Positions 1 through 64,000 of a stretch of DNA of 64,000 nucleotides are shown piece by piece. Below the pieces are notes generated by a model, which ran no database searches, was not told the origin of the DNA, and worked only from the letters and a program-made list of their open reading frames with translations. The position numbers and the translations under genes are program-made. Within the stretch, counting starts at the first letter, position 1. Each line of letters starts with the position of its first letter. The stretch comes from an uncultured Pseudomonadota bacterium (lineage in GTDB: Bacteria > Oederibacteriota > Muellerivitia > Muellerivitales > Muellerivitaceae), in NCBI GenBank assembly GCA_963836235.1, contig CAWIIP010000002.1, positions 1,120,001 to 1,184,000 on the forward strand, given 5' to 3'.

Positions 1-128
1 GACTTGCCCGAATTCCATTGAAATTCGGGCGCTTCGAAACACCTTGAACGGCGAAAACAAGATGGAGTCTTTTTCTCCGCCCTGCTAGGATAAGTCCAGT
101 TTTCCTCTGACTATCGCAAGGAGCCTTT

Positions 129-806
129 ATGCGCCTTCAAACCTTTTTAGTCCTGGCCATCTCAACCCTCTTCCTGACGACAGGCCTATCCGCGACGACC
201 TTTAACGAGCTGACCATTGATCTGATTGAAGGAACGGTCATGGTCCAGCCCGTGGACGGCTCCAAACCCTATGCCATTGAAACCGGAAGCACGTTGCAAA
301 AAGGAGACACCATTTCCTGTTATGACAAAAGCTTGGTGATTTTAAAAACCCACCGGGGAGACCGAATCGGGCTGGACAGCAATACCAGCGTAAATATTGA
401 CGAATACTATTTGGAAGGCCCGGACCGCCAGATCCGTTTAGTCCTGCAGAAGGGAAATTTGTTGTTAAGAACCAACGGTTGCGGTTCCCGCCAAAGTTTT
501 TTTGAGATCAACTCGGGCTCGGTGGTGACCTCAATCGATGCGACCCACTCCATCCTCTCTTATGACCCTGCCAAGGAATCCCTCGTGGTGAAATACTTCA
601 CCGGGAAACTGTCCGTCATCGACAAGGATAATGAGCAAAAATTCAAAGTAGAGCATTCCGAAAACTCCTGGCAGGCCGGAAAAATGGCCAAGGAAGAGCC
701 GGATCCCGTGGATGAGGTGGATGTGGTCAATTTCAATAAATTCTTCAACGGTGAACCCCGCATTGCCCCGCCCAACAACGACTTTCTCCTCATGGGCAAC
801 GACTAA
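129..806 (+). CDS. Exported FecR-domain-like protein
   Basis: Signal peptide; 'IEGTVMV...LQKGDTI...RIGLDSNTSVNI...LVLQKGNL' matches the FecR beta-domain pattern. Confidence 0.65.
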   Translation: MRLQTFLVLAISTLFLTTGLSATTFNELTIDLIEGTVMVQPVDGSKPYAIETGSTLQKGDTISCYDKSLVILKTHRGDRIGLDSNTSVNIDEYYLEGPDRQIRLVLQKGNLLLRTNGCGSRQSFFEINSGSVVTSIDATHSILSYDPAKESLVVKYFTGKLSVIDKDNEQKFKVEHSENSWQAGKMAKEEPDPVDEVDVVNFNKFFNGEPRIAPPNNDFLLMGND

Positions 807-813
807 GCGGCCC

Positions 814-1002
814 ATGAGCGGCCCCACGGTCGAGTTTGAATGCCCCTACTGCGGTTACCCCAATTTTTCCCCGCTTGATCCCATTTCCGGGCTTCAACAA
901 TGGACCACCGACTGCGAAAATTGCTGCCGTCCAATCGCCCTCAGGGTGAGGGTCCAGGGCGGCGAGGTGGAGGAAATGGACGTGGAGAGGGAGCAGGACT
1001 AA
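814..1002 (+). CDS. CPXCG-motif cysteine-rich small protein
   Basis: ATG 814 in frame with ORF 712..1002; CPYCG ... DCENCCRPI. Confidence 0.8.
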   Translation: MSGPTVEFECPYCGYPNFSPLDPISGLQQWTTDCENCCRPIALRVRVQGGEVEEMDVEREQD

Positions 1003-1050
1003 CCGGGACTTTTGAATTTTAAGTTAGAACTCGCAATGAAATTCATCGCG

Positions 1051-1758
1051 TTAACGGGGTATGAACGGATCCCCGCCGGTATGGATGAGGTTCATAACCA
1101 CCTTCACCGCCATGAAGACGTAATAGAAGAGAAGCAAAAACCCGAAGAACCAGGTAATCCACTTTAAAGCCTTCCGGTTGAAAAGATTACGGCTGTAATG
1201 GACTCCCATCCCCAGGCAGGAAAACCAGATCAGTTCGCTCACCAGGATGGCCGAGAAAAAGGACGTGGCCGCCCCCCCGGCGATATCCAGGTTGGCGGGA
1301 ATCGGCATGGAGAGCTGGACCGTGCCCACCATCCCGATCCAATACATCAAGGTGAAGGGGTTGGTGGCCGCCAGCAGAAAACCCATGACAAAGGAATGGT
1401 CGATCCATTGGATCTGCCGGCGGACTTTGGGATGGACGATGGCATCCGGGTCATCCCGTATCTCCGTCAAGGTGGAATAGGCCAGGTAAAGCAGGAAGAT
1501 CGCGCAAAGTCCCCAGAGAATAATCTTCCAAACGCCGATAAACCCCACCTTCAACAAGCCCGCGTAAACCACCCAGGCGCAGAGCGCGTCCACCAGGGCC
1601 GCCCCCGCTCCAACCATGAAGGTTTGTTGGAACCCTCCCATGATGCCGCGGCGGATCGCTAGAAAATTGACGGGTCCAATAAGGGCCGCGGTGCAAAACC
1701 CGATGATGAGGCCCTGGGTAATGGCTTGGTAAATGAGCTTGAACATTTCAGGAGTCAT
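1051..1758 (-). CDS. LysE family translocator
   Basis: Hydrophobic; 'IGPVNFLAIRRG', 'GFLLAATNP' LysE motifs; start moved to MTPEMF. Confidence 0.8.
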   Translation of the reverse strand: MTPEMFKLIYQAITQGLIIGFCTAALIGPVNFLAIRRGIMGGFQQTFMVGAGAALVDALCAWVVYAGLLKVGFIGVWKIILWGLCAIFLLYLAYSTLTEIRDDPDAIVHPKVRRQIQWIDHSFVMGFLLAATNPFTLMYWIGMVGTVQLSMPIPANLDIAGGAATSFFSAILVSELIWFSCLGMGVHYSRNLFNRKALKWITWFFGFLLLFYYVFMAVKVVMNLIHTGGDPFIPR

Positions 1759-1892
1759 GGAGCGTATTTTACAGGAACCGCCCGGCGAATGGAGGTAAAA
1801 CTTCCTCCGGTCCTTTTTTGACAAACCTTCTTCCTATTGGCTTCCCTCTTTTGGTATTCTTTCCCACACCAGTCCAACCAAAGGGGTGCGAC

Positions 1893-2378
1893 ATGCCTGA
1901 AAAATCTCTCGTCAACATTTTAATGGGCAGCAAATCCGACTGGGAAGTGATGAAAAACGCTTCCGACACCTTGAATCAATTCGGCGTGGCCCATGAATCC
2001 AGGGTTCTTTCGGCCCATCGGACCCCTAAAGAAACTTCCGAGTATGTTTCCGGAGCCGAGGCCCGTGGCGTGGAAGTCGTCATTGCCGCCGCCGGTGGTG
2101 CCGCCCACTTGGCTGGTGTCTGCGCCGCCCATACCCTTCTACCCGTTTTGGGAGTTCCCATGGAAAGCAAGTTGAATGGGTTGGATTCCCTGCTCTCGAC
2201 CGCCCAGATGCCCGGTGGCATTCCCGTGGGGACCCTGGCGATCGGCAAAGCGGGCGCGGTGAACGCGGCCCTATTGGCCATTGCCATCATCGCCAACAAG
2301 GACCCCGAACTTCGCAAAAAGCTAAAGCAATTCCGCGCCGACCAGGCGGAAAAAATTCTTAAAGAAAAACTTTCGTAA
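1893..2378 (+). CDS. purE: N5-carboxyaminoimidazole ribonucleotide mutase
   Basis: 'ILMGSKSD', 'SAHRTP', 'AGGAAHLAG', 'QMPGGIPV'. Confidence 0.97.
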   Translation: MPEKSLVNILMGSKSDWEVMKNASDTLNQFGVAHESRVLSAHRTPKETSEYVSGAEARGVEVVIAAAGGAAHLAGVCAAHTLLPVLGVPMESKLNGLDSLLSTAQMPGGIPVGTLAIGKAGAVNAALLAIAIIANKDPELRKKLKQFRADQAEKILKEKLS

Positions 2379-2383
2379 ATTTT

Positions 2384-2487
2384 ACCGCCAAGGCGCTAAG
2401 ACCGCCAAGAAAGGCTTAAAAGACTCAGGGTTTCAGCCATTGTCTAATGTTTGAGATGTTCTTGGCGTACTTGGCGTCTTGGCGGTT
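2384..2487. repeat. Palindromic intergenic element with triple CCAAG-type arms
   Basis: Left arm accgccaaggcgctaagaccgccaagaa (2384-2411); right arm 2459-2487 is its reverse complement with 4 mismatches. Confidence 0.85.
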
Positions 2488-2505
2488 AATGATTTAGGTA
2501 TTTCA

Positions 2506-5334
2506 ATGTTCAAGGAAGAAACTAAACCTACCGATTCCACTCCGGCCGACACCAAGGCCGATAGTTATTCCCTGCCCTCCCTGGTTAACACTCTGGCGAC
2601 TACCCTTGGCAGTGTCATTTCCTACCAGGAAGGCGGCCAGGCTCTCGTGCAGGTGGAAAGAATCCGACACCTGGCCAAAACCCTTCGGGCCACTTCCGAC
2701 CCCAAGGTGGGCGAGGAACTGGCCCAAACCGTCTCCAAAATGCCCCTCGAAAAATTAAATCTCCTCACCAAAGCTTTTACCCACTATTTCGGCCTGATTA
2801 ACCTGGCCGAAAAGGTGGACCTGGTGCGATCTCTGAAACAACCTTACGAGGAAGCCGGAATCCCCCTGCCCCGCCCCGGTTCCGTTTCCTCGGCGGTGGC
2901 CATCCTGGAGGAACAGGGGGTTCTTCCCAAACGGCTTCAGGCACTGTTTGACCAGGGTCAAATCCAGCTGGTATTTACGGCCCATCCCACCGAGTCCAAA
3001 CGGCGGACCACTCTCACCAAACTCCACCGCATCTCCAAGGCCGCCACCCGGATGGTGGTGGAGAACCTGTCCCCGGACGAGAAATACGACATCTTGAAGT
3101 TCATCCTGGAGGAAGTGGTCGCGGTCTGGCAATCGGACGAGGTTCGACAGGTGAAATTAACGGTCCCCGATGAAGTCAAGGGCAACCTCTATTACTTTGA
3201 GGACACCCTGTCTCTTGTCATTCCCCAGGTCTACCACGAACTGGAGCGTTCCCTCAAAAAGGCGTTTCCGAAAACCTCCTGGAACGTGCCCCCCTTTCTT
3301 CGGTTCGGTTCCTGGATCGGCGGGGACCGCGACGGCAATCCCTTCGTGACCCCCGAGATTACCGTGGAAACCGTGCGGTTGCTTCGCGCGGCAGCCTTGA
3401 AGATACACCTCACCGCCCTTGGTGAACTCCGGCGCCGATTGAGCTCTTCCGAGCGGCAAACCCCCATCAGCCCCGAACTGACCGCCTCCATCGTCCGGGA
3501 CGCCCTGCTCTTCCCCGAATTGGCGGAAGATCTCTCCCACCACATTCCTTTCGAGCGTTATCGGGAAAAGTGCAATTACATTTATGAAAAACTGTCCCGC
3601 ACCCTCGCCCATACCCAGGCCTTTCCCCCCGATTGGAAAACGCCACCTCCTCCCCCGGCGCCGGGAACCTGGTACCCTTCGGCGGTTGAATTGGAGGCTG
3701 ACTTGCGCTTGATCGACGCGAGCCTCAGAGCCAACAAGGGAACCATCCTGGCGGACGGTTACTTGAGCCAGGTCATCCGCAACGTCCAAGTCTTTGGTTT
3801 CCGCTTGGCGAGCTTGGAAATCCGCCAGCATTCGGGCCGCCACACCTCCGCCCTCGCGGAAATTCTTAAAAAAGCGGGGGTCTGTGAGGATTATGTCGCG
3901 TTAAATGAGAATGAACGAACCCAGGTTCTGGAGAAAGAACTGGCCGGAGAAAGGCCCCTGGTTCCCGCTTCCTACGATTACAGCCCGGAAACCGTGGAAG
4001 TCCTCAAAACCTTCCAAGCCACGGCGGCCATCCAGGACCACTTGAATCCCAACGCCATCGACACTTACATCATTTCCATGACCCATGGCGTGTCGGATGT
4101 CTTGGCGGTACTTCTCTTCTTGAGGGAGACAGGCTTATACCACAAAGGCCAGTACAGCCATTTGAATATCGTTCCCCTCTTTGAAACCCGTGACGACCTG
4201 AAACGTTCCAGCGGCATCCTGGAAAGACTCTTGAAGAATGAATCTTACCGCGCCCACCTGAAACTGCGGGGGGACGTTCAGGAAATCATGCTGGGTTATA
4301 GCGACTCCAACAAGGAAAGCGGGTACCTCTCGGCCAATTGGGCCCTTTACCGGGCCCAAGGGGACCTCAACCGCCTGGCCGATTCCCACCAAATCGCCTT
4401 GAGGCTTTTCCACGGGCGCGGGGGAAGCATCGGCCGCGGCGGCGGTCCCACCGGGCAGGCCATCCTGGCCCAGCCGCCCGGAACGTTGAAGGGAAGGATC
4501 AAGATCACGGAGCAGGGCGAGGTCATCAGCGACCACTATGCCGATCCCCCCACCGCCCGTTGGCATTTGGAGCAGATCGTCAACGCGGTACTGAGGGGCT
4601 CCTTCCCCTCCCGGGAAGTAATGCCCAAGGCCGAATGGCGGCAGATCATGGACCGGCTGGCCAAGCGTTCCTTGGAAATTTACCGATCCCTGGTCTACGG
4701 TCATCCCCGTTTCAAGGAGTATTTCTATTCGGCCACGCCTATTCGGGAGATCAGCAACCATAGCCTAGGCAGCCGCCCGGCCCGGCGTACCCAGGATGAT
4801 TCCATCGAGAGCCTTCGGGCCATCCCTTGGGTTTTCGCCTGGATGCAGAGTCGGCATACCCTTCCAGGATGGTACGGCCTGGGCGGGGCCGTGGAGGAAT
4901 ACCTGAAGACCGACCCGAAGATATTGGCGACCCTCCAGGAGATGTATAACCAATGGCCCTTCTTCAAGACCGTGCTGGATAACGCCCAGATGATCCTGGC
5001 CAAGGCCGATATGGACATCGCGCGCCGTTACGCCGGATTAGTGCCGGACAAGGCGCTCGGTAGGGAAATTTTTGACATCATTAAGTCCGAACACGACCGA
5101 ACGGTTTCCATCATCTGCCAGATTGTCCAAGTCAAGGAGCTCTTAGAGAAGGACCCCGAACTTTATGAGTCCATCAAGCGCCGTAATCCCTATATCGATC
5201 CCTTGAGCTTCGTCCAGGTCGAACTCCTCAAGCGCGCCCGAAATAATCTTAATCCCCCGGATCAACAAAGCCTGGAAGACGCCATCTTGATGACCATCAA
5301 CGGCATCGCCGCGGGGCTGAAAAACACCGGTTAA
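2506..5334 (+). CDS. ppc: Phosphoenolpyruvate carboxylase
   Basis: 'VFTAHPTE', '[11 protein letters not shown]', 'MLGYSDSNK', '[14 protein letters not shown]', 'LRAIPWVF', C-terminal 'KNTG'; TTG start at 2479 lies inside the repeat so ATG 2506 preferred. Confidence 0.98.
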
Positions 5335-5434
5335 TCCCGCCTTTCTTCCTTTCCAAAATCATCATCAATATTCATCTTTATTTGATGCTACCTCTCATCA
5401 TATAATTTAACCTAAATTGATGCTAGGAGCGCCT

Positions 5435-5671
5435 ATGCGGACGACCATCACGATCCAAGATGAAATTCTTCAAGAACTCATGAAACACACGAACGCCAAA
5501 ACCCGCACCGAGGCGGTCAACAAGTCGCTGGCAGATTGGGTAAAGCGTTTGAAAACCGAAAAGTTAAGGTCCCTGCGGGGTAAATTCCCTATCGAGGATA
5601 ACTGGGAAAAGCTCAGGGCTCTCGAAATCCAAGAAACCCGGAGCGCCTACCATGCCAAGCGTTCTCGTTGA
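5435..5671 (+). CDS. vapB: VapB family antitoxin
   Basis: 'MRTTITIQDEIL...TRTEAVN' RHH-type VapB; overlaps a PIN toxin gene. Confidence 0.85.
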   Translation: MRTTITIQDEILQELMKHTNAKTRTEAVNKSLADWVKRLKTEKLRSLRGKFPIEDNWEKLRALEIQETRSAYHAKRSR

Positions 5672-6035
5672 CACTTCCGTCTGGGTGGATTTTTTCCGCC
5701 AAGGGGAAAGCCCGGCCAGCCAGGAATTGGACCACCTTCTGGAGGAACAAAAAGCCGTTCTTTGTGGTGTCGTGGAGTTGGAATTACTGCAGGGTGTCCG
5801 TCCCCACGACAAGGCCGGTTTGACCGAACTGCTTTCAGGGCTCCCCTTCATTGAAATCGAGCGGGACGACTTTCAGGAAGCGGGGGAACTGCTGGGGTCT
5901 TTAAGATCGAAGGGCCTTCAGGTTCCCGCCACCGACGGCCTTATCGCCGCGGTTTGCCTGCGGCAAAATCTTTCTCTTCTCACCTTGGATAAACATTTCA
6001 ATCACATCACTCATCTTAAAAAAATAAAGGTTTAG
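5652..6035 (+). CDS. vapC: VapC PIN-domain toxin
   Basis: 'VLVDTSVWVDF', 'ELLQG', 'TDGLIAA', 'LLTLDKHF'. Confidence 0.92.
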   Translation: MPSVLVDTSVWVDFFRQGESPASQELDHLLEEQKAVLCGVVELELLQGVRPHDKAGLTELLSGLPFIEIERDDFQEAGELLGSLRSKGLQVPATDGLIAAVCLRQNLSLLTLDKHFNHITHLKKIKV

Positions 6036-6043
6036 CGGGCCTT

Positions 6044-6985
6044 ATGAACGAAATCCAAAAAGCCGCTGAAATCATCCAGGAGGGCGGGCTGGTGGCTTTC
6101 CCCACCGAGACTGTCTATGGCCTCGGGGCCGACGCCCTCAACCCCTACGCGGTGGCTGAAATTTTTGAGGTGAAGAACCGCCCCCAATTCGATCCCTTGA
6201 TCGTGCATGTGGCGGATATGCGGCAGGCGGAAATCCTAGTCACCAAGTTTCCGGAAAAAGCTTTGAAGCTCATTGAGAAGTTCTGGCCCGGGCCCCTGAC
6301 CATCGTCTTGCCCAAGTCTTCTTTGGTGCCCGATATCGTAACTTCGTCCCTTCCCACGGTGGCCATCCGGGTGCCCAACCACCCCATAGCCCTGGAACTG
6401 ATCCGTGAATCGGGTCGGCCCATCGCCGCGCCCAGCGCCAACCCCTTCGGACAGGTCAGCCCGACCACGGCGGAACATGTGCGGCTTTCGTTGGGAAACA
6501 AGATTGGAATGATTTTAGACGGCGGGCCCTGCCGGATCGGCGTGGAGTCCACGGTCATTTCCTTTATAAACAAGGAACCCGTGCTCCTTCGACCAGGCGG
6601 TGCGCCTTTGGAGGAGATCCAGGCCCTGATCGGCCCGGTCCTGGTCCAGCCGAAGGCGCTGGGCGATCCCCAGGCTCCGGGACAATTGGAAAGCCACTAC
6701 GCTCCCCGCACGCCCCTGCTTTTGGGCGTCCCACTGGAATCCTTTCCAACTGGAAAGAAGATCGGGCTCCTGTCCCTGGGAAAACCCCTGGACCCCGCCC
6801 CTTTCGCCGCGATCGAGGTTTTGTCCGATCATGGCGATTTGAGGGAAGCGGCGGCGAATCTCTTCGCCGCCATGAGAAGGCTGGATGAGAAGAATTTGGA
6901 TGTCATATTCGCTTTCCCCGTTCCGGACCAAGGCCTAGGCCGCGCGATCAACGACCGCCTGGCCAAAGCCAGTATTAAAAGATAA
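6044..6985 (+). CDS. tsaC: L-threonylcarbamoyladenylate synthase (Sua5 type)
   Basis: 'VAFPTETVYGL', 'KNRPQFDPLIVH', 'APSAN', 'PGQLESHYAP', C-terminal SUA5 'AINDRL'. Confidence 0.95.
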   Translation: MNEIQKAAEIIQEGGLVAFPTETVYGLGADALNPYAVAEIFEVKNRPQFDPLIVHVADMRQAEILVTKFPEKALKLIEKFWPGPLTIVLPKSSLVPDIVTSSLPTVAIRVPNHPIALELIRESGRPIAAPSANPFGQVSPTTAEHVRLSLGNKIGMILDGGPCRIGVESTVISFINKEPVLLRPGGAPLEEIQALIGPVLVQPKALGDPQAPGQLESHYAPRTPLLLGVPLESFPTGKKIGLLSLGKPLDPAPFAAIEVLSDHGDLREAAANLFAAMRRLDEKNLDVIFAFPVPDQGLGRAINDRLAKASIKR

Positions 6986-6995
6986 AGACAATTTG

Positions 6996-7104
6996 AACCA
7001 CCAAGACACCAAGGGCACCAAGAACAACCAAGGCAAAGATGTTTAAAAAATGTTGTAACCCTTTTTTTTCTGCTTTTCTTAGTGCCCTTAGTGTCTTCGT
7101 GGTT
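6996..7104. repeat. Second palindromic intergenic element with triple CCAAG-type arms
   Basis: aaccaccaagacaccaagggcaccaagaa (6996-7024) versus ttcttagtgcccttagtgtcttcgtggtt (7076-7104), 3 mismatches as an inverted repeat. Confidence 0.85.
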
Positions 7105-7115
7105 AACAGGGTTTG

Positions 7116-7526
7116 TCAGGAAGCCGCCTGGTCCCTGGTTTCTTCCTCCACCGGCAATCCCAGCACCCGGCGAACCGCGCTTTTCAGGTCGGTGAGGCTC
7201 AAGGGCTTGTTGAGGAACAGACTCACGTTTAAACCCTTCTTGTCGAATTCTTCGACCAAGTTCACGTAGTAACCCGACACCACAATGATGGGCAAACGGG
7301 AATGTTTCTTGCGGATTTCGGGAAGGGCCTCCAGGGCGCTCATGCCCTCCAATTTCAAGTCGGTAATCAGCAGGTCATATTTGTTCTCCTCCAATTCGGC
7401 CATCATTTGGCCGCCGGCTTCCACCAGCACCACCTCATAACCTTCCTGTTGGAAGGACTTCTCATATAAGCGGCGTACCCCCGGATCATCTTCCGCGATG
7501 AGGATTTTAAAATCGTTGCGTTTCAT
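7116..7526 (-). CDS. Single-domain response regulator (receiver)
   Basis: 'ILIAEDD', 'DLLITD', 'IIVVSG', 'FLNKP'; RBS aaggag before ATG 7526. Confidence 0.9.
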   Translation of the reverse strand: MKRNDFKILIAEDDPGVRRLYEKSFQQEGYEVVLVEAGGQMMAELEENKYDLLITDLKLEGMSALEALPEIRKKHSRLPIIVVSGYYVNLVEEFDKKGLNVSLFLNKPLSLTDLKSAVRRVLGLPVEEETRDQAAS

Positions 7527-7756
7527 ATAGATCTCCTTGGATTTAATCATCAACGTCCTCACATAAGGCAATGGTCGTGCCAAAGAATCCCAGTGAAATA
7601 AGGCCCATCGCCCGGACCAAGGCCCTTGGATACACGACAAACTTACCCAGCCATGGAAACTTTTACCCAATTCCCTGGGCTAAAATCCCGGCTAATCCGC
7701 TAGGAAAAGGGGGTTCCTTTGTGTAGTCTTGGGAAATTCCAAACCAGGGAGCGCCC

Positions 7757-8728
7757 ATGAAATACCGTAAAATTGGCCAGTCCAGCATCGAAATTTCCGA
7801 GATCAGCCTGGGTTGTTGGACCCTCGGGGGATTGAACTGGGTGAATGGAAGCCCCAATGGCTGGGCCGACGTGGACGCGGTAGAAGTGAAAAAGGCCATC
7901 GACTACGCCCTGGACCAGGGCGTGAACCACTTCGATAACGCGGACGTTTACGGCAACGGCCGGGCGGAGCGCATGCTTTCCGAGATCCTGGGCGACCGAA
8001 CCAAGAAGCTGATCATCGCAACCAAAGTCGGTTGGTTCCCCGGTACCGCCGCCAGCGCCTATGAACCCGCCCATATCCGCCACCAATGCGAGCAGTCCCT
8101 CATCAATCTCAAACGGGATGTCATCGATATCTATTACTTCCACCACGGGGATTTTGGCCCCAACGCCCGCTATCTGGACGACGCCGTGGCGGTCATGCAC
8201 CAATTAAAAAAAGAGGGCAAAATCCGCCTCATCGGCCAGTCCGCCTATTCCAACGCGGACTTCGTGAAGCTAGTCCCTAAGGTCAAGCCCGACGTTCTGC
8301 AAAGCTGGGCCCATATCATGGACGACCAATTCATCCGCGAGGGTGCGCCGGTCCACAAGCTCCTCGTTGAGAAGAAAATGAGCTTCGTAGCCTTCTCGCC
8401 CCTGAACCAAGGCGTCCTTTTGGGCAAGTTCGATCCCAAGAACCCCCCCAAGTTCGACGAGGGCGACCACCGCAAAGGTGACCAGCGTTTCACCACCGAA
8501 TCCCTTTTGGCGGTCCAGCCCAAAATCGAAAAACTGAAATCCCGCTTCGGAAAAGACGTCAAGGATCTCTCCCGGGTGGCCCTGCAATATCTCTTGGCTA
8601 ATCCGGTTGTTTGCTGCGTGATCCCCGGCTTTAGGAATCTCAACCAGGTCCAGGTCAACCTCTCCGGCGAGGGAAAACCTCTGAGCCCGGAGGATGTCCA
8701 ATTTATAGGTGAAGTCTTCAAGTCTTAA
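7757..8728 (+). CDS. Aldo/keto reductase
   Basis: 'ISLGCW', 'FDNADVYGNG', 'IATKVG', 'IDIYYFH', 'FSPLNQGVL', 'VIPG'. Confidence 0.92.
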   Translation: MKYRKIGQSSIEISEISLGCWTLGGLNWVNGSPNGWADVDAVEVKKAIDYALDQGVNHFDNADVYGNGRAERMLSEILGDRTKKLIIATKVGWFPGTAASAYEPAHIRHQCEQSLINLKRDVIDIYYFHHGDFGPNARYLDDAVAVMHQLKKEGKIRLIGQSAYSNADFVKLVPKVKPDVLQSWAHIMDDQFIREGAPVHKLLVEKKMSFVAFSPLNQGVLLGKFDPKNPPKFDEGDHRKGDQRFTTESLLAVQPKIEKLKSRFGKDVKDLSRVALQYLLANPVVCCVIPGFRNLNQVQVNLSGEGKPLSPEDVQFIGEVFKS

Positions 8729-8745
8729 ATCATGAAAGGATAGCC

Positions 8746-10263
8746 ATGACACCCGAACAATCTTATGAGGACCTGTTGAAACGCATGAAGGAGATCGCCG
8801 TTCTGGGCAATACCGCCGGGGTTCTTGGCTGGGACCAGGAAGTCTATATGCCCGCCGCCAACGCCCCCTACCGGGCCGAACAGCTTTCGCTTTTGGCCGG
8901 CATGCTCCACCACAAATTCACCGACCCCGCCGTGGGAGATCTGATTTCCAGCGCCGAATCCTCCAAGGCCCTCACGTCCGACGCAGTCTCCGACAGCGCG
9001 GTGAATTTAAGGGAATGGCGCCATTCCTACGACCGTTCCACCAAACTGCCCCAGAAACTGGTGGAGGAAATGGCCCGGGTCACCTCCAACGCCCAGGTGG
9101 AATGGGTGGAAGCCCGCAAGGAAAACAAGTTTTCCAGGTTCCAGCCCTGGCTGGAAAAGATCATCGCCTTGGTGCAGGAACAGGCCAAGTGCTACGGCTA
9201 CAAAGACCACCCCTACGACGCCCTGCTGGAAGATTACGAACCCGGCCTGACCACCGCCAAGCTCAACCAGCTCTTCCCGCCCCTGAAAAAAAGCCTCTCC
9301 GAAATGGTGGCCAAGATCACCTCCTCCAAGAAACAACCTGATCTTTCGATCTTGAAACGCGCCTGCCCCGTCCCCCAGCAGGTGGCCTTTTGCCGCCAAT
9401 TGGCCGAGGCCATCGGCTTTGATTTCGCCAAGGGCCGCATCGACGTTTCCGCCCATCCCTTCACCACCGGCCTGGGGCCTTGGGACACCCGCATCACCAC
9501 CCGCTTCGAGGAAACCAACTTCGAGAACGCCTTCTTCAGCACCCTGCACGAGTCCGGCCACGGCATCTACGACCAGAACCTGCCCGCGGAAGACCATTAC
9601 GGCACCCCTCGCGCCTCGGCGGTGTCCTTAGGCATCCACGAATCCCAATCCCGCCTCTGGGAAAACCTGGTGGGCCGAAGCCTGGCCTTTTGGAAATACT
9701 TCTTCCCCGAGCTGAAAAAGTCCTTCCCCGGCACCTTCGACGACCTTTCGCTGGAGGCCTTTTATTTCGCCATCAACCACTCGGCCCCCTCCTTCATCCG
9801 CACCGAATCGGACGAGGTGACCTACAACCTGCATGTGGCCCTCCGCTATGACATCGAAACCGCGCTCATTTCGGGGAGCCTCAAGGCCGCGGACGTTCCC
9901 AAGGTCTGGAACGAGGCCGTGAAGCAGTACCTCGGCGTCACCCCACCCAACGACTCCCAAGGCTGTCTGCAGGACGTGCATTGGAGCCACGGAAGCTTCG
10001 GCTATTTCCCCACCTATACCCTGGGCAACCTCTATTCGGCCCAGTTCTTCGCCACCGCCGAAAAGGAAGCCGGACCCCTGGAAGGCAAATTCGAAAAGGG
10101 TGACTTTAAGCCCCTGAAGAAGTGGCTGAATGAGAAGATTCACGCCGAGGGCCAGCGCTACCGCGCCGGGGACCTGTGCAAGAAGGTGACGGAGCAGGAA
10201 TTAACCAGCGAGTTTTTCTTAAATTATCTCAACAAGAAATTCGGTGCCTTATATGGGTTTTAA
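8746..10263 (+). CDS. Carboxypeptidase, M32 family
   Basis: 'SAHPF', 'HESGH', 'HESQSR', 'QDVHW', 'GYFPTY'. Confidence 0.95.
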   Translation: MTPEQSYEDLLKRMKEIAVLGNTAGVLGWDQEVYMPAANAPYRAEQLSLLAGMLHHKFTDPAVGDLISSAESSKALTSDAVSDSAVNLREWRHSYDRSTKLPQKLVEEMARVTSNAQVEWVEARKENKFSRFQPWLEKIIALVQEQAKCYGYKDHPYDALLEDYEPGLTTAKLNQLFPPLKKSLSEMVAKITSSKKQPDLSILKRACPVPQQVAFCRQLAEAIGFDFAKGRIDVSAHPFTTGLGPWDTRITTRFEETNFENAFFSTLHESGHGIYDQNLPAEDHYGTPRASAVSLGIHESQSRLWENLVGRSLAFWKYFFPELKKSFPGTFDDLSLEAFYFAINHSAPSFIRTESDEVTYNLHVALRYDIETALISGSLKAADVPKVWNEAVKQYLGVTPPNDSQGCLQDVHWSHGSFGYFPTYTLGNLYSAQFFATAEKEAGPLEGKFEKGDFKPLKKWLNEKIHAEGQRYRAGDLCKKVTEQELTSEFFLNYLNKKFGALYGF

Positions 10264-10294
10264 AAAGTTATAATGGTTTTCAAGTGAGGAAGCC

Positions 10295-10615
10295 ATGACA
10301 GATAAATTAAATACCCTACTCCAAGAAACCCATAAGCTCCTAGGGGCTCTTTATGGAGGACGGTTATCCAAAATGCTCTTGTACGGATCACAGGCACGGG
10401 GTGACACAAACCCTTCCTCGGATATTGATTTAATGATTGTTTTGGAAGGTCCGGTCAACGCGGGAGAAGAGATTTCAAGGGTTGGGGAAATAACCTCAAA
10501 CCTTTCTTTAAAGCACAACGTTGCTATTTCCTGCGTTTTTATTTCCTCCGACCGTTACCTCAAGGAACAAAGCCCGTTGCTTTTGAACGTCCGTCGGGAA
10601 GGCGTGGCGGTTTGA
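10295..10615 (+). CDS. Minimal nucleotidyltransferase (MNT antitoxin-like)
   Basis: 'LYGSQARG...SDIDL'; ends 'NVRREGVAV'. Confidence 0.9.
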   Translation: MTDKLNTLLQETHKLLGALYGGRLSKMLLYGSQARGDTNPSSDIDLMIVLEGPVNAGEEISRVGEITSNLSLKHNVAISCVFISSDRYLKEQSPLLLNVRREGVAV

Positions 10616-10665
10616 CCTCGGAACAGAAGGCCTTGCTGCAGTTCGTATCCTTTTTTCTTATATAA
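10612..10665 (+). pseudogene. Truncated HEPN-like toxin 5' remnant
   Basis: TTG overlapping the MNT stop reads MTSEQKALLQ, then 7 unrelated codons and TAA. Confidence 0.55.
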
Positions 10666-10724
10666 CATTAGAACTTGGTTATCATGATGCATATTAGTAT
10701 TTAACCTTGTTAAAGGAAAAATTT

Positions 10725-11609
10725 ATGCCGGGTGAAGGTCATCCGCTTTCTGAAGTTTTTGGCCACCTAACAACAGACAATACCAAAAGAGCTGTCCGTT
10801 ATAGATCCCTTCGACTCTGCCCCTTCAATAATAAGGTTCCTAATTGCACGAAAGACAAAGCCAAAAACCCTCTTGGCGTTTGTTCAATTTATTATGAGAA
10901 AAAACCGGTTATCACATGCCCCATACGTTTCAGAGAGGAATGGATAATAGCTGATGATGCCGCTAGTTTCTTTTTTGATGAAAATGCAAAGTGGAGTTCT
11001 TTAACCGAAGTTCGCTTAAATGACGCAAATAATAAAGCCGCAGGAAATATTGACGTCATCTTAGTGGCCTATGATAAGAATGGAAAAGTTGTCGATTTTG
11101 GAGCCTTGGAAGTCCAAGCGGTTTATATATCTGGTAACGTTCGTGATCCATTTGAATACTATATGAAAAACCCTAAGGGCCGCGGTTCGATGGATTGGTC
11201 TAACGAGCCAAATTATCCAAGACCAGACTACCTTTCTTCCTCAAGAAAAAGGTTAGCGCCTCAACTACTTTTCAAAGGCGGAATCCTACATAGCTGGAAC
11301 AAAAAAATGGCCGTTGCTTTGAATAAAGGTTTTTTTGAAACACTACCAAATATGAAACGAGTTTCTAAATCCAAGGCTGACATTGCTTGGCTTATCTATG
11401 ACTTGGTACCGGTCGAAGAAAATGGACAAGATAGATTTGTCCTTAAAAAAGTTGATGAAGTTTTCACGGAATTCGAACTGGCTTTAATTTCAATAACTAC
11501 AGCAACTCCTGGAAAGGTTGAAGATTTTATAAACCTTCTTCAAGAAAAACTTGATGAGCAGTTGGAAACACCGCCCACAAACAGAACAATAGAAAGACCG
11601 TTTAAATGA
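10725..11609 (+). CDS. NotI-like restriction endonuclease
   Basis: Four-Cys metal motif (CPF..NCTK..GVCS..TCPIRF), 'GNIDV', 'ALEVQAVYISG', 'RPDYLSSSRKRLAPQL'. Confidence 0.8.
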   Translation: MPGEGHPLSEVFGHLTTDNTKRAVRYRSLRLCPFNNKVPNCTKDKAKNPLGVCSIYYEKKPVITCPIRFREEWIIADDAASFFFDENAKWSSLTEVRLNDANNKAAGNIDVILVAYDKNGKVVDFGALEVQAVYISGNVRDPFEYYMKNPKGRGSMDWSNEPNYPRPDYLSSSRKRLAPQLLFKGGILHSWNKKMAVALNKGFFETLPNMKRVSKSKADIAWLIYDLVPVEENGQDRFVLKKVDEVFTEFELALISITTATPGKVEDFINLLQEKLDEQLETPPTNRTIERPFK

Positions 11610-12592
11610 CTTTACATAGCCAAACCTTGTTGTTTCCTGATTTGGAAACCAAAAACGAATACTTAAGGCCTGTCAATGTTTCATCGGTTCCTCAACGTAG
11701 CCCTTTTCGTTATCCAGGTGGAAAAACATGGTTTGTGCCCACATTTAGACAATGGATAGATTATTTAAATCCTAAACCAAAGTTGCTTATCGAACCATTT
11801 GCCGGGGGTGGAATAATAAGTTTAACTGCGGCGTTTGAAAATCTCGCTCCCAAGATATTAATGGTTGAATTGGACGATGAAATAGCAGCAGTTTGGGAAA
11901 CAGTTGTAAATGGAGGGTGCGATTGGCTCGCAAACAAAATTCTCAAATTTGATCTTACAGAAGAAACCGTCAAAAAAGAGTTAAAGAGAAAACTTCACTC
12001 ACAAAGGGAAAAAGCATTCCAAACGATTCTTAAAAATCGCACTTACCACGGAGGTATTTTAGCAAATGGTTCCGGCTTATTAAAATATGGTGAGAATGGA
12101 AAAGGAATTAAGTCTCGTTGGTATCCTATGACTCTTGCCAAAAGATTCTTTAATATGGACCAAGTTGTAATAAAAATAAAATTTCAACGAGAAGACGGTT
12201 TAAAAGTTATTCAAGAACATATAAACGATTCAAAGGCTATTTTCTTCATAGACCCCCCTTATACCGCCGGCGGGAAAAAAGCCGGTAAAAGGTTATATAA
12301 TTTTTGCGAGTTAGATCATGAACGTCTATTCGAACTGTGTTCTTCAATGAAAGGTGAATTTTTAATGACTTACGATAATGCTGACGAAGTTAAAGCAATG
12401 GCACGACAGTATGGTTTTCAAATGAGGTTGGTGCCTATGAAAAACACCCATCACGCTACAATGGAGGAATTAGTTGTCGGAAAAGATCTAACTTGGATGG
12501 ACAGATTTACTGGTGCCCACGAACCACAGGCCCCATACCTCATCAAAAACAGATCAAAAATTAGACATTCAAAAACAAAAAAAATCAGCTAA
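11606..12592 (+). CDS. DNA adenine methyltransferase (Dam/D12 class)
   Basis: 'SPFRYPGGK', 'EPFAGGG', 'FIDPPY'; 4-bp overlap with the endonuclease. Confidence 0.9.
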   Translation: MTLHSQTLLFPDLETKNEYLRPVNVSSVPQRSPFRYPGGKTWFVPTFRQWIDYLNPKPKLLIEPFAGGGIISLTAAFENLAPKILMVELDDEIAAVWETVVNGGCDWLANKILKFDLTEETVKKELKRKLHSQREKAFQTILKNRTYHGGILANGSGLLKYGENGKGIKSRWYPMTLAKRFFNMDQVVIKIKFQREDGLKVIQEHINDSKAIFFIDPPYTAGGKKAGKRLYNFCELDHERLFELCSSMKGEFLMTYDNADEVKAMARQYGFQMRLVPMKNTHHATMEELVVGKDLTWMDRFTGAHEPQAPYLIKNRSKIRHSKTKKIS

Positions 12593-12632
12593 CATTCCTT
12601 TTCTTGATAATCCATATAAAACAATAAACTGT

Positions 12633-12836
12633 TTAGACGCGATTTTTCCGCATTGAGTCAAAATCACCCTCCCACCTCAACTTTCCTTTTGATTTCAACA
12701 AAGCTTTTACCACATTGCCCTGATGGACCAACCGTTTTAACGCAATTTGAACAACCTGGCGCTTGGATTTCGCCCCAGTTATGAGGATGGCCTTTCGAAG
12801 TAAATCATCATCCAAGACAATGTTCGTGCGCGACAT
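12633..12836 (-). CDS. vapB: VapB family antitoxin, orphan
   Basis: 'MSRTNIVLDDDLL...SKRQVV..AL...WEGDFDSMR'; no PIN gene downstream. Confidence 0.8.
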   Translation of the reverse strand: MSRTNIVLDDDLLRKAILITGAKSKRQVVQIALKRLVHQGNVVKALLKSKGKLRWEGDFDSMRKNRV

Positions 12837-12948
12837 GGGCACTCCTTTTGATACACCATTTATCACGAAAAGGCATATTGAACCAGGGCCCCTATTTCCA
12901 TTCAGGCCGGCTTATCCCAGACCCTCGGGGTTGGGTTACCGATGGTAC

Positions 12949-13018
12949 CACTACGACACATCCACCGGGGCCACTACGACATAATCACTACGACACATCC
13001 TGTCGAGTGACTACGACA
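12949..13018. repeat. Four direct copies of ACTACGACA
   Basis: Copies start at 12950, 12973, 12987, 13010. Confidence 0.85.
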
Positions 13019-13084
13019 CTCCTGGAGGCTGAAGACCCTAAGGGGCTATTCTTCCAATTTTGTTCGCAGTGTGAACAGGCGAGG

Positions 13085-14818
13085 TCAGGATTGGGTCAAA
13101 GATGTGGCGGGTTTGGCCTTGGGAAGGGCCAACTGGGCCGCCCGGGCCTTCAGCCCCACGGTGGTCACCAGGATAATCTCGACCACCACGAAGGTAATCA
13201 CGAAGGGCAGGCCCCCCTTGGAAAAGCCGTAGCTGTGGAGCCCTACCCCCAGGATGAAGTTGACCCCGTACCAGGCCATCAGGACGCCCAGGAAGGCGCA
13301 AACCACCCCGATAGTGAAGCCCACTTCCCTTAGCCACCCGGCCAGGCGCCCGTGAAGGATGGCCACATAGCCCAAAAGGGCGATCAGGGCCCAGGTTTCC
13401 TTGGGGTCCCAGCCCCAAAAGCGGCCCCAGGAATAGTTGGCCCAAACCCCACCCAAAATGGTTCCGGCGGCCAAAAGCACCACCCCCACCTGGACGACCC
13501 TATAGAGAAGGCGGGTCTGCCCCTGCAGGCGGGCCTTATCCCCTGGGTGTTTCCAAAGGCTCCAAAGGCACACGTGGCCGATGCCCAGCGACAGTAGGAA
13601 GGCCGCGTAGCTGAGGGTAATGGTGAGCACATGGATGGTCAGCCAGAAGTTGCTTCGAAGTACCGGCTCGATGGGCTGGATGGAAGGATCCAAGACAGTC
13701 GGCACATTGTCCGCCAAAATAAAACCCACCACCGCCAAAACGGCCCCCGCCAGGGCGAAGAAGCGGGTCTTGAAGATCCACTCGAAAACAAGGGCGAAAA
13801 CCGTCATGCCGAAGGTCACCCAGATGAGGGATTCGTACATGTTGGAAACCGGCGGGCGGCCCGCGATCAGGCAGCGCAGGACAAAGCCGTAAAGGCTCAT
13901 ACCGATGCCCATTTCAAAGGCAATAAACCCGGGGACGAAAAGCATCTGGGCCGCCTTGCCGTTCTTGGAAAGCAGGGAGGCCCCCATAAGGATGGCCGCC
14001 AAGAGATGGATGATCCAGGCCCAACGGAAGGGCTTGAGGGCGTTGAAGAGAACCTCAAGGGACATTTTACCGCGGTCCACGTAATCCCTGCCCCCGATTT
14101 GCGTCAGGATTTGGGAAAGACTTAGGGATTCACTAAGGAACTTGTCCGTTTCCTTCTTGTCGTAACTGCTCAGGACCCCGGCGAAACCCTCCAGCACCGC
14201 CATGGCGGCGGCCGGGATGTGCGATTGATTGGTGGCGTAAGCCCGGTTCAAGTCGCCGAAGGTTCCCCATTTTTGGGTCTTGTCGTCCATCACGGGAATC
14301 ATGGCCAGTGCGTCGCCCGACTTGATGTCCTCGAAGCGCTGAAGCCGCCCGAAGACCGCCAAGGCTTCCTTTTCCTTCGGGTCCAGCGTCATTTTTTTCT
14401 GCTGTTTGGCATAGCTGGTCTTGGCGTAGGAGATGAAGCCCTCGTGGTTCACCAGGAACTGGGGTGAAAGCATCCGCTGGTCGGCCGGCACGCCGATAAG
14501 CGAACGGAATTCCAGGTTATCGGCCAGGATGAACTGCTTGTCTTCCCAGGCCTGGGGATGGGTGGCCCAATCCAGCACTGTCTGGATGGAATTTTGCCCC
14601 TCGTAATGCTCATGCCCCGTCACCAGCCTCACGCTTTCCCGGGCGAAAGTGTCGAAAGGCTTGATGCGGCCCCCGTCCTGGATGGGAATGAGGGACAAAA
14701 CCTTGAAATCAAACCCGTCGGCGAAAACCGGAGAGATCATTCCCGCCGCAAAGGCGCAGAGGCATAGAAAAAACCATTTAAAATTCAACCTGAGGAACTC
14801 AAAATTTATTTTAAGCAT
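13085..14818 (-). CDS. ccsA: Cytochrome c biogenesis protein CcsA (system II) with periplasmic N-domain
   Basis: WWD domain 'WANYSWGRFWGWDPKETW', 'WLTIHV', 'GLHSYG'. Confidence 0.92.
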   Translation of the reverse strand: MLKINFEFLRLNFKWFFLCLCAFAAGMISPVFADGFDFKVLSLIPIQDGGRIKPFDTFARESVRLVTGHEHYEGQNSIQTVLDWATHPQAWEDKQFILADNLEFRSLIGVPADQRMLSPQFLVNHEGFISYAKTSYAKQQKKMTLDPKEKEALAVFGRLQRFEDIKSGDALAMIPVMDDKTQKWGTFGDLNRAYATNQSHIPAAAMAVLEGFAGVLSSYDKKETDKFLSESLSLSQILTQIGGRDYVDRGKMSLEVLFNALKPFRWAWIIHLLAAILMGASLLSKNGKAAQMLFVPGFIAFEMGIGMSLYGFVLRCLIAGRPPVSNMYESLIWVTFGMTVFALVFEWIFKTRFFALAGAVLAVVGFILADNVPTVLDPSIQPIEPVLRSNFWLTIHVLTITLSYAAFLLSLGIGHVCLWSLWKHPGDKARLQGQTRLLYRVVQVGVVLLAAGTILGGVWANYSWGRFWGWDPKETWALIALLGYVAILHGRLAGWLREVGFTIGVVCAFLGVLMAWYGVNFILGVGLHSYGFSKGGLPFVITFVVVEIILVTTVGLKARAAQLALPKAKPATSLTQS

Positions 14819-16232
14819 TCGCTTCCTTCTTCCAAGCCGGATTTTTAAACCAAAACATGAAAATTAACCCCAGGACCAGCACGATGGCCCCGCCGTATTT
14901 CAAGTAAATGCCCGGGTCCTTCCCCACGGAAAAGACCGAGGTATAGGTGCCGTCCGGTTCCGCCTCGTAACTGGCCTGGTACACGGTGTAGCCCAGGTAA
15001 TGGAGGGGTTCGTTCATGCTGATGGTGACGGGGACCTGGGTTCCCTTGTCCTGGTCGATGTAATAGACGTTGCTGGCGTAGGAAGCGGGCTTATCGGTGC
15101 CGGGGTCGAACCCTACCTTGAACTTAACCAGTTGGAGCTTAAAAGGCAACTCCAGCCGCTTGGGCCCATAGGAGATGGAAAAGGTTTGGCCGTCGGCCAA
15201 AGTGAAGGAAACCGGTGCGCTTTGGTACCCCAGCCAGCCGTCTTTCTTGTCCGGCTGGCGCAAGACCTCGTAATGCAGGGCCGGTTCGGGGTCTTTTTGG
15301 TAGGGCAGGGGCTGGGGCTCGTAAACTTCCTCCGGAACCGCGTCGGGGAGGCGCTCCTCCACCTTGAACTGCATATCCATCCAGCCCGTCGAGTAGTCCT
15401 GGCCTACTTGCAGGTCCTGGACCGGCTGAAATTCCCCATGGTACCGGGTTTGATATTTCAGGCCGCCCTGGGGGGTAACCAGGATCGCCAGGGCGTTGGT
15501 GCTCATGTCCTTGGACCCATGGGCCAGGAGCTTTTTCCAATTCTCCTCTTTTTCGTAAAAAACTGAGGCAGGACCCAAGTCCAAATGATCGAAATCCGGG
15601 TTTCCCATGAAAAGCCATTGGTTCTCGTTCACAAAGGAGCTGTTCAGGATTAAATGGATGGAAGGATAGCCCTTTTCGCCCTGTTCCACCTCCCGGCCCC
15701 GGACAATCTTTTCGGCGTTGAGATAGAACTGGTCCACCATCAAAAGCCCCCCCTCGGGCATATTGACGAGCAGGGGATGGTCGGCGTTGGGAACCCGGAA
15801 GTTAAAGGAAGCCGGTATCTTTTCGATGACCCCGTCGCCGAACTGGTAATAAAGGTTGGGCTTGTCTTCCTGGAAAACGTGGCCTTCTTCCCCTTCTTTC
15901 AGGGCGATTTGGCCGTCCACCCCCATTTGCTGGGTGACCAGCGAACCCGCCAGGACGCAGATGATCCCTAAGTGGGTGACCACGAAGCCGATTTGGTATT
16001 TCTTCCAGGGAAAGCGGGAAAAGGCTGAACAAAAGAGGTTGACGGCCAAGAGCACCAGGAACCCCCCGAACCACCAGGTGCCATAGACGAACCTTTTGGC
16101 GATGGGCGTGGAAAAGCGTGACTCCACGATGGTGCCGGTGGCCAGGAGCGCCGCCAGGATGAGGATCATGGGCAGGGCCAGCTGGACGGAGCCCAGGAAT
16201 TTGAGCGTTCGGTTTTCCCTAAAAGGATTCAA
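14811..16232 (-). CDS. resB: Cytochrome c biogenesis protein ResB/CcsB
   Basis: N-terminal TM helices with 'THLG', 'ISMNEPL', 'YQASY', 'KDPG'; overlaps ccsA. Confidence 0.85.
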   Translation of the reverse strand: MNPFRENRTLKFLGSVQLALPMILILAALLATGTIVESRFSTPIAKRFVYGTWWFGGFLVLLAVNLFCSAFSRFPWKKYQIGFVVTHLGIICVLAGSLVTQQMGVDGQIALKEGEEGHVFQEDKPNLYYQFGDGVIEKIPASFNFRVPNADHPLLVNMPEGGLLMVDQFYLNAEKIVRGREVEQGEKGYPSIHLILNSSFVNENQWLFMGNPDFDHLDLGPASVFYEKEENWKKLLAHGSKDMSTNALAILVTPQGGLKYQTRYHGEFQPVQDLQVGQDYSTGWMDMQFKVEERLPDAVPEEVYEPQPLPYQKDPEPALHYEVLRQPDKKDGWLGYQSAPVSFTLADGQTFSISYGPKRLELPFKLQLVKFKVGFDPGTDKPASYASNVYYIDQDKGTQVPVTISMNEPLHYLGYTVYQASYEAEPDGTYTSVFSVGKDPGIYLKYGGAIVLVLGLIFMFWFKNPAWKKEANA

Positions 16233-16310
16233 TGCCGTCTCCCTTGGTTTAAAGCGGGGAGTATCTTAAGCGGGGTAGGGGGTCAACACAAGTGACGCCG
16301 GTCATAAAAC

Positions 16311-16347
16311 AAAAAACCCCGCCCCGGAGGACCGGAGAGGGGGTTTT
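16311..16347 (-). terminator. Intrinsic terminator
   Basis: aaaacccc...ggggtttt hairpin with U-run on the minus strand after the 16364 gene. Confidence 0.6.
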
Positions 16348-16363
16348 GATGAACTAAAGTGGA

Positions 16364-17347
16364 TTAAATATTAATGTTCAACCCGACTTCGATGGGAATG
16401 TACCCGGCGGTTCCGCCCTGGCCAATGATCAAAGTATATTTAGCTTCCCCGAAAATATTCATGTCGGGGCCCATGGGAAGCTCGACACCTCCGCCCACTT
16501 GAATCGTCGGATAAATGCTGGAACCGCCGGGGGTGGAATAAGAGGTGTTAGGAAGCAAAGCTTCGTAATAAGGCGTATTGTAAGGTGGATCGAGAGTGTA
16601 GGTAGTCGAACCTGAACTGGACACCCCAAACATCGAAAGGCCCGCCCCGCCTAAAAGATAGGGTTTCATCCCGTTTCCCTCAAAGCGATATTTGCCGGAG
16701 GCCAAAATTTCAATGTTGGTCCAATTACCGTTGGAGACTTGAGTGCTTGAATAATAACTAGGAATTCCACCCTGTGTGGTGATGGTATTACTAAAGGTGT
16801 AAAAACCCACCGAACCTCCGATGAATAAACCATTTCCCGCAGGGAAATACCCCGCCACTCCTCCGCCAAACCCGAGGCCATACCCGCCCGAGGAAGATAA
16901 GGCGATCCCCGCCATAGGGTCCAACTCAAAACTCTTCGCTGAAGCGGCGCCTGTGGGCTTCATCGCCGCGGAAGGGGAAGTGGCTGTGTTAGAAGCCGTC
17001 GCCGCCGCGGGAGCGGGGGTTCCGGCCTGGGCCTGAAGGCTTTGCACGAAACTCGCCAGTTGGGGATTGTTAGGATTGATGGACAAGGCTTTTTGGTAGT
17101 TCACCAGGGCATTGGCGCTGTCGCCCTTGCCGTAATAACAATTCCCCATTCCCTGGTAAGACTGCCAGGAATTGGGATTGGTTTGAACCGCCCCTTGGTA
17201 ATAGCGGATGGCCAAATCGTAATTCTTTTGGGCGTAATAAGTATTGCCCGCGGCGTAATATTGCGCGGACATATCCTGCGCCCAGGAAGCCGAGGCCAAC
17301 CCGGTTAAAGTCATGAACATCACCACCACGAATCTCAATTGTTTCAT
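16364..17347 (-). CDS. TPR + Ala/Thr/Pro linker + small outer-membrane beta-barrel protein
   Basis: Signal peptide, TPR repeats, 'KYRF...PYLLGGAG', 'IFGEAKY', terminal strand 'VGLNINI'. Confidence 0.75.
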   Translation of the reverse strand: MKQLRFVVVMFMTLTGLASASWAQDMSAQYYAAGNTYYAQKNYDLAIRYYQGAVQTNPNSWQSYQGMGNCYYGKGDSANALVNYQKALSINPNNPQLASFVQSLQAQAGTPAPAAATASNTATSPSAAMKPTGAASAKSFELDPMAGIALSSSGGYGLGFGGGVAGYFPAGNGLFIGGSVGFYTFSNTITTQGGIPSYYSSTQVSNGNWTNIEILASGKYRFEGNGMKPYLLGGAGLSMFGVSSSGSTTYTLDPPYNTPYYEALLPNTSYSTPGGSSIYPTIQVGGGVELPMGPDMNIFGEAKYTLIIGQGGTAGYIPIEVGLNINI

Positions 17348-17498
17348 GTTGTTCACCTTTTCAAGTTTTAAATATGGAACGGCTCAACTTTTACTTTGGA
17401 AAAACCGGAGGCAACCGAAGATTCAAAATAAATTCAGAAGATCCAAATAGAACGGCGGACTCATGTCGGCAAACGATGGCCCGTGAGACAAGCGGGGG

Positions 17499-17513
17499 TA
17501 ATTATATCAACAA
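17499..17513 (-). promoter_or_regulatory. Extended -10 motif TTGTTGATATAATT, copy 1
   Basis: Identical 14-mer also at 18796-18809 and 19297-19310. Confidence 0.7.
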
Positions 17514-17584
17514 ATTAGGGCAATCAATGTTAATTCAGGGGCTTTTGGGGAATGGGATGGCCGGAAAAGAGCCGTTTAAAAATA

Positions 17585-17617
17585 AAAAACCCCGCCCTCC
17601 CAAAGGAAAGCGGGGTT
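17585..17617 (-). terminator. Intrinsic terminator
   Basis: aaccccgc...gcggggtt hairpin with A-run on the + strand. Confidence 0.65.
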
Positions 17618-17637
17618 GGTGATTAAAACAAACCGGC

Positions 17638-18696
17638 TTACAGGGACAAATTCACGCCCAATTGGACGGGAATCGAAAGGATCGGGCTATCCGAGGTGGC
17701 GCTATTGGGGCCATGGATCAGTTCGCCGGTCAGCCCCGAGGTAGGAGCGAAATCCAGGGCCACTTTTCCCTGGACGAAGAGGTTGAAGTCCTTGGCGACG
17801 TTGAAGGCCACGCCGAGTCCCGGGTCCAGCTCGAAATTAATCCAGCTCTCGTCGTTGGAAAAGGGGTTGTCAAGAGAATAGTCGAAAGCCACGCCCGCGC
17901 CCAAAAGCACGAAGGGGGTTACCACGCTGCCGGTGTTGATATTGTATTGGCCGACCAATTCCACGGGAACGTGGTTGAGGCCGCCGACACCGCCCCAAAC
18001 CTTGTTCGAAGCGGGAGTGGACCATTCATCAACGCCACATTCTAAGCCCAAGGTGAAGTCCTTGGAAAAGGCGTAACCGATCAAGCCTTCAATGGCGGGT
18101 CCGGCGCTGGTATTGTCCGCCAAACCGCTGCTGGCGGGAATCGTCAGCCCGCCCTGAATCTGAATCACTATTTTGCCATTATCCGAACCGGAGGGCATAG
18201 GGCTGGAAGGTTTGCTGCTGGCGGCCGCGACGGGAGTAGAAGCCACAGTGGCCGCGGTGGGAACCGGAGTGGCCACCATGGTGACAGTGGATGTGGAAGC
18301 GGTGGCAACGGTTGGAGTTGAGGCCGTAGTGGCCGGGACCGACGAAACGACGGCGGCGGCGGTAGAAGTAGCCGCCTTCGCCTGCATGCTTTGGGCCAAA
18401 CTCGCCAAGTGAGGGTTATTAGGATTGAGGGCCAGGGATTTTTGATAATTCATCAAGGCGGTGGCGCTGTCGCCCTTCACGTAATAACAATTCCCCAAGC
18501 CTTGGTAAGCCTGCCAGGAATTGGGGTTGGCTTGCAAAACAGCCTGGTAATCGATGATGGCTTGGTCATAATTTTTCGCGCCATAGGCCATATTAGCCGC
18601 CGATAAAGTTTGTCCTGAGGCGTCTTGGGCCCGTGCGGACCCGGCCAGACCGGCCAAAAGGATCAATGCCGCGATCACGAATCTCAATAGTTTCAT
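17638..18696 (-). CDS. TPR + Ala/Thr linker + outer-membrane beta-barrel protein (paralogue of 16364..17347)
   Basis: Near-identical N-terminus/TPR ('NPNSWQAYQGLGNCYY'), 'TPFVLLGAG', terminal 'LGVNLSL'. Confidence 0.75.
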   Translation of the reverse strand: MKLLRFVIAALILLAGLAGSARAQDASGQTLSAANMAYGAKNYDQAIIDYQAVLQANPNSWQAYQGLGNCYYVKGDSATALMNYQKSLALNPNNPHLASLAQSMQAKAATSTAAAVVSSVPATTASTPTVATASTSTVTMVATPVPTAATVASTPVAAASSKPSSPMPSGSDNGKIVIQIQGGLTIPASSGLADNTSAGPAIEGLIGYAFSKDFTLGLECGVDEWSTPASNKVWGGVGGLNHVPVELVGQYNINTGSVVTPFVLLGAGVAFDYSLDNPFSNDESWINFELDPGLGVAFNVAKDFNLFVQGKVALDFAPTSGLTGELIHGPNSATSDSPILSIPVQLGVNLSL

Positions 18697-18794
18697 TTTG
18701 CTCACCTTTTTCAGTTTAATGTGTGGAACAACCAATCTTATTCTTTGGAAAAGCGGCGACAACCGGAAATTCCAAAGGGTTCGACGAAGAGCGG

Positions 18795-18809
18795 TAATTA
18801 TATCAACAA
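18795..18809 (-). promoter_or_regulatory. Extended -10 motif, copy 2
   Basis: taattatatcaacaa on the + strand. Confidence 0.7.
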
Positions 18810-18841
18810 TTATTGGCCGAAGAAGAAGAATGAGGGGCCTT

Positions 18842-19276
18842 TTAGGGCCTTGAAATGGGCGTTATGGGGCCTGGGGGAGGAAGTGGGGCCAAAGCCGGAA
18901 GGGGCAGGGGCGCCCATCGGGGGACCGGAGTCGGGGTCGGAACCGGATTGAGTTTACTCCGCAGGTACATAACGAACCGCGTCAATTCGCTGTTATCCGG
19001 ATTTATTTTGTAAGCCTTTTCATAATATTTTAGGGCGTCCTTATATTTCTTTTGGTAGAAGGCGCAATTGCCAAGCCCCACGTAAGCCTGCCAGCAGTCG
19101 TCCTTGTCATCAATGGCGGATTGGTAATAGTCGACGGCCAGGTCGTATTTCTGGCTGTTATAGGCCTGGTTTCCCATTTCCATGAACTGGGGATAATGGT
19201 CATTTTGGGCATAGGCCATTTCACTGAGGCCCACCCACAAAAAGAAAAAAGAGCCAATCCATAATTTAAATTTCAT
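18842..19276 (-). CDS. Exported TPR protein with Pro-rich tail
   Basis: Signal peptide; 'WQAYVGLGNC' TPR related to neighbours. Confidence 0.8.
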   Translation of the reverse strand: MKFKLWIGSFFFLWVGLSEMAYAQNDHYPQFMEMGNQAYNSQKYDLAVDYYQSAIDDKDDCWQAYVGLGNCAFYQKKYKDALKYYEKAYKINPDNSELTRFVMYLRSKLNPVPTPTPVPRWAPLPLPALAPLPPPGPITPISRP

Positions 19277-19296
19277 ACCCGTCCCTTTGATGGGTG

Positions 19297-19310
19297 AATT
19301 ATATCAACAA
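19297..19310 (-). promoter_or_regulatory. Extended -10 motif, copy 3
   Basis: aattatatcaacaa on the + strand. Confidence 0.7.
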
Positions 19311-19371
19311 ATCAGAAGAAGTGGATTGAACGGCTCCACCTGAGACAAAACCCATTACCTAAAAAGGAAGG

Positions 19372-20097
19372 CTAGGAAATAGCTTCCCCTAAATAAGCCT
19401 GTTTGACTCTTGGGTTTTGGAGAATTTGACTCGCCTCTCCCTCCAAAAGGATCTCCCCCGTTTCAAGCACATAAGCGGCGCGGGAAGCTTCCAACGCCAG
19501 TTGGGCGTTCTGTTCCACCAATAATATGGTCGTCCCTTCCCGGTTGATTTTCGCGATGGTCTCAAAAATAAGTTCAATGACTTGGGGGGCCAAACCCAAG
19601 GAAGGTTCGTCCAGGAGCAATAATTGGGGCCGGGCCATGAGCGCACGCCCAATGGCCAGCATTTGCTGTTCCCCACCGGACAAAGTTCCCGCCATTTGCT
19701 TGGAACGTTCCTTTAACCGGGGGAAAAGATCATAGGCCTTTTCCAAGTCCTTTAGGATTTCCGCCCGGTCATGGCGCGAATAGGCGCCCAAATCCAAATT
19801 TTCCTCCACCGTCAAGTTGGGAAATACCCCCCGTCCCTCGGGGCATTGGACAATCCCCATCCGCACCAGTTCGTGGGGAGCCAAAGCGGTGATGTTTTGG
19901 CCATTGAAAAGAATTTCGCCGCTGGAAGGGCGCTTCATTCCGGAAATGGCCCGAAGAACCGTGGACTTCCCGGCCCCGTTAGCCCCGATGAGGCAGACGA
20001 TCGAACCAGCAAGAACATTCAAGCTGACTCCCCTTAGAGCCTGAATGGAGTCGTAAAAAACCGAAAGATTTTTGATTTCCAAAAGGGGTTGGGTCAT
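19372..20097 (-). CDS. livF: Branched-chain amino acid ABC transporter ATPase
   Basis: 'GANGAGKS', 'LSGGEQQMLA', 'LDEPSLGLAP', 'LVEQN'. Confidence 0.92.
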   Translation of the reverse strand: MTQPLLEIKNLSVFYDSIQALRGVSLNVLAGSIVCLIGANGAGKSTVLRAISGMKRPSSGEILFNGQNITALAPHELVRMGIVQCPEGRGVFPNLTVEENLDLGAYSRHDRAEILKDLEKAYDLFPRLKERSKQMAGTLSGGEQQMLAIGRALMARPQLLLLDEPSLGLAPQVIELIFETIAKINREGTTILLVEQNAQLALEASRAAYVLETGEILLEGEASQILQNPRVKQAYLGEAIS

Positions 20098-20885
20098 TTT
20101 TTCTTTTTAATACCCAGGTAGGCCTCAACAACTTTGGGGTCTTCTTGAATTTCTTTCGCGGTTCCTTCGGCGATCTTAATGCCGTGGTCCATCACGTAAA
20201 TCTTCTCGCAAATGCCCATCACCACTTTCATGTCATGCTCGATCAAAAGGATGGAAAGGTTGAATTCCCTGCGCAACCGCTGGATGGTCTGCATCAACCA
20301 CTGGGATTCCTGGGGGTTCATGCCCGCGGCGGGCTCGTCCAGCAGGAGAATCCGGGCTCCTGTCGCCAAGGCCCGGGCAATCTCCAGTTTTTTCTGGTCG
20401 CCATAAGGCAAGGCGCCCGCCAAAGCTCCCTTTCGGGAGGTCAATTCCAATACCCGCATCAAGCGGTCCGTTTCCTCGCCGAAGGCCTTTTCCACCTCCT
20501 GGAACCTTTGGGTCTGCCCCAGCGCCGCCCCGACGCCATAGGGATGGGAATGATGGAAAGCCACCTTGATATTGGTCTCGACCGTCAGGTCCTTGAAGAG
20601 TCGGATGTTTTGAAAGGTGCGGACCAGGCCCAAATGGGTGATCTGGCTGGGCTTCAATCCGAGGATGGATTTGCCCAAAACCCTGACGTCCCCCCTTTGG
20701 GGCCGGTAAATGCCCGAGAGGATGTTGAAAACGGTGGTTTTGCCCGCCCCATTGGGCCCGATGAGCCCCGCCAATTCGCCTGCGCGAAGCACCATAGAAA
20801 AATCATCGACGGCCACCAACCCGCCGAAAGAAAGGGTGACATTTTCCACGTCCAAGACCAGGTGGCGTTCTTTCGGTTTTTCCAA
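20094..20885 (-). CDS. livG: Branched-chain amino acid ABC transporter ATPase
   Basis: 'GPNGAGKTT', 'RTFQNIRLF', 'LPYG', 'LDEPAAG', 'IEHDM'. Confidence 0.92.
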   Translation of the reverse strand: MEKPKERHLVLDVENVTLSFGGLVAVDDFSMVLRAGELAGLIGPNGAGKTTVFNILSGIYRPQRGDVRVLGKSILGLKPSQITHLGLVRTFQNIRLFKDLTVETNIKVAFHHSHPYGVGAALGQTQRFQEVEKAFGEETDRLMRVLELTSRKGALAGALPYGDQKKLEIARALATGARILLLDEPAAGMNPQESQWLMQTIQRLRREFNLSILLIEHDMKVVMGICEKIYVMDHGIKIAEGTAKEIQEDPKVVEAYLGIKKKK

Positions 20886-21036
20886 TTCGGCCTCGAACCC
20901 TTTTATTCTCAGAAACAGTGTAAACCAAACCCAAAGAAAAGTTTTGAGTTTTGATGGACGGGTGTTAAGTTATGGGCCGTTTTCCATCGTTTCTTTTAAA
21001 CGCGGGAAAATTTCTAAACTTAAACCTGGAATTCGA

Positions 21037-21708
21037 ATGGACCTGCTCATTTTTGATTTTGACGGACTCATCTTGGACACCGAAACGGTGATCTTTGAGG
21101 CTTGGAACGAAATATTCCAATCTTACGGCCTTCAATTGCCCCTTTCCGAATGGGCCTCCTGCATCGGCACTTCCCACCACGCCTTTGACGTTTTCGGTTA
21201 TTTGGAAACCCGGTTGGGCCGCCCCGTTGACCGCAAGGAACTGGCCGAACGCCACCACCGCCGGATTATGGACCGGCTCCAGACCATGGAACCCCGCGCG
21301 GGAGTCATCGAATACCTGAAGGAGGCTCAACGCGAAAGAATCGCCATCGCCCTGGCTTCCAGCTCCCACCAGAAGTGGGTCATGGGGCATCTTTCGCGCT
21401 TGAACCTGGCCGAATGCTTTCATTCCATCCGCACCGCGGATGACGTCCAAAACGTCAAACCCCATCCCGAGTTATATGAACTCACCCTGACTTTTATGGG
21501 CGTTTCCCCCGGCCGCGCCATCGCCTTTGAGGATTCACCCAATGGGGTCACGGCCGCCCAAGCCGCCGGCATTTATTGCGTGGCGGTGCCCAATCCGGTC
21601 ACGAAAAACCTTTCTTTGGATCATGCCGACGAACGCATCGAATCCATGGGGGACATCGGCTTGCAGGAACTGCTCCATCGCATCGAAACCAGCCGCGCGC
21701 AAGGTTAA
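21037..21708 (+). CDS. HAD-superfamily phosphatase
   Basis: 'IFDFDGLILDTE', 'KPHP', 'FEDSPNG'. Confidence 0.9.
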   Translation: MDLLIFDFDGLILDTETVIFEAWNEIFQSYGLQLPLSEWASCIGTSHHAFDVFGYLETRLGRPVDRKELAERHHRRIMDRLQTMEPRAGVIEYLKEAQRERIAIALASSSHQKWVMGHLSRLNLAECFHSIRTADDVQNVKPHPELYELTLTFMGVSPGRAIAFEDSPNGVTAAQAAGIYCVAVPNPVTKNLSLDHADERIESMGDIGLQELLHRIETSRAQG

Positions 21709-21729
21709 AGCCCGGGATACTTCAGCTTT

Positions 21730-22416
21730 TTATTTTTCCGCGATGAGGATATTCGTCATTCCAAAAGGCTGTTGGAAATCCAAAAGCTTGGCCAAAGGCA
21801 GGAGAAAAGTTGGCGTCTTGTTCGGCACCGTCATTCCATGGGAACCGGAAGCCACAACCTTTAGCCCGTTTTGGGCCATTTTTTCTTTCAAGTAACCCAT
21901 CGAAAACTTCAAGGCTTTGCGTTCCTCCGGCACCAGGGAGGAAAAAAGGTACATCAAAGGATTGTTTCGGTTCGGCTCCAGGACTACCACATACTTCCTC
22001 GAAACTCTTCGCATTTCCGTGAGTACGGCGTCGATATCCTCCACATGGTGTAAAAGGGCGTGGCAGAAAACCACGTCGAAAGCGAAATCCTGAAAACTTA
22101 AATGTGCCGCGTCCATTAACAACTTGTCGGGGACCGGGTTCTTTGCCAGCATTTTTCCTGAAAAATCGACCCCCACGACTTTGCAGATTTGGCCGAAATA
22201 GTGGGAAAAAAAACCGTTGCCGCAGCCCACATCCAAAAGTCGGATTTGGGGGTCCAGTGGAATCGTCCGCCGGATAAAATCAATCTTCGGAACTACATAT
22301 TGCCTTACCACCGGATGATCCGGCGGCCTGCGGTCGTCCAAGGATTTTCTTTCCCAATAATCTTTTTGAAACAAAAGTTCCTCTTCGTTTCTAGTTTTCA
22401 CCGGATTCCGCTCCAA
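21730..22416 (-). CDS. Class I SAM-dependent methyltransferase
   Basis: 'LLDVGCGNG', 'GVDFS', 'FDVVFCHALLHH'. Confidence 0.88.
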   Translation of the reverse strand: MERNPVKTRNEEELLFQKDYWERKSLDDRRPPDHPVVRQYVVPKIDFIRRTIPLDPQIRLLDVGCGNGFFSHYFGQICKVVGVDFSGKMLAKNPVPDKLLMDAAHLSFQDFAFDVVFCHALLHHVEDIDAVLTEMRRVSRKYVVVLEPNRNNPLMYLFSSLVPEERKALKFSMGYLKEKMAQNGLKVVASGSHGMTVPNKTPTFLLPLAKLLDFQQPFGMTNILIAEK

Positions 22417-22534
22417 AGCCTAAAATTCATTTCTATTCTGCGATTTTATGCAATTTTTTTCCACTTGAAAGGACCCGGTTTATAAACCACAAAACTGGGC
22501 TATACTCGGGGAACTTTAATTCAGCGGGGACAAA

Positions 22535-23389
22535 ATGTACCAGACCTTTTGGATGCGCCTGATATCGAATGAGCCGTATATCCGGTTCTATTGCTTTTTC
22601 GCCGTCTTTATCCTGATGGCCTTTTGGGAACAAAAGGCCTCCCGCCGTAAAGAAAAAGTCCCCCGCGTTCTCCGCTGGCCCAATAACCTGGGCCTGGGCT
22701 TTTTGAACCACTACTTTATCCGCGCCCTTTTGCCCGGAGCCGCCCTTTGGGCCGCAAATCTGGCCATTCGAAGCCGCTTCGGGCTATTTCAATGGGTGGA
22801 TGTCCCCGAAACTTTTTCCGTCTGGTTTACGGTCGTCATATTGGATTGGGTGTCTTATTACCAACACCGGGCCTTTCACGACATTCCCCTGCTTTGGAAA
22901 ATACACCGCATGCATCACACGGACCTGGAGGTGGATCTCACCACGGGAACGCGTTTTCACACCTTGGAAATATTAGTCTCGCTTTTGGTGAAATCATTGG
23001 CCGTTTTTCTTTTAGGCGCTCCCCTCGCCGGAGTTTTCCTGTTTGAACTTGTTTTGAACGCCTCAACCCTTTTCAACCATTCCAACGTCCGAATTCCGGC
23101 CTTTCTGGAAAAATCACTCCGCCTGGTTTTCGTTACCCCCGATATGCACCGTATCCACCATTCGACCATCCCCTCAGAGACCAATAGCAACTTTGGTTTC
23201 ATTTTTTGCGTTTGGGATAAGCTTTTCAAAACTTATCGTCCCCAACCAAGGGACGGACAGGAAAATATGAAATTAGGCCTGGAATTTCTTCGTGACTCAA
23301 AATACCTGGCGCTGACGCAACTCCTGAAGATCCCTTTTCTGGATAGCGACGGCCGATTCAAGTGGGACAATCTTACCAAGATAAAATGA
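22535..23389 (+). CDS. Sterol desaturase/fatty acid hydroxylase family
   Basis: His boxes HRAFH, HRMHH, HRIHH; 'NFG..F..WDKLF.TY'. Confidence 0.9.
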   Translation: MYQTFWMRLISNEPYIRFYCFFAVFILMAFWEQKASRRKEKVPRVLRWPNNLGLGFLNHYFIRALLPGAALWAANLAIRSRFGLFQWVDVPETFSVWFTVVILDWVSYYQHRAFHDIPLLWKIHRMHHTDLEVDLTTGTRFHTLEILVSLLVKSLAVFLLGAPLAGVFLFELVLNASTLFNHSNVRIPAFLEKSLRLVFVTPDMHRIHHSTIPSETNSNFGFIFCVWDKLFKTYRPQPRDGQENMKLGLEFLRDSKYLALTQLLKIPFLDSDGRFKWDNLTKIK

Positions 23390-23393
23390 AAAG

Positions 23394-25078
23394 TTAACGG
23401 ATCGATCCGGCGTTCGTGACGGGGGTATAGGGGCTATAACCCCGGTACTGCAGGAAAGGAACCGAAGCCAGCATGTGGTCGTCCGTTCTTTCCACTGGCT
23501 TTCCCGGAATCTCGAAATAATACCAGCTATCCCCCACTTTCCCTGTCGGTGTCCTATCCGCGATCCAACTTGTCGCGATGGGGCGCGTGGGAGGATAAGC
23601 CACGGGAGCCAATTGCAGAAAACCGGCGTTAATGACGTAAACCGTTCCGGGTTGCGGCCCTTCCAAGTCGCTCTCCATCCAGGGCTGCCAATGTAACCCG
23701 TAAAACCCGGGGTCAATCCCGCCGAAATAAGCCAAATGAACTTTCGACCAGCCCCGTTGTTTGGCGGCTTCGGCCAGCCTTTTTTGATCCTGCCCCCAAT
23801 CCAAATTGGAGTCCCCCAGGTAATGGATTTTTTTATCGGCGGGAACCAGTTCATTGAAATAACCGACCATTTGGGGGTCGCTCCAAACCACGCTCCCAGT
23901 TTGCCACAGCGCCAAGAGAACCACCGCCGCTCGCCCGGCTTTCCTGGGGGCGGCTTTCCAAGCCCAAATCACCGCCTCACCCGCGATAAGGAATAAAAAG
24001 GGGAAGGCCGGCAGGAGATAACGAATCCCCAGATTTAGGGATGGCAGCAGGGCCAAGAAAAACACCAAGGGCGTAACCCATTGCCAGCGTGGGATTTGGA
24101 TCTTTCCCGCCAATGCCAATCCCAAACCGGCGATCAAGAACAAAAGAAAAGGCAATGGTTCTTTTAGGAAAAAAGCGATCGGCAGGTAATACCAATGGCT
24201 TTCCAACCCACTATCCCCGAGAAAAAAAACGGGAAAAGGGTTTTGCGCGAAAGCCAAGTCCTCCTTGAATTTATCGATGACATAGCGAAAAGGCTGGTGA
24301 TGGTCGGGCCAAAGAATGGTGGCGGGAAGAAAAACCAGGAATGTGGTCAGGAAAAAACTGCCGGTCCCATGAATCCACCGATCACGGATTTCAAGCCTCC
24401 GTTCTTTTAAAAACAAGAGGTTCTCTTTTCCGTAATAAAACAAAAATTCCAGGATTATAAAAACCGGAAGTAAAACCAAGCAGTAAAACTTGGCATTAAA
24501 CGCGAGGCCCGTGAAGACTCCTGCGGCGGTGGAACGAAAAAAGGAGGGCTCCCTTTGGCAACGGTCAAAGGCCGCCACGGCCAGGAAGAAAAAAAAGCGG
24601 GGGCAATATCCGTCTTGGCCAGCCCCGACAAGGCGGAAAAAGCCGGGTCGAAGGCCCAAAAAAAGAGAACTGTCGCGGAGAAAATCAATTTTTCTCGGGT
24701 TATCCGCCATAGTAGGAATCCCACCCCCAAACCCAAGAGCCAGCTTACCGCCCGGGAAACCAAAGTGATGTTTTCTAATCGGTCCAAGTTCCATTGGAAG
24801 GTGAAAAAATGTCCCCGGTCGATGACATCTCCCGCGTAAGGCAGGGTCTTCAAATCCATCAAAAGAAGCGGAAGGGCCTGCAGGGCGCTTCCCAGCGGGG
24901 GATGGTTATGGGGCGTCACCACGTCCCCCTGGGTCCAATAGTAATAGCCATTGGCGATATCCGTGGGCTCGTCGTTGGTCAGGGAATTGGAGATAACCTG
25001 TGGAAGGACTTGGAGCGAAAAGAGGATCGCGAAAAAAAGAAAAAGGAAAAACGACTTGGGATTTTCTTTGAGTGGCAC
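23394..25078 (-). pseudogene. GT-C (PMT/ArnT-like) glycosyltransferase split by a frameshift in a T8 run
   Basis: N-part ('TNDEP','NHPPL','KTD') in ORF 24455..25078 and C-part ('AKF','RYLLP','DSNLDWGQD') in ORF 23394..24794; frame changes at A8 24589-24596. Confidence 0.8.
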
Positions 25079-25174
25079 AAGGCTATTTTAAAAGGGCCTG
25101 CCTAAAAAAGAAAGGCGCGGAACCCGGGGTTGGCCGCCGGATATCGCGCCCTTATGGCCTATCGAAAGGATTTG

Positions 25175-25636
25175 TTAAGCCAAGGCATTGATGCCTGAAT
25201 TGCTGTCCGTTCCGAAGGAAGCAAGGTCGTTGTTTAAAAGTTGCTGGGATTCCAAACCCAAAGCCGCGTTCGTGTTGGAGAGCGATGGCGAACCCGAAGC
25301 CTGGCCTTGGCCGGCAGAGGAAGAACCCATGCCCAATAGGTTTTCCAACTGGTTCAATTGGGATGACAGTGAACCCATATCCAAACCTAACATAGCGGTG
25401 GAAGAGCCGAAGAGGGAATTCGTGGAATCACCCGAGACGGCGCTATAAAGGGTATTCATGTCGTTATATTGGACTTCCAAGAAGGCGGTTTGGGCTTTCT
25501 GGGCCGGAGTCTGGGCCTGATTCATGGCCTGGGTGAAAATGGAATCAAAACTATTGGTGCCGCCTAAAGCGCTAGTGAGGGAGTCCGAAGATCCGGATGA
25601 AAAAAGCGAATCGATTGGATTGATACCGTTGAGCAT
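25175..25636 (-). CDS. Hypothetical Ser/Gly-rich protein
   Basis: 153-aa ORF with RBS gaggag. Confidence 0.65.
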   Translation of the reverse strand: MLNGINPIDSLFSSGSSDSLTSALGGTNSFDSIFTQAMNQAQTPAQKAQTAFLEVQYNDMNTLYSAVSGDSTNSLFGSSTAMLGLDMGSLSSQLNQLENLLGMGSSSAGQGQASGSPSLSNTNAALGLESQQLLNNDLASFGTDSNSGINALA

Positions 25637-25806
25637 GAATTTCTCCTCAAATCACCTAACGGTTGGCTTGGCGTTTCCTGAAGGGGTGAAAAATCCATTT
25701 TTAAAGGGCCTTTAGCCCTTCACCGGCCACCAAAAAAAGAACCGGCCGACCAGCCCCAAAAAATCCATTAAGAAAACTTGGCTTGATGGAAATGCCGGTT
25801 CCGCTT

Positions 25807-26553
25807 TTATTGGGCTATCGGGGTTTCTTCTGGAGTGGGGGTGGGAGTTGGAATAGTACTAATGTAATATTTATCGAATACTTTTAGGGATTTCGGGTCT
25901 TTGCAATTCACGCAGTTGGAAACCACTTGGCCTTTTTCGGTATCGAAAAGAACGGAAGCTTTCTCGTAAAAAAGCTTGTCATTGAGCTGGTCTTTTTCCG
26001 CCCCGCAAATACTGGTGAGTTTGATGAAGGCCAAGTAGGGCTTGGTCCATTGGATCAATTCCACTTTGGGTTGCTGGCAGTCCTCATCCTTGATTTCATC
26101 CACCAGGGCTTTTTCCAGGTCCGCCGTGATTTCGGTGGTTTTCCCGCTATTGATGTCCACGAAATAGGTCTTCCAAATTCCCTCAATGGCCTCCAAACGG
26201 ATGAAAAATTTCAGGCTGTCCGTGGCCCAGTCGAAATGAATCGAGGTGGGCTGGGCGGGGTCCATGTCGTCCCACTTCACTTTAAAAGTTCCCCTGTCGG
26301 TTTCTTGGATCAAGGGGGTTCCAGCGTCCATGATCTGAAAATGATGGTCGGGGCGCCTGACGTTCACAAGCATCATGGGATAACGAAAAAAAATACGGTC
26401 CCCGACGCGGCGGTCGATGACCTGCTCGACATAAACGCGGTACCGGTCATTGGGGGAGGTGGAGAGGTAAACCTGTTGACCTGCCCGAGCCACGGACGTC
26501 CAAAGAGTGAACAACAGAAGAAAGGCCGAAAAACATTTCAAGGAAGTCTTCAT
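25807..26553 (-). CDS. Exported hypothetical protein with C-terminal PT repeat
   Basis: Signal peptide, RBS-like aaaggg, tail 'PTPTPTPEETPIAQ'. Confidence 0.7.
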   Translation of the reverse strand: MKTSLKCFSAFLLLFTLWTSVARAGQQVYLSTSPNDRYRVYVEQVIDRRVGDRIFFRYPMMLVNVRRPDHHFQIMDAGTPLIQETDRGTFKVKWDDMDPAQPTSIHFDWATDSLKFFIRLEAIEGIWKTYFVDINSGKTTEITADLEKALVDEIKDEDCQQPKVELIQWTKPYLAFIKLTSICGAEKDQLNDKLFYEKASVLFDTEKGQVVSNCVNCKDPKSLKVFDKYYISTIPTPTPTPEETPIAQ

Positions 26554-26926
26554 GTAAATCCCTTTCGTTTGATTCCGCGGGAAGAAGTGCTTCATCCCTT
26601 ACATATCCTCGCCAAACTCGAAATAGTACGAAATTTTGATCGTCACCGATACAACTCCCACCGTCAGTAACGATGGCTGAAGTGCCCCTATCCGCAACGG
26701 CCAATTCGTCCAACCGTACCCCAAGCCCCAGACTAAGTCCACCTTTTTTACCGCAACGGTGGCGTTAAAGTCCACTTGTAAAACAAGGCATTTTCGATAT
26801 TGGCGTCTTTGATGGCCTCCGGCCCAAGCTTAATTAGCTCGAATTATTGAAAACCTCGACCAATTGCGGAAATTTTATGGCAGGAGCTTGCAACACAAGA
26901 CTTTTAAATTCGACGAACCCGGATTT

Positions 26927-27433
26927 TCAATTATACCGGCTGTTGATTTGGGAAATCATCCGGCGAGCAGGAGTGTAATCCGGAAGAATCTCGAGGGCTT
27001 TGTTGAATTCTTCCAGTGCCTCATCCGTTTTTCTCAAATGGAGGTAAACCCGGCCCAGGTTGAAATGGGGATAATGGCGGGGTTCGTAGCGTCTGGATTC
27101 TACGGCTTTTTCCAGCCAAGGGATGGCTTCTTCCCATTTTCCCTGTTCGATGAAATAAGCCCCAATGTCGTTATAGGGGTTGCCGAAAGAAGGGTCGGTA
27201 TCGATGGCCCTCAGGCATTGTTCGATGGCTTCGTTGTAGTCACCCTGATGGGAATAGGCCCAGCCCAGAAAAGTGTGGGCTTCGGCGGTCGGGAAAAATC
27301 CTAAAGACTCCTTATAAAGTTGGATTGCTTTCGTGACATAACCATCCACTTGGGCCTGGTAGCCCTTCATCCAAAGTGACAAGGCCTTGGCGTGTTTTTC
27401 TCGTTCATCCAATGGAATTTCATTTTCTATCAT
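26927..27433 (-). CDS. Tetratricopeptide repeat protein
   Basis: 'PTAEAHTFLGW', 'GNPYNDIGAY', 'PHFNLGRVY'; RBS gaggagg. Confidence 0.88.
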   Translation of the reverse strand: MIENEIPLDEREKHAKALSLWMKGYQAQVDGYVTKAIQLYKESLGFFPTAEAHTFLGWAYSHQGDYNEAIEQCLRAIDTDPSFGNPYNDIGAYFIEQGKWEEAIPWLEKAVESRRYEPRHYPHFNLGRVYLHLRKTDEALEEFNKALEILPDYTPARRMISQINSRYN

Positions 27434-27666
27434 GGCTTCCTCCTCGAGGTCAAAGCTTTTGGCTCTTCCCATCCAGGCCTTGGATAGTGGTGACATTTTT
27501 TCGGAAAAGGTGATATCGGAAAAACTGTTTAAACCCCGAGTGACTACAAAAGTTGTTAATCCTAACCCCAGGCTTGGGGTTCAAAGTACATGGGTGAAGT
27601 ATAAGCTAGTAGCAATATCGATTAAGTTTGCTTCGCCCACCTACCGGGATTTAAACCCCGGCCCGA

Positions 27667-28932
27667 TCAATGAAAGACGTCGATAAAGTCGTTGGTCGAA
27701 TCCCCTACAAATATATAATTGGTTCCTCCGATATTCGCGAAGGCAATGCAGGAGGGGGCAAAAGGAGCGCCTTCGTGGCCCGATGGACTGGAATTGGTCA
27801 TTTCTGTCATAAGAACCCCTGTAGTTGAGTACACCTCGACGATATTAGCCCCGGCATCCGCCACGTAAACGCAGGGCCCTCCGCTGCAATTCGTGGAGTT
27901 GTCCACCGTCAAACCGTGTATCGCACTGTTAGGCAAAGCTGGCCAAGATTCAAGAATAGTCGTAGCACCCGAGGTGAATTCTTCTACCATTGAGGGATTG
28001 TATCCCGTATCGCTCACCCAAACATTCCCCCCCGAATCACAAGTGATCGCATAGGGCGACTTAAAGGGGAGGGAGGGTTGTTTGAAAGCGACACCGGTAC
28101 CGCCAATAGTAACTCCGGAAAATCCATTCCAAAAGTGCTCCGGAACAACGCCAGATGCGTTAGGGTTAAAGGCGGGACCGTCGAACTCTTCCACATAACT
28201 GTTCCCGGTGTCCGCGACATAAACATTATTGTTTCCATCGGCGGCTAAGCCTTTAGGGTTTTTAAAGACAATTCCACTGTAACCACTTACGCTGGCAGGC
28301 TCCCAAATAAATCCTAACCCATAGTCGGTCCAACCGTTATAAGGAGTAATCGGCGCTGTTGAAAATCCAGTGTACAAGATAGCGCCTCCATTTGATTGGA
28401 CATCCAAAATGGCAGCGTATCCGGTGGCACCCCCAGGATTTACGAACCCCTGGGGACCGTTGAGGGCAATAGAAGACGGTGACCAGGGAGGCGTTGAGTT
28501 CGGGGTAGGAAAACCCTGCAATACCACGTTCGTATAACTCGGTGGAGTATTCAGTGTTCCACCGGCCCCAGTGGCAAATCCTTCCACCCCTAAGGCGGTC
28601 CCTTTTGAGGTATTTTGTAATTCGGCGGCGGTTAATACGTAACCTGCTCCGGCGGAATTGATTACCAATTCACTGGGAGAACCGGTAGTTGGATAATTAT
28701 TCTGGAAAACTGGCGTGGGAAGAGTGAAAGTCGGAATAGGAGTCGGCGTGCCGGGTGTACCTACGACGGAAGCTGGAGTCGGAGTAGATGTACCGGGTGT
28801 CCCGCCGGGCGTTGATCCACCGCTACCACTGGGCAAAGTTGGACCCGTCCCTTTATTGGAATTATTGTCACTACAAGCCAAAGGAATAATGAGCCCCGAC
28901 AGGAGGATCAAAAGAACCAGAAGTTTTTTCAT
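27667..28932 (-). CDS. Lipoprotein with T/P linker and NHL-type beta-propeller
   Basis: Lipobox 'IPLAC', 'PKGLAADG..VYVADTGN', 'VWVSDTG'. Confidence 0.78.
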   Translation of the reverse strand: MKKLLVLLILLSGLIIPLACSDNNSNKGTGPTLPSGSGGSTPGGTPGTSTPTPASVVGTPGTPTPIPTFTLPTPVFQNNYPTTGSPSELVINSAGAGYVLTAAELQNTSKGTALGVEGFATGAGGTLNTPPSYTNVVLQGFPTPNSTPPWSPSSIALNGPQGFVNPGGATGYAAILDVQSNGGAILYTGFSTAPITPYNGWTDYGLGFIWEPASVSGYSGIVFKNPKGLAADGNNNVYVADTGNSYVEEFDGPAFNPNASGVVPEHFWNGFSGVTIGGTGVAFKQPSLPFKSPYAITCDSGGNVWVSDTGYNPSMVEEFTSGATTILESWPALPNSAIHGLTVDNSTNCSGGPCVYVADAGANIVEVYSTTGVLMTEMTNSSPSGHEGAPFAPSCIAFANIGGTNYIFVGDSTNDFIDVFH

Positions 28933-29200
28933 TTTCCGCCTCGATGAGTATTGACTGCCAGCCGCCATCAATTTTACCCGACTTACGCCTTTTTTACATG
29001 ACCAACCCTAAATCCCGCTTAAGGAATGTGAAAAAGAACAGTTTTTGAGGGCACTTTGGAGGTGTGAATTTCTCCCCCAAGTGAGGGTTTAAGCGCGGGC
29101 AGGAGCTTTTTGGGGAATTGACCTATCGAGTCAATCAAACCTTATATTCTGTCAAAAAATTACTTCTGAATGTTTTTAGAACCATTCAATTTTATTGGTC

Positions 29201-30013
29201 TTAATCAACTCCAAAAGTCGCGCCAACATAAAGATTGAGCCCATCACCTTCCAAAGCCCCAACATCGGAAGTATTGCCATCAAAGGTCAATGAATCGAAA
29301 GGTATTTTGGAGGCCCCATTGATTTGGTCGAAAGAGCCCCATCGTTGATAAGCCCCTCCTATCAATGAAAAATTGTTATCCATGTAAATTTCTAACCCAG
29401 CGCCCAAGTTAAAACCTATACCCGAAATGGTTTCGTCATTAGTACTTACGACAGTGCCCGGAACCGTACTCGTATCAACTAAATATGAAAATTGGCGGAC
29501 CCAAAGCCAGGGAAAACTGACCCCAATGCTGACAAACGGCTGGGTGGGCAATTGGGTGAAAAAATAGCGTTTAAAATCCACATTGATGGCCGACAAGCTG
29601 GCGGGGTTAGTAGTAGTGACCCCACCGCTAAAATAAGACCCGGTCGTGTCGTTTCGCCAAAAACTCACTTCCACTGCCCAAGGGCCTTCTCTTTGTCCCA
29701 CGAGAACACCCCATCCAAACTTACGTGTAATGGAAGGAATAAAATCCACTTCTTGTATTGGGCTTACGCTACTGGTCGAAGATACAAAGCCGTTTGTTCC
29801 GTTGAAATCGCCCCATTGATCAATGTCGGAAGACGTTCCCAAAACCCCGATATAGCTGCGCGATTTAACGAAATCGTTGGTTTTGGCGCCAAAAAACTCA
29901 CCCACGCTGTCGTCACTTTCAGCGAAAGCTTTAAAGCAAAACCCGCTTAAAAATACTGACGTAAAGAGCATCGCGAATAAGGCGGTTTTATGGAATTTCA
30001 TTCGTTGCGCCAT
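29201..30013 (-). CDS. Small outer-membrane beta-barrel protein
   Basis: Signal peptide, alternating strands 'DFKRYFF..QPFVSIG', 'GFNLGAGLEIY'; start uncertain (30013 or 30001). Confidence 0.7.
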   Translation of the reverse strand: MAQRMKFHKTALFAMLFTSVFLSGFCFKAFAESDDSVGEFFGAKTNDFVKSRSYIGVLGTSSDIDQWGDFNGTNGFVSSTSSVSPIQEVDFIPSITRKFGWGVLVGQREGPWAVEVSFWRNDTTGSYFSGGVTTTNPASLSAINVDFKRYFFTQLPTQPFVSIGVSFPWLWVRQFSYLVDTSTVPGTVVSTNDETISGIGFNLGAGLEIYMDNNFSLIGGAYQRWGSFDQINGASKIPFDSLTFDGNTSDVGALEGDGLNLYVGATFGVD

Positions 30014-30254
30014 CCCCCGATCTGAAGTTTCACGGAAGCAGGCCAAAACATTGAAGTGGCCTCGTATTGGGGCTTATTTTACCTAAGGTTTTAAGAATTA
30101 GAAAGAAAACTTTAGGGACTTACGATTCCGGCAGGGGGTCAGTCAAAAGATGATAGTTTATTGCCCCAATTTAGGTCATTAGATAAACAAAACCTATTTC
30201 GAACAAATCATGCAAATGAAGGAAAAAATAAAATTTAATGAACTTTTTCTTCGG

Positions 30255-31430
30255 CTAGGGCTGAAAGTTATATATCCCGTTATTGTTAAAATCGGACACA
30301 AGAATATCGCTCCCGAAAATAATCACACCATCTGGACTGGGGTTATTTGGCGCATTATTCCCGGGCCCAGCCGCCAAGAGACTTCCCACCAAGTTATATA
30401 TTTCCACCTGGCTATTGGCCACATCCGCCGCATAAAGATTAGTGCCGTTAATGGCGATTCCATAAATATCGGAACCGGGAACGGTTGAAAATTCACTGGA
30501 ATAGGTAAAGGTCGTGGGATTGAATATTTGGATTAACTGATTGCTGGCATCGGCTACATAAAGATTCCCAGAACCATCCAAAGCGACCGCACTGGGGTTA
30601 TTAAAGGTTCCCGCCCCGGAACCAGTCCCACCCCACTCCGTGACGGATGATGAAAAACTGCCGAGGGCAAATATTTCAATTTCATCATTTCCCGTGTCCG
30701 CGACGTACAAGTTGGCGCTATCCACCGCGATCCCTTCAGGGCTCGAAAAGGAAGTTGGCCCGGTGGCCGTTGTTGTCCAGGAAGTTAAAGTAGTCTGGTA
30801 ACCTCCTGAGGAGTTAAAAACATAGACACCATTGTTACCTCGGTCGACAACATAAATGTTCCCGCTTCCGTCAACAGCGGTTCCGTAAGGAACCGCGAAG
30901 GTGACTCCGGCAAGTGTTCCCACAGAAACGCCACTAGAATTGAATTCCTCGACCTGCCCGAAAGCGGGAGCTTCTCCCTCTTCGGCCACATACACAGTCG
31001 TTCCCGAGCTATTGGCCGCTAATCCACTGGGGGAATAACTACCGGTTGTCCAAGGGGTCCCCGTAAGCGTAGGGGGAGAGGTGGAGAATGTGCTTGTGGG
31101 TATAAAGGTGTTGGTCGAAGTCGGGCTAGCCGTGTAGGTAGCCGTATTCGTTGGAGTGCCTGTTTGAGTCGAAGTAGGCGTAATGGTTAAAGTCGATGTA
31201 ATCGTAGGGGTAGGGGTAACAGTCGAAGTATATCCGTTAATATTGGTGGCCGTCGCGGTGGCCGTCGCGGTCGAAGTGGGTGTGCTCGTATTGGTATAGC
31301 CAGCCCAATTAGTTGGAATGGGTGTGAGGGTGGCTGTGGGTGCCGGGCTGATCGGATTGTTGTTTTTGGAACAAGCCCATGGAATGGTTGTGCCAATCAA
31401 AACAATTAAAGTTAAAAAAATCTTCTTCAT
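30255..31430 (-). CDS. Lipoprotein with T/P linker and NHL repeats
   Basis: Lipobox 'IPWAC', long Thr/Pro tract, '[19 protein letters not shown]'. Confidence 0.85.
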
Positions 31431-31487
31431 CCTAGGCTACCTCCGCCTAAAAGGAACTTATCCTTTTTAAGCATTTACGCGACCCTA

Positions 31488-32558
31488 TTAAGGCGTGAAT
31501 TTAAAGACTTCATTTGCTACTGAATCCGTCACATAAATATTTTCACCGCTGTCCACCGCGATGCCATTCGGGCTATTCAATAAACCGCCATCATTGAAAA
31601 AAACCGGCGGCACTTGGTTGAACATACCGGCGGTAAATTCCTCGACTTGCTTATTCCCCGTATCCGCGACAAAAAGATTATTGCTGGAATCAAAGGCAAC
31701 ACCCGTTGGATTAATGAATCCAGGAATAACGGAAGTAACATTTCCAGTACCGGTATCAAACGCCAATAGGGTGCTATAACTGCTGCTGTTAACTCCCGCG
31801 CCTTGAGTGGCCAAATAAACCGATCCACCATTTACCGCTAAGCCAGCAAGGGCGACTGGGGCGGTAATTGTTACTGATGCGGAAACAAAGGTGACGGGCG
31901 CGGTTAAGGTAATGGCCCCAAAGCCAGTTGTTACCCCACTGGCGGTCATTTCGACAATCCGGTTATTCGTAGCATCGCTTACATAAATATTTCCACCGCC
32001 GTCCACCGCTATTCCTTTGGGATTCGTAAAGGTAACGGTATTGAGTTGGCCGATAAAGTTGCCTAACCCGTCATATTCAAAAACACCCGCTGCCGCGCTT
32101 CCCAACACGTAAAGAATGGTCCCAGTCGAATTCACCGCTAAACACTGGGGAGAAGAAAAGCCAATAATCCCTTTTCCTTTGCCGCCGTTCCCCCATGAAG
32201 TTACCAGGGTTCCGTTAGAGTTGAATTTCTTGACTTGATTATGGCCGGTATCGGAGACGTAAACAGAACCACTACCATCCACCGCTATTCCCGATGGGGT
32301 ACTCAAACCCGTCCAAGGGGCAACCGTCACATAAGGCGTGGGTGTGGCCGTAACAGTGCTCGTCGCCGTGTTCGTAAATGTGGGCGTGAAAGTAAAAGTC
32401 GGGGTGAAGGTGAGGGTTGGGTTAATGGCCGAAATGCCAACCACCGGTGTTTGAAAATTATCGGGGGAAGACGGGGTTTTCGTTGAGCAGGACAGGCTGA
32501 GGCAAAAGGCCCCAAAGCCCAATGTGAAAAGAGGTAATAAAAACAAAAACTTTTTCAT
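31488..32558 (-). CDS. Lipoprotein with T/P linker and NHL repeats
   Basis: Lipobox 'LSLSC', 'PSGIAVDGSGSVYVSDTGHN', 'PKGIAVDG'. Confidence 0.85.
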   Translation of the reverse strand: MKKFLFLLPLFTLGFGAFCLSLSCSTKTPSSPDNFQTPVVGISAINPTLTFTPTFTFTPTFTNTATSTVTATPTPYVTVAPWTGLSTPSGIAVDGSGSVYVSDTGHNQVKKFNSNGTLVTSWGNGGKGKGIIGFSSPQCLAVNSTGTILYVLGSAAAGVFEYDGLGNFIGQLNTVTFTNPKGIAVDGGGNIYVSDATNNRIVEMTASGVTTGFGAITLTAPVTFVSASVTITAPVALAGLAVNGGSVYLATQGAGVNSSSYSTLLAFDTGTGNVTSVIPGFINPTGVAFDSSNNLFVADTGNKQVEEFTAGMFNQVPPVFFNDGGLLNSPNGIAVDSGENIYVTDSVANEVFKFTP

Positions 32559-32598
32559 TCAGCCCTTCCTCGAAAAATGCCCTCAGGGGCTCGGATAA

Positions 32599-33360
32599 TC
32601 ACTCAAAACCTAAAGTTGTCCCGATTTCAAAAATCAACCCGCTTCCCTCATCACTGGTAGGCGCCCCATTTCCAAATTGGGCCAATTGGTTATATTCGGG
32701 CTGCGAACCCTTAAACTCATCAAAACTGGCCCACCTTTGGTAAGCCCCACCCACAAAAGATAGGTTAGGCGTCAAATAATATTCCGCCCCTATTCCGAGG
32801 TTAAAGCCTAGGCCCGCTAAGGTTAAAGAACTGACATTCCCATATCCGTCAATGGCCGCGTTATTAATCATAATCCAGGGGAAGCTAACGCCAAAATTAA
32901 GGAAAGGTTGAAGTTGCTGTTCGGTGAAAAAATATCTTTTAAAATTAACGTTCACCGAACTATAAGTGGCGGTGCCTTGATATGGCTGGGTTAGATCGAG
33001 GGAACCGCCCGAGGAGGAAGTAAGCGTTCCAGGCCCAAAAGTGGCATTGTGATTGGATTGCCAAAAGCTGAGTTCCCCCGCCCAAGCCTCTTCCCGGTGG
33101 CCAATAAGCACTCCAAACCCAAAATTCTGCGAGAGCGCCGGAATCAGGTCCACCTCATAAGCTGGCGCATCAACCCGGGAATAATTTAATCCGCTGAATT
33201 CCCCGCTGGTATTAACACTCACGGAAGTAACTACAACGCCGATATAAGTCCGGGTATGAAGGTAGTCACTGGGGCTGTCCGCGAAGACCTTTGCCGTGAA
33301 TGAAAAAGCCAGCGATAGAATCGCCAACGAGAGAATCCATGTTTTTCGGACAAGCTTCAT
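32599..33360 (-). CDS. Small outer-membrane beta-barrel protein (paralogue of 29201..30013)
   Basis: 'NFKRYFFT..QPF..GVSFPW', 'GGAYQRW.SFD' shared with the paralogue. Confidence 0.72.
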   Translation of the reverse strand: MKLVRKTWILSLAILSLAFSFTAKVFADSPSDYLHTRTYIGVVVTSVSVNTSGEFSGLNYSRVDAPAYEVDLIPALSQNFGFGVLIGHREEAWAGELSFWQSNHNATFGPGTLTSSSGGSLDLTQPYQGTATYSSVNVNFKRYFFTEQQLQPFLNFGVSFPWIMINNAAIDGYGNVSSLTLAGLGFNLGIGAEYYLTPNLSFVGGAYQRWASFDEFKGSQPEYNQLAQFGNGAPTSDEGSGLIFEIGTTLGFE

Positions 33361-33506
33361 TTAGTCTTCAGACCTCGTTTGCGGTTAGCTGGGCTTTCTT
33401 TGGACGAAACATCCGCCTGATTTGATACGAAGAAAGGCCGGGTTTGACAAGGGCGACATTTTAGCCGATTTATCCGACAGAAAAAGCATTTTCTTAGGGT
33501 TCTCGT

Positions 33507-34220
33507 TTAGGCTTGGAGCTTTTTTCGAGAGCCCCACCAAGCCATTAAAGCGCAAAAACCGCTTAAGGCCAAAAAAGGCCAAAAAGAAAAGGTCCGACTG
33601 CCCAGGGAAAACTTGATATAGAGATAAGGTACCCAAATCGTAATTGCCAAGAAATAAAACTTGGCCGATGCGTTAGCCGCTGGAAGCGAGGGCGGCATTT
33701 CAGGCTTCACCTCCGATTCAAATACTGGTTTTGATGACAATCCTTCCATTTTTAAGTGTCGTACTTCATCATTGATTTTATGAATGGCTTTAACATTCTC
33801 GACAACCACCCCATAAGAAATGGCGAGAGAATAAATATTGATCCCCAAAGCAGCCCAAACCAAAACTTGGTGGACCCAAACCGGAACCGCCCCTACCGAT
33901 ACTCCCCCACCCACTATTGCCGCCACCACTGAAACCAATAAAGCCAGCATCAGCATGGGATAACACCGGTTTTTATAATCCTTGGTCTTTTGGATCCAAT
34001 CAGGATTAAGGCCGTTATCCTTAACGACCTTCTTGATTGATTTCCCGCTATTGATGAAAAAACCAAAGACAAGGCATTGCAGGAAAATAATCAAGAGGGC
34101 CGTGAAACATCCCCAAAGCATGTGTAGCCCGACAGGCAATAGATGAAGATAGGCCATGGCCAGGGTGGCCAAATAAAAAAGAACAATGGTGATACTGACG
34201 CTGGCGAAAACAGTGGGCAT
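33507..34220 (-). CDS. Hypothetical membrane protein
   Basis: Several hydrophobic segments. Confidence 0.65.
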   Translation of the reverse strand: MPTVFASVSITIVLFYLATLAMAYLHLLPVGLHMLWGCFTALLIIFLQCLVFGFFINSGKSIKKVVKDNGLNPDWIQKTKDYKNRCYPMLMLALLVSVVAAIVGGGVSVGAVPVWVHQVLVWAALGINIYSLAISYGVVVENVKAIHKINDEVRHLKMEGLSSKPVFESEVKPEMPPSLPAANASAKFYFLAITIWVPYLYIKFSLGSRTFSFWPFLALSGFCALMAWWGSRKKLQA

Positions 34221-34241
34221 GAGAAAATCCTTGGGTTGCGG

Positions 34242-35327
34242 TTATTTTTTAAACGCGGCTTTCACGGCTGGATGCACGATTTTTCCACGATCAATGTTGA
34301 GGCCATGCTGTATGGCGGGATTATTTTTGACGGCTCGTTGATAACCCCGTCCGGCGATTTCCAAAACAAAAGGTAGGGTTGAATTAGTGAGCGCATAAGT
34401 CGAGGTCATCCCTACCGCGCCGGGAATGTTGGTGACACAATAATGAACAACTCCATGTTTCGTATAAACAGGATGGCTATGCGTCGTTGGCTTTGCCGTT
34501 TCCACGCAACCACCCTGGTCGATGGCCACATCCACGATCACTGAACCCGGTTTCATCCCTCTCACCATTTCCTCCGTTACCAACCGGGGTGCTTTAGCCC
34601 CCTCAATGTAAATCGCCCCGATGAGGAGATCCGCGTCTTTGACTTCTTCCCGGATCACACGGCGGTTAGAAACAAGGGTAATCACGTTTTTGGGAAGGAT
34701 GTCCTCTAAATGCCTTAAGCGGCTGGGATTGATGTCCAATATGGTTACTCTCGCCCCTAGCCCTGCCGCGGTCTTGGCGGCGTTGGCTCCTACCACTCCA
34801 CCTCCGAGGACGACAACCTTGGCTGGCCTGACACCCGCGACCCCGCCTAATAAAATGCCCTTGCCGCCCATGGAGCGTTCCAGGTACTTTGCCCCTTCCT
34901 GGATAGCCATCTTGCCCGCGACTTCGCTCATGGGCGTCAACAAAGGATGTTCACCCGAAGCTAACCGGATCGTCTCGTAAGCGATCGCCACGGATTTGGT
35001 TTTAAGGATGGCCTTTGTCAGTGGCTGGGAAGCGGCAAAATGAAAATAGCAGAAAAGTATTTGGCCGGGGCGAATCAAGGGATATTCGGCGCTTTGGGGT
35101 TCTTTGACTTTAAGGATCATCTGCGCCCGGCGGAACAGTTCTTCTTTACGGACCGATGTTTCGGCTCCCGCGTCCTTGAATTCCACGTCGGAAATGCCGC
35201 TGCCTTGCCCGGCGCCTTTTTCAATAAGGACATGATGCCCCGCCGCCGTTAATTCTTCCACGCCGCCCGGAACAACCCCAACCCGATATTCGTTATCTTT
35301 GATTTCTTTTGGTACGCCGATAATCAA
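34242..35327 (-). CDS. ald: Alanine dehydrogenase
   Basis: 'IIGVPKEIK..EYRV', 'LLTPMSEVAG', 'GGGVVG', 'DVAIDQGGC'; TTG start after RBS gaggag. Confidence 0.96.
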   Translation of the reverse strand: MIIGVPKEIKDNEYRVGVVPGGVEELTAAGHHVLIEKGAGQGSGISDVEFKDAGAETSVRKEELFRRAQMILKVKEPQSAEYPLIRPGQILFCYFHFAASQPLTKAILKTKSVAIAYETIRLASGEHPLLTPMSEVAGKMAIQEGAKYLERSMGGKGILLGGVAGVRPAKVVVLGGGVVGANAAKTAAGLGARVTILDINPSRLRHLEDILPKNVITLVSNRRVIREEVKDADLLIGAIYIEGAKAPRLVTEEMVRGMKPGSVIVDVAIDQGGCVETAKPTTHSHPVYTKHGVVHYCVTNIPGAVGMTSTYALTNSTLPFVLEIAGRGYQRAVKNNPAIQHGLNIDRGKIVHPAVKAAFKK

Positions 35328-35446
35328 CGAAAGTCTCCTCAACGGGGTTGAACGAATCGGCAGAAAAATCCTGGTTTTTCGATTTGACGATTCTTTTAGA
35401 TAGGAAAAAGTTGGTTTAAGACTTTTTCAACAACCTGTTAAAAACA

Positions 35447-35471
35447 AAGGCGGCCCGAAGGCCGCCTTTTT
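35447..35471. terminator. Intrinsic terminator
   Basis: aaaggcggcc-cgaa-ggccgccttttt. Confidence 0.75.
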
Positions 35472-35510
35472 CTAGCTTCAAACCCATTTCAATCAAATCC
35501 GAAATTTCGG

Positions 35511-36239
35511 TTACTGCTTGATCCACTCCACCACGCCGGTGTCCTTGTGATAAATGCAGCCCACAATCTTGAGCACATCTGATTCTTCCAGGTGCCACAG
35601 GATCGTGCTTTGTTCCCGGATATCATGCATGGTATTCAATACATTATTCTTTACGACCGCGTCCACCAGGTCCTGCCCCTCCAACCGCTTGCCGGTCTGG
35701 GCTTCGGTTTGGCTTTGCGTCTCTTCCATCTCGGCCACTCCGGGTTCCAATCGCTTATAGAGGGCCTGTTGGTTGAGAGACCGCCATTCCAACCGGGGAT
35801 GTTCGTACTCCGCGATCGCCTCCCTGAGGGCCGTGCAATCCGTGTGTCCCATCACCACCAGCACCCGACAGTTAAGCTGTTCGGCGCCATACTCAAGACT
35901 GCCCAACAGGACTTTATCGACTATATTGCCCCAAGCCCGGTTCGTGTAAAGTTCCCCCGGTTTAGTGTTGAATACGGCTTCCGGCGGGACATGGGCATCC
36001 GCGCAGCTAACAACCATAATGCGGGGAACATTTCCATGCGTCATGTGGCTCACGTGCCGTTTGTTTCCAGCAATGAGCATCTTCATCGCGTCATCCTGCT
36101 CTTTTTTTATTTCCTTTTGCGCTTGAGTGACTTTCAAATTATCGTCGGTCAGCAAGCCCCCATTCCTTTCTTCGGCCAAAAGAGGCATGGCAAATAAAAT
36201 TAACGCCGAAAAAATCCATTTCGGGTTCAGGATGCGCAT
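35511..36239 (-). CDS. Exported beta-class carbonic anhydrase-like protein
   Basis: Signal peptide; 'SCADAHV', 'GSLEYG', 'GHTDC'. Confidence 0.8.
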   Translation of the reverse strand: MRILNPKWIFSALILFAMPLLAEERNGGLLTDDNLKVTQAQKEIKKEQDDAMKMLIAGNKRHVSHMTHGNVPRIMVVSCADAHVPPEAVFNTKPGELYTNRAWGNIVDKVLLGSLEYGAEQLNCRVLVVMGHTDCTALREAIAEYEHPRLEWRSLNQQALYKRLEPGVAEMEETQSQTEAQTGKRLEGQDLVDAVVKNNVLNTMHDIREQSTILWHLEESDVLKIVGCIYHKDTGVVEWIKQ

Positions 36240-36502
36240 CGTGACCTCCCAACGGGAATATAAAACATTATGCGGTTCTTTCTTCTTCAAGCCTTCGGCC
36301 CCTGAAATGAAAGCCGCATAACTCTCACCACCTTGATCGGGATTTATCCGATGCTTTTAGGAAATGAGAGTAAAAGTATATTCCTTCTTTAAGTCCGGGG
36401 ACAACCTTTTAAAAGGGGATTGGGTCTTCTATTAAATTCCATTCTCTTTGGATATACTTGCGAAATATTCCAAAGTTTCTCATGAAACGAAGGAGAGCGA
36501 GC

Positions 36503-36802
36503 ATGGCCATGATGGAAATCAGCGTTATCCCCTTGGGAACCGGCAAGGTTTCGGTCAGCCCTTATGTGGCCGAAATCTTCAAATACCTTCAAAAACAAAA
36601 AGGCGTCCATTTTGAGTTGAATGGTATGGGAACCACGGTTACGGGTAAGACGGAGAAGCTTTTAAAACTAGCGGCAGCCATGCACAAGATCCCTCTTTCC
36701 AAGGGCGCCAAACGCGTTTACACCGTCATTAAGTTGGACGAACGCAAGGATAAGGACCAACGCCCCATCGATAAAGTGGACTCGGTCCTCAAGAAGCTCT
36801 AA
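36503..36802 (+). CDS. MTH1187/YkoF-like thiamine-binding protein
   Basis: 'EISVIPLG..SVSPYVA', 'MGTTV', 'KLDERKDK'. Confidence 0.85.
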   Translation: MAMMEISVIPLGTGKVSVSPYVAEIFKYLQKQKGVHFELNGMGTTVTGKTEKLLKLAAAMHKIPLSKGAKRVYTVIKLDERKDKDQRPIDKVDSVLKKL

Positions 36803-36890
36803 AATCTCGCACCGCTGAGCTGAAAATTTCAGTCTTTTAAGTTTTTCTTTGCTTCCTTGTCTCTGTCGTTAATTTTTATTGAGGTATTCC

Positions 36891-38171
36891 ATGCTTGATC
36901 CGAAATACGTCCGTGAACATGAAGCCGACGTCCGCAAAGCTTTGGAGAACTGCAAATCCAAGGTGGACCTTTCCCTCTACTTGGACCTGGAGCGCCGCCA
37001 CCGCGACCTGACCATTTCCGTCGACAAACGCAAAGCCCGTTTAAACCAAGCCTCCGAAGAAATGGCGAGGATGAAAAAAGAGGGGAAGGACATTACTCCC
37101 TACCAGTCTAAACTCAAGGAACTCTCGGACGAGATCAAGCAAATGGATGGCGAAATCACGTCTGTCGAGAAAGACTTTCGCGAAATTGAACTCCAGGTTT
37201 GCAACCTTCCCCATGAGAGCGTGCCAGTGGGCGGCGAGGAAGCCAATCAAGAAATCCGTCGGGTAGGCGAGCCCCGCAAGATCGACTTCAAACCCAAGTC
37301 CCACGACGAGTTGGGCGTTTCCCTGGGAATTTTGGATTTCGAGAAAGCCGCCAAGGTATCCGGCGCGAGGTTTTTCAGCCTTTGGGGGATGGGCGCCAAA
37401 CTGGAACGGGCGTTGGTCAATTTCATGCTGGACCTTCACACGGCCAAGGGCTACCAGGAAATGGTAGTTCCCCACTTGGTCAATTACCAGTCCATGGAGA
37501 TGTCCGGCCAGTTTCCCAAGTTCATTGAGCAGGCCTTTGCTATTGAGAAAGATAGTTTTTATTTAATCCCAACAGCTGAAGTCTCGCTGGCGAACCTCCA
37601 TCGGGCAGAAACTTTCGCGACGGGTTCTCTTCCGAAAAAATACATGGCCTTCACCCCCTGCTACCGCCGGGAAGCCGGAAGCTATGGCAAGGACACCAAG
37701 GGCCTTATCCGCCTTCACCAGTTCAATAAGGTGGAGCTGTTCCAATTCGTGGAGCCGGACAAGAGCATGGAAGCGCTGGAAGTATTGGTCGCCGACGCCG
37801 AGGATGTTTTGAAAAAACTGGGGCTTCCTTACCGGGTCGTCGTGCTGGCTACCGGTGACAAGAGCTTCAGCTCGGTCAAGACCTACGATCTGGAAGTATG
37901 GCTGCCCAGCCAGGGCACTTTCCGTGAAATCTCCAGTTGCTCGAACTGCACCGATTTCCAGGCCCGCCGGGGCGGCATCAAGGTCAAGAAAGAGGGCGGT
38001 GGTAAGCCCGAACTGGTCCACACCCTGAATGGATCGGGCCTTGCCGTGGGCCGCACCTGGTTGGCCATCCTGGAAAATTACCAGCAAGCCGACGGGTCCG
38101 TGGTTATTCCCGAGGCTTTGCGCCCTTATATGGGCGGTTTGGATGTCATGAAGCCTTCCAAACAAGCCTAA
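36891..38171 (+). CDS. serS: Serine--tRNA ligase
   Basis: 'LIPTAEV', 'RREAGSYGKD..GLIRLHQF.KVE', 'EISSCSN', 'HTLNGSG'. Confidence 0.98.
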   Translation: MLDPKYVREHEADVRKALENCKSKVDLSLYLDLERRHRDLTISVDKRKARLNQASEEMARMKKEGKDITPYQSKLKELSDEIKQMDGEITSVEKDFREIELQVCNLPHESVPVGGEEANQEIRRVGEPRKIDFKPKSHDELGVSLGILDFEKAAKVSGARFFSLWGMGAKLERALVNFMLDLHTAKGYQEMVVPHLVNYQSMEMSGQFPKFIEQAFAIEKDSFYLIPTAEVSLANLHRAETFATGSLPKKYMAFTPCYRREAGSYGKDTKGLIRLHQFNKVELFQFVEPDKSMEALEVLVADAEDVLKKLGLPYRVVVLATGDKSFSSVKTYDLEVWLPSQGTFREISSCSNCTDFQARRGGIKVKKEGGGKPELVHTLNGSGLAVGRTWLAILENYQQADGSVVIPEALRPYMGGLDVMKPSKQA

Positions 38172-38251
38172 ATCGCCGATTCCTTCCTATAACTTTTTCC
38201 AAAGCCTCTGGTACAATAATCGGCGATTAATACATCACCGGAGGAAACTTC

Positions 38252-38443
38252 GTGGCCGAAAAAATCATCAAATCCCAAACCGTTGAACCCAAAATGAGCA
38301 AAGAAGGCAAAATCACCTTGGGCGTCGGTGTCGGCGTTCTGGTGGCGGGTTATATGTTTTTGGCCACGGGATCCATGACTCTTGCCCCCTTATTAATTAT
38401 TGGTGGGCTGGTCACCGTTGGCGTGGGCATTTACAACCTCTAA
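38252..38443 (+). CDS. Small two-helix membrane protein
   Basis: RBS ggagg before GTG; two hydrophobic segments. Confidence 0.6.
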   Translation: MAEKIIKSQTVEPKMSKEGKITLGVGVGVLVAGYMFLATGSMTLAPLLIIGGLVTVGVGIYNL

Positions 38444-38456
38444 ACCCTAGGACTTC

Positions 38457-38981
38457 ATGCAACCCCAGTTGCCCCAACTCATCCCCAGCGAAATTTGCCT
38501 CGAATGCCCGGTGTGCTGCCGCTTTCCCGAAAAGCAGGCGGCCCTTTCCCCTTTCTTTTTTCCGGAGGAAAGAAGCCAGGCCGAATTCATCAAATCAAGA
38601 GGTTCATTTAGGGAGGCGGCCCAGGGCCAAGCCTCCAAGGCCGAACTCGTGAAGTGCGGGCATGGGTTCGCCTGTTCGTTTTTCAATCCTGAGGATCACA
38701 CGTGCCAGGTTTATGAGGCCCGTCCCCTGGATTGTTCGATGTACCCCGCGGTGATCATGCGCAGTGAGGATCACCGAAAAGTGCTGGTGGGGGCGGATAC
38801 GAAGTGTCCGGCCCTGAAGCGGCCTTTGGTGGCCGCGAAGTTGAAGAATTATTTAGATTCGATTCAGCGATACTTGGAAAGCACAACCCTGTCGTCCCTC
38901 ATTCGAAAATATCCTCAATTTATTAGCGAATTTCAGGAAGAGGTTGTGGAGGTGCGAGAGCTGTCGCTGGGAAAGGTTTAG
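38457..38981 (+). CDS. YkgJ-like CxxCxxCC cysteine-cluster protein
   Basis: 'CLECPVCC', 'CSFF..CQVYEARPLDCSMYP'. Confidence 0.85.
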   Translation: MQPQLPQLIPSEICLECPVCCRFPEKQAALSPFFFPEERSQAEFIKSRGSFREAAQGQASKAELVKCGHGFACSFFNPEDHTCQVYEARPLDCSMYPAVIMRSEDHRKVLVGADTKCPALKRPLVAAKLKNYLDSIQRYLESTTLSSLIRKYPQFISEFQEEVVEVRELSLGKV

Positions 38982-38985
38982 GTTT

Positions 38986-39738
38986 ATGGTCGCCACTTTA
39001 CAAAAGCTGCAACCCCCACGGGCGATGCGGTGGGTGACTCGTTGGAAATGGATTACGATTGTTTTGGTGGCTGTGGCCGTTGGCATTGCCATTCATTTTG
39101 AGCATTGGGCTTTGCGTTTTGTCTTAGTACCGATCCTCTTAGGGGTAGGTTACTGGGCTTTCACCGTTTACCGGCATCGCGGACGCATCGTGGGCGAGGG
39201 TTCCCAGGGCGAGGCTATGGTGGCCAAGGTCTTGGACGAAATGCCGATGGACGCGCGGGTTCTGCATTCCGTCCAGTTTGAATCCGGCGACAAGCCGAGG
39301 GAACTGGATCACTTGCTGATCACCCACAACACCATGTTCGTGATTGAAACTAAGTATTTGCGGGGCCGGATCGCGGGTGAGGCTTTGGACCGGGAATGGA
39401 CCCTGCACAAGCGGGCCCATAAGACCCGTTCCCGCTACAAACGGGGCTTTTACAACCCGCTCAAACAGGTGGCCACGCAGATTTACCATTTGCGCAGCCA
39501 TTTGGAATCCAACCTGTCCCCCCGTTGGGCCCAGGAATGTTCCCAAATTTGGATTCAAGGCGTGGTGGTTTTCGCCCATCCCCAGGGGGACGCCTCCGCC
39601 GTCATCAGCCATGAGCGCGGCGTCGTGGACTTGAACAGCCTTCCGCAGTACCTGGCCAATTACCGGCCGCCTTCACGGGCGCACCGGTTAAGCTACGGCC
39701 TGCGCCGCGAGATCGCGCGGGTCTTGACGGGACAATAA
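38986..39738 (+). CDS. Membrane-anchored NERD nuclease-related domain protein
   Basis: Two TM helices; 'GSQGE', 'ELDHLLI', 'VIETK', 'NPLKQ'. Confidence 0.85.
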   Translation: MVATLQKLQPPRAMRWVTRWKWITIVLVAVAVGIAIHFEHWALRFVLVPILLGVGYWAFTVYRHRGRIVGEGSQGEAMVAKVLDEMPMDARVLHSVQFESGDKPRELDHLLITHNTMFVIETKYLRGRIAGEALDREWTLHKRAHKTRSRYKRGFYNPLKQVATQIYHLRSHLESNLSPRWAQECSQIWIQGVVVFAHPQGDASAVISHERGVVDLNSLPQYLANYRPPSRAHRLSYGLRREIARVLTGQ

Positions 39739-39796
39739 CCAAAGATGTTCCCCGGGCGTTTCACGACTCCCGGGGTTTTATTTTCCGGATAATCCC

Positions 39797-40714
39797 TTGC
39801 CCCTTATCGAGCTTCCAAACGCGAATTTTTTTGACTCGGTGGAACCGCTGGACTCCTGCCGGGAACAGGCATCCGCCCTATTTTCCCCGGCTCCCGCTCT
39901 TTCTTCTTCCCTGCCTTCATTTCTCATGTGGCAGGATGAGTTCGCTTATGCCTTGGCCTCCAAAGAGGGCGTTTATTTCATTGTCGCCTCTTACGATAAA
40001 TACGTTTACTTGCCCGTACCACCTAACCCCTTTACGGCTGAAAATCTCAAAACCGCTTTTGATTACATGGAAAAGGTAAATGGCCCAGGCCCGGGTATTT
40101 CCCGCGTCGAGGGTTTAACCGAAGAACAAAAAAAACAAGCTGAAGAATGGCGCTTCCCCACCAGGCCCACCCTGGTGGAATATCTTTATGACCGTGGTCA
40201 ATTGGCCGGTCTTCATGGCGACGCTTACCGCGCCAAACGGGCTGAGATGAATCATTTATTAAAAGAACAATCCGTTGTCCTCAGGCCTTACCGCAGGGGC
40301 GATTTCAAGGCTTGTGGTGACTTGTTTGAGAACTGGAAAAATCAACGTCTCCCCGTCCTCAAGGGAAAGATGGGTGAAAAGATGCTCCTGTCTTCCCAAA
40401 AGGCGCATTTCCGTGCCTTGCATGAGGGTGATGATTGGGGCATGGATGCCTGGGTGGTCATCCTGGGAAACCGCCTGGCCGCCTACTCCGTGGGGGCTTC
40501 CTTGGATCCCGGCACTTATGGAATCTATATGGAGGTAACAGACTTGACGGTCAAAGGCTTGTCCGCTTATATATTCACCAACATCTGCCGCCAAGTGGAA
40601 TCCTACACTTGGATCAATAGCGGAGACGCTGAAGGGCTTCCCCGGTTGGCCGAATCCAAGCAGCACTGGCATCCAGCCCGGAAAATCCAGCTTTTCGCAA
40701 TTGACCCGAAATAA
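39797..40714 (+). CDS. DUF2156 / aminoacyl-phosphatidylglycerol synthase C-domain-like GNAT protein
   Basis: 'EYLY...LAGLHG..YRAKR..N', 'KGLSAYI', 'IN.GDAEG.P.LAESK..WHP'. Confidence 0.75.
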   Translation: MPLIELPNANFFDSVEPLDSCREQASALFSPAPALSSSLPSFLMWQDEFAYALASKEGVYFIVASYDKYVYLPVPPNPFTAENLKTAFDYMEKVNGPGPGISRVEGLTEEQKKQAEEWRFPTRPTLVEYLYDRGQLAGLHGDAYRAKRAEMNHLLKEQSVVLRPYRRGDFKACGDLFENWKNQRLPVLKGKMGEKMLLSSQKAHFRALHEGDDWGMDAWVVILGNRLAAYSVGASLDPGTYGIYMEVTDLTVKGLSAYIFTNICRQVESYTWINSGDAEGLPRLAESKQHWHPARKIQLFAIDPK

Positions 40715-40729
40715 TAAAGAAGGAGCCCC

Positions 40730-41272
40730 ATGGCTTCACGAATGAACATCAAATTCAAGAAAGACCATTTCCACCGCCTAAAGAACCGGAAGACTCCCGC
40801 TTCCCACCAAAAAAAAGCCGCCGCCAAATCTTCCCACCGGGCCCGCGTGGATTGGCATCAGTATTTCATGAATATCGCCACGGAAGTGGCCAGTCGCTCC
40901 ACCTGTGACCGTAAGCATGTGGGGGCTGTCATCGTGCGGGACAAGACTATTCTCTCCACCGGCTATAACGGAAGCGTTCGGGGCCTTCCCCATTGCGACG
41001 ATCAGGGACACATGATGGAGGATGGCCATTGCGTCGCCACCATCCATGCCGAGGCCAACGCTATCATCCAGGCCGCCAAGAACGGAGTTCGGGTGGATGG
41101 CGCCGATATTTACATCACCGCGTCGCCTTGCTGGAACTGTTTTAAGATCGTGGCTAACGCGGGAATTAAGAACATCTACTATGGGGAATTCTACCGGGAC
41201 GACCGCATCTTCGACGCGGCCAAACAGTTGAAAATGCTGGTCAGCCAGATCAAGATTTCTAAAACCCGCTAA
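40730..41272 (+). CDS. dCMP deaminase (ComEB-like)
   Basis: 'RSTC.RKHVGAV', 'TGYNG', 'HAEANA', 'PCWNC'. Confidence 0.9.
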   Translation: MASRMNIKFKKDHFHRLKNRKTPASHQKKAAAKSSHRARVDWHQYFMNIATEVASRSTCDRKHVGAVIVRDKTILSTGYNGSVRGLPHCDDQGHMMEDGHCVATIHAEANAIIQAAKNGVRVDGADIYITASPCWNCFKIVANAGIKNIYYGEFYRDDRIFDAAKQLKMLVSQIKISKTR

Positions 41273-41276
41273 ATCT

Positions 41277-41738
41277 TCAGCCCGCAACCTTTTCGAGCGC
41301 CTGCCGCGCGTAAAATTTCAGCGGCTTCAACAAGCCCCACTTTGAGTCTTCCAAATCCTTTTCACCGAGCCATTGAATATCTTTGTGTTCCTCGATGTTC
41401 AATTTCACCTCGCCGGACTTCACCCGGGCGAAATAAACCATCCCGATATGCCAGTGCGGTTCTTTAATGAGGTGGATATCCAAGTATTGGGTATTCAGGA
41501 GGGGAATGAACCCCGCTTCCTTTTCCAACGGCGGACGCTCCCCGACCAATTCCACTTCCAAGCCGCTTTCCTCCCACGCCTCCCGGATCGCCGCGTCTTC
41601 CGGGTTTTCATCCAGCTCAATATGCCCCCCGATGGGAAGCCATCGGTTTAATTGTTTATGGAAAATGAAGAGGACTTTCCTGTCCTTGACGATAAAGATG
41701 GAAACGGTGAAATCAATTTTTTCGTGGAGATGGGGCAT
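41277..41738 (-). CDS. NUDIX hydrolase
   Basis: Nudix box 'GGHIELDENPEDAAIREAWEESG'. Confidence 0.92.
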   Translation of the reverse strand: MPHLHEKIDFTVSIFIVKDRKVLFIFHKQLNRWLPIGGHIELDENPEDAAIREAWEESGLEVELVGERPPLEKEAGFIPLLNTQYLDIHLIKEPHWHIGMVYFARVKSGEVKLNIEEHKDIQWLGEKDLEDSKWGLLKPLKFYARQALEKVAG

Positions 41739-41813
41739 GGGGGAATCATAACATCCGGCTCAAAAATTAATAGGGTGGGTTTTCCCCGCCTTTTTTTATT
41801 CAAAAACTTAGTT

Positions 41814-42230
41814 TTAGGGCTTGGTTCTCTTTTTCGTAATTTTTTTCGCCAGATGTTTTTTAATGGGATTCCAATAACTCTCATGCCACCCTTTGTTGAA
41901 ATGGGGAGCCTTGTGGTCCGGCACCGCCGTGTGGGTCATGGTCAAGAGGGTCCCACCGGGGGCCTTTTCAAAGGTAAGCACCAAAATCGAATCATGATCC
42001 GAGTTCTTGAATTCGGCCGTTCTCCAGGCTTGGGTGATCATCCGGCCCGGGATAATTGCCAAATTCTTCCCCCGGATATACCCGTCCCAAGCGGTAAAAG
42101 ATCCGCCCACTTTCGAGCTAACGGTGGCTTTCCCTCCCGTGGCTTCCGAGTGTTTTTTGGAATCGAGGAAGAGATTGAACAGCTCTTTCGGAGTGGCCTT
42201 AAATTTGACTTTGTGGATGATGGTTTTCAT
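41814..42230 (-). CDS. SRPBCC/AHSA1 domain protein
   Basis: 'VGGSFTAWDGYIRG', 'ITQAWR', 'GWHESYW'. Confidence 0.85.
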   Translation of the reverse strand: MKTIIHKVKFKATPKELFNLFLDSKKHSEATGGKATVSSKVGGSFTAWDGYIRGKNLAIIPGRMITQAWRTAEFKNSDHDSILVLTFEKAPGGTLLTMTHTAVPDHKAPHFNKGWHESYWNPIKKHLAKKITKKRTKP

Positions 42231-42314
42231 TTTACCCCCTTAGTTTTGGACATTCTAAAGCCACAGCGGATAAATCCAATGTTAAACCCTCGAAAAGGTC
42301 CGGTGGGATATGGG

Positions 42315-42380
42315 TTGTGCCTTTAATAAATTTGGGTACAATATGGCCCCCTGACTTGGCTGGCGAAAAAAAGGTACAAT
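42315..42380 (+). promoter_or_regulatory. Two candidate tandem sigma70 promoters for the tRNA locus
   Basis: TTGTGC-N16-TACAAT (42315-42342) and CTGACT-N18-TACAAT (42351-42380). Confidence 0.5.
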
Positions 42381-42414
42381 TGGGCCGGTGGGTTCGATGG
42401 ACTCACCACAAGTT

Positions 42415-42454
42415 GGAGGGTTAGTCCTAATTGGTAAGGCAGTGGACTTGAAAT
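42415..42454 (+). tRNA. tRNA-Ser(TGA) 5' half only, broken just after the anticodon loop
   Basis: GGAGGGT-TA-GTCCTAATTGGTAAGGCA-GTGGA-CTTGAAA-T; the expected TCCAC, variable arm, T-arm and 3' acceptor strand do not follow. Confidence 0.85.
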
Positions 42455-42521
42455 TTTTACCGGGACTTTTCCGACATTTCCAAAAAAATTTTTAAAAATC
42501 TCGTTGCTCTCAGCGCATTCT

Positions 42522-42564
42522 AAAAGCCTTTGCCTGTAATGATCTTACAGCAAGGGCTTTTTTT
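42522..42564 (+). terminator. Intrinsic terminator downstream of the tRNA half
   Basis: aaaagcctttgcctgtaa-tgatc-ttacagcaagggcttttttt. Confidence 0.7.
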
Positions 42565-42569
42565 GTGGG

Positions 42570-42639
42570 TGACGGTCAAGTTTCCTACCTGACGGTCGAG
42601 AACCTCAAATGACGGTCATGAATGACACGGGAATGACAC
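42570..42639. repeat. Arm-type binding-site-like direct repeats
   Basis: TGACGGTC at 42570, 42590, 42610 (20-bp period); GAATGACAC at 42620 and 42631. Confidence 0.75.
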
Positions 42640-42931
42640 AGGGCGTTTTTGAAATTTTCTTGTGGTCCCCTTTCCCGCTTAACTACCACGGGCAGTGAAA
42701 GGCAATGGACAACTGTGAAGTGCCTCTTCGCGAGGCCGGACCCTTCCGGTGTGACATGGATATGACACGGAGTGCATCGGAGTTAGTTTTCAAAACCTTC
42801 TTGTGTTCATCTGTTCTCTTTAGCTACTACTCGTAGCGGGAGGCAGTGGACAATTGTGAAATGCCCTTCTCCCCTTTCGAATCGGGCCTTTTCCAACCAG
42901 CCGAGTTTAATTTGATGCTAAAATGTGTAGC

Positions 42932-43690
42932 ATGGCTACACAAAACAAAAGCAAATTGAACCGAATCTTTACGGAATGGCCCCACGGCGCGGTCATTACC
43001 CTTAAATGGTTGTCCCAAAGGGGCGTAAGCCGGTTTTTGGCCCGGACCTATGTGAAGGGCGGTTGGATAAAATCCATGGGGGCGGGAGTTTTCTTCAAGG
43101 CCGGAACCAAACCCCTTTGGTCCGACGGGCTCCATGCCATCCAGAATCAACTCAAACTTCCAATTCATGCCGGGGGCGAGACCGCTCTCTCGTGGAATGG
43201 TTACGGCCATACCGCTTCCATGGGTTCCTTGCCACCCGCCTACCTATTTGGCCCACAGGGAATAAAATTGCCCTCCTGGTTTCTCCAACACGATTGGGGG
43301 AATAAGATCCAATACCAAACCACGGATTTTTTGCCCTACAAAAAGGAATTCGGCTTTACACAGGATAGGCAAACCGGTATAACCCTGTCCTCTCCTGAAA
43401 GAGCCATGCTTGAAACCCTCTTGTTAATGCCCCAACGCATAACTTTTGAAGGCGCGGCCCATTTGATGGAAGGCCTATCCACTTTGAGACCGGATTTGAC
43501 GGCGCGCCTCCTAAGAGCTTGCCGATCCGTCAAAGTGAAGCGTTGTTTTCTCTATTTAGCCGAACAAATAAACCACACATGGTTCCATCGTCTCGACCTT
43601 TCCAAGGTGGACTTGGGCAAGGGAAAAAGGGTTGTGGTCCCAGGCGGCGAGTTTGACCGAAATTACCAAATCACAGTTCATCCCTGGTGA
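42932..43690 (+). CDS. Type IV TA AbiEi-family antitoxin (AbiEi_3-like), orphan
   Basis: 'SKLN....WPHG', 'HAGGETAL', 'SSPERAMLE', 'CRSVKVKRCFLYLA', 'DLGKGKR'. Confidence 0.85.
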   Translation: MATQNKSKLNRIFTEWPHGAVITLKWLSQRGVSRFLARTYVKGGWIKSMGAGVFFKAGTKPLWSDGLHAIQNQLKLPIHAGGETALSWNGYGHTASMGSLPPAYLFGPQGIKLPSWFLQHDWGNKIQYQTTDFLPYKKEFGFTQDRQTGITLSSPERAMLETLLLMPQRITFEGAAHLMEGLSTLRPDLTARLLRACRSVKVKRCFLYLAEQINHTWFHRLDLSKVDLGKGKRVVVPGGEFDRNYQITVHPW

Positions 43691-43703
43691 TCCATTCCGC
43701 TTG

Positions 43704-43735
43704 TTGTAAGAAAAATCACTACGTTTTTCTTACAA
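43704..43735. terminator. Perfect 12-bp inverted repeat between convergent genes
   Basis: ttgtaagaaaaa-N8-tttttcttacaa; terminator or operator relic. Confidence 0.45.
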
Positions 43736-43769
43736 TTGGGCTCATCAATTTATTAAATCATTTACGGCT

Positions 43770-46097
43770 TTAACCCATCATCCCCAATGATCGATAGGTC
43801 TTTTGCCTACGCCAGGCCATTTTCTTGAGGACCGGCACAAAATCATCCAAGTAGTCATAGACCACGGCGTTCTTCTTGCCTTCATAAGTTCGCTGAACCC
43901 TACCCAAATATTGGATAAGCTTTCCTTTGAAGGAAATGGGGAAAGCCAGGAATAGGGTATCCAGTTTGGGGCAGTCAAAACCTTCCCCAAGATATTGGCC
44001 GGTGGCCACCAGCAGGATTTCGGCGTCGGGGGTCGCTTCCATAACCTCTTGGAACACCGCCGCCCTTTCCTTTTTTCCCATGCCACCGGTTAAAAGCTTG
44101 GGTGATTTCCCCGCTTCCCTCAGCAGTTCAACCAACCTATGGCAATGCTCTTTCCGTTGGCTCAACACCAAACATTTCCGCCCTTCCGAGAGGGCTTGCG
44201 CCACATCCTCGACGACCATCCTGTCTCGGTCCTCATCCTGGGCTAAGGCCCGGAAAATCTCCTGGATGGAAAATTCTTCGCCAGCTTGCTCAAAACGGAA
44301 GTTGGTGGGCCGGATTTTAAGCGTGGTTTCCAAGCCCTCTTTGTCTTCGGCCATTCGGTAACGGAGCGGGCCGCATTGCATGAAGATCAAGTCCTGAAGC
44401 CCGTCCCGGCGGATGGGCGTGGCGGTCAACCCCAAGATATACCGGGCCGGGGCCTGTTTGATGTACTGCTCAAATGATACGGCGGGCAAAACATGACACT
44501 CGTCCACCAGGATGAAACCGTACCGGGAAAAGAATTCCCTCAAATCCTCCATCCGCTTGAGGCTCTGGATCATGGCTAAGTCCACGATGCCAGTAGAACG
44601 TTTCCTACCGCCGCCAACTTGGCCGATTTGCTTGGACTTCAATCCCAACATCTTTTTCAATTGGGCACGCCATTGGTCCAGGATCGGCTTACGGTGGGAA
44701 AGGATAAGGGTTGGTAGGTTGCGCCGGGCGACGGCGTAACAACCCATCACCGTCTTCCCTGCTCCCGGCGGGGCCACAAGAACCCCGCTTTCATACTGCA
44801 ACACCACTTTTATGGCCTTCTCTTGGTTCGCGGTTAATTCCCCTTGAAACTTAAATTTCAGGGGATCATGAGCCAACCGGGTGTCGGTTATTTCCACGTA
44901 GCTTCCAGCCTCTTCCAATATTTTTTTCAAATCCTCCAAGGTGCCACGGGGGAAGTGGAGATAGGCGGCGTCCTCTCCGTAACAGCGGATGAATCTCGGA
45001 ATCCCATAAGTGGAAAATCTCATGTTCTGGCGCTCATAGAAAACCGGGTTGTGCAGGGAAGCCAGGTGCTTAATCTGGGATAAAAGCCAAGGAGGCAATC
45101 CCGATTTTTCGACACTGACGGAAGCATCCAAGACACACCGAACCAATGCCGGAGCCGGGTATTTTTTCTTGAGGGCGGGCGAAACGGCTTTAGCCACCGT
45201 TTGAGGGCCGACTTCGATAGGCGGAATCTTTTCAAGTAACACGGACAACTGACCGGGGCTCAACCGTCGTACCGAGCTTAGGAAAGCCCATTGGTCGGGA
45301 TAGGGCTTCATCTCCGGGTCCGCTTGGTCCAAGAATTCGGTGCACCCCAATTCCCGTCGTTGCTTTTGAAGGGGCAGGGCGATCAAGTTTCCAAAACCGC
45401 CCCTTGGCATGAAGTCCTGGTTGGGGAAGAAGCGGTCATAGCTGGCTAAATCCACCTCGGCTCTTTTTTCCATGGTGTCCCGCAAGAGCCGTAAGCCCAA
45501 CTGTCGGGCGGATACGGCTTGGACGGGGGCCAAAAAGAATACCCAGGCGTGGCCGCCGTTCCCCGACCTGGATTTTTCAAGGTAGGCTGGAATGCCGTAG
45601 GAAGCGCAAGATTGCAGGTAGGCCAAAGCATCCAATTCCCAACCGGCCTTGTCGAAGTCGCAAGCCAAGAACCAGCAGGTGTTGTCTTTGAGGAGGGGAT
45701 AAACACCGATGGTCTTCTTGCCGGATAAATGATCCTGGACCACTTGATCGGTTAAGGGCAGGTACTTCTTAGGCTTTCCCTTTCCCACCCATGGATTTTC
45801 GCAAGCCGGGGAATAACCCTTTTTGCCGGTTGTCTGGTTCATCCACAATGCCGGATACACATCCTCCCGGCCCTTAAAGAGGATTCGGAAGAGGTTTATC
45901 TTCTCCTGGCTGGAAGAATGGGAATCCACCTTGGGCAGTGGTTCCGATTCCAAAGGCGGCGGCAAAGGTGCTTCCAGGGAATAATCGGCGGAGACTTCGT
46001 GAGCGGCGACGTCCGGCAGCCCTAATCGTCTTTTCAGTTCCGCGTTCTCAAGCGTTAACCGCTTGATTTCCTTAAGGGCATCTTCCAATTCAGACAT
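43770..46097 (-). CDS. AEP (TOTE-type primase-like) domain fused to SF2 DExH helicase
   Basis: 'FLACDFD', 'EKSRSGNGGHAW', 'GNLIALPL'; helicase 'PGAGKT', 'DECH', 'LTATP', 'GEGFD', 'QYLGRVQR'. Confidence 0.85.
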   Translation of the reverse strand: MSELEDALKEIKRLTLENAELKRRLGLPDVAAHEVSADYSLEAPLPPPLESEPLPKVDSHSSSQEKINLFRILFKGREDVYPALWMNQTTGKKGYSPACENPWVGKGKPKKYLPLTDQVVQDHLSGKKTIGVYPLLKDNTCWFLACDFDKAGWELDALAYLQSCASYGIPAYLEKSRSGNGGHAWVFFLAPVQAVSARQLGLRLLRDTMEKRAEVDLASYDRFFPNQDFMPRGGFGNLIALPLQKQRRELGCTEFLDQADPEMKPYPDQWAFLSSVRRLSPGQLSVLLEKIPPIEVGPQTVAKAVSPALKKKYPAPALVRCVLDASVSVEKSGLPPWLLSQIKHLASLHNPVFYERQNMRFSTYGIPRFIRCYGEDAAYLHFPRGTLEDLKKILEEAGSYVEITDTRLAHDPLKFKFQGELTANQEKAIKVVLQYESGVLVAPPGAGKTVMGCYAVARRNLPTLILSHRKPILDQWRAQLKKMLGLKSKQIGQVGGGRKRSTGIVDLAMIQSLKRMEDLREFFSRYGFILVDECHVLPAVSFEQYIKQAPARYILGLTATPIRRDGLQDLIFMQCGPLRYRMAEDKEGLETTLKIRPTNFRFEQAGEEFSIQEIFRALAQDEDRDRMVVEDVAQALSEGRKCLVLSQRKEHCHRLVELLREAGKSPKLLTGGMGKKERAAVFQEVMEATPDAEILLVATGQYLGEGFDCPKLDTLFLAFPISFKGKLIQYLGRVQRTYEGKKNAVVYDYLDDFVPVLKKMAWRRQKTYRSLGMMG

Positions 46098-46129
46098 TGG
46101 CCCCCCCCTTGGAGAAGTCACGGGAGGGA

Positions 46130-47350
46130 TTACGCGAAGTAGTTGAGCGCCTCGGCGGCCCCCGCCACAAGCACTTCCCCGTTTTCGAGTTTGTGTTTTT
46201 GCCAAACGGAGCGGTTAATGATTTGAAGCCCCCTTTTACAGGGCAAGGCCGCCAAAAAGCGGGACCAGTTTGGGGAAGGCTCGGTGTCGGAACTTTTAAC
46301 TTCCACCGGCAACCAGGGAACTCCATCCCGGACGATCAAAAAGTCAATTTCATGTTTTTGCTTGTCCCTTAGGAAAAACAGGTCAAAAACACCCTCGCCG
46401 GTATCCGTCCAGTAATTGCAAGTTTTCAAAAGGTGGCAGGCCACTAAATTTTCAAATTTGGCCGATTTATCCGGGATGAAGGAATAATCCCACAAATAAA
46501 TTTTTCCTTCCTTCCGAAGCGAACGGGGGATACTCCTCGTATAGGGCTTAATCTCAAAGAGGTAGTAAAGTTCCTTAAGATAAGACAGCCATCTTTTTGT
46601 CGTCGGTATGCTTGTTTCAAGGTCGCGTCCCAAGGAAGCCAAGCTCATCAGGGACCCAATTTTTTCCGGGAGCATCGCCGTCATCATCTCGATACGGCCC
46701 AATTCCGGCAGGTGGGAAAGATCCCGCAAGTCCTCCCTTATTACCAATTGTTCCCGGTTGTGGTGCCAAATAAGGGCTTTGTTCCGGTCCTGGGCCAATA
46801 GCGGTTCCGGGAACGGGCCGTAGGCCATTAAGGATTCCAAACGCTTCTGAACGGCCTTATTGGATCCATCCTCCCTCCCGAAAAGGGAAGACAATAATTT
46901 GTCCGGGGAAAGGACGTCCGGCCTTTCCATTTCCCTCACTGTGAATGGATGAATCCGAAAATTCAAATGACGCCCTAATAAGCTGTCGCTTCCTTTCCTG
47001 TAGACGTTCAACCTGGCGCTTCCGGTGACGAGGAAGTCGCAGGGTTTTTCGAGCGTGTCATAAACGCCTTTGAGATTGCGTTTCCAACGCCGGTCCTTAT
47101 GAATTTCATCAAGGACCACCAAGGGAATTTCCTTCCCCTTTCCCTGGGGGATAAGTGAAGACGGATTCATGGCCCAGGTACGGCGGAAAGCGATATCGTC
47201 CCAATTCTTGTAAAGCCCCGTGGCCCTTTTTTGAAGGAACATTTTCGCCAAAGTCGTTTTACCGCATTGGCGCGGTCCCGAGAGGAACGCGATCTTGTGC
47301 CCCGAAAAGGCGTACTTTTCTATTGCATGCGCGACAGACCTGTTTTTCAT
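46130..47350 (-). CDS. AAA+ ATPase with DUF4143-like C-terminal domain
   Basis: 'GPRQCGKTT', 'LDEIHK', 'VTGS', 'LLGR', 'FENLV', 'EIDF', 'VEVK'. Confidence 0.9.
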   Translation of the reverse strand: MKNRSVAHAIEKYAFSGHKIAFLSGPRQCGKTTLAKMFLQKRATGLYKNWDDIAFRRTWAMNPSSLIPQGKGKEIPLVVLDEIHKDRRWKRNLKGVYDTLEKPCDFLVTGSARLNVYRKGSDSLLGRHLNFRIHPFTVREMERPDVLSPDKLLSSLFGREDGSNKAVQKRLESLMAYGPFPEPLLAQDRNKALIWHHNREQLVIREDLRDLSHLPELGRIEMMTAMLPEKIGSLMSLASLGRDLETSIPTTKRWLSYLKELYYLFEIKPYTRSIPRSLRKEGKIYLWDYSFIPDKSAKFENLVACHLLKTCNYWTDTGEGVFDLFFLRDKQKHEIDFLIVRDGVPWLPVEVKSSDTEPSPNWSRFLAALPCKRGLQIINRSVWQKHKLENGEVLVAGAAEALNYFA

Positions 47351-47352
47351 GA

Positions 47353-47456
47353 TGACCATTATAACGTCTGACGTTAGTTTGGTCAAAAACCCCTTTTTCA
47401 GGGGTGACCTTCATGTAAGTTCGACCAAACTACGGACACTCCGCAGTATGGTCGAA
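47353..47456 (-). promoter_or_regulatory. Sigma70 promoter with two GACCA-N21-TGGTC palindromes
   Basis: Minus strand TTGACC(47386-47381)-N17-TATAAT(47363-47358), 7 nt before ATG 47350; palindromes 47353-47385 and 47420-47456. Confidence 0.75.
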
Positions 47457-47482
47457 AGCCTTATGAGAAAAGGGAGAGTAAT

Positions 47483-47656
47483 ATGAACAAGGGAAAGAAA
47501 GACAAGGATTTGAAGGAATTCGGGGCAAGCCTTCGTGAAGGCCTTAAATATGCGCGTGGGAAGAAGGCCAAAGTGAAGACTGAATCAATAGGTCTTTTGC
47601 CTACGCCAAGCCATTTTTTTGAGGCCAGGCACAAAGTCATCCAAGTAGTCATATAA
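47483..47656 (+). pseudogene. Truncated antitoxin-like 5' fragment fused to a duplicated piece of the helicase 3' end
   Basis: MNKGKKDKDLKEFGASLREGLKYARGKKAKVKT then sequence matching 43790-43859. Confidence 0.5.
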
Positions 47657-47770
47657 AATCTTAACTTTTCGTCTCTGGCAGGAAATATTTCCTAAAAACC
47701 TATATTTTCCTGAACAAGAAATCATGGTTAAACAGGAAATAACCAGCAATTTGGTTTAATAATCAACACT

Positions 47771-47829
47771 TGTAACATAAATAATGAACTGTAACACATA
47801 ATATGTTACAGTTCGTAAGTTGTGTTACA
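47771..47829. promoter_or_regulatory. Symmetric four-box operator (TGTAACA x2 / TGTTACA x2)
   Basis: gaactgtaaca-N7-tgttacagttc (47786-47814) plus outer boxes at 47771-47777 and 47823-47829, all centred on 47800. Confidence 0.75.
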
Positions 47830-47843
47830 TTTACGAGGGCTAA

Positions 47844-48833
47844 ATGCTTGTTCAAGACTTTAAAGATTACCTACAGGAAACCCTGGGTATCCAAACTCAA
47901 CCCATGCCCTGGAACAATGCCAAGGCTTTGCCTTTTCTATTACTGGACCGATACGAATTTTTCGATGTCTCCCTCCTAAAAACCCATTGTCTCTTGATGA
48001 CCCCAAAAGGTGATGAGGAAGTAACTTCCACCGTTATCCGTAAGCATTTGGAAATGGCGAAGGAAAAATGGACGAAAGACGTCATCTACGTTTCAAAAAG
48101 TTTATCTCCCATTAACCGCAAACGGCTTATCGAACATAAGGTTCCCTTTGTCGTACCGGGCAATCAACTTTACTTGCCCAATATGGGCATGGACCTTAGA
48201 GAACATTTTAAAAAAAACCACTCGGCCCCGGAAACCTATAGCCCCGCCACCCAAGTAATCGTGTTAGACGCCCTTGTCCATGGTTATAAGGAGCCTTTGA
48301 ATGTCCGCAAACTGGCAAAGAAATTAGAGTATTCCCCTATGACCCTTACCCGTGCCTTAAATGAAATTGAGAAGACGGGTGTAGGAACAGTCCAGATTAT
48401 AGGGCGGGAAAGAAAATTGAAATTCGACCTATCCAAAAGGGCTTTATGGGAAAAAGCGCTAAAATACCTTCAAACCCCAGTCAAAAGCCGGAACCTGATT
48501 TATGACAAAAATTACAAACCAGGATCTGAAAAAATCAAAGCCGGGTTGTATGCCTTGGCTCAATATTCAAACTTAGCTGAATCGAAAGAAAAGATTTATG
48601 CCCTAAGTTCGGGCCAGTACAATTCCCTCAAAAATAAAAATGAATTGTTAAATTCAAATGATGAATCCGCGCCAATGACCTGGTTGGAAATTTGGAGCTA
48701 TGATCCTAAACGCTTGTCTCAAGATGGCCTTGCGGACCCTTTCTCGCTTTATTTAAGCTTGCGAAGCGAAGGAGAAATCGATGAGCGAGTACATTCCGCG
48801 CTAGAACAAATGATGGAGAACCATGCATGGTAA
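47844..48833 (+). CDS. wHTH-containing AbiEi-like regulator/antitoxin
   Basis: 'RKRLIE.KVPFVVPGNQLYLP', HTH 'LAKKLEYSPMTLTRALNE', 'EIWSYDP', 'DPFSLYLSL...DERV'. Confidence 0.7.
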   Translation: MLVQDFKDYLQETLGIQTQPMPWNNAKALPFLLLDRYEFFDVSLLKTHCLLMTPKGDEEVTSTVIRKHLEMAKEKWTKDVIYVSKSLSPINRKRLIEHKVPFVVPGNQLYLPNMGMDLREHFKKNHSAPETYSPATQVIVLDALVHGYKEPLNVRKLAKKLEYSPMTLTRALNEIEKTGVGTVQIIGRERKLKFDLSKRALWEKALKYLQTPVKSRNLIYDKNYKPGSEKIKAGLYALAQYSNLAESKEKIYALSSGQYNSLKNKNELLNSNDESAPMTWLEIWSYDPKRLSQDGLADPFSLYLSLRSEGEIDERVHSALEQMMENHAW

Positions 48834-49582
48834 GAGGTCTGGATCTTTTTAAAGCGCATTTCCAGGAACATACAAATTCATTTGTCGTTATCGGAGGAAC
48901 CGCATGTTCCATCCTTCTGGAAAATGCCGGTTTAACCGCAAGGGCCACGGATGACATTGATATGGTGCTGTATGTCGAACGGCCAAACCCGGTTTTCGGA
49001 AATGCTTTTTGGGATTTCATAAAAAAAGGAAATTACGAAACATGGCAAAACAGCCCCGAGAGGAAAAACTTTTTTCGATTTTTAAAACCAATGGATTCGA
49101 AATTCCCCGAAAAAATTGAACTCCTTTCTTCGAAACCAGAAGGAATTGAACTACGTGAAAGTAGCCGTTTTACCCCCATTCCTTTTGAAGATGAGGCTTC
49201 GAGTCTTTCGGCAATATTGATGGACGATGATTACTATCAATTTCTTCAAAAAGGCCACAAAGTTATCCAAGGCCTTCCTGTGATTGGGGCCGAACAACTT
49301 ATTCCTTTAAAAGCCAAGGCCTTCTTGGATTTGACACAGCGAAAAGAACAAGGAATAAAAATAAATAGCGATGACATTAAAAAACACAAAACAGATGTAT
49401 TCCGGCTTTACCAATTATTAGCCCCGGCAGATCGCCTAGAACTTCCGGCTTCTATTAAAGCGGACATGAATCAGTTCTTACAAACTGTCAGGAAAGAGCC
49501 CTTCGATTTAAAAAATCTGAAAATTCAAACTGTTACTTTTGAAGAGGTATCGGATAATTTAAAGACCATCTACAGCCTTTAA
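48827..49582 (+). CDS. AbiEii-like nucleotidyltransferase
   Basis: 'IGGTAC', 'RATDDIDMV', 'LIPLKAKA', 'KHKTDV'; overlaps upstream regulator. Confidence 0.75.
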   Translation: MVRGLDLFKAHFQEHTNSFVVIGGTACSILLENAGLTARATDDIDMVLYVERPNPVFGNAFWDFIKKGNYETWQNSPERKNFFRFLKPMDSKFPEKIELLSSKPEGIELRESSRFTPIPFEDEASSLSAILMDDDYYQFLQKGHKVIQGLPVIGAEQLIPLKAKAFLDLTQRKEQGIKINSDDIKKHKTDVFRLYQLLAPADRLELPASIKADMNQFLQTVRKEPFDLKNLKIQTVTFEEVSDNLKTIYSL

Positions 49583-49599
49583 GGAGAAAAACCTTTCCA

Positions 49600-49732
49600 C
49601 TGGCCTCGGTCACCTTTGGAGATCCTCTAGACACCCCCTTCCCCTGAGGAGTTGCCACAAGCCCCTTTAAAACCCTAATGGAAGAAATGGCCGAAAGTTG
49701 AGCATTAATAATTTATAATTGGGCCAAATATT
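49600..49732 (+). repeat. Intergenic cassette repeat, copy 1
   Basis: ctggcctcggtcacctttggagatcctc...atggaagaaatggccgaaagttgagcattaataatttataattg. Confidence 0.85.
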
Positions 49733-49750
49733 GCACTTTAACTTAAGGAA

Positions 49751-50533
49751 ATGCTAATGGTTGATTTTGAAGCAAAGAGCTTAATTGAATATCTTTACAA
49801 CGTAAATTTAATTGAGAAAGAATATGGAATCGATAAATGGCGGCCCAAAATGGATCACATATGGTTTCGAGGGGTTACCAACGCCGACAATCATCATTTA
49901 ATTCCAACAATTTATAGAGAGCCGATAGAATCGAAAAGTGAAAGAGAAATTAATAGGGATTTCAAATTACAATCGCGCCCTTTTACCAAATCTCAAGCAT
50001 TAAATGATTTGGAACTTTTATTTATTGGACGGCATCATGGGCTGCCTACAAGATTATTGGATTGGTCTGCCGGTTCATTAATAAGTCTTTACTTTGCTGT
50101 TCACGAATACAAAGAACCAACCGATGGAATGGTTTGGCTTTTACGTCCAAGGAAATTTAATAAACTCACCATCAATTTGAAATCCATCCCTTCAGAACAT
50201 GAGAATAAGAAAATATTTAATAATTATTTGAAACTACCCATTAAACAAGCACTGCCGATGGCAATCCGATCCTCGTTTATTACTGAAAGGATTATTTCTC
50301 AAAAAGGTTTTTTTACAATTCATGGTTCTGAAAATATTTCAATAGAGTCAATTCAAAAAGCTAACAAAAAAACAACTTTTCTAAAAAGCGTACGAATTCC
50401 TTTTAACAACAAAGTTGAGATTTTAAATCAACTTGCCAAGGCCGGTATTTCCCAAAGCACCTTGTTTCCAGATTTGGATGGTCTAAGTGCAGAAATTAGA
50501 GATCGATACAACAAAGAAAGAATTGTTAAATAA
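49751..50533 (+). CDS. FRG domain protein
   Basis: 'WFRG', 'RHHGLPTRLLDWS', 'RIISQKGFF', 'LFPDLDGL'. Confidence 0.92.
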   Translation: MLMVDFEAKSLIEYLYNVNLIEKEYGIDKWRPKMDHIWFRGVTNADNHHLIPTIYREPIESKSEREINRDFKLQSRPFTKSQALNDLELLFIGRHHGLPTRLLDWSAGSLISLYFAVHEYKEPTDGMVWLLRPRKFNKLTINLKSIPSEHENKKIFNNYLKLPIKQALPMAIRSSFITERIISQKGFFTIHGSENISIESIQKANKKTTFLKSVRIPFNNKVEILNQLAKAGISQSTLFPDLDGLSAEIRDRYNKERIVK

Positions 50534-50560
50534 ATCATTCCGGAGTGTTCGAAAATCACT

Positions 50561-50685
50561 CTGGTCCCGGCTACCTTCGATGATCCTCGGCACACCCCTT
50601 TCCCCTTGGCGTTTTCCCTTTAATAACCTCATGGAAGAAATGGCTGAAAGTTGAGCATTAATAACTCATAATTGATTCAAATATT
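50561..50685 (+). repeat. Intergenic cassette repeat, copy 2
   Basis: ctggtcccggctaccttcgatgatcctcggcac...; 50631-50674 matches 49678-49721 at 41/44. Confidence 0.85.
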
Positions 50686-50703
50686 TAGGGGAAGGCATAA
50701 GTC

Positions 50704-51657
50704 ATGAACTTATTTATAGACACAAATATCTATTTAGACTTTTACCATTACACCGGTGAGACGCTAGAAGAATTAAAAAAACTTGTTGTTGCAATTGAAA
50801 CAAAAGCGATAAGACTATTTTTAACACCCCAAGTGTTAAATGAATTTAACCGTAATAGAGAATCGAAAATTGCAGATGCGATTAAACGATTTTCAGAACA
50901 AAAGTTGAACAATCAATTTCCTCAGATTTGTAAGGAATATAAAGAGTTTGAAAATTTAAAAATGGCAATTAAAGAATTCGAAGAAAGCAAAGATAAGATT
51001 CTGCAACAACTATACGAAGATATTAAAAACAGAACATTGGGAGCCGATAAAATCATTAACGAATTATTTAATAAATCCGAAAATATAAAGTGGACAACGG
51101 ATATTATTGCGGAATCTAAAATGAGAATGGATTTGGGAAATCCTCCCGGCAAGGATGGTTCCTATGGCGATGCTGTAAATTGGGAATTACTACTATCAGG
51201 CGTTCCTAACGAGGACTTATATTTCATAACAGACGATAAAGATTATATTTCAAAAATAAATGATAAAAACCTTGACCCGTATCTCGAAGGGGAATGGAAA
51301 TCAAAAAAGAATTCTGAAATAATTTTTTATAGACGTTTGTCCGAATTTTTTAGTAAAAAATATCCCCGTGTGAAAATGGCAAATCAAATGGAGTTAGACG
51401 GTGCTGTGGAGATGTTAATAAATAGCGGAAGTTTTTTTACAACTCATTCGGCTATTTCGAAATTAAACATTTTTGCAGATTATACAGATGATCAAGTAAA
51501 TGCAATTGTCAAAGCTAGTGTTGAAAATAGTCAAATATCCCTCATAAGGGAAGATTCTGATGTGAAAGAATTTTTAAAAATATTTGTAAAATCTTACGAA
51601 AATAAAATAGAACCTTCGTTGCTTCAAAGATTTCAACAACTGTATTTGTACCCTTAA
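50704..51657 (+). CDS. Stand-alone long PIN-domain protein
   Basis: 'LFIDTNIYLDFY', 'EFNRNR', 'SYGDAVNWE', 'FITDDKDY'. Confidence 0.85.
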   Translation: MNLFIDTNIYLDFYHYTGETLEELKKLVVAIETKAIRLFLTPQVLNEFNRNRESKIADAIKRFSEQKLNNQFPQICKEYKEFENLKMAIKEFEESKDKILQQLYEDIKNRTLGADKIINELFNKSENIKWTTDIIAESKMRMDLGNPPGKDGSYGDAVNWELLLSGVPNEDLYFITDDKDYISKINDKNLDPYLEGEWKSKKNSEIIFYRRLSEFFSKKYPRVKMANQMELDGAVEMLINSGSFFTTHSAISKLNIFADYTDDQVNAIVKASVENSQISLIREDSDVKEFLKIFVKSYENKIEPSLLQRFQQLYLYP

Positions 51658-51659
51658 TA

Positions 51660-51696
51660 GAAAATAGGAAAGCTTCCAAAACGCTATCCTATTTTC
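51660..51696. terminator. Hairpin after PIN gene
   Basis: gaaaatagga...tcctattttc. Confidence 0.55.
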
Positions 51697-51714
51697 AGGG
51701 GGAAGGCATTCCCT

Positions 51715-51746
51715 CTGGCCTCGGCCACCTTCGGCGATCCTCGGCA
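51715..51746 (+). repeat. Intergenic cassette repeat, copy 3 (5' core only)
   Basis: ctggcctcggccaccttcggcgatcctcggca. Confidence 0.8.
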
Positions 51747-51858
51747 TAGAAACTTTTCCCAAATTAACGTTGTCAATCATCTTGCTAATACCTAGACGAA
51801 ATATGGGTGCACCACTCTCGCCTGGAAATGGGCCGTAAATTCTGAGAAAAAAATACTT

Positions 51859-52830
51859 TTATGGTAATAAAGGTTGCTGGAAGAAAGGTTGCGGCATGAA
51901 CTGTACTTGGGGAACAGCTTTCATAAATCCAGTTCCCAGGTGGTTTTCAATTATTTTAAAACGACTAGAATTACTTAAAGCAAACATTAGGCAATGATGT
52001 ATTGTTAAAACTAAGTCTTGAAAATCTCCCGGCGTTTGGATGGTTTCATTCTCTATACTTTTGATTATCAATCCCATTTCTAAACATTCTTGTTCGTGAA
52101 TGTGACGGTCGTGTCCTTTGTTTCCTTTGAAATCTGTAAGCTTTGTGACAATATTTTTTGCTTTCTTTTTTGCATCTGGATCGCCCAAAAACATATTTTG
52201 CTCTAATTGTTCTTGGACAAATTCCTCTGAGCGGTCAATGGCATTTTGGCATTGATCCAAAAATGTGGGCATATATTTTCCAATAATCGATTGCCACATA
52301 CTAATTTTGCTTGGATCGTCTTTTACTTCTTTGCAAGCTCTCTCAAATTCTTGAATTACCCCATATGCAGGTATTCCTCTTAAGTGGGGATCTATTGGTC
52401 CTAAGTTGGAATGCTTGGCCATAAATATATCTTTGCAAGAACAAGCGATCATTGTTCCGGCGGACATAGCTATTTGCGGAATGATTGCCCGTATATTTTT
52501 ACCAAACATTTTATGTAAATAATCCACTATCGATTGAGTGGCAGAACTACTGCCACCAGGAGTATGAAGAAAAAGGTCTAACCCTTTTTCCCGTTCAAGC
52601 TTGTGAATCGCCACCATAAATCCATTTTTATCTTCATCTGAAATGCTCGAATCGATTTCTGGCTTTGATAGAAAACCGGAGTAATAAACAATAATATTGC
52701 GGTTAGTCAAATTATGAAGTTGGTTTAGATACTTTATTGTGATTTCTTTTAAAGCATTGGCGGGATTAGGGTTTTGAGGGTCAACAGGATAGGCTTTTAT
52801 CTCTTCAAATACTTCATTCCAATTTGGCAT
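51859..52830 (-). CDS. ClpP-fold serine protease (SDH_sah/S49-like)
   Basis: 'LFLHTPGG', 'AMSAGT', 'LGPIDP', 'GHDRHI'. Confidence 0.85.
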   Translation of the reverse strand: MPNWNEVFEEIKAYPVDPQNPNPANALKEITIKYLNQLHNLTNRNIIVYYSGFLSKPEIDSSISDEDKNGFMVAIHKLEREKGLDLFLHTPGGSSSATQSIVDYLHKMFGKNIRAIIPQIAMSAGTMIACSCKDIFMAKHSNLGPIDPHLRGIPAYGVIQEFERACKEVKDDPSKISMWQSIIGKYMPTFLDQCQNAIDRSEEFVQEQLEQNMFLGDPDAKKKAKNIVTKLTDFKGNKGHDRHIHEQECLEMGLIIKSIENETIQTPGDFQDLVLTIHHCLMFALSNSSRFKIIENHLGTGFMKAVPQVQFMPQPFFQQPLLP

Positions 52831-53025
52831 TTAGAAAGTGATCGCTTCTTCGCTATTTCCAAAGATTGCAATCGATTGTATGGGCTTATAGAGCGATGGT
52901 TGTTCTAAGGATTGATTTTCTGGCAATACGTTATATGGTTGGATATAGGTGGTTTTAAAAAACTCACGATATTGCTTTTCAAAATCAGTTTGAATTTTTT
53001 CTTTTTTCTCGTCTTCTTTGCTCAT
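52831..53025 (-). CDS. Small hypothetical protein directly upstream of the protease
   Basis: Strong RBS gaggaggt; stop abuts the protease ATG. Confidence 0.7.
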   Translation of the reverse strand: MSKEDEKKEKIQTDFEKQYREFFKTTYIQPYNVLPENQSLEQPSLYKPIQSIAIFGNSEEAITF

Positions 53026-53472
53026 GACCTAACCTCCTCACCAAAGTTAAGTTTTTCAACCGACGAATACTAGTATACCTATACTAAGTTTTCAATACTA
53101 GAAATCCCAAAGCCGACTTAATAGAATGCAAGATTTTGGGCAATTTATCACGGATTTTGCATATCACTTCGAAAGAGTCTCAAGTTCCTCCAACATAAAT
53201 TCAATTGGGACGCAAACCGGCTCTCGGGCGGCTATCGCCGTCGGGGTCGGTCGGCGCCTAAAAGCCAAAACGGGCCGGGCTTCGTTCCTCGCTGATCCGG
53301 CCGCACGGATGTTTTGGCTTTTCCCCCGATTCTGCTAAAAGAACACCGCACGACCCCTCGAATCCGATTTGCTATAACCAACACCTCTGTCTCTCCGTTT
53401 GGGCCCCCCAGATTTCGTGAGGGGGCCCACCCGGAGGGTGGCTCTCCTCAATTACGAACGCGGAGCCCAACC

Positions 53473-53958
53473 ATGAAAAAGGCCAGACAAGAGGAGTTGA
53501 GTTTTGAAGGGATGTTTAAGATACCCCCAACGGTTCCCCCGGTGAGCTGGGCGGAAGCCAGGTCAGACTATAAAAGGGGTCCAATAGTAGGTAGCCCCAA
53601 TGAAGCCACGGAATACTTTAAAAAGTATATCGGAGGTAAGAAAACCGAGGCCTTCCTGACAATGTACCTAGACCACCGGAATCATGTTTTGGACGTGGTT
53701 TTGAACCAGGAAGGGACCGTGGACCATACAGCCGTATATCCTCGTGAGGTCCTCAAGAAGGCCCTTGAATTGGAAGCTACAGGGATCATCTTTAGCCACA
53801 ATCACCCGGCCGGGAGCCTAGAGCCCTCCGAGGGCGATAAAGCCTTAACCCGCCAGATTTGCACCGCCGCTAGAGCCTTGGGAATCACGGTTCATGACCA
53901 TTTAATCGTGACCCATGAAGGCCATTTTTCCTTTAGACAAGCTGGGCTTCTGGCATAA
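53473..53958 (+). CDS. radC: RadC-like JAB domain protein (short form)
   Basis: 'EAF..MYLD..N', 'GTVDHTAVYPREV', 'HNHPAG..EPSEGD', 'DHLIV'. Confidence 0.9.
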   Translation: MKKARQEELSFEGMFKIPPTVPPVSWAEARSDYKRGPIVGSPNEATEYFKKYIGGKKTEAFLTMYLDHRNHVLDVVLNQEGTVDHTAVYPREVLKKALELEATGIIFSHNHPAGSLEPSEGDKALTRQICTAARALGITVHDHLIVTHEGHFSFRQAGLLA

Positions 53959-53974
53959 ACCTCCTGAAATTTAC

Positions 53975-54007
53975 GTAAAGTCCTGAAAGGGACTTTACTG
54001 TTTTTTT
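53975..54007 (+). terminator. Intrinsic terminator after radC
   Basis: gtaaagtcc-tgaaag-ggactttac followed by T7. Confidence 0.85.
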
Positions 54008-54100
54008 GTTGGGCCGTTCCCTCCCAAACCCTCCCCGAAATGCCTTTAAAACCTTTTCTTTAAGAACCCCAAACCCAATTGATTGTTGTTTGGCGGTTAG

Positions 54101-56257
54101 TTGGAAGAGGATAGAATTGGTCTGGTTCTAGGCCGTTTTGGGCATGCGTCAAAGTCTAAAAATAGGCCTTTCCTTGGGGAGATTAGTATTACAACGAAAG
54201 TATTTCCTATCGATATCAGCTCCAAACATTTGGACGATGTAAAGAAACTCGGGAAAAAGAATTCTTCTACCCTTGGGTTCTTCCCAGATGGAGCATTTGA
54301 GGACCATGCCAATCGTAAAAATATAATCGTTATTACCATAAAAGACGAATTCGCTGGTTACTTGTTGTATCGGATTTCGAACAATTCTGTAACGATTGTC
54401 CATCTTTGTTTAAGTGATAAGTTTCAGGGGAAAAATTTATCTAAAAATTTAATAGATCATTTGAAAAGTGAAATGACGATGTTTCGCGGTATCCGTTTGC
54501 TTTGCCGAAAAGATTACACAACTAATAAGATTTGGCCCAAACATGGTTTTATTCCAATTGGTGAAAAAAAGGGACGAGGGAAGGAAGAAAAAACACTGAC
54601 CTGTTGGTGGTTTGATCATGGCCACCCGACCCTATTTACTTTTGCCGCCGAAAAACAGATCGAAAACAAACGAATCGGTTTCGTTGATACAAACATTCTT
54701 ATCGATTGGTTTAATGACGAGAGCGAAGAATCTAAAGCTTTGTTGGCTGATTGGTTGAAGGATGAGTTGGAACTTTGTGTAGCCGATGAAATATTGAATG
54801 AGATAGACCGTTCTGAAGATGCAGAAAAAAGAAAAATTATGAAAGAACGAGCACATAACTTAACCAGGCCCCCTTTTTCAAAAGAACTCTTCAAAACCGT
54901 ATCGAAACGAATTCGGAAACATTTTCCTGCTGAAATGTCCGAAAGCGACCAATCAGATTTAAAACATTTAGCCCAATCAATTGTTGTTAATGCGGATTTT
55001 TTTATCACCAGAGATCAAAGGCTTTTGGATTGTTCGGATAAAATAAAAGAAGAACATTCAATGGAAATTCTTCGCCCTTCGGATTTAATTGTGAAACTGA
55101 ATGAATCAAATTATCATCCGGTGCGTTTAGCGGGAACCACCTTAAGTGTTAGAAATGTATTGAGCGGCGAACAAGAAACAATCTTTGATGAATTTCGGAG
55201 CCTGGCGGACAGAGAAACCAAGAGCGGCTTTTTGGAAAAACTCAGAATATACTTATCAAATCCCGCGAACATTGTATGTTCTGTTGTTTTAGATGACACC
55301 CAGAAGTTGGCCTTTTTTGTTTTAGATCGTTCTGACAGGAATAAACTTTCAGTAAAATTTTTGCGATTTAAAAAATCCAACCTAACTTCGACACTTTTAA
55401 GCCATGTCCTTTTTAATTTTTTAAGAATTTGCGTGAACGAAAACCGTTCCAGCATTGAAATTGCCGATTCGCTTTTATCTAGCGACATTCAAAAACAACT
55501 TATAAAAGATAAATTCATTAAACATGGCAAGCACTGGTTTAAGATTATTTTTGATTTTGTCGGTAATAAAAAACAGATTAATAAAAAGGTTCGAGAATTA
55601 ATTTCTGGGAAGTCCCTCGATTTTAAGATTTTTTCCGGTCACGATAAAATCCTAAAAAATCAAAAATTCTTTAAAAGCGCCGAAGCTATATTCGAATTAC
55701 AGAAAATATTTTGGCCGTTAAAAGTGAAAAGTTCTAAAACGAATTTTTATTTAGTTCCAATAAAGCCTGGCTGGGCAAAAGATTTATTTGACGAAAATAT
55801 TGCGCGCGAAGACCTTTTCGGAGCAAAAAAGGAATTGGCCATCAGCCGGGAACAAGTTTATTATCGAGCTTCAAGACCGTCTGGAATCAAAAGTCCGGGG
55901 GGCATTTTATGGTATGTGAGCGAAGATAAGGCATATAGTGGAACGAGTTGTGTTCGGGCCTTTTCGCAATTAGAATCCGTTGAAATTTCAAAACCCAAAG
56001 AGCTGTTTAAAAAATATGCTCGTCTTGGGATATATACTTGGGATGATGTTTTGAAAACTGCCAAAGGAAGCATTCAAAATGATGTTATGGCAATGAAGTT
56101 TTGTGATACCGAGCTTTTCAAAAATCCCATTCCATTGAAGCAACTAAAAGAGATATTTTCCAAGAAAAAAATTGGTCTTCAGGTGCAATCGCCTTTGAAG
56201 ATCTCCAACAAGTTATTTGTTGAAATCTATAACTTAGGGCACGGAAAAAATGGATAA
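54101..56257 (+). CDS. GNAT-PIN-(GNAT-like)-PUA/EVE-like multidomain protein
   Basis: GNAT 'AGYLLY..IVHLCL..FQGKNLS..W..HGF'; PIN 'FVDTNIL..DLKHLA..FITRD'; C-terminal 'VPIKP..VYYR..ILWYVS'; start uncertain. Confidence 0.75.
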   Translation: MEEDRIGLVLGRFGHASKSKNRPFLGEISITTKVFPIDISSKHLDDVKKLGKKNSSTLGFFPDGAFEDHANRKNIIVITIKDEFAGYLLYRISNNSVTIVHLCLSDKFQGKNLSKNLIDHLKSEMTMFRGIRLLCRKDYTTNKIWPKHGFIPIGEKKGRGKEEKTLTCWWFDHGHPTLFTFAAEKQIENKRIGFVDTNILIDWFNDESEESKALLADWLKDELELCVADEILNEIDRSEDAEKRKIMKERAHNLTRPPFSKELFKTVSKRIRKHFPAEMSESDQSDLKHLAQSIVVNADFFITRDQRLLDCSDKIKEEHSMEILRPSDLIVKLNESNYHPVRLAGTTLSVRNVLSGEQETIFDEFRSLADRETKSGFLEKLRIYLSNPANIVCSVVLDDTQKLAFFVLDRSDRNKLSVKFLRFKKSNLTSTLLSHVLFNFLRICVNENRSSIEIADSLLSSDIQKQLIKDKFIKHGKHWFKIIFDFVGNKKQINKKVRELISGKSLDFKIFSGHDKILKNQKFFKSAEAIFELQKIFWPLKVKSSKTNFYLVPIKPGWAKDLFDENIAREDLFGAKKELAISREQVYYRASRPSGIKSPGGILWYVSEDKAYSGTSCVRAFSQLESVEISKPKELFKKYARLGIYTWDDVLKTAKGSIQNDVMAMKFCDTELFKNPIPLKQLKEIFSKKKIGLQVQSPLKISNKLFVEIYNLGHGKNG

Positions 56258-56783
56258 AAATCAGGAAACAGAACGAGTTCTCCTTTTGTCAATAAAACCC
56301 AAGTATGCCGACAGGATATTTTCTGGGGACAAAAAGGTAGAACTTCGAAGAACCAAGCCCAAACTGAAAAAGGGCGATATTGTTGCGGTTTATGTTTCCG
56401 CTCCAGTGATGGCTTTATCCGGCCAATTTGAAGTGGAAGAGGTCATACAAGAATCACCGGAGAAGTTATGGTTTGAGATCCAAAACGAAGCGGGCGTAAC
56501 GAAGTCCGAATTTGAAGATTATTATCGGGGATCAAAAATGGCTTTCGGCATCAAATTTACAGATGTTAGGAATTTTCAATACCCGGTTTCGCTTTTCAAT
56601 TTACGAAAAACTTGGCTCGGATTCAGCCCACCACAAATTTACAGATATTTGCCAAGAAGTGAATACAAACTCGTTTTTTCACGTAAAGAACTGCTAACAC
56701 TTAGAATTACTCGAATTAAAACTTATCTGCTTTCTATTTTTTATAAACCGTTCTTCTTAAGGAAACAATCTTGGCTGAACTAA
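56250..56783 (+). CDS. ASCH domain protein
   Basis: 'LLSIKPKYADRIFSGDKKVELRR', 'VYVSAP', 'PPQIYRY'. Confidence 0.88.
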   Translation: MDKNQETERVLLLSIKPKYADRIFSGDKKVELRRTKPKLKKGDIVAVYVSAPVMALSGQFEVEEVIQESPEKLWFEIQNEAGVTKSEFEDYYRGSKMAFGIKFTDVRNFQYPVSLFNLRKTWLGFSPPQIYRYLPRSEYKLVFSRKELLTLRITRIKTYLLSIFYKPFFLRKQSWLN

Positions 56784-58753
56784 TCTGGGATGGAAAATAC
56801 AAAGATGGAAAAAAAGTAGCTCCAGTCCGAATTGCCCTGCCTTTTCAAACCATTGAGACTGTCAACGAAAGTACCCAAGATCGCCAAAAATCCCTTGATA
56901 TGTTTTCTGGAAACAGGGATGCCAGTTGGAAAAATCGCTTAATTTGGGGCGATAAAAAATATGTATTGCCTTCATTACTTCCGGAATTTTCGGGAAAAGT
57001 GAATCTTGTTTATATTGATCCCCCTTTTAATGTTGGCGCTGATTTTTCTTTTACTGCGGAAATACCTGATGAGCCCGATTCGGAAGAGGGAGAGCCAGCG
57101 CGATTTTTAAAAGAACCTAATGCTATCGAAGTAAAGGCGTACAGAGATACTTGGGGTGCCGGTCTTAATTCATATTTGGAGTGGTTTTATGAGACTGTTG
57201 TTTTGCTCAGAGAATTACTCTCCGAAAATGGCAGCATTTATGTTCACCTCGACTGGCATGTTGGACATTACGCTAAAGTGATCCTAGACGAGGTGTTTGG
57301 TATTGAGAGTTTTCAAAATCATATAACCTGGAAACGAAGCACTCCGAGGGGAAATGCTGGTAAAAAATATCCTGAATTAACCGACTATATTTTTTTCTAT
57401 TCTAAAACTCCAAATAACATTTGGAACGACCAATACACATCCTATCGTCCCGAGTATGTTGAAAAATATTATCAGTATAAAGACGAAAAAACAGGACGAT
57501 TTTTTCAACCAACTAGTCTGTTAGGGCACTCAGGAGTTAATCCTGTTTATGAATGGCGCGGATTAAAAAAACCGTGGAGGTATCCAAAACATCGATTAGA
57601 AGAATTGGATAAAGCTGGTTTGCTTTACTGGCCGGAAAGGGGAGATGTCCCAAGATTTAAAAGATTTTTAGACGAGCAGAAGGGGGTTCCTTTGCAATCG
57701 TTATGGGATGACATTCCGCCAGTAAACTCGCAAGCGTCGGAGGATACAAAATATTCGACTCAAAAGCCCGAAGCTTTGCTTGAACGAATTGTTAAAGCCT
57801 CATCGAATGAAAATGATTTGGTGGTGGATTGTTTTTGCGGAAGCGGCACAACTGTTTCGGTTTCAGAAAAACTTAAACGGCGTTGGATAACGTGCGATTT
57901 AGGACGTTATTCCATTCATACCGCTCGTAAGCGTCTTTTATCCATCCCGGATGTAACTCCGTTTGTTATCCAAAATCTTGGGAAATATGAGCGTCAAGCT
58001 TGGCAAGTTGCCGAGTTTCCAGAACCAGGAAAGCAAGTTGAAAAGGAATTGAAATATCGAAAGTTTATTTTGGATTTGTACAAAGCAGAACCCATTGCAG
58101 GGTTCACTTGGCTTCATGGCATCAAAAAGGATCGAATGGTTCACGTTGGCGCAGTTGATTCGCCGGTCACTTTGGCGGATGTAAAAGCTATTGCGGCAGA
58201 GACTTGGAAATCAGTTGGTAAAGGCAAGGATTCACCCAAGAAGGCAGGAGTAGATATTCTTGGATGGGACTTTGCCTTGGAAGTGAACGAAATTTCAAAA
58301 CAAATAGCTGCTGAATCCGGCGTTGAAGTTCACTTCAAAGTCATTCCTCGTGAAGTCCTCGAAAAGAAAGCTGTGGAGCAAGGTGACATCAAGTTTTTTG
58401 AGTTGGCTTCTTTGGCTGTGGATATCAAACCTAGTGGTTTGGAAGTAACCGCCAACTTAATGGATTTCGTTATACCCCCTAATGACGTTCCGGAAGATGT
58501 CCAGAAGGCTATTAAGCATTGGTCCCAATGGATTGACTATTGGGCTATAGATTGGGATTACAAAAATGATACTTTTCACAATGAATGGCAAAGTTATAGG
58601 TCTCGCCAAAACCAGAATTTAGATTTAACCACTATCCATTGCTATGAAACTCCAGGAGACTACCAAGTAGTCGTAAAGGTCATCGATATTCTCGGCAACG
58701 ACACCACCAAGCTTTTGAAAGTCCAGGTTTCCGATGCCAAAAAGAAAAAGTAA
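56771..58753 (+). CDS. mod: Type III R-M methyltransferase (Mod)
   Basis: 'NRLIWGD', 'YIDPPF', 'TQKPEALL', 'DCFCGSGTT' (beta-class order). Confidence 0.88.
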   Translation: MAELIWDGKYKDGKKVAPVRIALPFQTIETVNESTQDRQKSLDMFSGNRDASWKNRLIWGDKKYVLPSLLPEFSGKVNLVYIDPPFNVGADFSFTAEIPDEPDSEEGEPARFLKEPNAIEVKAYRDTWGAGLNSYLEWFYETVVLLRELLSENGSIYVHLDWHVGHYAKVILDEVFGIESFQNHITWKRSTPRGNAGKKYPELTDYIFFYSKTPNNIWNDQYTSYRPEYVEKYYQYKDEKTGRFFQPTSLLGHSGVNPVYEWRGLKKPWRYPKHRLEELDKAGLLYWPERGDVPRFKRFLDEQKGVPLQSLWDDIPPVNSQASEDTKYSTQKPEALLERIVKASSNENDLVVDCFCGSGTTVSVSEKLKRRWITCDLGRYSIHTARKRLLSIPDVTPFVIQNLGKYERQAWQVAEFPEPGKQVEKELKYRKFILDLYKAEPIAGFTWLHGIKKDRMVHVGAVDSPVTLADVKAIAAETWKSVGKGKDSPKKAGVDILGWDFALEVNEISKQIAAESGVEVHFKVIPREVLEKKAVEQGDIKFFELASLAVDIKPSGLEVTANLMDFVIPPNDVPEDVQKAIKHWSQWIDYWAIDWDYKNDTFHNEWQSYRSRQNQNLDLTTIHCYETPGDYQVVVKVIDILGNDTTKLLKVQVSDAKKKK

Positions 58754-61298
58754 AAGAACTCCCAAAGCTCAACCTGATTTACTGGATGTTACGGCAAAGC
58801 TGAGGACTGGACCTTGCGTCCCCGCATTGAGGGAAGCCGTTAAGGCCTGGCAGGCGGGAGGCTATAAAGGCACCACCGAAACAACCCGAAGGTTACTCAA
58901 CTTTTGGTTCGAGACCGACCACAAACTGTCGAATGGTAGGCCTTTTAAGTATCACCACTCCCAGCGGGAAGCCTTCGAGACGCTTATCTTCGTTTGGGAA
59001 TACGAGAAAGTCCGTACTCGCAAGGCTCTCTTAGAACGGTACGCCACTAGCCTCAAAAATCTTCGCCTTCCAACCTATGACGAGTTCGCCCGTTATTGCA
59101 TCAAGATGGCAACGGGCTCCGGTAAGACCAAGGTAATGTCTCTGGTGGTAGCTTGGCAGTTCTTCAATGCTCAATGCGAAGAGCCGGAAGAAGCAAAACA
59201 ATATGCAAAGACCTTTCTCATCATTGCCCCCAACGTCATTGTTTTCGAGCGTCTCAAAACAGATTTTGAGGGTGGCCGAATTTTTCGGACTGACCCTATC
59301 ATCCCCAAGTTCTTTGAAATCTTTTGGGATTTTGATGCCGTCATGCGCCATGACGGTCAAAAGGCTCATAGCGAAGGAATGTTGTTTCTTTCAAATATTC
59401 AGCAGTTTTATGAGCGGTTGCAAAACATTAAATACAATGAACCGGAAGAGATGACGGCGGTTTTGGGAACCAAGCCGAGTTTGGCTAAGCTGGAGGTTTC
59501 GGATTTTTCGGAGCGCATCGGCTTGAGGGCGGGAAACTTGATGGTCATCAACGATGAAGCCCATCACACGCATGACGAAGAAAGCGAATGGAACACCATC
59601 ATCCGGCGGCTCCACCAGAAATCACCCATTGCTATGCAGGTCGATTTTTCGGCCACTCCCCGTTTTCAAAAGGGTCAACTTTTTCCTTGGATCATTTCCG
59701 ATTATCCCCTTAAACAAGCCATTCTGGACGGGATTGTCAAACGTCCATTTAAGGGAATCGCCCATATCCAAGAAGCCAAATCCAAGACGGCTAGCGTCCG
59801 CTACAAAGGATTCCTGGTAGCCGGGGTTGAGCGGTGGCGTGAATACAAAGAACAATTAGGGCCGCTCAAGAAAAAACCCATCCTATTCGTCATGCTGAAT
59901 GATACGGATGAGGCGGATGATGTAGGCGATTGGCTTCAAACTAAATACCCTAAGGAATTTGGGGAAGATAAAACCCTCGTCATCCACACGGACAAATCGG
60001 GGGAAGTCTCTAAGACCGACTTGGATAAAGCTCGCATTGCCGCCCATGAGGTCGACGACGATCAAAGTCCCGTCAATGCCATTGTCAGTGTGTTAATGCT
60101 TCGTGAAGGATGGGACGTGCAGAACGTCACAGTGGTCGTTGGATTGCGACCTTACACGGCCAAGGCCAATATCTTACCCGAACAAACCATAGGGCGGGGT
60201 TTACGGTTGATGTTCCGGGGCCATGGCAATGGTTATACCGAACGGGTGGATGTGATTGGGAACAATGCCTTTATTTCTTTCGTGGACGACCTGGAAAAAC
60301 TTGAAGACATCAAGCTGGATTCTTTCGATGTCGGTAAGGATAAACTTTCAATTGTCTCTATCATGGTTGACCCGAGCAAAAAGAAATTTGATATCGGATT
60401 GCCGCTCATATCTCCTGTCATGGTGCGAAAGAAAAGCTTGGCTGATGAAATCGCGGAATTGGATGTCATGCGGTTTCAGACTCCGAAACTCCCCATCAAG
60501 AAAGGCGATTCCGAGGAAACCACCTTCACCTACGAGGGATTCGACTACATCACGTTGGTCAAGGAAGTAGAACGGAAATACACGATTCCCGAACCCCAAA
60601 CACCCCAGGAAGTCATCGGCTACTATGCCCGGCAGATTGCCCAGGAAGTCAAACTGCCCTCTCAATTCGCGGCTTTGGTTCCGAGAATAAAAGAATTTTT
60701 TGAAAAAAAGGCTTTTGGTAGGACTGTCAATCTGGAAGAAACCGAAATCCTGAAGGCCATGACTACCAACGTTTCACAATATGTTTGCGTACAAGCTTTC
60801 AAGAAGGAACTGCAAAGCAAGATTGTATCGGAACAGACTCCAAAGATAGAAGGAAAGGACAGACTTTTGTCTGATCTAAATCCCCCATTCCCTTGGGGAA
60901 GACCGGTATATGAGAGTAAGAAAACTATTCTTAATCTTGTGCCTTGTGATAACGAATTTGAACGTACCTTTGCTAAGTTCCTGGATAAAGCGAAAGACGT
61001 GAAAGCCTTCTCTAAAATTCCTCAAAGTTTTGGTTTCTCGATCGACTACGTGGACGGCAATTATAACCAAAGAAGCTACCATCCCGACTTTGCGGCGATT
61101 GCCGAAGATGGAACCAATTGGCTTTTGGAAACAAAAGGTCAAGAAGGCGAAGAAACCAAGTTCAAGGACGCGGCGGCGGAACGTTGGTGTGAGAACGCGA
61201 CTGCATTGACAAAAAATACTTGGCGCTATAAGAAGATCCCCCAAAAGAAATTTATGGAATTAGAACCGGATTCCTTGGCGGATATCGAAGTTATTTAA
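58734..61298 (+). CDS. res: Type III R-M restriction subunit (Res)
   Basis: 'MATGSGKT', 'NDEAHH', 'SATP', 'LREGWD', 'EQTIGRGLR', nuclease 'PDF...LETKG'. Confidence 0.88.
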   Translation: MPKRKSKRTPKAQPDLLDVTAKLRTGPCVPALREAVKAWQAGGYKGTTETTRRLLNFWFETDHKLSNGRPFKYHHSQREAFETLIFVWEYEKVRTRKALLERYATSLKNLRLPTYDEFARYCIKMATGSGKTKVMSLVVAWQFFNAQCEEPEEAKQYAKTFLIIAPNVIVFERLKTDFEGGRIFRTDPIIPKFFEIFWDFDAVMRHDGQKAHSEGMLFLSNIQQFYERLQNIKYNEPEEMTAVLGTKPSLAKLEVSDFSERIGLRAGNLMVINDEAHHTHDEESEWNTIIRRLHQKSPIAMQVDFSATPRFQKGQLFPWIISDYPLKQAILDGIVKRPFKGIAHIQEAKSKTASVRYKGFLVAGVERWREYKEQLGPLKKKPILFVMLNDTDEADDVGDWLQTKYPKEFGEDKTLVIHTDKSGEVSKTDLDKARIAAHEVDDDQSPVNAIVSVLMLREGWDVQNVTVVVGLRPYTAKANILPEQTIGRGLRLMFRGHGNGYTERVDVIGNNAFISFVDDLEKLEDIKLDSFDVGKDKLSIVSIMVDPSKKKFDIGLPLISPVMVRKKSLADEIAELDVMRFQTPKLPIKKGDSEETTFTYEGFDYITLVKEVERKYTIPEPQTPQEVIGYYARQIAQEVKLPSQFAALVPRIKEFFEKKAFGRTVNLEETEILKAMTTNVSQYVCVQAFKKELQSKIVSEQTPKIEGKDRLLSDLNPPFPWGRPVYESKKTILNLVPCDNEFERTFAKFLDKAKDVKAFSKIPQSFGFSIDYVDGNYNQRSYHPDFAAIAEDGTNWLLETKGQEGEETKFKDAAAERWCENATALTKNTWRYKKIPQKKFMELEPDSLADIEVI

Positions 61299-61762
61299 GT
61301 TTCTCGAACGTGAGCCTGCCGTAATATCCACTCTTCTAACGCAACTCTAGGTATTAGCGTTTTGCGTCCCAGCTTGATAAAGGGAAAAGGGTCTTCCATT
61401 TCTGAAGCTCTATAAACCATGTCGTTTACAGTGGTCGTTGGCAAGCCGTAGTTTTTAAGCTCGGCGGGCCGCAAAAACACTTTCTCGGACTCGCCGAAAA
61501 GCTTCTTGTGATTAATGGTTATATTGCTGATTGGTAGGGTATAGGCCTTTTCGGGTTTGGGTTCTCGGATAGTTGGATTTTTTACGGATGTTTTCGTTGT
61601 AGTCTTTTGTTGCTTTTTGCTTTTAACTGTTGATAAGACGGATTCGGAAATATTTTGAGTTTCGAGTTTGGATTTATCATCTTCTTTTAAGTCCCATTCT
61701 TGGAGAAGATCCACAAATTCCGCCAAGCCATTCAAAGCCTCTTCAACTTCCGCCATTGTCAT
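61295..61762 (-). CDS. Protein with C-terminal excisionase-like HTH
   Basis: 'FLRPAEL..YGL..TTV...PFPFIKLGRKTLIPR..LEEWI'. Confidence 0.65.
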   Translation of the reverse strand: MTMAEVEEALNGLAEFVDLLQEWDLKEDDKSKLETQNISESVLSTVKSKKQQKTTTKTSVKNPTIREPKPEKAYTLPISNITINHKKLFGESEKVFLRPAELKNYGLPTTTVNDMVYRASEMEDPFPFIKLGRKTLIPRVALEEWILRQAHVRET

Positions 61763-62034
61763 TTCCCGTTTTCCTTGTTCTTCCAGCAGCGCTTTTCCTT
61801 TCAGGAAAAGCTCGTCCGGGAATATGGAAGAGTAAGTGTGATTTTTAAATTTTTCATGTTGTGAAGTATAACCAAAAATTATTTTTTATTCTGATGTACG
61901 TTTTTGGTTTCTCCGGAAAATTCATCCCTTGAAAAATAAAAGGATTTCGGAAGTTTTGAAATCTTTTTTAATATTAATGATGTACGATATACATTGCTTT
62001 TTATTTGACGATTTTCGCGAGGAGGAATATACCA

Positions 62035-62235
62035 ATGCCCATGAAGAAAAAACGTGGACGTAAAAGTCTCGGAGGCTTACGGATCATCCTTCGGCTGACT
62101 TCCCAGGAAGTGGAACTCCTGGAAAAGCGGCAGCAGGAGACCGGCCTTAGCCGCACCGAGATGATTCGAAGGGCCATCGACCATTACTGGTCCGAGAAAC
62201 GCCACGAAACCAATTGGGAACCCCCTAAGAGATAG
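62035..62235 (+). CDS. Ribbon-helix-helix (CopG-like) protein
   Basis: 'RIILRLT.QE...L......GLSRTEMIRRAID.Y'; RBS ggagg. Confidence 0.8.
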   Translation: MPMKKKRGRKSLGGLRIILRLTSQEVELLEKRQQETGLSRTEMIRRAIDHYWSEKRHETNWEPPKR

Positions 62236-62295
62236 TTCGTCTCCCCAAGGCTCAAAGCTCAAGGAGATAGCGGGCTTACGGGGCGCGGGGCGGAC

Positions 62296-64000
62296 ATGAC
62301 GAAGAAAGATTGGGAGTGGTTCAACCAGCTTGTTTTACTTCCGTTGGCACTCCCCTTTATTTTTATAGGCCTCAATTTCCTCTGGCCCTTTTTCGGGGCC
62401 GAGAACCTGGACGGAGTCATCCCGGACCCGGACTTGGTCAACCGCCACTTCATGGGACCGGTTACATTGATTTTCGCCGTTCCTTACGTTCTCGTCTTCC
62501 TGTTCAGGAAGAGCGAGAACGTCCTCTTGCCAACCAAGTTGGCCGTCTGCCCCACTATGGCGATTGCTGTCCTAGACCCCCTATTTTCGACCTACAGTAA
62601 GCTTTACCTCGTTTCTGTCGCCCTCTTGAGCATCCTTGGCTTGTTCGGGCTTTTCTGGAAGACAGTCAAAAAGAAGAAAGAGGAATGGGGACCATATCCC
62701 TTAGTTCTTGATTCCAACTTAAAGAACATCCTCTCCACGTTCTCATTACATGAGAACGTCCAAATAGTCGGGGGAACCGGCACCGGCAAGACCCATTACG
62801 TCATCAAACCCTTCATCGAACAGACCATTCGACAGAACCTGGGTTGTTTCATCCTGGACGTCAAAAGCAACATGCTCCCGGACGTGGCCTATTACGCCTT
62901 CAGGGCTCATGGCCGCTTCATCCGCCATTTCACCTTGGCCGATATCTTCAATTCCCACAGCTACAATGGGCTTTACGGCAATAACCCGGACGCTATCGCC
63001 AACCGGGCTTTCGCGGCCCTCTATTACGACATCAGGGGCACCGAACCCTACTACCGGGACTTGGCCGAAACCTACCTCCACAACCTTATTGGGTTACTCA
63101 AAAAAGAGATTAAGACCCTTACCTTCCAGGACCTTCTCACCTGTACCCAGGAAGTGGATACCTTCAAGACGATTGCTTGGTTCTGCTCCAAATACCCCGA
63201 CACTCATTACGCTAGGTACTTCCAAGAGCAGTGGCTTGATAAATCCCCTAAGGATCGCCGCACGGAGCTTTCAGGCCTCTTGAACAAACTCCAAAGGTTC
63301 TGCAACAGCGAATGGTCCCATCTGCTCAATGTCCGCGAACCCGACATCAAGATGGAAGAAGTGGTGAAGCAGGGCCAGGTCTTCCTGTTTTCCCCGGACT
63401 CCGCCCGTTACCCACAAGACGCCAAGCCTCTCTGTATCCTGGCCATGATGGACTTGGCCGAGCAATTGGCCGACCGCTACAAGGTAGCGCCGGAAAAACC
63501 CTTCCGGGTTTTCCTGGACGAGTTCTACAACTTGGCTTACCCCAAGTTCATCGACTTCATCAACAAGTGCCGGGAAGCCCAGGTGAACCTCTTCTTGGCC
63601 CACCAGTCCTTGGGAGACTTGAGAGGCGTTTCCGAGGAATTCCTGGAACAGGTCATGAACACCGCTAGTAACAAGATCATCCTCCGAGTGAACGACCCGG
63701 ACACGGCGGAATCCTTCTCCCGGCAGTTTGGGACGGAACTCGACCAGGACGCCAGGGTGACTTCCTACAAGGCGGACCACACCCTGGCCGGGTATAGCGT
63801 CCCCATTACAGAAAAATTCAGGTTCCACCCCAACCGGATCAAGGAACTCAAGGTAGGTCAAGCCATCGTCAAGGCTATGGGGCAATCAGGGGTCCGTATC
63901 TTCCAAACCAACCTACGGCAGGCCGGCAAGCCGTGGGCTGGGTTCAATCCGAATACCGCCTTGGCCCATAGGGGCCGTCGCGAGGGAAACGAAACTTCGC
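62296..64000 (+). CDS. VirD4/TraD-like type IV coupling protein, partial (runs off window; absent from ORF track)
   Basis: Hand-translated: N-terminal TM helices, Walker A GGTGTGKT (62770-62793), 'FLDEF' (63511-63525), 'KCREAQVNLFLAHQSLGDL', 'DPDTAESFS'. Confidence 0.85.
   Translation, partial: MTKKDWEWFNQLVLLPLALPFIFIGLNFLWPFFGAENLDGVIPDPDLVNRHFMGPVTLIFAVPYVLVFLFRKSENVLLPTKLAVCPTMAIAVLDPLFSTYSKLYLVSVALLSILGLFGLFWKTVKKKKEEWGPYPLVLDSNLKNILSTFSLHENVQIVGGTGTGKTHYVIKPFIEQTIRQNLGCFILDVKSNMLPDVAYYAFRAHGRFIRHFTLADIFNSHSYNGLYGNNPDAIANRAFAALYYDIRGTEPYYRDLAETYLHNLIGLLKKEIKTLTFQDLLTCTQEVDTFKTIAWFCSKYPDTHYARYFQEQWLDKSPKDRRTELSGLLNKLQRFCNSEWSHLLNVREPDIKMEEVVKQGQVFLFSPDSARYPQDAKPLCILAMMDLAEQLADRYKVAPEKPFRVFLDEFYNLAYPKFIDFINKCREAQVNLFLAHQSLGDLRGVSEEFLEQVMNTASNKIILRVNDPDTAESFSRQFGTELDQDARVTSYKADHTLAGYSVPITEKFRFHPNRIKELKVGQAIVKAMGQSGVRIFQTNLRQAGKPWAGFNPNTALAHRGRREGNETS

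Follow-up and report, generated by a model that had tools for sequence, protein, structure and literature searches.

A probable reverse-polarity integrative island at the only tRNA-Ser(TGA) gene of an uncultured FCPU426 bacterium

Results

Inspection of the window (the whole 64,000-nt stretch of DNA that we analyzed) revealed an orphan tRNA half at 42415-42454, GGAGGGTTAGTCCTAATTGGTAAGGCAGTGGACTTGAAAT, which corresponds to the first 40 nt of tRNA-Ser(TGA) and is followed by unrelated DNA. It consists of the acceptor strand, the D-arm, the 5' strand of the anticodon stem, the loop CTTGAAA, and one further T, with the TGA anticodon at 42449-42451, and its last base is the first one after the anticodon loop. 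It is not called as a tRNA, which is to be expected of half a gene: ARAGORN and Rfam detected no tRNA in the whole window, and Rfam detected none around the orphan half at E values up to 10. Upstream, a promoter scan predicts a sigma-70–like site (CTGACT-18-TACAAT, 42351-42380, + strand), which we consider to be the native promoter of tRNA-Ser(TGA), although the scan score is weak by itself (1 site found vs. 0.5 expected in shuffled sequences); in its favor, a TACAAT or TAAAAT box is seen again at the unoccupied sites of relatives (see below). Between its TACAAT box and the tRNA start (42381-42414) there are ~22 extra nt with a small hairpin, GGTGGGTTCGATGGACTCACC; similar leaders are found in related genomes G002, G018, G009, and G005 and not in G001, G004, and G006, in which the box is 10 nt from the tRNA. 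Downstream, folding reveals an element-encoded intrinsic terminator (42526-42564, + strand, −19.6 kcal/mol), in which a bulged 13-bp stem (42526-42557) is followed by seven T (42558-42564). A simple terminator scanner overlooked this hairpin because of the bulge in the stem. Since an A-tract precedes the stem and a T-run follows it, the terminator is possibly bidirectional. An Rfam identity for it was rejected, all the matches (e.g., Ref64, 24.6 bits for a gathering score of 44.3) being sub-threshold, generic hairpin matches. The orphan half, its coordinates, the promoter-like site before it, and the terminator after it are thus as described in an earlier, sequence-only reading of this DNA.

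That reading had also placed an island in tRNA-Ser(TGA), with its boundary at the anticodon loop, and had suggested searching past position 64000 for CTTGAAATCCAC and elsewhere for other Ser(TGA) genes. The island and its boundary are borne out by what lies at the far end. While CTTGAAATCCAC is absent from the window, it is present at a right junction 2.7 kb past the window end, where it is preceded by an excisionase-like gene and an integrase (positions past 64000 are given in window-equivalent numbering). An own-genome search identified there a repeat (66751-66791, i.e., C2:1186751-1186791 of the source genome, G000) that is identical at 41/41 nt (E = 9e-17) to 42414-42454, the attL repeat, which spans tRNA positions −1 to +40 on the + strand. 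This right copy belongs to an intact tRNA-Ser(TGA) gene (66752-66838, i.e., G000:C2:1186752-1186838), predicted by ARAGORN and matching the Rfam tRNA family with 52.1 bits for a gathering score of 29. The orphan half lies 24.3 kb upstream of this gene, on the same strand. Among the 46 tRNA genes of the genome it is the sole Ser(TGA) gene, presumably essential for decoding UCA codons, and its sequence is identical to that of the tRNA at the unoccupied sites of relatives (see below). It is followed by tRNA-Ser(GCT). Short extra copies of the T-arm/acceptor 3' end are seen ~100 nt (about 95-125) downstream of both tRNA-Ser(TGA) and tRNA-Ser(GCT) (1686-1718 and 2040-2066 of locus L002, on G000:C2 beyond the window), and in locus L059 the Asp fragment, too, has a second one of this kind behind it. 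Such copies may have been left by a miniature element or by islands, since lost, on the 3' side.

The gene directly before the intact tRNA encodes a 367-aa tyrosine integrase (65612-66715, + strand, i.e., the tRNA strand), whose stop codon is 36 nt before the tRNA. Its PF00589 domain (residues 180-334) scores 93 bits for a cut-off of 27.1, and it also matches phrog_1 integrase (E = 3e-67). Residues R211 (in MRRGE), K237, H296-x-x-R299 (in HDLRH), H322, and Y331 are invariant in all five aligned integrases; we take these to be the catalytic R…K…HxxR…H/W…Y columns of the family. The start of the integrase gene is overlapped by an excisionase-like gene (65358-65615, 85 aa) with an HTH_17 domain.

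We infer that 42414-42454 is, very probably, attL of a ~24.3-kb integrative defense island, inserted by a tyrosine integrase in the anticodon loop of the sole tRNA-Ser(TGA) gene, with reverse polarity. The perfect 41-nt direct repeat bounds the island, and its right copy lies within an intact tRNA after the integrase, from which it follows that the element supplies the 5' half of the tRNA. In this model, tRNA positions −1 to +40 would be part of the element's attP, where they would come immediately after xis-int. The working tRNA at attR would thus be composed of an element 5' half and a host 3' half, while the host promoter and host 5' half would be left stranded at attL, where transcription from this promoter would run into the terminator at the edge of the element. 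Upon excision, attB would join the left flank to CCACCGGGGG, and the circular attP would read int, the 5' half, and then TTTTACCGGG. What is seen at the locus fits reverse polarity: the 5' part is displaced upstream in the same orientation, the intact tRNA is at the other junction beside element DNA, the integrase is inside, and related genomes display the unoccupied site.

The last point comes from a search of 31 genomes (including the source) with the left flank and half as query; 21 matched, and the copies were fetched and checked. The relatives are candidate division FCPU426 genomes from peat, bog, and soil metagenomes, and all of them, as well as the source genome, are metagenome assembled. 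We considered a site occupied when an orphan half with a homologous P' arm (the conserved left end of the island) was found along with a full tRNA preceded by a P arm or an integrase. This layout is present in 10 of the 31 genomes (G000, G001, G002, G004, G005, G007, G009, G015, G018, and G019), including G001, the only one of the same genus; the copies in G002, G004, G007, and G015 are on different contigs. Two orphan halves are present in G005, where one island has no integrase beside it, and the integrase ORF next to the tRNA in G019 is a truncated one of 191 aa. In four genomes from other genera of the family (G006, G010, G012, and G013), the site is unoccupied, with an intact tRNA directly behind a TACAAT or TAAAAT box located 10-16 nt 5' of it. 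Five others (G003, G016, G021, G024, and G029) have a single full copy and were not classified, and G028 has a 5' fragment of different extent. Island size (5 to 31 kb) and cargo differ between genomes at this site, which argues for turnover.

A single D-loop base distinguishes the orphan half from the rebuilt one in G007 (TAATTGG vs. TAATGG in L079 and L080), and a single D-loop substitution does so in G005 (TAATGGG vs. TAATTGG in L025 and L023/L024). These differences show that the two halves are of separate origin and that integration changed, or can change, the D-loop allele of the tRNA. The G005 locus on contig C69 (L024/L025) is a tandem array with three copies of the half, in which the middle orphan half stands behind a native-type TACAAT region, the outer half has the leader variant, and no integrase adjoins the outer island. 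The G005 element may carry the tRNA promoter along with the 5' half.

Joins diagnostic of excision were sought in Logan contigs from peat, moss, and soil metagenomes sharing a small fraction of words with the window, which we compared with positions 41000-44000; coverage was limited to 42414-42454. In the contigs of four metagenome runs, which drop rare variants, we saw only attR-type joins and neither attB nor attP junctions. P-arm sequence precedes the repeat in two of them (X3 and X6), the 3' half of the tRNA follows it in all four (X1, X2, X3, and X6), and none joins the left flank to the tRNA 3' half. The contigs thus correspond to the tRNA or attR of related populations.

The attachment site has an elaborate anatomy. 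The P' arm (42455-42640, + strand) is homologous to the left ends of five other islands in this genome (an own-genome search finds such a stretch in contig C5) and of the Ser-TGA islands of relatives. It contains three TGACGGTC repeats with an exact 20-nt spacing (42570-42617, + strand), a motif occurring seven times in the window vs. 1.2 expected; G001 and the Arg-TCG and Asp islands contain similar GACGGTC triplets. The excisionase or another accessory protein may bind at these repeats. Close to its inner end, the P' arm carries the site pair ATGACACgggaATGACAC (pattern ATGACACnnnnATGACAC; 42622-42639, + strand), which is unique in the window and lies 168 nt in from the left end of the island. 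A matching P-arm pair lies within the C-terminal codons of the integrase (66660-66677, i.e., L004 4660-4677) and has no second copy in the 10 kb surrounding the right end. The motif varies between islands and is the same in both arms of each (the G018 element has AAGGACTCCTATAGGACAC, for instance, and a Thr island has TAAGACACGAATAAGACAC), and we propose that these pairs are putative arm-type binding sites of the integrase. The terminator and the TGACGGTC repeats sit between the core and the left arm sites. All 15 P' arms that we looked at, six of this genome and nine of relatives, contain a hairpin followed by a T-run, with energies from −18 to −32 kcal/mol; in their distal stems, sequences vary and complementarity is kept. 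The terminator may act as an insulator. Most P' arms, including those of islands with a complete tRNA 3' part, have a conserved box, (C)AGTCCCCAGCA, that lies 10-14 nt 5' of the terminator (within 42455-42525 here). We rejected the possibility that the CAGTCCCCAGCA box is a T-arm relic because it also follows complete 3' parts in Thr islands.

The core itself departs from what is expected for anticodon-loop integrases. What comes after the loop in attL, and by extension in attP, is TTTTTACC, with TTTTT in place of the stem strand TCCAC, and only a shifted ACCGGG is shared with the tRNA. Since the P' side has no anticodon-stem 3' strand, the symmetric core expected for this class, with stem flanks on both sides, is not evident in attP. 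The edge of the att block, in contrast, falls at the loop, as it does in this class. The tRNA-derived blocks end at +40 for Ser-TGA, +41 for Ser-CGA, and +45 for Arg-TCG, while Asp and Thr blocks start at 26-33 and the 3' blocks of relatives at 26-34. Because all the blocks in the family begin or end there, the crossover is most simply placed in the anticodon loop.

The Ser-TGA island is one of six with a common attP layout, i.e., paired arm sites, a core at the anticodon loop, and a terminator. The genome encodes six paralogous integrases, 57-64% identical to their nearest paralog, and 40-110 nt past the stop codon of each there is a block derived from a tRNA. In three cases the block is a 5' part and the remainder of the gene comes after it, each of the corresponding tRNAs being single copy: Ser-TGA, Ser-CGA (a 19.9-kb island at G000:C2:1355083-1375080), and Arg-TCG (37.3 kb, C5:236069-273522). 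The other three are 3' parts, replaced by two Thr-TGT islands on the same strand in a tandem array (65 + 49 kb, C4:131762-245971) and by one Asp-GTC island on the opposite strand (8.6 kb, C2:500986-509751).

We found 34 loci with an integrase alignment in public genomes (a survey that overlaps in genomes with that of the 31 and is not independent of it), of which 32 were examined after dropping two partial matches (L065 and L066). A full tRNA follows the integrase in 10 loci (8 Ser-TGA and 2 Ser-CGA), and a same-strand 3' fragment in 18 (Leu-CAA ×6; Asp ×3; Arg-ACG and Phe ×2 each; Asn, Thr-CGT, Thr-TGT, Met, and Arg-TCG ×1 each); the rest comprise one weak match and three loci with no call, two of them at contig ends. 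All eight integrases with at least 67% identity in public metagenome-assembled genomes have a full tRNA-Ser(TGA) within about 50 nt downstream. In a quick, unrooted maximum-likelihood tree of 36 integrases (leaving out the partial L038, L065, and L066 and the interrupted L062), integrases group by the tRNA that they target. Those that replace the 5' part fall into three clades, among which 3'-replacing integrases are scattered, while the well-supported branches are compatible with a single origin, and the tree does not decide between single and several origins of the 5'-replacing type. The opposite-strand Asp integrase is nested in the same-strand Asp clade (SH-aLRT 99), and Arg-TCG is used by two separate integrase lineages, one replacing the 5' part and the other the 3' part.

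How is the rebuilt tRNA transcribed? The sequence-only reading had offered, as one alternative, that the element supplies a new 5' half and promoter at its far end. The 5' half is there, directly after the integrase, but no promoter was recognized: a promoter scanner found no sigma-70 consensus site in the 1.85 kb upstream of the tRNA. When the upstream regions of all 46 tRNAs were scored, the best hexamer pair within 70 nt reached 7/12 for each of the three rebuilt tRNAs. By the same scoring, several native tRNA promoters reach 10-11/12; near-consensus examples are those of Thr-TGT and Gly-GCC (TTGACG-17-TATAAT) and of Thr-GGT (TTGACA-16-TACAAT). The 36-nt spacer between int and the tRNA is partly conserved among 10 Ser-TGA elements and contains a weak candidate, TTGA(stop)nn-16/17-TA(A/G)G(T/G)(G/T), 11-13 nt before the tRNA; here it is TTGAGC-16-TAAGTG, overlapping the int stop codon. 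By eye, a ribosome-binding site is visible before xis and a clear promoter is not. The rebuilt tRNA might thus be transcribed from a weak promoter at the int stop codon, or it might be co-transcribed with xis-int and processed. In the Ser-CGA island, the stretch from the integrase stop to the rebuilt tRNA-Ser(CGA) contains a hairpin that resembles a terminator (CCCCTTTTCAACAAAGGGG, then TTT), only 13 nt ahead of the tRNA (within G000:C2:1374921-1374990), and this same hairpin follows int in the Thr islands. This P-arm hairpin deepens the question of how rebuilt tRNAs are transcribed.

At the other end, the native promoter is predicted to drive only the orphan half. In the transcript predicted from about 42388 to 42564, a long hairpin (within 42388-42480) would form between the 5' half of the tRNA and the initial ~25 nt of the P' arm. 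Folding of the 179-nt orphan transcript gives a minimum free energy of −50.4 kcal/mol, with a modest z of −2.6, and Ser-TGA islands share a conserved P'-arm start.

The body of the island extends from 42455 to the window end at 64000 and on to 66750 (24,297 bp between the repeats, no strand assigned), as delimited by the repeat, the right junction, the cargo, and GC content, which is 34-46% in the middle of the island vs. about 51% for the contig. The cargo starts with a gene for an AbiEi-type antitoxin/regulator (42923-43690, + strand), for which family scans of the island found no obvious AbiEii partner. Beside it there is an 811-aa fusion of a TOTE-type AEP primase-polymerase to an SF2 helicase (43770-46205, − strand; PF22548 AEP-TOTE, E = 1e-84). 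These are followed by an AAA_14/DUF4143 ATPase (PADLOC candidate PDC-S01; 46130-47386, − strand), an FRG-domain protein (PDC-S15; 49751-50533, + strand), a GNAT-PIN protein with an ASCH protein (PDC-M11A/B; 54101-56783, + strand), and a type III restriction-modification pair (56771-61298, + strand; Mod 56771-58753 and Res 58734-61298). PADLOC candidate PDC-S34, a ClpP-like protease, and RadC are also encoded. Finally, there is a TraG/TraD/VirD4-like coupling-protein ATPase (62296-64000, continuing to 64089, + strand), which is above the cut-off in Pfam and below all cut-offs in NCBIfam; the two ORFs adjoining it (303 and 139 aa) match no family. Scans of island ORFs (sets of 24, including five flanking-gene frames, 19, 10, and 20) detected no relaxase or type IV secretion families. 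With a coupling-type ATPase present and relaxase and mating-pair formation families not found, the island does not appear to be an integrative and conjugative or mobilizable element. Nor does it look like a prophage, since no capsid, terminase, portal, or tail gene was detected among 20 island ORFs, bar a weak secondary match of the ClpP-like protease.

Discussion

Several other explanations of this locus deserve to be weighed against a reverse-polarity island. The sequence-only reading had offered as its second alternative that the element does not restore the gene, so that tRNA-Ser(TGA) would be intact only after excision. A 64-kb window without an intact tRNA made this a natural thought, which is refuted by the intact, unique tRNA-Ser(TGA) at attR, 2.7 kb past the window and identical in sequence to the tRNA at relatives' unoccupied sites; we give it virtually no credence. 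That the junctions stem from misassembly, or from a chance or segmental duplication of 41 nt without site-specific recombination, is highly improbable as well. The genome is a metagenome assembly in five contigs, in which repeats can cause chimeric joins, but the layout of half, P' arm, integrase, and full tRNA recurs in independently assembled genomes, five more islands in this genome have an identical attachment-site architecture, and an exact 41-nt match is far beyond chance. It could also be proposed, as an addition to the island reading, that the unit of stranded promoter, 5' half, and P' terminator serves to produce a small RNA of ~175 nt, which would then be more than a by-product. The transcript would be bracketed by a promoter-like site and a strong terminator, and in the predicted fold the half pairs with the first 25 nt of a P' arm whose start is conserved among Ser-TGA islands. 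However, the z value of this fold is modest, and the terminator and P' boxes are also present in Thr and Asp islands, where no 5' half is stranded, so that attachment-site function and insulation explain them. We consider a dedicated small RNA quite improbable.

A more serious alternative, though still a rather unlikely one, is that the island is a fixed, immobile relic, whose repeat is a scar and whose xis-int genes are kept only because the sole tRNA-Ser(TGA) depends on the right end. Deletion of this end would indeed be costly, since the rebuilt tRNA has no recognizable promoter of its own; no excision product was seen in the metagenome contigs; and some of the 10 occupied sites among the 31 genomes are decayed, as in G019 and G005. 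Against this, the repeats of the present copy are identical throughout, the integrase is full length with all presumed catalytic columns kept, the excisionase-like ORF and both arm-site pairs are intact, and the variable cargo and size at this site imply turnover. We therefore favor an integrative island of reverse polarity over a relic.

Reverse-polarity integration into tRNA genes is rare but already described, and the island presented here is another case. A tyrosine-integrase element described by Zhao and Williams in 2002, and said to concern Mesorhizobium loti, reportedly duplicates and supplies the 5' part of its target tRNA gene rather than the 3' part. As far as the accessible account of that element goes, the supply of the 5' part is the same here, while the host (FCPU426), the target (Ser-TGA), and the defense cargo are different, and the present layout is one of three within a single integrase family of one genome.

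Other systems offer partial parallels. In the accessible text of a survey of Klebsiella pneumoniae islands, those of the arg2A-VII group (integrase clade I.d) are set apart from the rest ("in contrast to all other") as integrating upstream of their target tRNA gene, at a recombination site that covers its 5' acceptor strand and D-arm (bioRxiv 10.1101/2020.11.02.365908). These authors place the arg2 site at the D-loop, whereas in the present island the identity block extends to the anticodon loop, where we place the crossover. Compared with the anticodon-loop class of tRNA integrases in the classification of Williams 2002, as summarized in the same survey (bioRxiv 10.1101/2020.11.02.365908), the FCPU426 family is similar in having block edges in the loop, int beside attP, and tree clades defined by tRNA target. 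It also carries the usual 3' part in 18 of the 32 loci of relatives and in three of the six islands of this genome. Unlike in the canonical class, as far as that summary describes it, the block of the Ser-TGA island runs in the 5' direction, and the 5' half and upstream DNA come from the element. In archaea, 5'-distal integrations, including that of CalSub-E1 of Ca. Caldiarchaeum subterraneum, are mentioned in the available part of Krupovic et al. 2019 (PMC6563490), which cites Zhao & Williams 2002; CalSub-E1 is an archaeal element, and the resemblance to the bacterial island considered here is one of layout. The Islander algorithm, in the part of its description available to us, explicitly admits 5' fragments upstream of a tRNA gene. 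Among the matches listed, considering titles and the beginnings of abstracts, there was no paper on mobile elements in FCPU426. What is specific to the present case is the candidate phylum, the presence of three configurations in one integrase family and one genome, and a rebuilt tRNA at which no promoter is recognized.

It is tempting, although unlikely, to generalize further: a single FCPU426 integrase family with a fixed attP geometry (an arm pair in the int C terminus, a core at the anticodon loop, a terminator, accessory repeats, and a second arm pair) might freely swap the side of the core that has tRNA homology, with the tying of three single-copy tRNAs to xis-int transcription being a form of element control or addiction. 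If this were true, one polarity would give rise to 3'- or 5'-replacing islands, even on one tRNA, as with Arg-TCG, which is used both ways. Ser-TGA, Ser-CGA, and Arg-TCG would then be left without native promoters, and their expression, essential at least for Ser-TGA, would be tied to xis-int.

Taken together, these findings explain an odd half-tRNA and provide a clean, comparatively well-supported example of reverse-polarity integration in an uncultured candidate phylum. They raise the question of how a sole-copy tRNA is transcribed after its own promoter has been stranded. They also have a practical consequence for annotation, in that island finders and tRNA annotators should be prepared, in this lineage, for tRNA genes with 5' fragments upstream of them and for genomes with several islands of this kind. 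With three attachment-site configurations in one genome, this bacterium is a good system for understanding how integrases change the tRNA half that they carry.

Follow-up and report, generated by a model that had tools for sequence, protein, structure and literature searches.

What kind of sequence separates the single genes that follow one another between positions 49600 and 51746 of the DNA analysed here (a stretch of 64,000 nucleotides, which we call the window), and how did these genes come to be arranged in this way? A preliminary description of the locus noticed three related intergenic units, at 49600, 50561 and 51715, and read them as the sites of an integron-like system in which each gene is captured together with a standard promoter. 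All three units are real. Their pairwise local scores are 142, 70 and 66, against maxima of 43, 49 and 51 in 300 shuffles; with a matrix made from the three cores they reach 45-49 bits, while no other site in the 64 kb exceeds 9.7, and a copy left out of the matrix is still detected by it. BLAST, the matrix scan and a covariance model find no fourth copy in the 64-kb window. The units do lie shortly after stop codons, beginning -5, 5 and 35 bp from the stop codon of a gene on the same strand. Other details had to be corrected. The consensus offered as the common core is copy 3 itself (32/32 positions, compared with 27/32 for copy 1 and 28/32 for copy 2), the GGTCACC/GGTGATC hairpin placed within it is weak (cores 1 and 2 fold as DNA at -0.1 to -2.2 kcal/mol), and the supposed recurrence of part of copy 1 at 54043, before a GNAT-PIN operon, scores 31, below the shuffle maximum of 38 and hence at chance level. 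The true unit exceeds that core by about 20 bp on the left and about 40 bp on the right.

The three repeats are decayed copies of a discrete element of about 90 bp, here called R. They and their neighbours are as follows.

47844..49582, plus strand: MarR-like HTH gene and a 251-aa gene, upstream of copy 1
49578..49668, plus strand: R copy 1, full length and decayed (first hairpin 4 bp, third hairpin broken)
49678..49732, plus strand: promoter-like block C behind copy 1 (CCGAAA-17-TATAAT)
49757..50533, plus strand: FRG-domain cargo gene, PADLOC PDC-S15 candidate defence protein, best other homologue 55%
50553..50623, plus strand: R copy 2, first and third hairpins lost, 8-nt deletion
50631..50685, plus strand: promoter-like block C behind copy 2 (CTGAAA-17-CATAAT)
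50704..51657, plus strand: PIN_12-domain cargo gene, PDC-S34 match weak
51658..51695, no strand assigned: inverted repeat directly after the PIN stop, a possible terminator, seen by folding and absent from the terminator scan
51692..51842, plus strand: R copy 3, long form, with the 5' part to 51746, an insert, and a decayed 3' part from 51810
51859..52830, minus strand: ClpP-like SDH protease gene, convergent on copy 3
53473..53958, plus strand: RadC-like JAB gene

The gene identities given in the preliminary description were correct: FRG (PF08867) and PIN (PIN_12) are unrelated to each other and have a GC content of 0.34 and 0.31. Copy 3 is followed by the convergent protease gene, with no co-oriented cassette gene behind it. 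Upstream of copy 1, the 251-aa gene looks nucleotidyltransferase-like by inspection and has no family match, and a 29-bp inverted repeat (47771-47829) directly before the MarR-like gene is likely to be its autoregulatory operator. On the other side, the RadC-like gene is possibly the remnant of an operon once headed by R; a GC-rich hairpin-like leader upstream of it (53200-53470) has no match in the loci that we fetched.

How far the copies have decayed is best judged against intact copies from the relative loci described below. Identities to the 82-nt copy of one of these loci, L010, number 76-79 of 82 positions for intact copies, 63 for copy 1 and 57 for copy 2. None of the window copies folds better than its shuffles (z +0.7 to +1.7), the z-scores in the folding analysis of R being alike on both strands, and the multi-stem-loop structure present in intact copies is absent from all three. 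Copy 3 retains the first hairpin in a shortened form and carries a 63-nt insert (51747-51809), a layout that it shares with the copy at locus L005. The window copies are 65-71% identical to one another, compared with 73-80% to intact short copies elsewhere, and copies 1 and 2 are each nearer to the copy at locus L003 (79%) than to one another (71%). Because of this last relationship, and because copy 3 has the L005-like long form, the array is not a recent local triplication. So, judging from sequence relationships, at least two lineages of R appear to have been brought together here and to have decayed afterwards.

The differences among the decayed copies have a peculiarity of their own. Over 49579-49701, 50561-50654 and 51694-51747, 15 of 24 fall on every third base; variable columns by codon position number 4/5/15 in the window copies (p=0.003, in one of three frames) and 2/4/5 in intact copies. 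We considered a coding remnant and rejected it: protein searches returned no parent (one search gave two matches to repetitive proteins), and intact copies are intergenic. The third-base bias of the window copies stands in contrast to the non-coding nature of intact copies. A terminator was likewise rejected: the first hairpin has its T-run on the 5' side, and no terminator is called at R by the scan.

Block C is a separate matter. As first described, copies 1 and 2 share a block of 44 nt (41/44 identical) with a TATAAT or CATAAT box; this -10-like hexamer has a weak -35 placed 17 bp upstream of it. Between the two copies block C is identical at 39/43 positions and R at 41/57 (Fisher p=0.024), which suggests that the block has been retained while the hairpins of R were lost, and we propose that it was retained because it drives the FRG and PIN genes. 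Among the 11 copies with downstream sequence, block C follows R clearly in copies 1 and 2 and in L003 only, and weakly in L008; the idea of a standard package of site and promoter is not supported by this count.

Where else does R occur? One scan of GTDB genomes with a degenerate pattern gave 11 loci, and eight of them carry R: seven in candidate division FCPU426 (five genomes) and one in an uncultured bacterium. The remaining three (L004, L006 and L009) match the pattern alone and were dropped as chance; the source genome of the window is itself not among the matches. Genomes hold 1 to 3 loci with the exact pattern. In all eight loci R is intergenic, among toxin-antitoxin, defence or metal-resistance genes, and in seven of the eight it is a single element. 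A tRNA, or its attachment half, lies upstream on the same strand in five of the eight, with R co-oriented with the tRNA in all five. Among the 19 flanking proteins that were compared there are only two related pairs. Different genes thus stand beside the repeat in relatives, as the preliminary description had predicted, and in L010 a different gene stands between two copies at the same insertion site.

Intact R is built of a hairpin of a G-run and a C-run, a central imperfect hairpin that is variable, a C-rich linker and a final perfect hairpin. When 12 copies are compared in pairs its limits are discrete, from about -20 to about +70 relative to the core, and similarity between islands begins and ends at its edges. 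In the FCPU426 alignment 90% of cells are paired, and the stems are retained across phyla despite changed sequence. Covariation within FCPU426 amounts to two pairs among eight related sequences, one of them decayed copy 1, and in an alphaproteobacterial alignment the covariation term is positive, that is, unfavourable. A hand-made three-hairpin descriptor, written after the copies had been seen, matches 12 sites and none in five shuffles; it finds none in the window and misses L001, L011, L016 and L017. R has no match in Rfam. Searches of the main texts of papers returned no description of it, and four short motifs gave no papers. ORF calling places an upstream stop no more than 41 bp away from seven of the 12 copies (an eighth, L008, looks like a spurious frame), and wherever sequence is available R stands upstream of a co-oriented gene, copy 3 excepted.

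The window copies sit in an island, whose left end and mobilization module are listed here with the intact R of L010.

42414..42453, plus strand: 5' half of tRNA-Ser(TGA), left attachment repeat, 40/40 identical to both element ends in L010
62005..64000, plus strand: RHH gene and VirD4/TraD-like coupling protein, a mobilization module that runs off the window
9980-10074 of L010: intact R

From about 42.4 kb rightward the island holds AbiEi, an AEP-TOTE helicase, AAA_14, the MarR-like pair, FRG, PIN and the SDH protease, then RadC, GNAT-PIN with ASCH, a type III restriction system, HTH, RHH and the VirD4-like coupling protein. Only the left attachment repeat falls inside the window. L010 belongs to another species and is inserted at the same tRNA-Ser site; the host genes of the window match it at 74% over 2.1 kb, so that FCPU426 is the probable lineage of the window too, and the RHH and coupling proteins are 34% and 46% identical to their counterparts there. 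Its order is: attachment half, cargo, R, a small ORF, a second, decayed R, more cargo, RHH, coupling protein, Replic_Relax-like protein, a long inverted repeat, excisionase, tyrosine integrase and intact tRNA-Ser (at 18117). The relaxase call is that of the atlas (score 0.94, structure TM 0.67), the protein having no Pfam or NCBIfam match. L010 thus has 40-bp attachment repeats at a tRNA together with an integrase, and the window has a coupling protein with no mating-pore system. This part of the window forms the cargo hotspot of an integrative mobilizable element (IME), full of defence-type cargo and inserted at tRNA-Ser. Insertion is directed to the 5' half of tRNA-Ser(TGA), with repeats at 2683-2722 and 18116-18155 of L010 and the crossover near the anticodon loop, and this is why the intact tRNA stands at the far, integrase end.

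Several features of the island are recorded here in their own right. The 3' end of the gene for the AEP-TOTE helicase (43790-43859) recurs at 91% identity as a 70-bp sequence at 47584-47653, fused there to a truncated HTH-antitoxin-like ORF (47484-47656), a recombination scar; because of this second scar the island is to be seen as a patchwork. A palindromic motif of about 40 bp upstream of the AAA_14/DUF4143 gene (47420-47463), possibly an operator, has two copies in L010 (9802-9843 and 9859-9898). The AbiEi antitoxin gene (42923-43690) has no adjacent AbiEii partner. Elsewhere in the window an AT-rich insert of two genes (10707-12592, GC about 0.39-0.45) includes a Dam-like methyltransferase and is probably a restriction-modification pair.

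The same arrangement of hairpins is found far from FCPU426. Compared with plasmids, an intact copy of R gave weak BLAST matches (E 0.3 and 3) that on inspection had the same layout; following them up led to 34 plasmid records, ten of which were fetched and compared. (Spacers 1 and 3 of the window, compared with plasmids by BLAST, gave nothing useful.) A model made from FCPU426-type copies only detects nine of the ten plasmid loci at E<=0.03; these values are rough, and one unrelated site in L002 reaches 0.018. In the other direction, a profile of eight plasmid copies not chosen by the first BLAST ranks the main copy first in all eight relative loci, a ranking driven mostly by the first hairpin; three plasmid loci found by the last hairpin alone still have the first hairpin where it is expected. 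In these alphaproteobacterial and acidobacterial conjugative elements the hairpins head ardC/DUF932/ParB/toprim operons. The next gene at the ten plasmid loci is ardC in four, DUF932 in two, toprim in one and unnamed or unannotated in three; ParB, SSB or RepB-type primase genes are near, and defence genes often lie just upstream. In the FCPU426 islands it is cargo that follows R, not ardC-type genes. R is thus an apparently undescribed three-hairpin cis-element of conjugative elements, found across phyla at the edges of cargo hotspots.

Two more distant likenesses may be mentioned. The AT-rich Campylobacter plasmid pVir (L024) has GC-rich hairpin sites on the same strand at 7687 and 25411, after ardC and near toprim. 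They match the last hairpin and tail of the plasmid form of R, a looser link than for the other plasmids, and both point away from the likely oriT side; given this direction, a reading of R as a leading-region site may not be general. In a single-stranded DNA phage of the Microviridae (PQ006547.1, L014) an intergenic cluster of hairpins at 2293-2365 has 19 nt in common with the first hairpin of R, the sole match in a phage BLAST and a weak one (E about 4; model E 0.15).

What might R do, and how did three copies come to alternate with genes? We give about one chance in two to the following explanation as a whole: the island is a cargo hotspot, R is a backbone site of the element, and the array was built by homology and has since decayed. 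R would be a conserved cis-acting site that folds on the transferred single strand, and the folded form would serve second-strand priming or early establishment. That R is a priming signal of the ssi/sso type we suggest by analogy and tentatively, its chances falling a little short of even, because it is GC-rich with several hairpins, keeps its structure while its sequence drifts, has an apparently fixed orientation and heads establishment operons. Excerpts of the literature describe sso1 of ICEBs1 as orientation-specific with three predicted stem-loops (PMC4595007), ssi and sso as functionally comparable (PMC7690428), and signals of this type on transferred single-stranded DNA (bioRxiv 2026.01.09.698686; ssiA in PMC8567376). 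The array itself was probably built by homology-driven recombination. Incoming and resident elements would recombine at or near R, because R is the one long sequence common to the cargo regions of many islands of the lineage; deletion would follow and leave arrays of the form R-gene-R-gene-R, in which surplus copies of R would decay. Tandem accretion and decay are described as common in IMEs and CIMEs in part of PMC5704250. Two different genomes share a 2.9-kb block, comprising R and three cargo genes, at 98.9% identity (L001 523-3402 and L007 9838-12719), which from the sequences is a recent transfer; it begins 163 bp upstream of R, and its three downstream genes have no R between them.

Some observations sit less easily with recombination by homology. 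A cassette model accounts no less well for the tandem copies of R around single genes in both islands at this attachment site and for the closeness of R to upstream stops.

A first alternative is that R is a regulatory leader, either a promoter or operator or a structured 5' RNA, standing before establishment genes, with cargo captured behind it for the sake of expression. Its place before co-oriented genes and at the head of ardC-type operons speaks for this, as do the repeated regulatory regions before establishment genes described for p576 in an excerpt of PMC6294495. Yet R is GC-rich, and the scan calls no -10 or -35 boxes in copies 1-3 outside block C, itself separate and limited to a subfamily. 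Together with the missing Rfam match and the pVir site that comes after ardC, not before it, this makes a leader unlikely in our opinion.

The alternative nearest to the preliminary description is that R is a site of site-specific recombination, acting as a folded single strand like attC or in the manner of RecHS, with cassettes moved by a recombinase of the element or of a helper and the array now old and frozen. The pattern R-gene-R with different genes in both islands at this attachment site suits such a site, and so do the sharp limits of R. The second copies in the window and in L010 both begin inside the first hairpin, beside the upstream stop, and a RecA-independent recombination site in the backbone of IncA/C plasmids is described in part of PMC5587640. 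The single elements in seven of eight relative loci argue against it, as does the transferred block just described, with three genes and no R between them and an edge 163 bp away from R. No tyrosine-recombinase motif occurs in the six frames of the window, and no integron integrase among 21 ORFs compared with Pfam or, of the 56 long ORFs between 1 and 40 kb, the 30 compared with NCBIfam. The integrase of L010 scores 38 bits, compared with an integron-integrase cut-off of 265, and is located at the tRNA; the plasmid copies of R precede backbone genes. We therefore doubt this explanation. A variant of it would be that a folded-site family common to several phyla was co-opted in the FCPU426 islands to provide the crossovers of a cassette system other than an integron. 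An enzyme of the element (integrase, relaxase or primase-linked) would cut or restart at R on the transferred DNA, and units of R, promoter and gene would be released and inserted to give arrays of defence genes. This, too, we regard as having a small chance.

Less probable still is that R is an origin of transfer used by the relaxase of a helper, the islands being of the oriT-only kind and the arrays arising by relaxase-mediated recombination between origins. Most R-bearing islands do have no relaxase within 10 kb, R is co-oriented with the tRNA wherever there is one, and an excerpt of bioRxiv 2026.01.13.699239 describes as common such oriT-only islands, with defence genes close to oriT. L010, however, offers a better candidate for oriT, the very stable inverted repeat at 16430-16520 (z -9.5), which lies right after the Replic_Relax-like gene and is followed by short direct repeats; R is about 5 kb from that gene. 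Related sites also occur on plasmids typed MOBP, MOBQ and MOBF, and on pVir they are 6-12 kb from the relaxase gene.

An origin of R as a REP or MITE, dispersed by a transposase of the Y1 or another type, is largely refuted and very improbable: the ends of R are complementary at about 13/14 nt by eye and Y1 genes lie near R in two of eight loci, but no boundary pair has a target-site duplication of 3-9 bp in at least three of six full copies, R is confined to islands in an apparently fixed orientation with 1 to 3 pattern matches per genome, and, with three copies in 64 kb, it is not a REP spread through the window.

How does the locus compare with known systems? With sso1 of ICEBs1 and the ssi/Frpo class, R shares the form of a non-coding site, apparently fixed in orientation, with several stem-loops in a mobile element; the likeness to the three predicted stem-loops of sso1 (as given in part of PMC4595007) is one of layout, not of sequence. 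Frpo has -10 and -35 boxes inside a long stem, whereas R has no such boxes, those of block C lying outside the hairpins, and shuffled sequences fold as well as R with block C of copies 1 and 2. The window differs from sso/ssi sites also in having decayed tandem copies between cargo genes. IMEs with their own VirD4 coupling protein and a MobC-type relaxase resemble L010, with its tRNA-targeting tyrosine integrase, coupling protein and Replic_Relax-like relaxase. In CIME accretion it is the attachment site that is repeated, whereas the repeat of the window is internal and unrelated to the tRNA attachment repeat.

The resemblance to integrons lies in the succession of AT-rich genes, one at a time and unrelated, with a repeat placed between them after the stop codon. 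Unlike integrons, the window has neither IntI nor paired attC boxes, its repeat is followed by a promoter block of its own, and the copies of R are decayed, and mostly single in relatives. The preliminary description was right in calling the repeat non-attC: the three spacers have no RYYYAAC on the plus strand, and GTTRRRY is found only at the FRG stop and, as a lone box, in block C. Of the proposed integron-like capture, the variable genes between repeats are confirmed; a dedicated cassette recombinase remains hypothetical, and an active capture system is not supported. The single elements in relatives, the diverged window copies with broken hairpins, the want of a recombinase motif in the window and the place of R in the backbone of conjugative elements from other phyla all count against active capture, and the window array looks inactive. 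The cassette idea was thus partly right, in its pattern, with its mechanism unproven.

RecHS of IncA/C plasmids is likewise a conserved backbone site adjoining the point of cargo insertion; according to the same excerpt of PMC5587640, it is one inverted repeat of 14 bp with a 6-bp spacer and proven RecA-independent recombination, whereas R has three hairpins and is a putative crossover site.

PeSLs of T4-type phages and the CUP repeats of pKM101 are repeated promoter and stem-loop modules that shuffle genes. Like R, they are repeated intergenic modules before unrelated genes and may offer homology for exchange. They are promoter modules, whereas in the window hairpin element and promoter block are separable.

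Few elements have a known non-coding signal for the establishment of transferred DNA, and such signals are difficult to detect from sequence. R is a concrete candidate, common to FCPU426 islands and to alphaproteobacterial and acidobacterial conjugative elements and, more loosely, to pVir of Campylobacter. Since it marks the edges of defence-gene hotspots, it could be used as a bait for new defence genes. If R also acts as a crossover site, it would provide a second route to cassette-like arrays, besides integrons.
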